Of a stretch of DNA of 32,658 nucleotides, positions 1 through 32,658 are shown in pieces. Within the stretch, counting starts at the first letter, position 1. Each line of letters opens with the position of its first letter. The stretch is taken from assembly GCA_964593285.1 (NCBI GenBank), contig CAZQHZ010000015.1:1-32658 (forward strand), read 5' to 3'. A program made the position numbers and the translations under genes. The stretch comes from an uncultured Methanosarcinales archaeon. Lineage in GTDB: Archaea > Nanobdellota > Nanobdellia > Woesearchaeales > DSVV01. The notes beneath the pieces are model-generated. The model was not told where the DNA came from. It ran no database searches and saw only the letters and a list, made by a program, of their open reading frames with translations.

Positions 1-116
<116 letters not shown>

Positions 117-524
117 TTAGTATTTTTTGGTTTTGCTTTTAGTTTTTTTTTTAGTTGTTACTTTTTTTTTAGTTTTTTTGCTTTTTATTTTTTTATTTTT
201 TTTAATAGGTTTATCTGTATTTTTAGAATCTAAAGTAATTATTTTATCATCTAATTTAGTGTTGTCTTTAATAATTTTAGCGTTTGTATTTATTATTTCA
301 TCTGATTCACTTTGAATTGGTTTTATATTATGGTTACTATTATTTAATTCAATTTTTATTGATTGAGTATTATTTTTTATTTCATTATTAGAATTATTAT
401 CTAATGTTATTTTTAAATTAGATTCATTTTTATTTAATTCTTTAACTTTATTTAATTTATTTTTTAAATTAATAATATCACTATCAAATTTATTTTCAAT
501 TTTTTTTAAATTTCTTTTTTCCAT
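117..524 (-). CDS. Hypothetical low-complexity Asn/Lys-rich protein with a basic C-terminal tail
   Basis: 135-aa ORF with ATG start and TATA-like AT tract upstream; no family motif; 3' end runs into the poly-T region. Confidence 0.45.
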   Translation of the reverse strand: MEKRNLKKIENKFDSDIINLKNKLNKVKELNKNESNLKITLDNNSNNEIKNNTQSIKIELNNSNHNIKPIQSESDEIINTNAKIIKDNTKLDDKIITLDSKNTDKPIKKNKKIKSKKTKKKVTTKKKTKSKTKKY

Positions 525-798
525 TTTATTATTAAATATAAATTTATGAAATAAAATACTTATATTTTTAAAATAAATTTATATTATTATTTTTTAATAA
601 ACATATTATAAAAATGTTTTGTTTTTGTTGTAAGTATAAAGTCTAATATCTAAAAAATGTAATATCATATAATATCATAAGGTCAAAACTTTATTAAACT
701 AAAAATGATAATTCATTGTTAGGTGACTAGTCTATGCGAAAGTGCAAGAACCTTTAAAACAATCATAGAAAATTTCAAAGATATTACCTTTCTTTTAT

Positions 799-823
799 GC
801 CTAACTTTATACTTAGGTTTTTT
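799..823 (+). terminator. Short hairpin followed by T-run (terminator-like)
   Basis: GCCTAA-ctttatac-TTAGGT then TTTTT. Confidence 0.35.
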
Positions 824-910
824 GCTTAATTATTTTAAAAATTGTTAATAATAAATATATAACTAATTAAAAATTTATATTATTTTTAACATTATACTAT
901 ATTTTTTCAC

Positions 911-944
<34 letters not shown>

Positions 945-1008
945 TAATATTGATAATACATAATATAAATATATAAAAAGGCTTACATATTATAAAAATT
1001 TAGTTAAA

Positions 1009-1314
1009 ATGATTGTTATTGGTATAACTTTTAAGAACAAAAAAGAGGCAAAAAAAATAATTAGTGTATTAATTGAATCTAAATTAATTGCTTGTGCAAA
1101 TATTTTTCCAATAGAAAGTATGTTTTATTGGAATAATAAAGTTGAATTAAAAAAAGAGATTTTTGCAATTTTAAAAACAAAAAAAACAAACTATAATGAA
1201 ATAAAAAAAATAGTTAAAAAATTACACTCATATTCTGTTCCATTAATTGAATCTTGGAATATTGATAATATAAATAAAGATTATAAGAAATGGTTAAATG
1301 AAGTATTAAAGTGA
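1009..1314 (+). CDS. cutA: Divalent-cation tolerance protein CutA
   Basis: LIACANIFPIESMFYW, KT and LHSYSVP motifs; 101 aa. Confidence 0.93.
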   Translation: MIVIGITFKNKKEAKKIISVLIESKLIACANIFPIESMFYWNNKVELKKEIFAILKTKKTNYNEIKKIVKKLHSYSVPLIESWNIDNINKDYKKWLNEVLK

Positions 1315-1321
1315 TTAATAA

Positions 1322-1615
1322 ATGAATATGCATCAATTGTTAGGTAATGATAATTTAATTTATAAATGTATGTATTGTGGAAATTCTTTTGTTCATAATG
1401 ATTGGCAAAGCAATCATTATTCAAGAAAACATTATAAAATTAATTCTTGCCAAGTATGTGGAAAAACATTGAAATTATTAGTTGATTTTGAAGGGTCAGG
1501 TCATGATTTTTGGAATAGGCCATTAAAATTTGATTCAAATAAAACAATTGATCAAAAAGATGTAGAAATTATAACTGTTGAAAGTCCACTTGAAAAAGCA
1601 ATAAAAAATAATTAA
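1322..1615 (+). CDS. Hypothetical zinc-ribbon protein
   Basis: CMYC and CQVC pairs plus GSGHD; starts 7 nt after cutA. Confidence 0.7.
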   Translation: MNMHQLLGNDNLIYKCMYCGNSFVHNDWQSNHYSRKHYKINSCQVCGKTLKLLVDFEGSGHDFWNRPLKFDSNKTIDQKDVEIITVESPLEKAIKNN

Positions 1616-2379
1616 TTACTAATAATTGTACCAATATATTCTTTTTTTTCTAAATAATTTTTTAGGTTTTCAATGTTGTTTCCATTTATAATTAGTGTAT
1701 TTATGTTATTTTCCATAGCTATTTTGCTTGCTTTTGGATCAAATGGTACATTCATCCCAGGAATCCATTTATCATCAATAATTTTTAAAAATTCTTTCCA
1801 TGAAATTTTAGAAAATGGAGTAGCATTTTTGTGTTTTTTAGGATCTTTATCATAAATTTTATCTATATTTGTAAGATTAATAACTATTTTAGAAGAATAT
1901 TGTTTTGCTAAAAGAACCGCCATTTTATCTGATGAATTACCAGGTTTATATCCTCCTGCAATTAATATTTTTTTATCAGTTTCAATAGTTTTATATGGGT
2001 TATTAATTATGTTTTCATATGCTTTTTCTTGAAATATACATCTTAAAAGTTCTGCATTAACTTTTGTTAGAGAAATACCTAGCCAATCTAAATTTTCATT
2101 AGTAATTTTTTTATTTATTTTTAAAGCTGATTTATTGTATTCTCTACAAATATTTCCACCACCGCACACAATTATTGCTTTATTTTTGTCTTTTATAAAA
2201 TTTAAAATAAATTTTTTAAATTCAATTAAATAGTTAATATTAATAGTATTTGGATATATTAAAGATCCACCAAGTGAGAAAATAACAGTATTTAATTTAT
2301 TATTTTTATTATTAATAGATAAATCATTATTAGAATTTTCAAAAAAATTATTTTTTAGTATGGTTTTTTTAAGATTCAT
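1612..2379 (-). CDS. pyrH: Uridylate kinase (archaeal type)
   Basis: SLGGS, VCGGG, GGYKPGNSSD, NLTNIDKIYDKDPKK and PFDP motifs; Asn-rich N-terminal extension; start overlaps secD stop. Confidence 0.93.
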   Translation of the reverse strand: MNLKKTILKNNFFENSNNDLSINNKNNKLNTVIFSLGGSLIYPNTININYLIEFKKFILNFIKDKNKAIIVCGGGNICREYNKSALKINKKITNENLDWLGISLTKVNAELLRCIFQEKAYENIINNPYKTIETDKKILIAGGYKPGNSSDKMAVLLAKQYSSKIVINLTNIDKIYDKDPKKHKNATPFSKISWKEFLKIIDDKWIPGMNVPFDPKASKIAMENNINTLIINGNNIENLKNYLEKKEYIGTIISN

Positions 2380-4150
2380 CTTTAAATAATATTTCGATTA
2401 TTTTTGCAAATGCAGGTCTTGAAATTAAAACACCAACAACTACACCAATAATTGTTGTTAGAGCAAAACCTCTAAATAAACCAGCACCAGATACAAATAA
2501 AACAAACATTGCAGTAACTGTTGTAAAGAATGCTGCAAATATTATAAAGAAAGCTCTTTTTAAACTTTCATTCCATGCTAAATTTTTTCGTTTAGATTTT
2601 AGTGCTTCATCAATAATTATAATTTGGTGATCTATTCCAGTACCAATGGCAATAATTATTCCTGCAATTGCAGCTAAATCTAAATTCCAGCCAATTCCAG
2701 ATGCAATACCTAAAATTATAATTACTTCAGCTAAAATGGTTATTAATAAAGGTATTGATAATTTTAGTCTTCTATATCTTATAAAAATAAATATAGAAAC
2801 TGCTAAAATTGCAGCTAAACCAACAAGTAAAGCATTTTTTGTAAATTGTTCTCCAAGGATTGGTGAAATACTATCAGTTTTTACAATATTTAATTTTACA
2901 GGTAAGCTTCCTGTTATTAATAAAGTTTGTAAATTTTTCATATTATTTGCACTATCAGTAATTGCTTCTTGTCTTGTAGCTCCACTACCAGAACCAGAAA
3001 TTTGAATATTTTGTGTTGGTTTTCCTCGCATATCACCACCAATAAATAATTCATTTACTAATTCATCATCTAAATAAAGTAATAATTTTTCAGATAAATA
3101 TTCGTTATCATTTTCAATTATAACATCTAAATTTTGTGTTGCTTGTGCAACTCTATTTGCAGCTTCTTGTGATAATTTTACTGTAAAATAAAAACTACTA
3201 CCCCATTCTTCTTCAGAAATTTTTGCAGGTGGTCTACTTGGATCTGTTGCAGAACTGCATTCTGGAGTTCTACATACGCTGACTAGATCATCGCCACCAG
3301 TAAAGACAACCTCATCATTTATTTTTGCTTCAAATTTTCCTTGCCCTGAAATTAAGTGTCTTACTTCATCTTCATGTGCTCCTGCTATTTCAACCATTAT
3401 TAATGTTTTATCAAATAGTCCTCTTTGTACAGGTCTTATAACTATATCACTTAGGCCAAAAACATTTAATCTTTGTTGTAAATTGCTAGTAATTAAATCT
3501 ATATCATCTGAGTCTATTTCTTCATCAGGTTCAAGTAAAACCCTAGTTCCACCTTGTAAATCTAATCCTTTTTTTAAATTTGTTTTAGGTGCATTATAAA
3601 CATCAATTCCAATTGCCTCAGCACCAATTATTTCTTTTAATTCTTTTGGAACTTCTTTTATTACTTCTCTAGTTTTGTTAATTTCTGTTATAGTACCATT
3701 AATTGTTTCATTTACAAGAATTGTTTCATTTACCTTAATTTCTTTTGTTTCATTTAAAACGGTTATATTATATTCTGGCTGAACAATTATATTACGATAA
3801 GTTTTAGTTTTTTTGAAAAAACTTTTTTTATTAGTTTGATAATCATATCTAGAAGTTGTTTTTATATTTATAGAATCATTAATTTTTAAGTTTGAAATTA
3901 CATTAAAATAATCATCTACATTATTTATAATTGTACCATCAACTTCAGTAATTACTTCCCTAAACATTGGTTTTAGTTCTGGTGGTGGTGAATTTAGCCC
4001 TGCAATATGTGCTGAACTATTTTTTTCAACATTTCTAATTGCAACACCATCATTAGTTGGATCGGGGAATAGTAAAATTAATGAGATTATTAATACAAAT
4101 AGTAATAATAAAATTCTCCAACTTGTGAACATCTTTTTTATTTTTTTCAT
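2369..4150 (-). CDS. secD: Protein-export membrane protein SecD with PDZ-like insertion
   Basis: KKGLDLQGG, RLNVFGLSD, GSLPVKL, ISPILG, GTGIDHQIII and GFALTTIIG motifs; 1+5 TM layout. Confidence 0.93.
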   Translation of the reverse strand: MKKIKKMFTSWRILLLLFVLIISLILLFPDPTNDGVAIRNVEKNSSAHIAGLNSPPPELKPMFREVITEVDGTIINNVDDYFNVISNLKINDSINIKTTSRYDYQTNKKSFFKKTKTYRNIIVQPEYNITVLNETKEIKVNETILVNETINGTITEINKTREVIKEVPKELKEIIGAEAIGIDVYNAPKTNLKKGLDLQGGTRVLLEPDEEIDSDDIDLITSNLQQRLNVFGLSDIVIRPVQRGLFDKTLIMVEIAGAHEDEVRHLISGQGKFEAKINDEVVFTGGDDLVSVCRTPECSSATDPSRPPAKISEEEWGSSFYFTVKLSQEAANRVAQATQNLDVIIENDNEYLSEKLLLYLDDELVNELFIGGDMRGKPTQNIQISGSGSGATRQEAITDSANNMKNLQTLLITGSLPVKLNIVKTDSISPILGEQFTKNALLVGLAAILAVSIFIFIRYRRLKLSIPLLITILAEVIIILGIASGIGWNLDLAAIAGIIIAIGTGIDHQIIIIDEALKSKRKNLAWNESLKRAFFIIFAAFFTTVTAMFVLFVSGAGLFRGFALTTIIGVVVGVLISRPAFAKIIEILFKDES

Positions 4151-5163
4151 TCTAAACCCTTTTTTTCAATGTATAATCTTAATATTGCTGTATTTTGTAA
4201 CCATGTATTGATTAAATCTACAAATAAACCAATTAACATAATTGTCATAATTTGTGTTAGTACTTCTGATTGTGATAAAATCAAGCCAACAGTTATTGCA
4301 ATAATTGTTGTAATACTCATAGTTAAACCAGTCTTCATTGCACTAATTAAGCGATTAAAAACCAAGCCATTTTTATTTTTTAATAACTTAGTAGTTAATA
4401 ATATATCGCTATCTACAGAGTAACCAATTAACATTAAAAATGCAGCAACTCCTGCAGTTGATAATTTAATATTTAATAAATTAACAATAGCTAAAGTTAT
4501 AATAATATTTGATATAACAGCTAAAATTACTGCAAATGATGGAATAAATGTTCTAAAATATAAAAAAACAACTATTCCCATTAATAATAGTGCAACAATC
4601 ATCGCAATTAATGCTTGTTTGAAAAAACTTTCTCCAAGACTTGGCCCCATTACATCAATACTTATTAAATCTTTATTTATATTTAATAAATTAGAAATGT
4701 AATTTTGGAATTCATTAATTTCATCTTCATTAAAAATATCTATTTCTATAACAATTCCTGAAGCTTCTGCTAATCCTGATGATAATTTTCGTAAAGTAAT
4801 ATCTTTTTGTGGATAATCTTTATTTAATGTTTCTTCAATTTTTAAAATATCTATATCATCACTTAATTTTGTAACAGTTAGTGTTAAACCACCACTTAAA
4901 CTAACTCCTTTATTCATAAGATCTTCTGTGGTTGAATATTGATAACCTATTTGAGCAAAAGCTAACAATAATAATATAATAGGAATAAATAATAATTTTT
5001 TGTATTGTTTATCAAAAAGATTTAAGAAAAAATTTTTATGTGTTTTTTGTTTTGACTCTTTACTACCAATTTTACTTGAACTTTCAGATAATGATTTTTT
5101 TAAATTTGGTTTTTGTTCAATTATTTCTTTTTTTTTTAATCTTCTAAGTCTTCTTTTGCTCAT
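4147..5163 (-). CDS. secF: Protein-export membrane protein SecF
   Basis: KGVSLSGG, GPSLGESF and LMLIGYSVDSDILLTT motifs; overlaps secD start by 4 nt. Confidence 0.93.
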   Translation of the reverse strand: MSKRRLRRLKKKEIIEQKPNLKKSLSESSSKIGSKESKQKTHKNFFLNLFDKQYKKLLFIPIILLLLAFAQIGYQYSTTEDLMNKGVSLSGGLTLTVTKLSDDIDILKIEETLNKDYPQKDITLRKLSSGLAEASGIVIEIDIFNEDEINEFQNYISNLLNINKDLISIDVMGPSLGESFFKQALIAMIVALLLMGIVVFLYFRTFIPSFAVILAVISNIIITLAIVNLLNIKLSTAGVAAFLMLIGYSVDSDILLTTKLLKNKNGLVFNRLISAMKTGLTMSITTIIAITVGLILSQSEVLTQIMTIMLIGLFVDLINTWLQNTAILRLYIEKKGLE

Positions 5164-5335
5164 ACTTTTTTAGAACTAATAAAGGGTTTTTAAATGTTTT
5201 GAATTATTTTCATTTTTAGGAAGTTAATTTTGTTAATTTAGATCTATTTATTATGCTTACATTATTATTTAATTTAATTTTATTTATATAGATAATTAAT
5301 TAAATATTTAAATAAATGTGTTATTTTCAATTTCT

Positions 5336-6388
5336 ATGTATACAAAAATTACTGAGGGAGAAGCTAATTTTTATGTTCCAAAAGAAAAAAAAATTAGTAA
5401 ACAACTGCCTGTTTTTTATAATAAAATTATGAAATTAAATAGGGATATTTCTATTTTACTTATAAATGCAATCTCAATGAGTAATTTAAAATTAGCTCTT
5501 CCGTTGGAAGGGTGTGGAATTCGTGGAATTAGATTTTTTTTAGAATTAAAAAAAGGAAAATTTTCATCAATAGCTATGAATGATATGAGTAGCGAAGCAG
5601 TTAAAATCATGGAAAAAAATTGCAAAGAAAATTATACAGATATTGATATTTATAATTTAGATGCAAATGATTTTTTATTACAATCAAAAGGATTTGATTA
5701 TATAGATATAGACCCATTTGGCTCACCAAACCCTTTTTTAGATTCTGCTATAAAAAGATTATCAAGGTGTGGTATTTTAGCTGTTACTGCAACAGATACT
5801 TCTTGTTTATGTGGAACTTTTAAAAATGTATGTCTTCGCAAATATTGGGCAACACCCATTCGAACAGAAATTATGCATGAAGTTGGTATTAGAATTTTAA
5901 TTAGGAAAGTTCAATTAATTGCATCGCAGTATTCAAGAGCATTAACACCAATATTTTCATATTCAAAAGATCATTATATGCGTGTTTTTTTTAAGTCAAA
6001 AAAAAGTAAAAAATTAACCGATGAAATTTTAAAACAGCACAAAATGTGTTTTTTTGGGCAATATGAATCTTTTGGACCACTTTGGACTGGTAAGTTATTT
6101 TGTGAAAATTTATGTGAAGAGATGAAACGACTAAATACTGTTGAAAAAAATTCTAAATTTATAGAAACAATAAGTGAAGAATCAAAGATTAATTCAATTT
6201 TTTTTTATGATTTACATTCTTTTGTAAAACGTTATAAAATTAAAATTAATCCAAGAAAAGAAGAAGTTATTAAAAAAATTAAACAATTAAATTATAGTGC
6301 TTCAAATACTCATTTTTTGGATACAGCAATTAAAAGCGACATTCCTTATGATGAATTTATAGCTATTTTAAAATCATTTGAATTATAA
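5336..6388 (+). CDS. trm1: tRNA (guanine26-N2)-dimethyltransferase
   Basis: VFYNKIMKLNRD, GIRGIR, DIDPFGSP, VTATD, HEVGIRIL and GPLWTG motifs; ATG at 5336 preferred because TTTAAATA lies ~25 nt upstream. Confidence 0.93.
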   Translation: MYTKITEGEANFYVPKEKKISKQLPVFYNKIMKLNRDISILLINAISMSNLKLALPLEGCGIRGIRFFLELKKGKFSSIAMNDMSSEAVKIMEKNCKENYTDIDIYNLDANDFLLQSKGFDYIDIDPFGSPNPFLDSAIKRLSRCGILAVTATDTSCLCGTFKNVCLRKYWATPIRTEIMHEVGIRILIRKVQLIASQYSRALTPIFSYSKDHYMRVFFKSKKSKKLTDEILKQHKMCFFGQYESFGPLWTGKLFCENLCEEMKRLNTVEKNSKFIETISEESKINSIFFYDLHSFVKRYKIKINPRKEEVIKKIKQLNYSASNTHFLDTAIKSDIPYDEFIAILKSFEL

Positions 6389-6392
6389 ATAC

Positions 6393-6782
6393 TTAATGTC
6401 TAATTTCTCTAACCCACATTAAACCAATTTTTATCATTGCTTTATTAAAATTATCAGAAATTTTATATACTTTTCTGTATAGATCATAATCAATTAAACC
6501 CATGGCTTTCATTGGAGTTAAAATTCTATCATAAAATTGTCTTTTATTATAACTAATTTTAACTTTTTTCCCTTTAAGTTCAGGTTCATCTATTTCTTCA
6601 GTTATAAAATTGTTATCATGTAAAGCAGTTGCAAAATTAGACATTTGTGTTTTAGTTAATTCATTGTTATTTTTTTTAATTTCTTTTATTAATAATTTTG
6701 CGACTATTTTTTGTTGTTTTGTTGCAAAAATGATTTCATAAATGTCATTTGGCAAATTAAATTTATCAAATAAAATTACCAT
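6393..6782 (-). CDS. Hypothetical protein, probable winged-helix fold
   Basis: ATG at 6782 with GGGGTG RBS; C-terminal FYDRILTPMKAMGLIDYDLYRKVYKIS resembles a wHTH recognition helix plus wing. Confidence 0.7.
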   Translation of the reverse strand: MVILFDKFNLPNDIYEIIFATKQQKIVAKLLIKEIKKNNNELTKTQMSNFATALHDNNFITEEIDEPELKGKKVKISYNKRQFYDRILTPMKAMGLIDYDLYRKVYKISDNFNKAMIKIGLMWVREIRH

Positions 6783-7070
6783 GAAAAACACCCCCAAATT
6801 ATTTTAGTTAATTAACTTATGTATTTAAATTTTGTTCTTTTTTGTATACTAATGTCTAATTTGTAGAAATTATAATCTTTTTTATTTTTTTATTTCGATA
6901 AAATAATTAAAAATAATGTTTTAATTAAAATTTAGACAATATTTTTTTTTAAAAAACAAAAGATTTATATATAACTATTATTTGTTTTTATCTAATAATA
7001 ATAGCCTATTTATAAAAGGTTATTTTAGGGGTAATATTTATTATTTATAAATTGTAGGAGGATATTTAAA

Positions 7071-7469
7071 ATGAAAAAGTTTTTTAATCAATTAAAAGAA
7101 AAATTTTCAAAAGATGATTTGGATTTTGAAGATTCTGAAGAAGAGTATCTTGAATTAGATACAAATCCTGGTAGAGATACTAAAAGTAAAATTATTGTTA
7201 GAACATATGTTTTAGATGATTTTTCAGATGTTAAACAAATTCTTGATTCACTAAGAGATGGATATACTATTGGATTAGTTAATATCAAACCATTAAAAGA
7301 TAAAGATATTGTAGAATTAAAGCGAGCTATTAATAAAATTAAAAAAACTTGTGATGCGGTTGAAGGAGATATTGCAGGATTTGGAGATGATTATTTAGTT
7401 GTAACACCATCATTTGCAGAAATATATAGATCAAAACAAACTGCATCTGTTGAATCATTACAAAAATAA
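7071..7469 (+). CDS. sepF: Cell division protein SepF (archaeal)
   Basis: EYLELD acidic N-terminus, IGLVNIKPL, LKRAINKIKK and GDIAGFGDDYLVVTP; AGGAGG RBS at 7056-7061. Confidence 0.88.
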   Translation: MKKFFNQLKEKFSKDDLDFEDSEEEYLELDTNPGRDTKSKIIVRTYVLDDFSDVKQILDSLRDGYTIGLVNIKPLKDKDIVELKRAINKIKKTCDAVEGDIAGFGDDYLVVTPSFAEIYRSKQTASVESLQK

Positions 7470-7535
7470 TTATTTTTGTTTGATTTTCAAAAGCTTTATA
7501 AATGGTTTATTTTTTCTTTATATAAATTATTTAAC

Positions 7536-7608
7536 GGGTCCGTGGTCTAGTGGCTATGACAGTGCCCTTACAAGGCATTGATCACCGGTTCGAGTCCGGT
7601 CGGACCCA
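7536..7608 (+). tRNA. tRNA-Val (anticodon TAC)
   Basis: Acceptor GGGTCCG/CGGACCC; anticodon arm GTGCC-CTTACAA-GGCAT; T-arm ACCGG-TTCGAGT-CCGGT; no intron, CCA not encoded. Confidence 0.96.
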
Positions 7609-7633
7609 TTTTTTTTGATAAAAAAATTGCTTT

Positions 7634-7704
7634 GCGATGGTAGTCTAATGGTAGGACACTACCCTGCCACGGTGGTAATCTGGGTTCAAATCCCGGCCAT
7701 CGCA
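7634..7704 (+). tRNA. tRNA-Gly (anticodon GCC)
   Basis: Acceptor GCGATGG/CCATCGC; anticodon arm CTACC-CTGCCAC-GGTGG; T-arm CTGGG-TTCAAAT-CCCGG; A discriminator (archaeal type). Confidence 0.96.
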
Positions 7705-7725
7705 TTTATATTTTAGAATTTTTAA

Positions 7726-8268
7726 TTAATAAATTATAGCAACTAAGATTCTTTTAATTTGAGAAAATCTAACTTTTTCTGGATCAGCTAATTCATTATT
7801 ATCCCCTTTTAAAATATAATATAAACCTTCATTATCTGCCTTTATTTCAATTACTCTATGAAGAATTGTTCCTTCTGTAAATTTTGATTCATATGCAACA
7901 ATATCTCCAATATTTATATCTTCTTGTTTTTTTGGAATAATGTGTAAGCCATGAGCTGTTGAATCAAGTACTGGATCCATTGATTTTGTATCTGCAAAAC
8001 TAGACCATTTTGCATTTTCAATTTCGAGTATAATTTTATCATTATGTACTTTAATTTGATTTTTCTTTATCCAATCTTTTGGAGAAGGTTTGTCTTTTGG
8101 ATTATTTAAATTATTAGTTGGATTTAATATTTTGTTGTTATTTGCTTGTTCAAAAATACTATGTGTTGTGATTGTTGGTTTAATTTCAGCATAAAGATCA
8201 TTAGAAAACCAACCCATAATAAAAACCAAAATTATTATTCCAACAAAACTTTTCCACAAATTAACCAC
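7726..8268 (-). CDS. Signal peptidase I-like protein (S26B/Sec11 type)
   Basis: N-terminal TM, SMDP catalytic Ser, GDIV, ILHRV and KGDNN..DP motifs. Confidence 0.85.
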   Translation of the reverse strand: MVNLWKSFVGIIILVFIMGWFSNDLYAEIKPTITTHSIFEQANNNKILNPTNNLNNPKDKPSPKDWIKKNQIKVHNDKIILEIENAKWSSFADTKSMDPVLDSTAHGLHIIPKKQEDINIGDIVAYESKFTEGTILHRVIEIKADNEGLYYILKGDNNELADPEKVRFSQIKRILVAIIY

Positions 8269-8339
8269 CTTATGGTAGTTAAGAAATAAGAAAGAATTTA
8301 TAAATGTTTCTATTTATTAGTATTATCAAGTGACAAAAA

Positions 8340-10469
8340 TCATCTGATTTTAGAATTGTCTTCCATATCTATATTTATTATTTCATTTTTTGTTTTTAAA
8401 AAATCATTTTTATAAAATATTTTTTTGTCTTTTACAATTATTTTTTCTTTTGAAAATTTTTTAAAATTAATTTTTTCTTCATTTAATTCATCTATTGAAT
8501 TTAAAAAAATTTTATCGCCAATTTCACTATTTTTTAATTCAATTATTTTAACATTTTTTTTATCATCTGCTGCAAGAACCATGCCTTGGCTCTCAATGTC
8601 TCTAATTTTCGCATAATCTAAATTTTTAACTAAAATTATCTTTTTATTTATTAATTCTTCAGGCTTATAATATTCTTTTAAACCTGCAACAACTTGTCTT
8701 TTTTCTTCTCCAATATCAATTTTTAAGATTAAAAGTTTTTCTGCATTTTCATGTTCTTTTGCATTAATTATTTTTCCAACAACTAAATTTAGTGGTAATT
8801 TTTCGTTTTTTTCATTTACTTGTAATTTTTCTTTATTATCTTTTTCTATTTTTTTTATTAAAATTTCAGGTTTATTTACAATAAATTTTTCATTTTCAAA
8901 ATCAATATTTTTCCATAATAATTCTTCTAAATTTAGTATATTTTCAATTTTTTTTGAAAATTTAGGTAGTATTGGTTTTATTGTTATTGCTAAGATTTTT
9001 ACAAGTTCAAGACAGAAAAATAAAACATTTTCTGTTTCTTTTTTATCTTCTTTTATTAAATCCCATGGTTTATTTGATTGGAAAAATTTGTTTCCAATAT
9101 CGCTAATTAATAACATTTTCTCTGTTGCTTTTTTAAAATTTATTTCTTCATAAGAATTATTTATTTCATTAGTTAATTTTTTAATTTCTATTTTTAATTC
9201 TTTTATTTTTTCATTTAATTTAGTATTCTTAGTTATATTATTATTTAATTTTCCATCAAAATTATTATATGAAAAACTAAGCGATCTATAGCAAAAATTG
9301 CTGATGTTTGCAATTAACTCATTGTTTATTTTTGAAATAAAACTTTCTTTATTATAATCAACATCACTAACTTTTTTTGAAAGCATTCTTGAAAAATAAA
9401 ATCTTAAATGCTCAGGAGAATTGTTTTTTGCAAATTCTTTTGCAGTAATGAATGTGTTTTTACTTTTACTCATTTTTTGATTATTTATTGTAATAAAACC
9501 ATGAACAACAATATCTTTTGGTAAGTTGTATTCTGCTGTAATTAACATTGCAGGCCAAAATAAGAAATGAAAATAAATGATATCTTTGCCAATAAAATGG
9601 ATTATGTCTGTATTGTTATTTTGCCAGTAATTTAATTTAGCATCACCTAAATTATTATCATTACAATATTTTTCTGTTGTTGAAATATAGCCAATTGGTG
9701 CATCCCACCAAACATAATAATAAAGATTGTCTTCATTTAATATTTTAAATCCAAAATATGGGCTATCTCTTGAAATATCCCAGTCTTCAAGACCTTCATC
9801 TATCCATTTTTTAACAGAGTTAATAATTTCTGGTTGTAAATTTTTATTAGAATTAAGCCATTCTTTTAGTTGCTTTGAAAATGCACTTAACTTAAAAAAA
9901 TAATGCTGTGTTTTTTTTTCTTTTGGAATACTTTCACATAATGCACATTTTGGTTCTAATAATTCAGTTGGCTTATGAGTATTTCCACATTTTTCACATA
10001 TATCTCCATATTGTTCACTTGCGTTACATTTTGAGCAGATTCCTTTAACATATCTATCTGGTAAAAATCTATTGCAATTATCACAAAATAATTGCGTAAT
10101 TTCTTTTTTGTAAATCAATTCTTTGCTTTTTGCAATTTTAAATAATTCGTCTGCATATTGTTTATTTTCTTTAGATTCAGTAATATAGTATTCATCAAAT
10201 TCAATTAAATATTTTTTAAAATCTTTAATGTGTTCTTTATAAGATTTTTCAACTAATTCAATTGGTGTTATGTTTTGTTTTCTTGCATTAATTTCAATTG
10301 GTGTTCCATGAGCATCATCTGCACAAAAATAGACAACATTTTTTTCTTTTAATTTTAAATATCTAACAAAAATGTCTGTTTGAATATACTCAAGTAAATG
10401 TCCTAAATGTAAACTTCCATTTGAATAAACTAATGCACTTGTAATTAATATTTTTTTATCTTTATCCAT
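8340..10469 (-). CDS. metG: Methionyl-tRNA synthetase with C-terminal tRNA-binding OB domain
   Basis: HLGH, DAHGTPI, four CxxC knuckles, WDISRD, KMSKS and ESQGMVLAA motifs. Confidence 0.97.
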   Translation of the reverse strand: MDKDKKILITSALVYSNGSLHLGHLLEYIQTDIFVRYLKLKEKNVVYFCADDAHGTPIEINARKQNITPIELVEKSYKEHIKDFKKYLIEFDEYYITESKENKQYADELFKIAKSKELIYKKEITQLFCDNCNRFLPDRYVKGICSKCNASEQYGDICEKCGNTHKPTELLEPKCALCESIPKEKKTQHYFFKLSAFSKQLKEWLNSNKNLQPEIINSVKKWIDEGLEDWDISRDSPYFGFKILNEDNLYYYVWWDAPIGYISTTEKYCNDNNLGDAKLNYWQNNNTDIIHFIGKDIIYFHFLFWPAMLITAEYNLPKDIVVHGFITINNQKMSKSKNTFITAKEFAKNNSPEHLRFYFSRMLSKKVSDVDYNKESFISKINNELIANISNFCYRSLSFSYNNFDGKLNNNITKNTKLNEKIKELKIEIKKLTNEINNSYEEINFKKATEKMLLISDIGNKFFQSNKPWDLIKEDKKETENVLFFCLELVKILAITIKPILPKFSKKIENILNLEELLWKNIDFENEKFIVNKPEILIKKIEKDNKEKLQVNEKNEKLPLNLVVGKIINAKEHENAEKLLILKIDIGEEKRQVVAGLKEYYKPEELINKKIILVKNLDYAKIRDIESQGMVLAADDKKNVKIIELKNSEIGDKIFLNSIDELNEEKINFKKFSKEKIIVKDKKIFYKNDFLKTKNEIINIDMEDNSKIR

Positions 10470-10531
10470 AAAAAATTGGTAATTTGTTTTATTTATAAAA
10501 TTTATTCAATAATTATTGAAAAAATAAATTT

Positions 10532-11527
10532 TTAGTTTTCATGTTTAAAAATTTCTATATAATTAATATTTAGTAATTCATAATCAACAAATAAACCTTC
10601 AACTTGAAATTTATTTACATTATTTGGTAATTTTTTACTATTTATATCAAATTGATAGGTTAATTTATAGCAATTATCTTTAAAATAAATTTCTCTACCA
10701 ATATGTTTTTGACATTCACTTTTATCATATGCAGTAACTCCTAAATAAATTAAATTAGAGCCATTGTTTGAAACATAATTATAATCATTAAGTATTAAAT
10801 TTTTTAAACTATCTTTTACTCTATTAAACCTATCATAAACTATTTCATTTTTGCTAATATCAAAATTTCCAACCTTTATTTTATCATCATTTATACTTAC
10901 TTTATCAATTATTTTTTTATTTACTGCATTATAATCTGTAAATTTATGATTTATAAATCCAAGTGTTAAAAAAAATAATGAAAAAAAAATAGCTATTGAA
11001 AAAAATACAATTAATAAAATTATTAGGATAGTTAAGCTTTTGTTTTTTGTTTTTTTAGTTTTTAGTTTTGTTTTATTTTTTTCTTCTATTTTTTTATTTT
11101 CTACATTTTTTGGCTCAAGTGGAATTATAATCCATGCGATTATATAAAATAAAAGACCACTGCCTCTTATAAAAAATAATATTACAAATATTAATCTTAC
11201 AATAACTGGGTCTATTTTAAAATAATTTGCAAGACCGCCACATACACCACCAATAATACTGTCTTTTCTTGATCTATATAATCTTTTTACTTCTCCATCT
11301 TTGGTTTTTGATATAATTTTTGTATCATTTGCATTAAAAATTAAATATATTATTGCTCCAATTATATTTAAAAAAATAATTATTAAAACCCAAATTATTT
11401 TTTCATCTGTTTCTTTTTTTGAAGTTATGCAATTAATTAATGCATAAATCCAAATAATTATTGAAATCAAAAAAATACCTAACATTATTGAGGAAATTCC
11501 TAAAAAAGTAAAATTTAAATCAAACAT
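10532..11527 (-). CDS. Membrane protein with PLDc_N-like hairpin, PspC domain and C-terminal soluble domain
   Basis: WIYALINC...KIIWVLIIIFLNIIGAIIY (PLDc_N-like); KRLYRSRKDSIIGGVCGGLANYFKIDPVIVR...YIIAWIIIP (PspC); ATG at 11527 with AGGTGA RBS. Confidence 0.85.
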   Translation of the reverse strand: MFDLNFTFLGISSIMLGIFLISIIIWIYALINCITSKKETDEKIIWVLIIIFLNIIGAIIYLIFNANDTKIISKTKDGEVKRLYRSRKDSIIGGVCGGLANYFKIDPVIVRLIFVILFFIRGSGLLFYIIAWIIIPLEPKNVENKKIEEKNKTKLKTKKTKNKSLTILIILLIVFFSIAIFFSLFFLTLGFINHKFTDYNAVNKKIIDKVSINDDKIKVGNFDISKNEIVYDRFNRVKDSLKNLILNDYNYVSNNGSNLIYLGVTAYDKSECQKHIGREIYFKDNCYKLTYQFDINSKKLPNNVNKFQVEGLFVDYELLNINYIEIFKHEN

Positions 11528-11655
11528 ATTTATCACCTATTTTGTTAATGTTATTTTATTTATTTAACTTATATTTAAATAAAATGAAATAATGTTCTAT
11601 ATTTTGTTTTGATTTAATAAAAATTTTTATATAATCATTAAAATCCCTAAAAAAT

Positions 11656-12327
11656 ATGTTTATACTAAATTTTATTGAAAAATTTCCATATCTTGAGTTT
11701 TTTTATACAGCATTAATTATTTTTATTTGTTTATTAATTTATATTAAAATTAAAAAAGCATATTTTTTTAGTAAACATATTGGTTTAAAATATTTTTATA
11801 ATGCGTTTTTATTTTTTGCAATTGCATTTTCTTTTAGGTTTATTTATTTTTTATCAAATAATTTTAAAGAATATTATTTATTTGAATTAATATTATATAA
11901 TGGATATATATTAATTTTATTTGAATTTTTCTTTTTACTTCCAGGATTTTATTTTTTAATGAGTTTTATATATAAACATATAAAAAATTATGAATTTATT
12001 TTATGGACTTTATTTATTCTAATTTTTTTTATGGTTTCATTAATTGATTATTATTATCATACTTTTTTTTTAATGTATATCTTAAATATTATAATCTTTT
12101 TATTAAATACAATTATTTGTTTTTTTAATTATTTAAAGAAAAGAGCAAAATATAGTAAATTTTATTTTATTGCAATGTTTTTATTATTAATTTCATGGAG
12201 TATTAATTTTTCAACTCAATATCTTCTTGATCAACTTCCTTTCTTGAGATATTATACATATGCAATAAATCTTTTTGCTTTATTTATTATTTATTATATT
12301 GTTTATAAAATTTTAAAGGATTTTTAA
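11656..12327 (+). CDS. Hypothetical multi-pass (~7 TM) membrane protein
   Basis: 223 aa of hydrophobic helices with short loops; KHIGLKYFYNAFLFF segment; TTTTATAT ~25 nt upstream. Confidence 0.75.
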   Translation: MFILNFIEKFPYLEFFYTALIIFICLLIYIKIKKAYFFSKHIGLKYFYNAFLFFAIAFSFRFIYFLSNNFKEYYLFELILYNGYILILFEFFFLLPGFYFLMSFIYKHIKNYEFILWTLFILIFFMVSLIDYYYHTFFLMYILNIIIFLLNTIICFFNYLKKRAKYSKFYFIAMFLLLISWSINFSTQYLLDQLPFLRYYTYAINLFALFIIYYIVYKILKDF

Positions 12328-12328
12328 A

Positions 12329-12601
12329 ATGAAAAAAAGGGAACGCTTAGATGTTATTAAAGATATATTACAAGCGATTAAAAATAATAATGGTAAAATT
12401 AAACCAACAAGGCTTTTATCTTCTTCAAATTTATCTTCTTTGTTATTTAAAGAATATATTAAGGAGCTTTTAGAATCAAAATTGATTGATGAAATTAAAG
12501 ATAAAAAAGGAAAAAAATATTATGTTGTTTTAGAAAAGGGTGATGAATTTTTGGTAAAATATTTTGCATTTAATAGATTTGTTAATGATTTAGGATTGTA
12601 A
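12329..12601 (+). CDS. Small winged-helix transcriptional regulator (HTH_45-like)
   Basis: KRERLDVIKDIL, KPTRLLSSSNLS, YIKELLESKLI and YVVLEKG; 1 nt after upstream stop. Confidence 0.85.
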   Translation: MKKRERLDVIKDILQAIKNNNGKIKPTRLLSSSNLSSLLFKEYIKELLESKLIDEIKDKKGKKYYVVLEKGDEFLVKYFAFNRFVNDLGL

Positions 12602-12686
12602 TTGTCATTTTATTTTTTTAATAATTTCTAATTAAAGTATTTATTTTTTCATAAACTTTATATTTAATTTAAAATTCTTTAAATTG

Positions 12687-14624
12687 ATGGGAAAAAAAGA
12701 AAAATTCATTCCAAAATTTAATTTTTCTCCAAAAGGAAGTCAGCCTGATGCTATTAACAAACTATTAAACGGGTTAAAAAAAAAACAAAGGTTTCAAACA
12801 TTACTTGGAGCTACAGGCTCTGGAAAAACTTTTACTATGGCTAATATCATAAAAGAAATAAATAAACCAACTTTAATTATTGCACATAATAAAACACTTG
12901 CAGCACAGCTTTATAATGAGTTTAAAGATTTTTTTCCAGAAAATAGGATTGAATATTTTGTTTCATATTATGATTATTATCAACCTGAAAGTTATCTTCC
13001 ACAAAAAGATCAATATATTGAAAAAGATGCACAAATAAATCCTAAAATAGAACAGATGAGGCTTTCATCAACTGCATCTATTTTATCTAGAAACGATGTA
13101 ATTGTTGTTGCTAGTGTTTCTTGTATTTATGGTCTTGGAAATCCTGAAAATTTTAAAAATTTAGGTTTTGAAATTAAAAAAAATATGAAAATTAAAAGAC
13201 AAGATATTTTAATGAAATTAATTAATATTCAGTTTGAGCGAAATGATACAGAATTAATGAAAGGAAGATTTAGAGTTAGAGGAAATATTATTGATTTTAT
13301 TCCTGGGTATTATGATGATATTATTAGAATTGAAATGAGTAATGATAAAATTTTAAAGATTTATGATGTTGAAAAAACAAGTGGTAAGATAACTAATGAA
13401 CTAGATTATTTTTATGTATATCCTGCAAAGCATTTTGTAACTGAACATAGTCAATTAAAAAAAGCAATAAATTCTATAAAAAAAGAATTACATGAAACTT
13501 TGCCTAAATTAGATCTAATTGAAAAACATAGATTAAAACAAAAAACGATGTATGATATTGAGATTTTAAATGAAACAGGGCACTGCAAAGGAATTGAAAA
13601 TTATTCAAGGCATTTTGATTTTAGAAAAAAAGGAGAAAAACCATATGTACTACTTGATTATTTTGGTGATGATTTTTTAATGATAATTGATGAAAGCCAT
13701 CAAACATTGCCTCAATTAAATGCTATGTATAAAGGAGATTATTCAAGGAAGAAAAATCTTGTTGATTATGGTTTTAGGCTTCCAAGTGCCTTTGATAATA
13801 GACCATTAAAATTTAATGAATTTGAAAAATATATGAAAAATACAATTTTTGTTTCAGCAACTCCTGGCGAGTATGAATTAAATAAATCATCACAAATAGT
13901 TGAGCAAATTATTAGACCAACAGGATTAGTTGATCCAAAAGTTATAATAAAACCAACAAAGAATCAAATTATTGATATTAAAAAAGAAATTAAAAATACA
14001 ATTAAAAAGAAAAATAGAATTTTACTTACAACATTAACAAAAAAATTAGCAGAAGAATTAACTGATTATCTTGGAAATGAAGGAATTAAAACAAGATATT
14101 TACATTCTGAAATTGACACTTTAGAGAGAAGTGAAATTATTCGTGAATTAAGACTTGGAAAATTTGATTGTTTAGTTGGAATAAATTTACTCAGAGAAGG
14201 CCTTGATATTCCTGAAGTTGGTTTTATTGGAATACTTGATGCTGATAAGGAAGGGTTTTTACGAGATTATAAAAGTTTGATTCAAATAATTGGAAGAGCT
14301 GCTAGAAATTTAGATTCAAAGGTAGTTTTATATGCAGATAAAATAACTGATTCTATGAAAAAAGCAATTAATGAAACTAATAGACGACGATTACTTCAAA
14401 TTGAATTTAATCAAAAACATAATATAAAACCCAAAACAATAATTAAACCAATAAAAGAAAAACAAGTTGAAATAAAAGATGTTAAAAATATACCAAAAGG
14501 ACAAATCCCAAATTTATTAATTGAATTAGAAGAAGATATGAAAGTTGCTGCAGAAAAGTTAGATTTTGAAAAAGCAATTATGCTTAGGGATAAAATAAAT
14601 AAATTAAAAGACAAGGTTAAATGA
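12687..14624 (+). CDS. uvrB: Excinuclease ABC subunit B
   Basis: GATGSGKT, HNKTLAAQL, FVSYYDYYQPE, DESH, GINLLREGLD, GRAARN and C-terminal UVR domain. Confidence 0.98.
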   Translation: MGKKEKFIPKFNFSPKGSQPDAINKLLNGLKKKQRFQTLLGATGSGKTFTMANIIKEINKPTLIIAHNKTLAAQLYNEFKDFFPENRIEYFVSYYDYYQPESYLPQKDQYIEKDAQINPKIEQMRLSSTASILSRNDVIVVASVSCIYGLGNPENFKNLGFEIKKNMKIKRQDILMKLINIQFERNDTELMKGRFRVRGNIIDFIPGYYDDIIRIEMSNDKILKIYDVEKTSGKITNELDYFYVYPAKHFVTEHSQLKKAINSIKKELHETLPKLDLIEKHRLKQKTMYDIEILNETGHCKGIENYSRHFDFRKKGEKPYVLLDYFGDDFLMIIDESHQTLPQLNAMYKGDYSRKKNLVDYGFRLPSAFDNRPLKFNEFEKYMKNTIFVSATPGEYELNKSSQIVEQIIRPTGLVDPKVIIKPTKNQIIDIKKEIKNTIKKKNRILLTTLTKKLAEELTDYLGNEGIKTRYLHSEIDTLERSEIIRELRLGKFDCLVGINLLREGLDIPEVGFIGILDADKEGFLRDYKSLIQIIGRAARNLDSKVVLYADKITDSMKKAINETNRRRLLQIEFNQKHNIKPKTIIKPIKEKQVEIKDVKNIPKGQIPNLLIELEEDMKVAAEKLDFEKAIMLRDKINKLKDKVK

Positions 14625-14897
14625 ATTTAGGTTAATATCTTTTCTATTTATTTATAGATTTGTAAACTATTTATTAGATTTAGACATAAAGTGTTTCTTT
14701 TTGCTTCTTCAATTGTTTTAGCGTCATTTCAAAAATACTATATTAGATTTAGATTGCTTGAAATATTGGTTCAATATAGGCTTCTTTTGAAATTTAAATA
14801 TCTAAAAAAGTGTGTTGATTATTTGTTTTTTAGAATTATTAAAAATCTTTCAATTTTTTAAAGAAAAGTTTATTAATTGTTTATTACTAATAATATT

Positions 14898-14993
14898 ATG
14901 CTAAAAAAATTAATATTCAAAAAACCTTAGAAAACAAAACAATTATTAACTGGCAGGATTAGATTAAAGTATCAATATACCAAAAAATGGTAA
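14898..14993 (+). pseudogene. Gene scar; tail resembles a type I R-M HsdS C-terminus
   Basis: One frame reads MLKKLIFKKP*KTKQLLTGRIRLKYQYTKKW*; QLLTGRIRL matches the usual HsdS end (QLLTGKxR). Confidence 0.4.
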
Positions 14994-15013
14994 AATCTTA
15001 CCAAAAAATGGTA
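14978..15013 (+). promoter_or_regulatory. Tandem palindromic operator, TACCA-N5-TGGTA x2
   Basis: Identical 15-mers TACCAAAAAATGGTA at 14978-14992 and 14999-15013, directly upstream of the TTTAAAAA TATA box of the MNT gene. Confidence 0.7.
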
Positions 15014-15047
15014 AACTTTAAAAACTAGCTAATATATCAACACTAAA

Positions 15048-15620
15048 ATGAAAGCAGAAGATAAAATTTACAAAGTATTTTTTGAATTACAAGAGCCAAA
15101 GCTCTATTATAATCAGATTAAAGAGCATTCAAAACTATCTCATAGTTCACTTCAAAACTCAATAGAAAAATTAAAAAAATCAAACATTATAGAAGAAGAA
15201 AAAACAAAATCAAATACCTTCTACAAGATAAACGATAAAAAGCTGTTTGCATTAAAATTTTCTGAAATAGCAATAACTAAATTTAATAAATTAAAATCTA
15301 ATATTAAAACTCCCTTGAACAATTTTTTAAAACACCTCCCCGAAGAAATATACACTATAATCCTTTTTGGTTCAGCATCAAGAGGTGAAGAAATAAAAGA
15401 TAGCGATATTGACTTATTAATTATATCAAACAAAAAGCAAAACCTTTCAAAAAATAAAAAAGAAGCAGAAATCACTTCAAAATATCCAATATCTTTATTT
15501 CAAGCAACAACTTCACAATTTAAACAAAATAAAGATGATGTAATAATTCAGGCAAGAAAAACAGGATTTCCAATATACAAGGAACAAAATTTTTACGAGG
15601 TACTTTTAGATGGATATTAA
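15048..15620 (+). CDS. wHTH plus minimal nucleotidyltransferase (MntA-like antitoxin)
   Basis: N-terminal wHTH (LSHSSLQNSIEKL...NTFYKI); ILFGSASRGE...SDIDLLII. Confidence 0.9.
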   Translation: MKAEDKIYKVFFELQEPKLYYNQIKEHSKLSHSSLQNSIEKLKKSNIIEEEKTKSNTFYKINDKKLFALKFSEIAITKFNKLKSNIKTPLNNFLKHLPEEIYTIILFGSASRGEEIKDSDIDLLIISNKKQNLSKNKKEAEITSKYPISLFQATTSQFKQNKDDVIIQARKTGFPIYKEQNFYEVLLDGY

Positions 15621-16107
15621 AAGATTATTTGAAGATGAAAAATATCTTAAAAAAGAATTAAAGTTTTTCATAAATAAAAAACAAATAAAAATTATTAAGC
15701 AAAACAAAGAACTAGTAAAATCACATATAAAAAAAGCAAGGCATAATCTTGAATTTTATAACCTCAACAAAAAATACAATAAATTTAACGATTGGCTTAT
15801 TGTAACTTTATATTATTCACTATATCATTCAGCTTTAGCATTAATAACAAATAAAAATTATACTTCAAAAAATCATTATGCAACAATACTTATACTAATC
15901 AAAGAATACAAAATCACAAAACAAGAAGTTGAATTGTTAAACGAGCTTTCTATCAACAAAGAAGATGCAGAACTTTATACAAGATTAAAAGACGATAGGC
16001 ACGATGCAAGCTATCAAACAGATATAAAATTTAATGAACAAAAAATAAAAGAATATGAAGACAAGGTCTTTGAATTCATAAATAAAACTGAAGAACTGAT
16101 AAAATGA
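15610..16107 (+). CDS. HEPN domain protein (toxin partner of MNT)
   Basis: KARHNL, W.IVTLYYSLYHSALAL, SKNH and RHDASY (Rx4Y); overlaps MNT by 11 nt. Confidence 0.88.
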   Translation: MDIKRLFEDEKYLKKELKFFINKKQIKIIKQNKELVKSHIKKARHNLEFYNLNKKYNKFNDWLIVTLYYSLYHSALALITNKNYTSKNHYATILILIKEYKITKQEVELLNELSINKEDAELYTRLKDDRHDASYQTDIKFNEQKIKEYEDKVFEFINKTEELIK

Positions 16108-16143
16108 ATGTAGCGCAAATTAAAAGAAAAAGGAATATTAAAA

Positions 16144-16177
16144 AGAGTTGGTTCAGATAAAGCAGGTTATTGGAAAA
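16144..16177 (+). repeat. 34-bp direct repeat, copy 1 (in wHTH-tail remnant 16114-16191)
   Basis: AGAGTTGGTTCAGATAAAGCAGGTTATTGGAAAA, identical to 17827-17860. Confidence 0.9.
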
Positions 16178-16188
16178 TAACAAATAAA

Positions 16189-16479
16189 TAAAAGCTTTCA
16201 TTATGTTTGTATTATTTACAACATCATTATTTAATAATCAAGAAAGCATTAAAACTCCTTGCTCTGTAAATACATAATGTAAATATCTTCTAAAACCCAA
16301 ACTTGAGGTAACAAATTGGCACCTCCGATTTTTAAATTCTTCATTATTTAATTCAAAGCAATAATTATCTGGAAATCTTTTATTATTTCGTTTTACAGAT
16401 TTATTTAAATCTATAGTTTCAATTTTATAAAATTTAGCTAAATCATAATCTAGCATTTCTCTAATAGTATAAATCTTTT
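16189..16479 (-). pseudogene. ORF6N (KilA-N-like) DNA-binding domain pseudogene
   Basis: KIYTIRE-MLDYDLAKFY...VKRNNKRFP...FTEQGVLMLS*LLNN...IMKAF: short deletion before MLD and premature TGA with homology continuing past it. Confidence 0.8.
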
Positions 16480-16571
16480 TTAATTAATTCAAAAAAAACA
16501 GAAAAAATTTTAACCACACTGGACAAGTATAAGTGAAGTATTTAAATATGTATTAATATTACCTATATTAA

Positions 16572-16638
16572 ATGAAAATGAAATTATTCCATGATAAAAA
16601 AGTCAAGGTTAGATGAAAATGAAGAAAAATAGTATTTG
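16572..16638 (+). pseudogene. Bro-N-like N-terminal remnant
   Basis: MKMKLFHDKKV then frameshifted DENEEK*Y, resembling KLFxxKKVRxxWDxxxEKWYF; TATA at 16541-16548. Confidence 0.45.
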
Positions 16639-16724
16639 CTTACAACTTTCAAAGCAAAATGTTAAGAGAAATTGCAGATAATGTAAAAACAAATCGATAT
16701 AGATTTTATAAAAAGGTATTAAAA

Positions 16725-17765
16725 ATGAAAAATAATAAAGATATTTCAATTAAATCATCAACTGGGAAATATTTGACATTTGTAGCATCTACGGGCAACC
16801 AAAAAACATCAATTGAAATGAGATATGAAGATGAAAATATATGGATGACTCAAAAAATGATAGCAGAATTATATGGCGTCTCAATTCCTGCAATCAATCA
16901 ACATATAAAAACACTAATTGAAAATCATGAACTAGATATTGCAACTATTAAGAAATTCTTAATAGTTCAAAAAGAAGGAACTAGGAAAGTCAAAAGAGAA
17001 CAAGAACACTACAACTTACAAGCAATTATTTCTATAGGATTTAAAATTGAAAACGAAAGAGCAGTTCAATTTCGTAAATGGGCAAGACAAATAGTAAAAG
17101 ATTACACTATTCAAGGTTGGACTATGGATGAAGATCGTTTTAAACAAGCCAATCAATTTGATAAAGAATTCTTTAATCGTCAGTTACAAAAAATCAGAGA
17201 GATAAGAGCAAGTGAAAGAATGTTTTATCAAAAAGTTACTGATATATATGCAACAAGTGTTGATTATGACCCAATGGCACAAACTACAATCAAATTTTTT
17301 AAAATAGTACAAAATAAACTTCATTATGCAGTTCATAGACATACTGCACCAGAATTAATATATAAAAGAGCAAATGCAAATAAAAAAAATATGGGTTTAA
17401 CCACTTGGAATGATGCTCCTTTAGGTAAAATTCAAAAATTTGATGTAGCTATTGCAAAGAATTATTTAACTAATAAAGAAATACGTTTTTTAGAAAGACT
17501 TGTAACTATGTATTTAGATTATGCAGAAATGCAAGCAGAAAGAAATATTCCTATGACTATGGAAGATTGGATAAAACGATTAGATTCATTTATAGAGTTT
17601 AATGGACAAAAACTATTAATGGATAAAGGAAAAATTAGTCATGAACAAGCAAAATTATATGCAGAAACCCAATTTGAAAAATATAGAGTTGTTCAAGATA
17701 GATTATTTGAAAATGATTTTGATCGTTTTTTAAAACTTAAAGATATGACTAAAAAGAAAAATTAA
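16725..17765 (+). CDS. Virulence RhuM family protein
   Basis: WMTQKMIAELY, HYNLQAIISIG, FRKWA, IREIRASERMFYQKVTDIYA, VQNKLHYA and AKNYL; ATG at 16725 preferred over 16659. Confidence 0.92.
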   Translation: MKNNKDISIKSSTGKYLTFVASTGNQKTSIEMRYEDENIWMTQKMIAELYGVSIPAINQHIKTLIENHELDIATIKKFLIVQKEGTRKVKREQEHYNLQAIISIGFKIENERAVQFRKWARQIVKDYTIQGWTMDEDRFKQANQFDKEFFNRQLQKIREIRASERMFYQKVTDIYATSVDYDPMAQTTIKFFKIVQNKLHYAVHRHTAPELIYKRANANKKNMGLTTWNDAPLGKIQKFDVAIAKNYLTNKEIRFLERLVTMYLDYAEMQAERNIPMTMEDWIKRLDSFIEFNGQKLLMDKGKISHEQAKLYAETQFEKYRVVQDRLFENDFDRFLKLKDMTKKKN

Positions 17766-17766
17766 G

Positions 17767-17868
17767 ATGGTAGGATTTAACTTTGAAAAAAACATTGAAA
17801 AACTAAAACATACAGGAAAGATAGTCAGAGTTGGTTCAGATAAAGCAGGTTATTGGAAAAATACATAA
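17767..17868 (+). pseudogene. 33-codon wHTH-tail remnant carrying repeat copy 2
   Basis: MVGFNFEKNIEKLKHTGKIVRVGSDKAGYWKNT*, like the C-terminal wing of Fic or AlbA_2-ATPase wHTH proteins. Confidence 0.55.
17827..17860 (+). repeat. 34-bp direct repeat, copy 2
   Basis: Identical to 16144-16177. Confidence 0.9.
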
Positions 17869-17871
17869 ATA

Positions 17872-18516
17872 TTAATCAAATCCTTTTTCTCCTTTCATTA
17901 ATATAAAATTAAAAAAACCATGATTTTCAATATTAATTTTATCATCTTTTTTTATTAATTTAGTCATTTTTTGAAAATTTTTACCAACCGGTGCAACAAT
18001 TATTCCAAAGTCATTTAATTGATTAATTAATTCAGTAAATATTTCTTTTATTGCGCACGTTACAATAATTTTATCATAAGGTGCATTCTTTTTATAACCA
18101 AAAGCACCATCGCCATGTACTAACTCAATATCAAAATTTTTATCTTTAATTAATTTTTTTAATTTATCAATTGAATTTTTTTCATATTCAATTGTTGTAA
18201 CTTTGCCATTTTTAACAATTTCTTTAATTAAAACAGCATTCCACATTGACCCTGTGCCAATTTCTAAAACATTATCGCCTTTTTTTAAATCTAGTAAATT
18301 AAGCATTAATGCAACAGTGTAGGGCTGAGAAATTGTTTGATTATTAGAAATTAAAAGAGCATTATCTGAATAGGCTAATTTTAAATCAATGTCATTATCT
18401 AAAAATAAATGTCTTTTGTGTTTTCTCATTGCATTAAAAATTAATTCATTATTAACACCATATTCTTTAATTGTATTTATCATGTTTTCATTTAATGAAT
18501 CGATATAATTTACCAT
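17872..18516 (-). CDS. pcm: Protein-L-isoaspartate O-methyltransferase
   Basis: RHLF, AYSD, QTISQPYTVA, VLEIGTGS, GDG..GY...APYDKIIVT and APVG; ATG at 18516. Confidence 0.93.
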   Translation of the reverse strand: MVNYIDSLNENMINTIKEYGVNNELIFNAMRKHKRHLFLDNDIDLKLAYSDNALLISNNQTISQPYTVALMLNLLDLKKGDNVLEIGTGSMWNAVLIKEIVKNGKVTTIEYEKNSIDKLKKLIKDKNFDIELVHGDGAFGYKKNAPYDKIIVTCAIKEIFTELINQLNDFGIIVAPVGKNFQKMTKLIKKDDKINIENHGFFNFILMKGEKGFD

Positions 18517-18623
18517 TTTAAATAAAGAAAACAAATGAATTATTTTAATATTTTCATATCTACTAAAACATTTAATCAAAAAAACATCAAAAATATAAAT
18601 GATTATTAATTTTACAATTTGCT

Positions 18624-21425
18624 ATGAAAAATCTAATTATAAAAAGGGCACGTGAACATAATTTAAAAAATATTAATGTTGAGATTCCAAGGAATAAGTT
18701 AGTTGTAATTACTGGCCTTTCTGGCTCTGGAAAATCAACACTTGCATTTGACACAATATATGCTGAAGGACAGCGAAGATATGTTGAATCATTATCTTCT
18801 TATGCAAGACAATTTTTGGGCTTAATGAATAAACCAGATGTTGATTCAATTGAAGGTTTATCTCCTGCAATTTCAATAGACCAAAAAACTACATCAAAAA
18901 ATCCTAGGAGTACTGTTGGTACTGTTACTGAAATATATGATTATTTAAGATTATTATTTGCAAGGGTTGGTGATGCATATTGCCCTCTGCATAATATCAA
19001 AATAGAATCTAATTCACCTGAAAAAATTAAAGAATCAATTAAAAAAAATACAGACATAATTGTTTATGCACCAATAGTTAGACAAAAAAAAGGAACATAT
19101 GAAAAATTAATTGAAGATATACAAAAGGATGGATTTATGACTGTTAGAGTTAATAACAAAGAGTATTCAACTAATGAAAAAATCCCTCTTGAAAGATATA
19201 AAAAACATGATATTGATATTTTAATTGATGAATTAAATACAAGTGATGAATCAAGATTGATTGAAAGCTTAGAACTTGCATTAAAAAAATCAAAAGGCTT
19301 AGTGATAATAAAAGAGAAAAAAGGTAGTGAAAAATTATATTCTCAAAATTTTGCATGTCCTATCTGTAATTTTTCATTTGAAGAATTACAACCTAGAATG
19401 TTTTCATTTAATAGTCCATTTGGTGCATGCGAAGTATGTCATGGACTTGGAATAAAGATGGAATTTGATCCAGATTTAATAATTCCAGATAAAAATAAAT
19501 CAATTGCTGATGGTGCGATTATGATTTATAGAAATGCTATTGATGGATGGCGCGGGCAGATGATTGGAAATATTGCAAAAAATTTTGGTTTTTCAATATT
19601 AACACCAATAAAAGATTTAACAAAAGAACAATTTGACATATTAATGTATGGTTCAGATAAAGAGATTAAATTTACATATAATAGTAGAAATAGTAATACA
19701 AGTTGGAATTCTGTTAATACTTGGGAAGGATTAATTCCTCAATCTGAAAGATTATATCAACAAACTGAATCTGATTATAGACGAAATGAGTTGGAAAAAT
19801 TTATGAGAGTTTTAAAATGTCCTAGGTGTAATGGAAAAAGATTAAATGAAAAAGCATTAGCTGTTAAAATAGATAATATGTCAATAATTGATGTTACTAA
19901 TTTATCAATATTAAATTCAATTAAATTTTTTTTAAAATTAAAATTATCTAAAACAAAAGAAAAAATTGCAAAGCAAGTTTTAAAAGAAATTAATTCAAGG
20001 CTTGATTTTTTAAAAAAAGTTGGATTGGATTATTTAACACTATCGAGAAGTGCATCAACTTTATCTGGTGGTGAAGCACAAAGAATAAGACTTGCAACAC
20101 AAATTGGATCTAGTTTAACTGGAGTTTTATATGTATTAGATGAGCCATCAATTGGCCTTCATCAGCGGGATAATCAAAAATTAATTGATACCCTAAAAAA
20201 TTTAAGAGATCAAGAAAATAGTGTTATTGTAGTTGAACATGATGAAGATACAATTCTTGCATCTGATTTTGTAATAGATATAGGCCCATATGCAGGAGTT
20301 AATGGTGGAGAAATTGTTGCAACTGGAACTCCTAGTGAAATTCGAAAAAATAAAAACTCTTTAACTGCAAAATATTTAAATTCAGAATTAAAAATAGATA
20401 TTCCAAAAACACGACGAAAATCAAATGAATTTATTAAAATAATTGGTGCAAGTGAAAACAATTTAAAAAATATAGATGTTAAAATACCACTATCAACCTT
20501 GTGCTTAATTACTGGTGTATCTGGATCTGGTAAATCTACATTGATTTATGAAATATTATATAAAGCTATGATGAAAAAATTACATAATTCTAAAGAAATT
20601 CCGGGGAAACATAAAGAGATTTTATTTGATTCAAATATTGATAAGGTAATAATTATTGATCAAAGCCCTATTGGTAAAACACCAAGAAGTAATCCTGCAA
20701 CGTATACTAAAGTTTTTGATGAAATTAGATCCTTATTTTCACAAACAAAAGATGCAAAATTAAAAGGATACAAACAAGGTAGATTTTCATTTAATGTTCC
20801 TGGTGGTAGATGTGAAAATTGCCATGGTGATGGTGTTATTAAAATTGAGATGAATTTTTTACCTGATGTTTATGTAGAATGTGAAGAATGTAAAGGAAAA
20901 CGATATAACAAAGAAACACTAGAAATTAAATTTAAAAATAAAAATATTTCTGATGTATTAAATATGAGTGTTGATGAAGCTTATGAATTTTTTGTAAATA
21001 TTCCTAGATTAAAAAAAAAATTAGAAACACTAAAGCGAGTTGGTCTTGGTTATGTTAAATTAGGTCAAAGTTCAACTACATTATCTGGTGGTGAAGCTCA
21101 AAGAATAAAAATTACACGAGAATTATCAAAGCGTTCAACTGGAAAAACATTATATTTACTAGATGAGCCAACAACCGGGCTTCATTTTCATGATGTAAAA
21201 AAATTAATTAAGGTTTTAAATGATTTAACTGATAAAAAAAATACTGTTATTGTAATTGAGCATAATTTGGATGTTATAAAATCAGCTGATTACATTATTG
21301 ATATTGGTCCTGAAGGAGGGGAATTTGGTGGGGAAATTATAGCCACAGGAACCCCTGAAGAGTTGATAAAAAATAAAAAAAGCTACACTTCAAAATATTT
21401 AAAAAAAGTTCTATTAAAACAATAA
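18624..21425 (+). CDS. uvrA: Excinuclease ABC subunit A
   Basis: Two ABC cassettes ([25 protein letters not shown] x2, [16 protein letters not shown]) and zinc fingers. Confidence 0.98.
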
Positions 21426-21506
21426 AACTGTTGTGACTAATTAGTAATAAAAACAGATAAATTTAAATATTGGTTATGTTTCTAATAAATAAAATAGGTG
21501 ATTTTT

Positions 21507-21893
21507 ATGAATAATTATAACAAAGCTGAAAATTTATGCCAAAAAGCATTGAAGCATATAGCAAAATATAAAATCAACAAACCTAATGGGACATTTAGTA
21601 TTAATTATGATAAAATAAACACAAATGATTATTTAAAAATGCTTTCTTGTTATTTTGCTTCAATGAATGTTTTAAAAAAAGATAAGAAAATACATGTAAA
21701 AGATAAAGCAGATTTAGAATATAAATTAATTCCAGAAGTTAAAAGACAAATAAACCATTTAAAAGAGTATAAAAATAAAGAAGATTCAACATTTTATTTA
21801 CTTTTGATAAACAATCCAATGCCAAAAAAGGCCCAAAACATAAAAAAAGAATTGGAAAATATGATGTATGTTAAAACGCAAAATTATAATTAA
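21507..21893 (+). CDS. Hypothetical protein
   Basis: 128-aa ORF with AGGTGA RBS and TTTAAATA upstream; no family recognised. Confidence 0.6.
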   Translation: MNNYNKAENLCQKALKHIAKYKINKPNGTFSINYDKINTNDYLKMLSCYFASMNVLKKDKKIHVKDKADLEYKLIPEVKRQINHLKEYKNKEDSTFYLLLINNPMPKKAQNIKKELENMMYVKTQNYN

Positions 21894-21945
21894 TTTAAAA
21901 TTATTTATTTTAAAATATATTTTTTGAAAAAAGATGATAATGAAT

Positions 21946-23508
21946 TTATTTTAGTAATTCTTTTTTACGTAAAAGCTTATTGTAATTTATTGCAAATCTA
22001 TGTGCTTCATCCCTAATTCTTCTAATTAATAATAATACTTTATCTTTATCATCTAATTTTATTGAGTCTTTTTTATCTTTTATGAATATTTCTTCTTGTT
22101 TTTTTGCGATTGAAATAATTGGTATGTTTAAATTTAGTTTATTTAATTCAGTAACTGCAGAAGATAATTGTCCCTTTCCACCATCAATAATTATTAAATT
22201 GGGCATTTTTTTATCTTCATTTATCAATCTAGTATATCTTCTTTTAATAACCTCAGCAATTGCTGCAAAATCATCAATTTTAGTTATTGATTTAATTTTA
22301 AATCTTCTATAATCTTTTTTATTTATAATTCCATCAACAAATGATACCATTGATGCAACAGTCAAAGAACCAGATAAATGCGATATATCAAAACATTCAA
22401 TAACTTTTGGATATTGTTTTAAATTTAGTTTTTTCATCATTTCATTTAAAATTAATTTATTGTTAAGATATGTAATTTCTAAATTTTTCTTGGCAAGTTC
22501 TAATAATTCTTTTTTAATTCCTTTTTTTGGGATAATTAGTTCAACATTGCTTTTTTTTATGTTTGTTAAAAAATCTTTTAGTGTTTTATCTGTTTTTTCT
22601 GGAATAATTATTTTTTTTGGAACTTTATTTTCTGAATAGTATTGTACAATAAATTCATCTAAAAAATTTTTCTTATAATCAAATTCAAATTCAATTTTAT
22701 TATCAAGTGTTCCTCTATAAATATTAAAAATTATTAACTTTACTTTATTATCTATTATTATAAAATTAATAACATCTTCGTCATAATTTCTTTTTTTTTC
22801 TAAAATTTGTTTTTCATTTAATACATTAATTGAATCAATTATTTTTTTAATTTCTAGTGCTTTTTCAAATTTGTTTTCATTTGAATTTTTTTTCATTTCT
22901 TTTTCTAATTTTTTTATTACATCACTAGTTTTTGAAAGTAAAATGTCTTTTGCTTTTTTTATATTTTTATCATATTCTTCTTTTGATATTGCATTTATGC
23001 AAGGTGCACTGCACAAATTAATATGGTATCTAAGACATTCTTTTTTTGGCATTTTTCTGCACGTTCTAATTTTAAAAATTTTTTGTAATGTATATAAAAT
23101 ATTATTTCTATCATTACTTAAAATAAATGGGCCAAAAAATTCGCCAGAATTATCAATTTTCCTTGCAACAATTAATCTTTGAAATTTTTCATTTGTTAGT
23201 TTTATAAATCCATATCTTTTAGAATCTTTTAAATCGATGTTATATTTTGGTTTATGTTTTTTTATTAATGTATTTTCAAGTATAAACGCTTCAATTTCAT
23301 TGTATGTTATGATAAAATCAATTATTTTTATATTTTTAATTAAACTTTTTGTTTTATTATCAAATTCGTTTTTACTAAAATAACTAGAAATTCTATTTTT
23401 TAGATTTTTTGCTTTTCCTATATAAATAATTTTATTATTTTTATCTTTAAAAATATAACAGCCTGGTTTTTCTGGAATTTTATCTTTTTGAATTTTTAAT
23501 TCTTCCAT
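21946..23508 (-). CDS. uvrC: Excinuclease ABC subunit C, lacking C-terminal HhH domain
   Basis: GIY-YIG (PGCY, YIGKA), Cys cluster, IECFDISH, IIDGGKGQL and RDEAHRFA; stops shortly afterwards. Confidence 0.95.
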   Translation of the reverse strand: MEELKIQKDKIPEKPGCYIFKDKNNKIIYIGKAKNLKNRISSYFSKNEFDNKTKSLIKNIKIIDFIITYNEIEAFILENTLIKKHKPKYNIDLKDSKRYGFIKLTNEKFQRLIVARKIDNSGEFFGPFILSNDRNNILYTLQKIFKIRTCRKMPKKECLRYHINLCSAPCINAISKEEYDKNIKKAKDILLSKTSDVIKKLEKEMKKNSNENKFEKALEIKKIIDSINVLNEKQILEKKRNYDEDVINFIIIDNKVKLIIFNIYRGTLDNKIEFEFDYKKNFLDEFIVQYYSENKVPKKIIIPEKTDKTLKDFLTNIKKSNVELIIPKKGIKKELLELAKKNLEITYLNNKLILNEMMKKLNLKQYPKVIECFDISHLSGSLTVASMVSFVDGIINKKDYRRFKIKSITKIDDFAAIAEVIKRRYTRLINEDKKMPNLIIIDGGKGQLSSAVTELNKLNLNIPIISIAKKQEEIFIKDKKDSIKLDDKDKVLLLIRRIRDEAHRFAINYNKLLRKKELLK

Positions 23509-23674
23509 TTTTTATCTTTTGTAGAAATTTAATAAGTGTTATTTAATTTTTAATGTTTTTTGATTTTAAAATAATATATTTATTGATAATTTTTTTGTGT
23601 TTATAAAAAGTTTGTTAAATTTTTTGTGTTAATTTAAAACTAAATTATTTAAATTAATAAATATTACTACACTT

Positions 23675-24307
23675 ATGAATATTTCAAAATCTACATTAGC
23701 AATAATTTTATCTAAATTAAAAACTTTTAATAATCCAAATATTAAACTAGAGCAATATTCTACTGATTCTGAAATTGCATCAAATATGTTATGGATTATT
23801 TATATGAAAAAACAAATTCAAGAAAAAGTTATTGCAGATTTTGGATGTGGTGCTGGAATTTTAGGTATTGGTTCATTAATTTTGGGTGCGAAAAAAGTTT
23901 ATTTTGTTGATATTGATGAAAATACATTATTAGTTTTAAAAGAAAATATTTTATTTTTAGAAAAAGAATTTAATTTTAAAATTAAAAAAAATAGTTATGA
24001 AATTATAAATGGTGATATAGATTCATTTAATAAATTTGTAGATGTTGTTGTTCAAAATCCACCTTTTGGAACTAAACAAAAACATAGTGATAAAAAATTT
24101 TTGTTAAAAGCTTTTGATACTTCAAACATTGTTTATAGTTTACATAAAACCATTACTTTTGATTTTATTGAAAAATTAGCAAATTCTAATGGTTTTATTA
24201 TAAGCGAAAAATTAGATTTTAATTATCCATTAAAAAACACTTTTAAAATTCATAAATCAAAAATTAAAATAATTAATGTTAGCTTGTTTATTTTTGAAAA
24301 AAAGTAA
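23675..24307 (+). CDS. METTL5-family N6-adenine RNA methyltransferase
   Basis: LEQYST, DFGCGAGILG, VDID, NPPFG and YSLH motifs. Confidence 0.88.
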   Translation: MNISKSTLAIILSKLKTFNNPNIKLEQYSTDSEIASNMLWIIYMKKQIQEKVIADFGCGAGILGIGSLILGAKKVYFVDIDENTLLVLKENILFLEKEFNFKIKKNSYEIINGDIDSFNKFVDVVVQNPPFGTKQKHSDKKFLLKAFDTSNIVYSLHKTITFDFIEKLANSNGFIISEKLDFNYPLKNTFKIHKSKIKIINVSLFIFEKK

Positions 24308-24370
24308 ATTTATTATTTTTTAAACTCAAAAGTGATAAAATTTTTAAATTTGTTTATTATTCTAAGTAAA

Positions 24371-25123
24371 ATGAGTAAAAATTTATCAGATTTATTAAAA
24401 ATTGGATTTATTTCAACATCACTATTATTTATGTCAAATTGTGATTTTAAAAAAGATGAAAATTATAATAGTGATAGTAATGATGTTAGTTATTTAGATG
24501 AAAGTATAAATACAAAAATTAATATTAATCGTGAAAAATTATTGTCAAAATCAAAAGATGATACATTAGAAAATAAATTTTTATTCGATTTAAAAAAATC
24601 AGTAGATAATATTTTACAAGATGCACATTATGATGGTAGCAATTTATTTGAAATTAATAATACATACAAAACTGCTATTAACTCAATTGATAATTATATA
24701 GAAAAACCTCATGTCTCTGAGTTTATTTTTGATGGATATTTAAATCAAATTAAAAAGAAAGAAAAACTATTTTCATCAATAGAAAAAGAAAAAAATAAAT
24801 TTTATACACATGTAAATTATAGAAAAAAAGAAGAATTAAATTTAGAAAATTCTTTAAAATTGATTGATTTTTTTAATGTATATCAAAATGGTTTTTCTAA
24901 TGAAGTTGAATTTAAAAAAATAGTTGATTATACTCAAGGATTTATTAATCAAACAAAAATAACAATTGGTTTACTTGATGGTTTAATTGAAAATTATCAT
25001 AAAAATTATGAGAATAAATATAATGAATTAGTAAAAACAAATATTATTCTCAATCAATTTATTTTAGAATATGCAAAAGAATTTTTAAATCAAATAAATC
25101 CTGTATTAGTTGTTGAAAAATAA
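24371..25123 (+). CDS. Hypothetical exported or membrane-anchored protein
   Basis: N-terminal hydrophobic stretch ending LLFMSNC; helical body; no family recognised. Confidence 0.6.
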   Translation: MSKNLSDLLKIGFISTSLLFMSNCDFKKDENYNSDSNDVSYLDESINTKININREKLLSKSKDDTLENKFLFDLKKSVDNILQDAHYDGSNLFEINNTYKTAINSIDNYIEKPHVSEFIFDGYLNQIKKKEKLFSSIEKEKNKFYTHVNYRKKEELNLENSLKLIDFFNVYQNGFSNEVEFKKIVDYTQGFINQTKITIGLLDGLIENYHKNYENKYNELVKTNIILNQFILEYAKEFLNQINPVLVVEK

Positions 25124-25171
25124 TTTTAAAAATCGTAAAGTTTATATTTGATTAATTTACTCTTTTTTAAT

Positions 25172-25360
25172 ATGGGATTAAAAAAATGCGATTTTTGTGA
25201 TAATAAAGTGCCACAAGGTGGACAATGTAATAAATGTGGCTTTGTTGATGGATTTAGAAGACAGCCAACTAGCCAAGAATTTAAAAACGCTAGAAAAATC
25301 AATGAAAAAAATAAATATAAGCAATTTAAAAATATAGATATGCTTTTACTTGATGATTAA
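25172..25360 (+). CDS. Small zinc-finger protein
   Basis: CDFC...CNKCGF; ATG at 25172 with TTTATATT ~25-30 nt upstream. Confidence 0.65.
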   Translation: MGLKKCDFCDNKVPQGGQCNKCGFVDGFRRQPTSQEFKNARKINEKNKYKQFKNIDMLLLDD

Positions 25361-25402
25361 CTATTTGTTACTTGATAATTTTTTTCTTTTTATAATGTGA
25401 TT

Positions 25403-26593
25403 TTATCTGCTGTAATAATCTTCTAATATTACCATATCAATGTCATCATTATCTTTTAGAGAATATAGTTTTCCATTAGCAATTTCTGTTATTTCTTTTG
25501 CTAATTCTTCACCTTTTTTATCAAGATTTATCCCAATAAAAGAAATGGTTATTTTTAGTTGTGCAGCTTTTGATGCAGCTTTAATTGTATCTTCTTTAGG
25601 TTTATTGCCCGAAGTTACAAGTGCGTCACTAATTATTACTAAATGATTTGTTGCATTTTTATCATGAAATAATTCAATTGCTTTATTGATTGTTTTTGAA
25701 ATGTCTGTTTCACTATAAGCTTTTATTGAAATCATTTCTTTTAATAGCAATGAAAAATCATTTGTTGGAGGAATTTCTTTTTGTATTTCTTTTCCAAAAA
25801 TAATTAATCCAACTTCATCTTTTTCATTTATAGCTTTATAAGCTAAAGCAACACCTGCTTTTTTACATTTATCAATTTTATCTCCTTTCATTGAAGCAGA
25901 TGAATCTAGTGCATAAATTATATATATTTTTCCTTTGGACTGCCTTTCAAATACTTTTAAATCATTTAATTGAATATTTTTATGACCTCTTTTAATTGCA
26001 GTTTTTATTGATCTTCTAATAGAAATATCTTTATAATTATTTCCTCTTTTATAATTTTTAATATCCATCTTTTCGCCATAAACCATTGGTTTTTTATTGA
26101 ATTTATTGCCTAAATTACCAATTGATTCAATTTTATCAATTTCTTCAACCAAACTTATTAGTGCAGTTAGTTCAATTCCTTTATCAGATAGAGAATAATC
26201 TTTATTTAGCAATTTATCTTTTTTTAATTTTTTAATTTTTTCATTCATCTTTTTTTTTAATTCATTTTGAAACTCTGGAACGTGAATGTTTTTTTCAATA
26301 TAGTCATCATTAAATCCACTAATTGCTTTAATTAACTTAGGCCCATAGATTTGTTTTGCAAGGTTATAATTATTGACTAGATTTTCAAACATTAAATCAG
26401 CATTAAAACCAGAAATATTATTATTGATTGCTTCATTTAATAATTTACCATCATCGATAGTTTCTTTATCATTTTCAATAACAGAATGCATTAGTTTATC
26501 ATCAACATTTTGAAACTGTAGTTTTCCACTCAATTCTTCTGCTTTTTCTTGTTCTTTTAATTTTGTTGTAGAGTAGTTGGTATTAGGGGTCAT
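25403..26593 (-). CDS. vWA domain protein (ChlD-like partner)
   Basis: DISIRRSIKTA, MIDAS LDSSASMKG, TDI and ISDA; ATG at 26593 overlaps the ATPase stop. Confidence 0.88.
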   Translation of the reverse strand: MTPNTNYSTTKLKEQEKAEELSGKLQFQNVDDKLMHSVIENDKETIDDGKLLNEAINNNISGFNADLMFENLVNNYNLAKQIYGPKLIKAISGFNDDYIEKNIHVPEFQNELKKKMNEKIKKLKKDKLLNKDYSLSDKGIELTALISLVEEIDKIESIGNLGNKFNKKPMVYGEKMDIKNYKRGNNYKDISIRRSIKTAIKRGHKNIQLNDLKVFERQSKGKIYIIYALDSSASMKGDKIDKCKKAGVALAYKAINEKDEVGLIIFGKEIQKEIPPTNDFSLLLKEMISIKAYSETDISKTINKAIELFHDKNATNHLVIISDALVTSGNKPKEDTIKAASKAAQLKITISFIGINLDKKGEELAKEITEIANGKLYSLKDNDDIDMVILEDYYSR

Positions 26594-27617
26594 CGCCTTT
26601 TGAATCAAAGTCAGATGATGAAGATACTGATGTATCTTCAGTAAATTTTTCAAATTCTTCTTTAATAAAAGAAGATGCATTTTTTAAATATTTTACACTT
26701 GGTTTTAATCTTATACGATGAGTTATAACTGAATTTATTGATTCTTTTACATCATTTAAAATAACTTTATTTCGATTATTTAAAAATGCATTAGATTGTG
26801 CTCTTTCATATAAACCAAGGGTTGCTCGAACACTTGGAACTTTTTCTAATTTATCATTTTCTCTAATTTTTCTAACAAAACCAACAATTATATTTTTAAT
26901 GTCATCACTTACTGTAACAAAGTTTTTTCCATAAATTGTAATTATTTTCTTTTCAGTTTCTAAATCTTCTGGATAATCCATGTATATTACATCAAATCTA
27001 TCAAGTAGTACATCAGATAATCTTTCTGTGTTTATATCTTTTGGATTCATTGTTGCAATTAAAATAAAATCTGTTTTAAAATCAATCTCATAATTTGAAA
27101 TTGTTGCTTTTCGCTCTTCTAAAACTTGTAGTAATGCGTTTTGTAATTTTTCTGGACATCTATTTATTTCATCAAAAAATAAAATTCCTTGGTTTGCTTT
27201 AAAAATTTTTCCAGGGGTAAATGCTTCTTTACTTGTAGGTCCAAATTCTATTGCTTTAATTGGATCAATATCACCAATTAAATCTTCAACAGTTAAATCA
27301 GGTGATCCTTGAACTCTTATAAATCTTTGAATTCCAGTAATTTCTTTTTTTTTAATATCTGAATTTGTTTTACATTTTGGACAAATAGGCTCGTTTGGAA
27401 GACAGTTATAACCACAATCATTTACTGTAATTGTTGGTAATATTTTTGCAATATTTTTTGCAAGTGTTGTTTTTCCAATTCCAGGTTGTCCAAAAATTGC
27501 TATATGTCTTTTCATTAAAAGAGCAGATTTGATTTCTCTTTTAACTTTAAATTGACCATAAATTTCATCAAATTTTTCATTTTTTAATTTTTCATTAAAT
27601 TCGTTATTTTTTTCCAT
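26583..27617 (-). CDS. AAA+ ATPase, ChlI/MoxR-like
   Basis: GQPGIGKT, CGYNC.P...CPKC, FFDEINR, QNALLQVLEE, ATMNP and LDRF. Confidence 0.9.
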   Translation of the reverse strand: MEKNNEFNEKLKNEKFDEIYGQFKVKREIKSALLMKRHIAIFGQPGIGKTTLAKNIAKILPTITVNDCGYNCLPNEPICPKCKTNSDIKKKEITGIQRFIRVQGSPDLTVEDLIGDIDPIKAIEFGPTSKEAFTPGKIFKANQGILFFDEINRCPEKLQNALLQVLEERKATISNYEIDFKTDFILIATMNPKDINTERLSDVLLDRFDVIYMDYPEDLETEKKIITIYGKNFVTVSDDIKNIIVGFVRKIRENDKLEKVPSVRATLGLYERAQSNAFLNNRNKVILNDVKESINSVITHRIRLKPSVKYLKNASSFIKEEFEKFTEDTSVSSSSDFDSKGDDP

Positions 27618-27820
27618 AAGCTAAATTAAAATTTATTTATTTTATATAAATCTTTTGTTATAAAAATTTTAAAAATAAAAAAACTAATAAAAAAATTTAT
27701 AAATTTTAATTATAATCATAGTTTAAGTTATTAAATATCTTAAAATAAATAGAAAACTATTAAATGTGATTATTCAATTGAAGATTTATAAAAAATTTAG
27801 GATGATACAGGGAATTTGAA

Positions 27821-29056
27821 ATGGATTCTATATTTATTATTTTATTATCAATATTGATATTTTTTTCTGCATTATTTTCAGGAATAGAAACAGCATTTTT
27901 AAGTCTTGATAGAGCTAAATTAAAAACAATGATTCAAAATAAAGTTAAAAATGCTGAATTAGTTAATAGATTAAAACAAGAGCCACAAAAATTAATAAGT
28001 ACTTTATTAATTGGAAATAATTTAGTAAATATTGCTGCATCTGCTATTGCAACAGCTTTATGTATTAATTATTTTGGAAATTATGGTGTTGGAATTGCAA
28101 CAGGAATTATGACTATGGTAATTTTGTTTTTTGGTGAAATTACACCAAAAACAATTGCATTGTCAAATGCACCAGCTATTTGTTCATTTACTTCACCATT
28201 TATATATAGTCTAACTAAATTATTTAAACCATTAATTTGGGTTTCAAATAAATTTACAAAAAGTTTAACAAAAAGTTTTGGTGATGGTAAAACTCTTGCT
28301 ATAACAGAAGAAGAAATTAAATCATTTATTAGTATTGGCGAAGAAATTGGAAGCATTGAAAAAGATGAAAAAGAAATGATTGATAATATATTTAAAATGA
28401 ATGATATTCAAATTAATCATATAATGGTTCCAAAAATTAATGTAATTTCTATAAATTCTGATAAAAAAATAAAAGATGTTATTACAAAAATAATAAAGTG
28501 TGGTCATTCAAGAATACCGGTTTATAAAAAAGAAAAAGATAAGATTGTTGGTATTTTATATACTAAAGATGTGTTAGTAGAGATTGCTCGGGGCAATTTT
28601 GATAAAAAAATAGAAAAAATTGCAAGAGAAGTATTTTTTGTTCCAGAAACAAAAAAAGCAGATTCACTTTTAAATGAATTTAAAAAATTGAAAACACATA
28701 TTGCTGTTGCAATAAATGAATATGGTGATGTTACTGGAATTGTGACTTTAGAAGATATTTTAGAAGAGATTGTTGGAGAGATTTATGATGAAACCGACTT
28801 GGTTAAAATAAAAATAAAAAAAATAAAACCAAAAACATATGAAATTGATGGTGAAGCAACACTTGGAGAAATAAATAAAGGAATTGGAAGAAAATATTTT
28901 TTTGCAAAAGAATATGTTACAATTTCTGGATATATTATGAATAAATTGAGCAGAATTCCAAAAAATAAAGAAAATATTGAATTTAAAAAATTTAAATTAA
29001 AAATAGTTAATGTTAAAAATAATAAGTTAAACAAAATTATTATGTATATTAAATAG
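27821..29056 (+). CDS. CNNM/DUF21-CBS-CorC (hemolysin family) membrane protein
   Basis: FSGIETAF, LLIGNNLVNI, FGEITPK, HSRIPVY and GIVTLEDILEEIVGEIYDE. Confidence 0.93.
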   Translation: MDSIFIILLSILIFFSALFSGIETAFLSLDRAKLKTMIQNKVKNAELVNRLKQEPQKLISTLLIGNNLVNIAASAIATALCINYFGNYGVGIATGIMTMVILFFGEITPKTIALSNAPAICSFTSPFIYSLTKLFKPLIWVSNKFTKSLTKSFGDGKTLAITEEEIKSFISIGEEIGSIEKDEKEMIDNIFKMNDIQINHIMVPKINVISINSDKKIKDVITKIIKCGHSRIPVYKKEKDKIVGILYTKDVLVEIARGNFDKKIEKIAREVFFVPETKKADSLLNEFKKLKTHIAVAINEYGDVTGIVTLEDILEEIVGEIYDETDLVKIKIKKIKPKTYEIDGEATLGEINKGIGRKYFFAKEYVTISGYIMNKLSRIPKNKENIEFKKFKLKIVNVKNNKLNKIIMYIK

Positions 29057-29447
29057 TATTTTATTTATTTATTTATTTATTTTTAAAAATTATTTATTTA
29101 TTTATTTATCTTTTACTTATTTATTTTAATTAAATTAATAAAAAAAAGAAATTCTTAATTTAGTTAATTAATATAAATTATTAATGATTATAGATTGAAT
29201 AATAAAGTTATAAATTAATGTTGCATTTAAGTAAATAAATTTCTATAAATTTTTTTAAAATCACTGGTCATAGTTTTTTTCTCTTGAAAATAAAAATAAT
29301 CCACTGGACATTTGCTTGTGAAACTTATAAAGGATTACTGCATACTATATGACATAGTTGTTTTGGCCAAACAAACTAGATAAATCCTACTAAGATAAAA
29401 TGTCTTGGTTGAAATAAAATGCGATAAGCAAAGGAGGTGCATGTAAA

Positions 29448-29723
29448 ATGCAAGAACAAAAAAACATATATAAATTGGAAAAAAATATGCCAATAAAAAG
29501 CTTTAAAGCTGGTGCTATTAAAGCAACACTTTGGGAAAACCAAACAAATGATGGTAGTGCTTCATTTAATACCATTAATTTAGATCGAGTGTTTAAAGCT
29601 AAAGATGGTAAATGGCAAAATACACATTATTTAAGGGTGCAAGATTTACCAAAGGCATTAATTGTTTTAAATAAGGCTTATGAATTTCTTGTTTTGAATT
29701 CTGTAATTAGTCCAGAAAATTGA
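29448..29723 (+). CDS. Small hypothetical protein, putative PC4-like ssDNA-binding fold
   Basis: KSFKAGAIKATLWEN...INLDRVFKAKDGKWQNT..LRVQDLPKA; strong AAGGAGGTG RBS at 29431-29439. Confidence 0.7.
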   Translation: MQEQKNIYKLEKNMPIKSFKAGAIKATLWENQTNDGSASFNTINLDRVFKAKDGKWQNTHYLRVQDLPKALIVLNKAYEFLVLNSVISPEN

Positions 29724-29753
29724 TGAAATTAATGGAAATTTTGCCATAAAAAT

Positions 29754-29796
29754 TACTAAAATAACAGTTTTTTTCTGTTATTTAGTATTTTTTTTT
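29754..29796 (+). terminator. Hairpin plus T-run after the PC4-like gene
   Basis: TACTAAAATAACAG-T7-CTGTTATTTAGTA (one bulge) followed by T9. Confidence 0.6.
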
Positions 29797-29878
29797 ATAT
29801 TTTTATTAAATTTTTTCAAAAAAATGTTGATAAAAAATATAATAAAAGAAAAGATTAAATAATCCGAGGTGTTTTAGA

Positions 29879-30952
29879 ATGATAGAAAGTAAAATGAAAA
29901 ATAATATAGATGAATTAGATAAATCTGAAAATTTAGATAACATAGAATATGAAAATTTAAATGAAGATAATGTTAATGAAATTGTTGAAACAAAATCTTC
30001 TAAGAAAAAAGTAAAAGAAAAAACGTTGTTAGATTTACCAGGGGTTGGAGCTGCAACTGCAGATAAATTAACAGCTTCAGGATATAGTGATTTAGTTTCC
30101 ATTGCGGTTGCAAGTCCTGGTGAGGTTGTTGATGCAACAGGTATTACGGAGAGTGTTGCAAGAAAAATGATTAATTCTGCACGAGATTCTTTAGATATGG
30201 GCTTTGAAGATGCAGATGAGATACTTAAAAAACGGGAAAAAGTTGAAAAAATAAAAACTTTTTGTGAAAGTTTTGATAATTTAATGGGTGGTGGATTTGA
30301 AACTAGCTCAATTACTGAAATTTTTTCAGAATTTGGTGGTGGAAAAACACAAATTGCGCATCTTCTTTCAGTAAATATACAAAAATTAGCTGATGAAAAA
30401 GATCCAATTGCGGTTTACATTGATACTGAAAATACATTTAGGCCTGAGCGAATAAAGCAATTTGCTGTAGGAGCTGGATTAAATCCTGATGATGTTTTAA
30501 AAAAAATAAAGGTTGCACGAGCATATAACTCAGATCATCAGATGCTTCTTGCAGAAAAAGTTGAGGATTTGATAAAAAATAAAAAATTAAATGTAAAAAT
30601 AGTTATTGTGGATTCATTAACTGCACATTTTAGAGCTGAATTTATTGGTCGTGGTACACTTGCAGATAGGCAACAAAAATTAAATAGGCATATGCATACT
30701 TTATTGAAATTAGCAGATCAACATAATTTAATGGTGTATGTTACAAATCAAGTTATGTCAAAGCCAGATCAATTTTTTGGAGATCCAACTGCTGCAATTG
30801 GTGGACATATTGTTGCGCATGCATCAACTTTTAGGATATATCTTAGAAAAGGTAAAAAAGGTTGCAGGGTTGCAAAATTAATAGATAGCCCAAATTTGCC
30901 TGATGGTGAATGTAGTTTCTTTGTAACTGAAGAAGGTTTAAAAGATATTTAA
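29879..30952 (+). CDS. radA: DNA repair and recombination protein RadA
   Basis: HhH LPGVG, EFGGGKTQ, IDTENTFRPER, VDSL, GRGTLADRQQKL, TNQV and RIYLRKGK. Confidence 0.97.
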   Translation: MIESKMKNNIDELDKSENLDNIEYENLNEDNVNEIVETKSSKKKVKEKTLLDLPGVGAATADKLTASGYSDLVSIAVASPGEVVDATGITESVARKMINSARDSLDMGFEDADEILKKREKVEKIKTFCESFDNLMGGGFETSSITEIFSEFGGGKTQIAHLLSVNIQKLADEKDPIAVYIDTENTFRPERIKQFAVGAGLNPDDVLKKIKVARAYNSDHQMLLAEKVEDLIKNKKLNVKIVIVDSLTAHFRAEFIGRGTLADRQQKLNRHMHTLLKLADQHNLMVYVTNQVMSKPDQFFGDPTAAIGGHIVAHASTFRIYLRKGKKGCRVAKLIDSPNLPDGECSFFVTEEGLKDI

Positions 30953-31069
30953 TTTTTTTATTTTTTAATCTTTTTATTATTTTAAAAATAGTTCTGTTAA
31001 AAATATTTTATAGAATGAATTTACTTTATTTTTTTGTAAAAATTTATTATATAATTATATGAAAAATTT

Positions 31070-32119
31070 TTATGAGATGTTTTTATCTAATATCTCTTTT
31101 GATAAAGTTTTAATTTTACCTTTTTGATCATATAAAAAATGTGCATTTGGTCCAAACATATCATAAACTTTGCTTTTATGGTCTAAATAATGTAACTCTA
31201 AAGGATAATTTGATAATCCTTTATCTACTAATGTAATGTGAACCCCTCCTGGTTTTAAATAATTTAATCTTTCTCTATGATCATCACATCTATGATCAAT
31301 TATATAAAAACCTTTTAAATTTAAAGAACCATTACTTAATTTATAACAAATATTGTTAATGTTTTCTTCTGCTTTTTTTTGGTCTAATTCTACAATAGAA
31401 AATCCTAAAATATCTGCAAGCATTAGTTTATTTATTTTTTCATTATATTTTTTATGATAATTTGAATAATTATTCCAGTAATGATTTGTATCTTTACAAA
31501 CCTCAACTATAAATTTATCAATAGTACGATATATTTGTTTTTCATAATCTTTTATTTTTGATGTTGATTCATCTTCATAAAAATTTTCACCTAATTTTTC
31601 TGTAAGATATTTATGTTTTATTGAACGAATTATGTTTTTTATTTTACCATCTATTTTTTTATTTAATTTAAATCTATAGGAAAATATATGATTTAATTGA
31701 TTGTTGAAATAAAAATTAATATAATCATTTTTAGTAGGCATTGGTTGATTTGAATTCATTGCATTTAAAGTAATATTATCTAAAGAATATTGTTTATCGT
31801 ATGAATTTCTAACTTTTTTTCTTACATCTTCAAACGATCTTAACATAAATTGGTTTGATATTTGTTTTTTTGTCTTTGGAAAATTTATGTTGGAATTAGA
31901 AGTTATTCCTTCTATTATATTAGAAAATTTAGGAATGATAAAATTTTCATATATTTGTTTATAACCTTTTAGTCTACTTTTGATTATTTCTTCATTTTCA
32001 GGGTGAATAACTTTTTTGTGTTTAAAATAAGTATTTAAAAGGCATGCCAATGATGGTCCAAAACCAGATCCTTGTTCGAATATATATTCATTTAATTCTT
32101 GAGCTAATTTTTTTTTCAT
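31070..32119 (-). CDS. Hypothetical protein, divergent RelA/SpoT synthetase-like nucleotidyltransferase fold
   Basis: Ordered motifs YRFK...GK, LADILGFSIV, GGVHITL, PLELHY and GPNAHFLY; own TATA (TTTATATA) upstream. Confidence 0.55.
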   Translation of the reverse strand: MKKKLAQELNEYIFEQGSGFGPSLACLLNTYFKHKKVIHPENEEIIKSRLKGYKQIYENFIIPKFSNIIEGITSNSNINFPKTKKQISNQFMLRSFEDVRKKVRNSYDKQYSLDNITLNAMNSNQPMPTKNDYINFYFNNQLNHIFSYRFKLNKKIDGKIKNIIRSIKHKYLTEKLGENFYEDESTSKIKDYEKQIYRTIDKFIVEVCKDTNHYWNNYSNYHKKYNEKINKLMLADILGFSIVELDQKKAEENINNICYKLSNGSLNLKGFYIIDHRCDDHRERLNYLKPGGVHITLVDKGLSNYPLELHYLDHKSKVYDMFGPNAHFLYDQKGKIKTLSKEILDKNIS

Positions 32120-32181
32120 AAATTATCATTTTAAAGAACTACTATATAAATGTTTCTGTTTGTAACCACTTAGTAGTAGTT

Positions 32182-32619
32182 TTAAATAAAATAAACAATT
32201 AAACAAATAATAAAAGCTAATACAATTCCACTTATAACTTGAATTAATGAATGGCCTGTAAATTCATTAAATTTGAGATCTGTTTTAATTTTATTTTTGT
32301 TTTTTAATTTATTTAATATTTTTGCATGCATTCCAACTTCTCTTCGAAGTCCAAAAGAATCTCTAATTATTAAAAGTGCTAAAAAAAATACAATTATGGT
32401 AATTGTTGTTATGCCTTCATATAAAAATAATGAAAAGAATAATCCAAAAGCTATTGCAGAATGGCTACTTGGCATGCCACCTGTTTCAAAAAAAATTTTA
32501 AAATCAAATTTTTTTAATTGAAAAAATTTAACAAATGTTTTTATAGTTTGGCTAATAGCTAAAATAAGAAAACAACTAATAAAAATTTTATTTGTTATTA
32601 ATATATTAAAATCAAACAT
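32182..32619 (-). CDS. Divergent PAP2 family protein (DUF212)
   Basis: SQTIK, TGGMPSSHSA, DSFGLRREVGMHAKILN and GHSLIQV. Confidence 0.9.
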   Translation of the reverse strand: MFDFNILITNKIFISCFLILAISQTIKTFVKFFQLKKFDFKIFFETGGMPSSHSAIAFGLFFSLFLYEGITTITIIVFFLALLIIRDSFGLRREVGMHAKILNKLKNKNKIKTDLKFNEFTGHSLIQVISGIVLAFIICLIVYFI

Positions 32620-32658
32620 AAATTTTTTAAAATATTGAATTTTATAAATTTTTTGTTT

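Follow-up and report, generated by a model that had tools for sequence, protein, structure and literature searches.

The acceptors described for RSH enzymes are the purine 3′ ribose of GDP/GTP or ADP/ATP and the CCA end of tRNA, and in the available parts of that literature the base is held, where this is described, by a Tyr residue of the G-loop. This Tyr is given as a conserved acceptor residue of alarmone synthetases (PMC11782079) and is called critical for every (p)ppGpp synthetase, and the tRNA-modifying toxSAS enzyme FaRel2 needs its own G-loop Tyr, Y128 (10.1101/2021.04.30.441581), according to the accessible portions of these sources. In the structure of FaRel2 with APCPP, R64, K66, S70, K74, D90, G93, R95, E145 and Q147 make up the ATP donor site (excerpt of PMC11782079), whereas the pseudo-SYNTH domain of Acinetobacter baumannii SpoT loses the catalytic Asp and Gln (excerpt of PMC9974481). 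HMMs for RSH subfamilies (10.1101/575399) and PMC5794853 are further parts of the comparison literature, likewise in excerpt. Here we analysed an archaeal protein, P0001, in which the donor and acceptor halves of such an active site appear to have had different fates.

The P0001 gene and its surroundings

The gene lies in a window, by which we mean the whole stretch of 32,658 nucleotides that was analysed (contig C15 of genome G000, which is 1.18 Mb and 95.9% complete). The P0001 sequence is recorded on three contigs, for which the source sample may be a common one. Two features define the locus:

31070..32119, minus strand: P0001 gene, encoding a stand-alone divergent RelA/SpoT SYNTH-fold protein of 349 aa, as judged by ORF, family and fold
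32143..32150, minus strand: TATA-like box, possible own promoter of P0001, 24 nt before the start codon

With a GC3 of 0.106 the gene resembles its neighbours. A DUF212 gene in the same orientation is found 62 bp upstream and radA is convergent with P0001 on its other side. Read against the layout of archaeal promoters, the TATA-like box weakly suggests a possible promoter belonging to P0001 itself, in DNA that is AT-rich. A Pfam search with P0001 alone gave no HD domain and no family above its cut-off.

Elsewhere in the window, an HTH-nucleotidyltransferase (MNT) gene overlaps a HEPN gene (15048-16107), likely forming an MNT-HEPN toxin-antitoxin pair, and is adjoined by a gene for a RhuM-family protein (16659-17765; PF13310, E 1.6e-105) located between uvrB and uvrA; the RhuM gene and the pair are perhaps a small acquired patch. 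Bacterial-type uvrB, uvrA and uvrC are spread over 11 kb (12684-23508), interspersed with other genes. A MoxR/ChlI-like AAA ATPase gene is overlapped by a VWA gene (25403-27617), and upstream of radA lies a gene of 91 aa that matched no Pfam family (29448-29723), which is found at the same place in 5/5 genomes of the same family, at 47-55% identity.

Family, architecture and fold

The gene had been presented as an orphan ORF in a preliminary description, but a phmmer search against 1.84 billion representatives gave 49 proteins at E ≤ 0.001, one of them a repeat artefact (P0047). Full-length members have 280-390 aa, and one metagenomic protein of 582 aa (P0037) carries a histidine phosphatase (PF00300) fused N-terminally to the family member. 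A profile of the family alignment (A2) matched 7 of 401 genomes of the host's order, six of these matches being members and the seventh weak and left uncounted, and in a phylum sample of 401 genomes every match fell within that same order. Pattern scans added at least five archaeal-labelled genome loci among the 119 hits listed and at least three metagenome loci among the 120 hits listed. The proposed DPANN placement holds because one member is labelled Candidatus Woesearchaeota and another Nanoarchaeales/Nanobdellota. Our literature search found no description of this family, with bioRxiv supplements as a place that could hold members. P0001 belongs to a subfamily of single-domain RelA/SpoT synthetases from DPANN archaea that had no name before.

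The best profile match of A2 in HHalign was long Rel, at 93.4%, and PF04607 was hit by 11 of the 41 members, two copies being above the cut-off and P0001 alone giving no hit. The predicted structure had the RSH-type Pol-beta fold, with the housekeeping enzymes RelQ and RelP as top matches, although their lead over CapRel was below 1 Z and is best regarded as a tie. The first row in Foldseek was the pseudo-SYNTH domain of A. baumannii SpoT (7qps, E 0.039). The order of secondary-structure elements fits a predicted clustering of the catalytic and donor-motif residues at one site. These results support the earlier assignment of P0001 as a stand-alone divergent RelA/SpoT SYNTH domain lacking HD. 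That it should instead be another nucleotidyltransferase of the Pol-beta superfamily merely resembling RSH is very improbable, as all 30 better rows of the structural comparison were RSH proteins, the RSH motifs are conserved in register and no member had an NTP_transf or Polbeta Pfam hit.

From its N-terminus, P0001 consists of about 40 aa of extra helices, and the first helix of the SYNTH domain (residues 40-72). An insertion of about 70 aa comes next, before the strand and helix of motif 1, another helical insertion and the core. The N-terminal 145 aa, formerly taken to be of unknown nature, thus include the domain's own first helix, since structural alignments of RelP and RelQ to P0001 begin at residues 40-51. 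Motifs 1 and 2 are indeed separated by an insertion, but it comprises about 64 aa instead of the suggested 70 (76 residues versus 12 in Rel), and is about 40 aa in most members, the whole stretch spanning 48-78 residues with a median of 53. The ordered chain ends about six residues past Y330, with residues 337-349 modelled at low pLDDT, and P0001 has no C-terminal bundle of the RelP/RelQ type.

Active-site residues, loci and possible reactions

Conservation was counted in A2, comprising 41 family members after omission of six fragments, the fusion P0037 and the artefact P0047. The residues first noticed in the sequence (R149-x-K151...K159, D236-I-L-G, PGGVH294, E308 and G323-x-x-A-H327-x-x-Y330) are all present in that order, and a loose pattern of motif order and spacing, composed post hoc once the alignment had been seen, matched two of the 855 genome ORFs of at least 150 aa, namely P0001 and the true long Rel. 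The motifs are located as follows:

31643..31675, minus strand: motif 1, R149-x-K151-x3-K155-x3-K159, ATP phosphate contacts; strand at 144-150, helix from 153
31397..31414, minus strand: motif 2, D236-x-x-G239-x-S241, with the catalytic Mg-binding Asp; 241 is the position of the adenine-stacking Arg
31238..31282, minus strand: rebuilt G-loop, D280-H-R-x-R-x4-K289-P290-G-G-x-H294, with Pro at the position of the acceptor-stacking Tyr of Rel
31190..31198, minus strand: motif 4, E308-x-H310, with the catalytic Glu and with 310 as the equivalent of the Gln
31130..31153, minus strand: motif 5, G323-x-x-A-H327-x-x-Y330, soon after which the chain ends

In motif 1, R149 and K159 are each kept in 40/41 members and K151 in 41/41, while position 155 is Ser in 19/41 and Lys in P0001. 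Both D236 and E308 are invariant (41/41), with G239 in 37/41; position 241 is Lys or Arg in 30/41 and Ser in P0001, and position 310 is Gln in 29/41 and His in P0001. Motif 5 shows G323 in 40/41, Y330 in 38/41 and H327, named together with D236 and E308 as a residue whose conservation should matter, in 27/41. The Arg following E-x-Q is mostly absent, being found in 6/41. By motif position, the FaRel2 donor residues correspond to R149, K151, K155, K159, D236, G239, S241, E308 and H310. The Ser of motif 1, Arg of motif 2 and Gln of motif 4 had been taken as rewired acceptor-binding residues, but as the FaRel2-APCPP structure (excerpt of PMC11782079) assigns their positions to ATP, they are instead donor contacts. 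All three of these secondary contacts are kept in 10/41 members and none in 2/41, including P0001; P0013, P0015 and P0017 are members in which the donor site is complete.

The notion of a rewired acceptor site was borne out for the G-loop, where Tyr is replaced by Pro in 39/41 and Ser by Gly in 41/41 members. The family motif is here D-H-R-x-R-x4-[RK]-P-G-G-x-H, with P290 and G291 each in 39/41, G292 in 41/41, R284 in 36/41, Arg or Lys at 289 in 38/41 and H294 in 37/41, and an exact D-to-H spacing of 14 in 26/41. Rel proteins of the same order have D-x7-N-x-Y-Q-S-x-H at this place in 33/33 cases, likewise with a spacing of 14, and the pattern Y-x-[SG]-x-H occurs in all 33 of these but in 0/41 family members. 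Judged by the alignment, this change and the loss of the Arg after E-x-Q are the only family-wide ones. By comparison, the family keeps the RSH fold together with the residues of the donor half (R149, K151, K159, G239, Mg-binding D236 and E308), its catalytic and ATP-binding residues being retained across members of 20-40% identity, and has its acceptor half rebuilt, the base-stacking Tyr giving way to a conserved turn of Pro-Gly-Gly with conserved His and Arg residues at its flanks.

Loss of the G-loop Tyr with retention of the ATP-splitting machinery suggests that the family probably modifies a different molecule, so that the earlier proposal of a non-guanosine acceptor stands for one reason only, the family-wide change from Tyr to Pro-Gly-Gly. 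We put the probability at roughly one in two that this is an active family carrying out ATP-dependent pyrophosphate transfer to an acceptor held by its phosphates. Mg-ATP would then be bound as in other RSH enzymes, the beta-gamma pyrophosphate passed to a hydroxyl and AMP released, with the acceptor presumably held by Arg and His contacts to phosphates and not as a stacked purine; a product other than ordinary (p)ppGpp would follow from that. As for the acceptor itself, an RNA 3′ end and a free nucleotide whose base is loosely selected are each unlikely when taken singly, and a sugar phosphate devoid of a base, or else a hydroxyl on a protein, is more doubtful still.

A pseudo-enzyme had also been considered, in the form of a non-catalytic ATP-binding regulator or sensor with a closed acceptor site and no transfer. 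The A. baumannii pseudo-SYNTH lacks the G-loop Tyr just as all 41 members do by pattern, P0001 is devoid of the three donor contacts, and the gene is dispensable and has no antitoxin, as described below. Still, we find this unlikely for the family as a whole, because the A. baumannii domain has also lost catalytic residues (excerpt of PMC9974481), namely Asp and Gln, whereas D236 and E308 are invariant here and Q310 is kept in 29/41, and the loop has been replaced by a new conserved motif without decay. P0001 in itself keeps D236 but has His at the Gln position, and with its three secondary ATP contacts lost this copy may have little or no activity, even should other members be active.

Twelve distinct loci were compared, with L254 and L347 counted as one. 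A Rad50-like gene follows the family gene in 4/12, a tRNA methyltransferase gene (PF04013) is found one to three genes downstream in 3/12, two of these with RuBisCO preceding, an IF2/PUA/HerA site holds 2/12 and three are unique. Across these loci we found no recurring small partner or antitoxin gene, and none of the scanned neighbours was annotated as an integrase or transposase. In genome G040 the two genes that flank the Rad50 site are present without the family gene, and 0/5 relatives of carrier genomes matched the family, from which we conclude that the gene is dispensable and occurs singly, at sites that are stable within a lineage. Its product would act in the cytoplasm, and restraint would probably come from its own insertions or low activity and not from a separate antitoxin.

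With its donor site kept and its acceptor pocket lost, the protein could alternatively be an ATP pyrophosphohydrolase, with water as the acceptor, or a self-regulated single-gene defence toxin draining ATP when triggered. The patchy gain or loss of a single gene fits such a role, as does a divergence faster than that of syntenic neighbours (38% versus 45-56%, 47% versus 68% and 28% versus 54%). We regard it as improbable, however, considering that the neighbours are housekeeping genes and not defence islands, that no PADLOC family was seen in more than 1/41 members and no PHROG match at all, that 0/26 of the viral pattern hits listed were family members and that a conserved loop rich in Arg points to a ligand.

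A phosphohydrolase-type gene (DUF212, HAD or, in G037, a Rel-type HD gene) is directly upstream in 3/12 loci, a pattern noted post hoc that spans four unrelated families when the histidine phosphatase fusion is included; DUF212 is common in genomes of the host's family. The gene in G037 (L015:6006-7499) encodes a protein of 497 aa whose Rel-type HD motif is divergent, overlaps the start of the family member by one base and may form a possible hydrolase-synthetase pair with it, seen at 1/12 loci. Near another family member lies a gene for a GGDEF domain protein in an archaeal genome (L139:8115-8816).

The coupling in G037 would also suit a conventional synthetase of (p)ppGpp or (p)ppApp that supplements long Rel and binds the base through H281, F322, Y/F305 or Y330, as would the RelQ/RelP matches, the retained H294 and H327 and the long Rel with HD domain in 6/11 carrier genomes. 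We nevertheless consider this distinctly unlikely, with the critical Tyr present in 33/33 Rel proteins of the same order, the RelQ/RelP lead amounting to a tie and the HD neighbour occurring once. A further reading, tentative and somewhat unlikely, is an active RSH-fold pyrophosphotransferase whose acceptor belongs to a class new to the superfamily, for instance a sugar phosphate that carries no base, an RNA 3′ end that is a pyrimidine or is used whatever its base, or a hydroxyl of a protein.

Comparison with known systems

RSH proteins had been called rare in archaea, but 88 of the 201 genomes examined from the host's order had a PF04607 match above its cut-off, the host has an intact long Rel and RelA/SpoT is given for 41.7% of Woesearchaeota (excerpt of PMC8407392); (p)ppGpp was undetected in the archaea examined (excerpt of PMC10249747). 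The host's long Rel (P0051; G000:C19, L001:619-2544, minus strand) has 641 aa with intact HD, SYNTH, TGS and ACT domains, and matches of comparable strength in long frames were listed for about 74 of the 201 genomes by row count. No PF13328 hydrolase was found in three carrier genomes. The host also encodes a second divergent SYNTH-like protein of 472 aa (P0050; G000:C1, L002:643-2061, plus strand) with a weak PF04607 match (E 0.005), for which a search gave 24 hits, two labelled Nanobdellota or Woesearchaeota, with R276, K278, D307, E414, Q416 and H435 invariant; HHalign values of 6% to A2 and 55% to Rel indicate a family separate from that of P0001. Three related archaeal genomes have SAS proteins of about 355 aa (L020:979-2052, L320 and L322) that by known motifs presumably resemble CapRel. 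As this order has long Rel, proteins like CapRel and no fewer than two families of divergent SYNTH-like proteins, it is a natural place to seek archaeal alarmone chemistry.

Most members of the P0001 family are under the Pfam cut-off, and surveys would miss them. With Pro-Gly-Gly fixed where Tyr was and catalytic residues kept, the family provides a test of the acceptor range of RSH enzymes. If active with a new acceptor, it would mean a new pyrophosphorylated signal or modification in DPANN archaea besides long Rel; if inactive or making ordinary (p)ppGpp, it would be a minor catalogue addition.

RelQ and RelP (PDB 5ded, 6fgk and 6ewz) share 12-16% identity with P0001 and have the G-loop Tyr in place of its Pro-Gly-Gly, and P0001 differs further by an N-terminal extension of about 40 aa, two insertions and the lack of the C-terminal oligomerisation bundle. 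The toxSAS enzymes compared were CapRel (7ztb, 9erv), FaRel2 (8pu4), FaRel (8pu1) and Tas1/Apk1 (6ox6). The analogy once drawn to them is weak, because no conserved antitoxin was found in the 12 loci and the Tyr that FaRel2 needs, its acceptor-stacking Y128 (excerpt of 10.1101/2021.04.30.441581), is absent from the P0001 family; neither a fused antitoxin domain nor a mobile context was found at these loci. HHalign of the family to three CapRel-like proteins gave only 2%, and P0001, with its chain ending so close to Y330, lacks the C-terminal pseudo-zinc-finger antitoxin domain of CapRel. Exported alarmone synthetases have a signal peptide or export domain (excerpt of PMC12691689), and the suggested host manipulation is left unsupported, as 0/41 members have a 19-residue stretch of transmembrane strength (hydropathy above 1.6, by hydropathy count only).

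Of the 43 proteins compared with the TIGR04552/TIGR04562 family, one matches its C-terminal part (E 3.8e-5, 23.2 bits versus a cut-off of 125) and no other matches TIGR04552. We take that uncharacterised family to be a divergent SYNTH. Long Rel has the same D-to-H loop register as P0001 but also the HD, TGS and ACT domains that P0001 is without, and the identity of about 15% argues against a recent origin of P0001 as a piece of the resident Rel. The pseudo-SYNTH of A. baumannii SpoT, although sharing the missing G-loop Tyr, is part of a multidomain hydrolase, whereas the P0001 family stands alone and keeps D236 and E308. In the features compared, P0001 departs from (p)ppGpp synthetases, toxSAS modules, CapRel, long RSH, pseudo-SYNTH and TIGR04552, and judged by its retained residues its donor chemistry would be that of a small alarmone synthetase.
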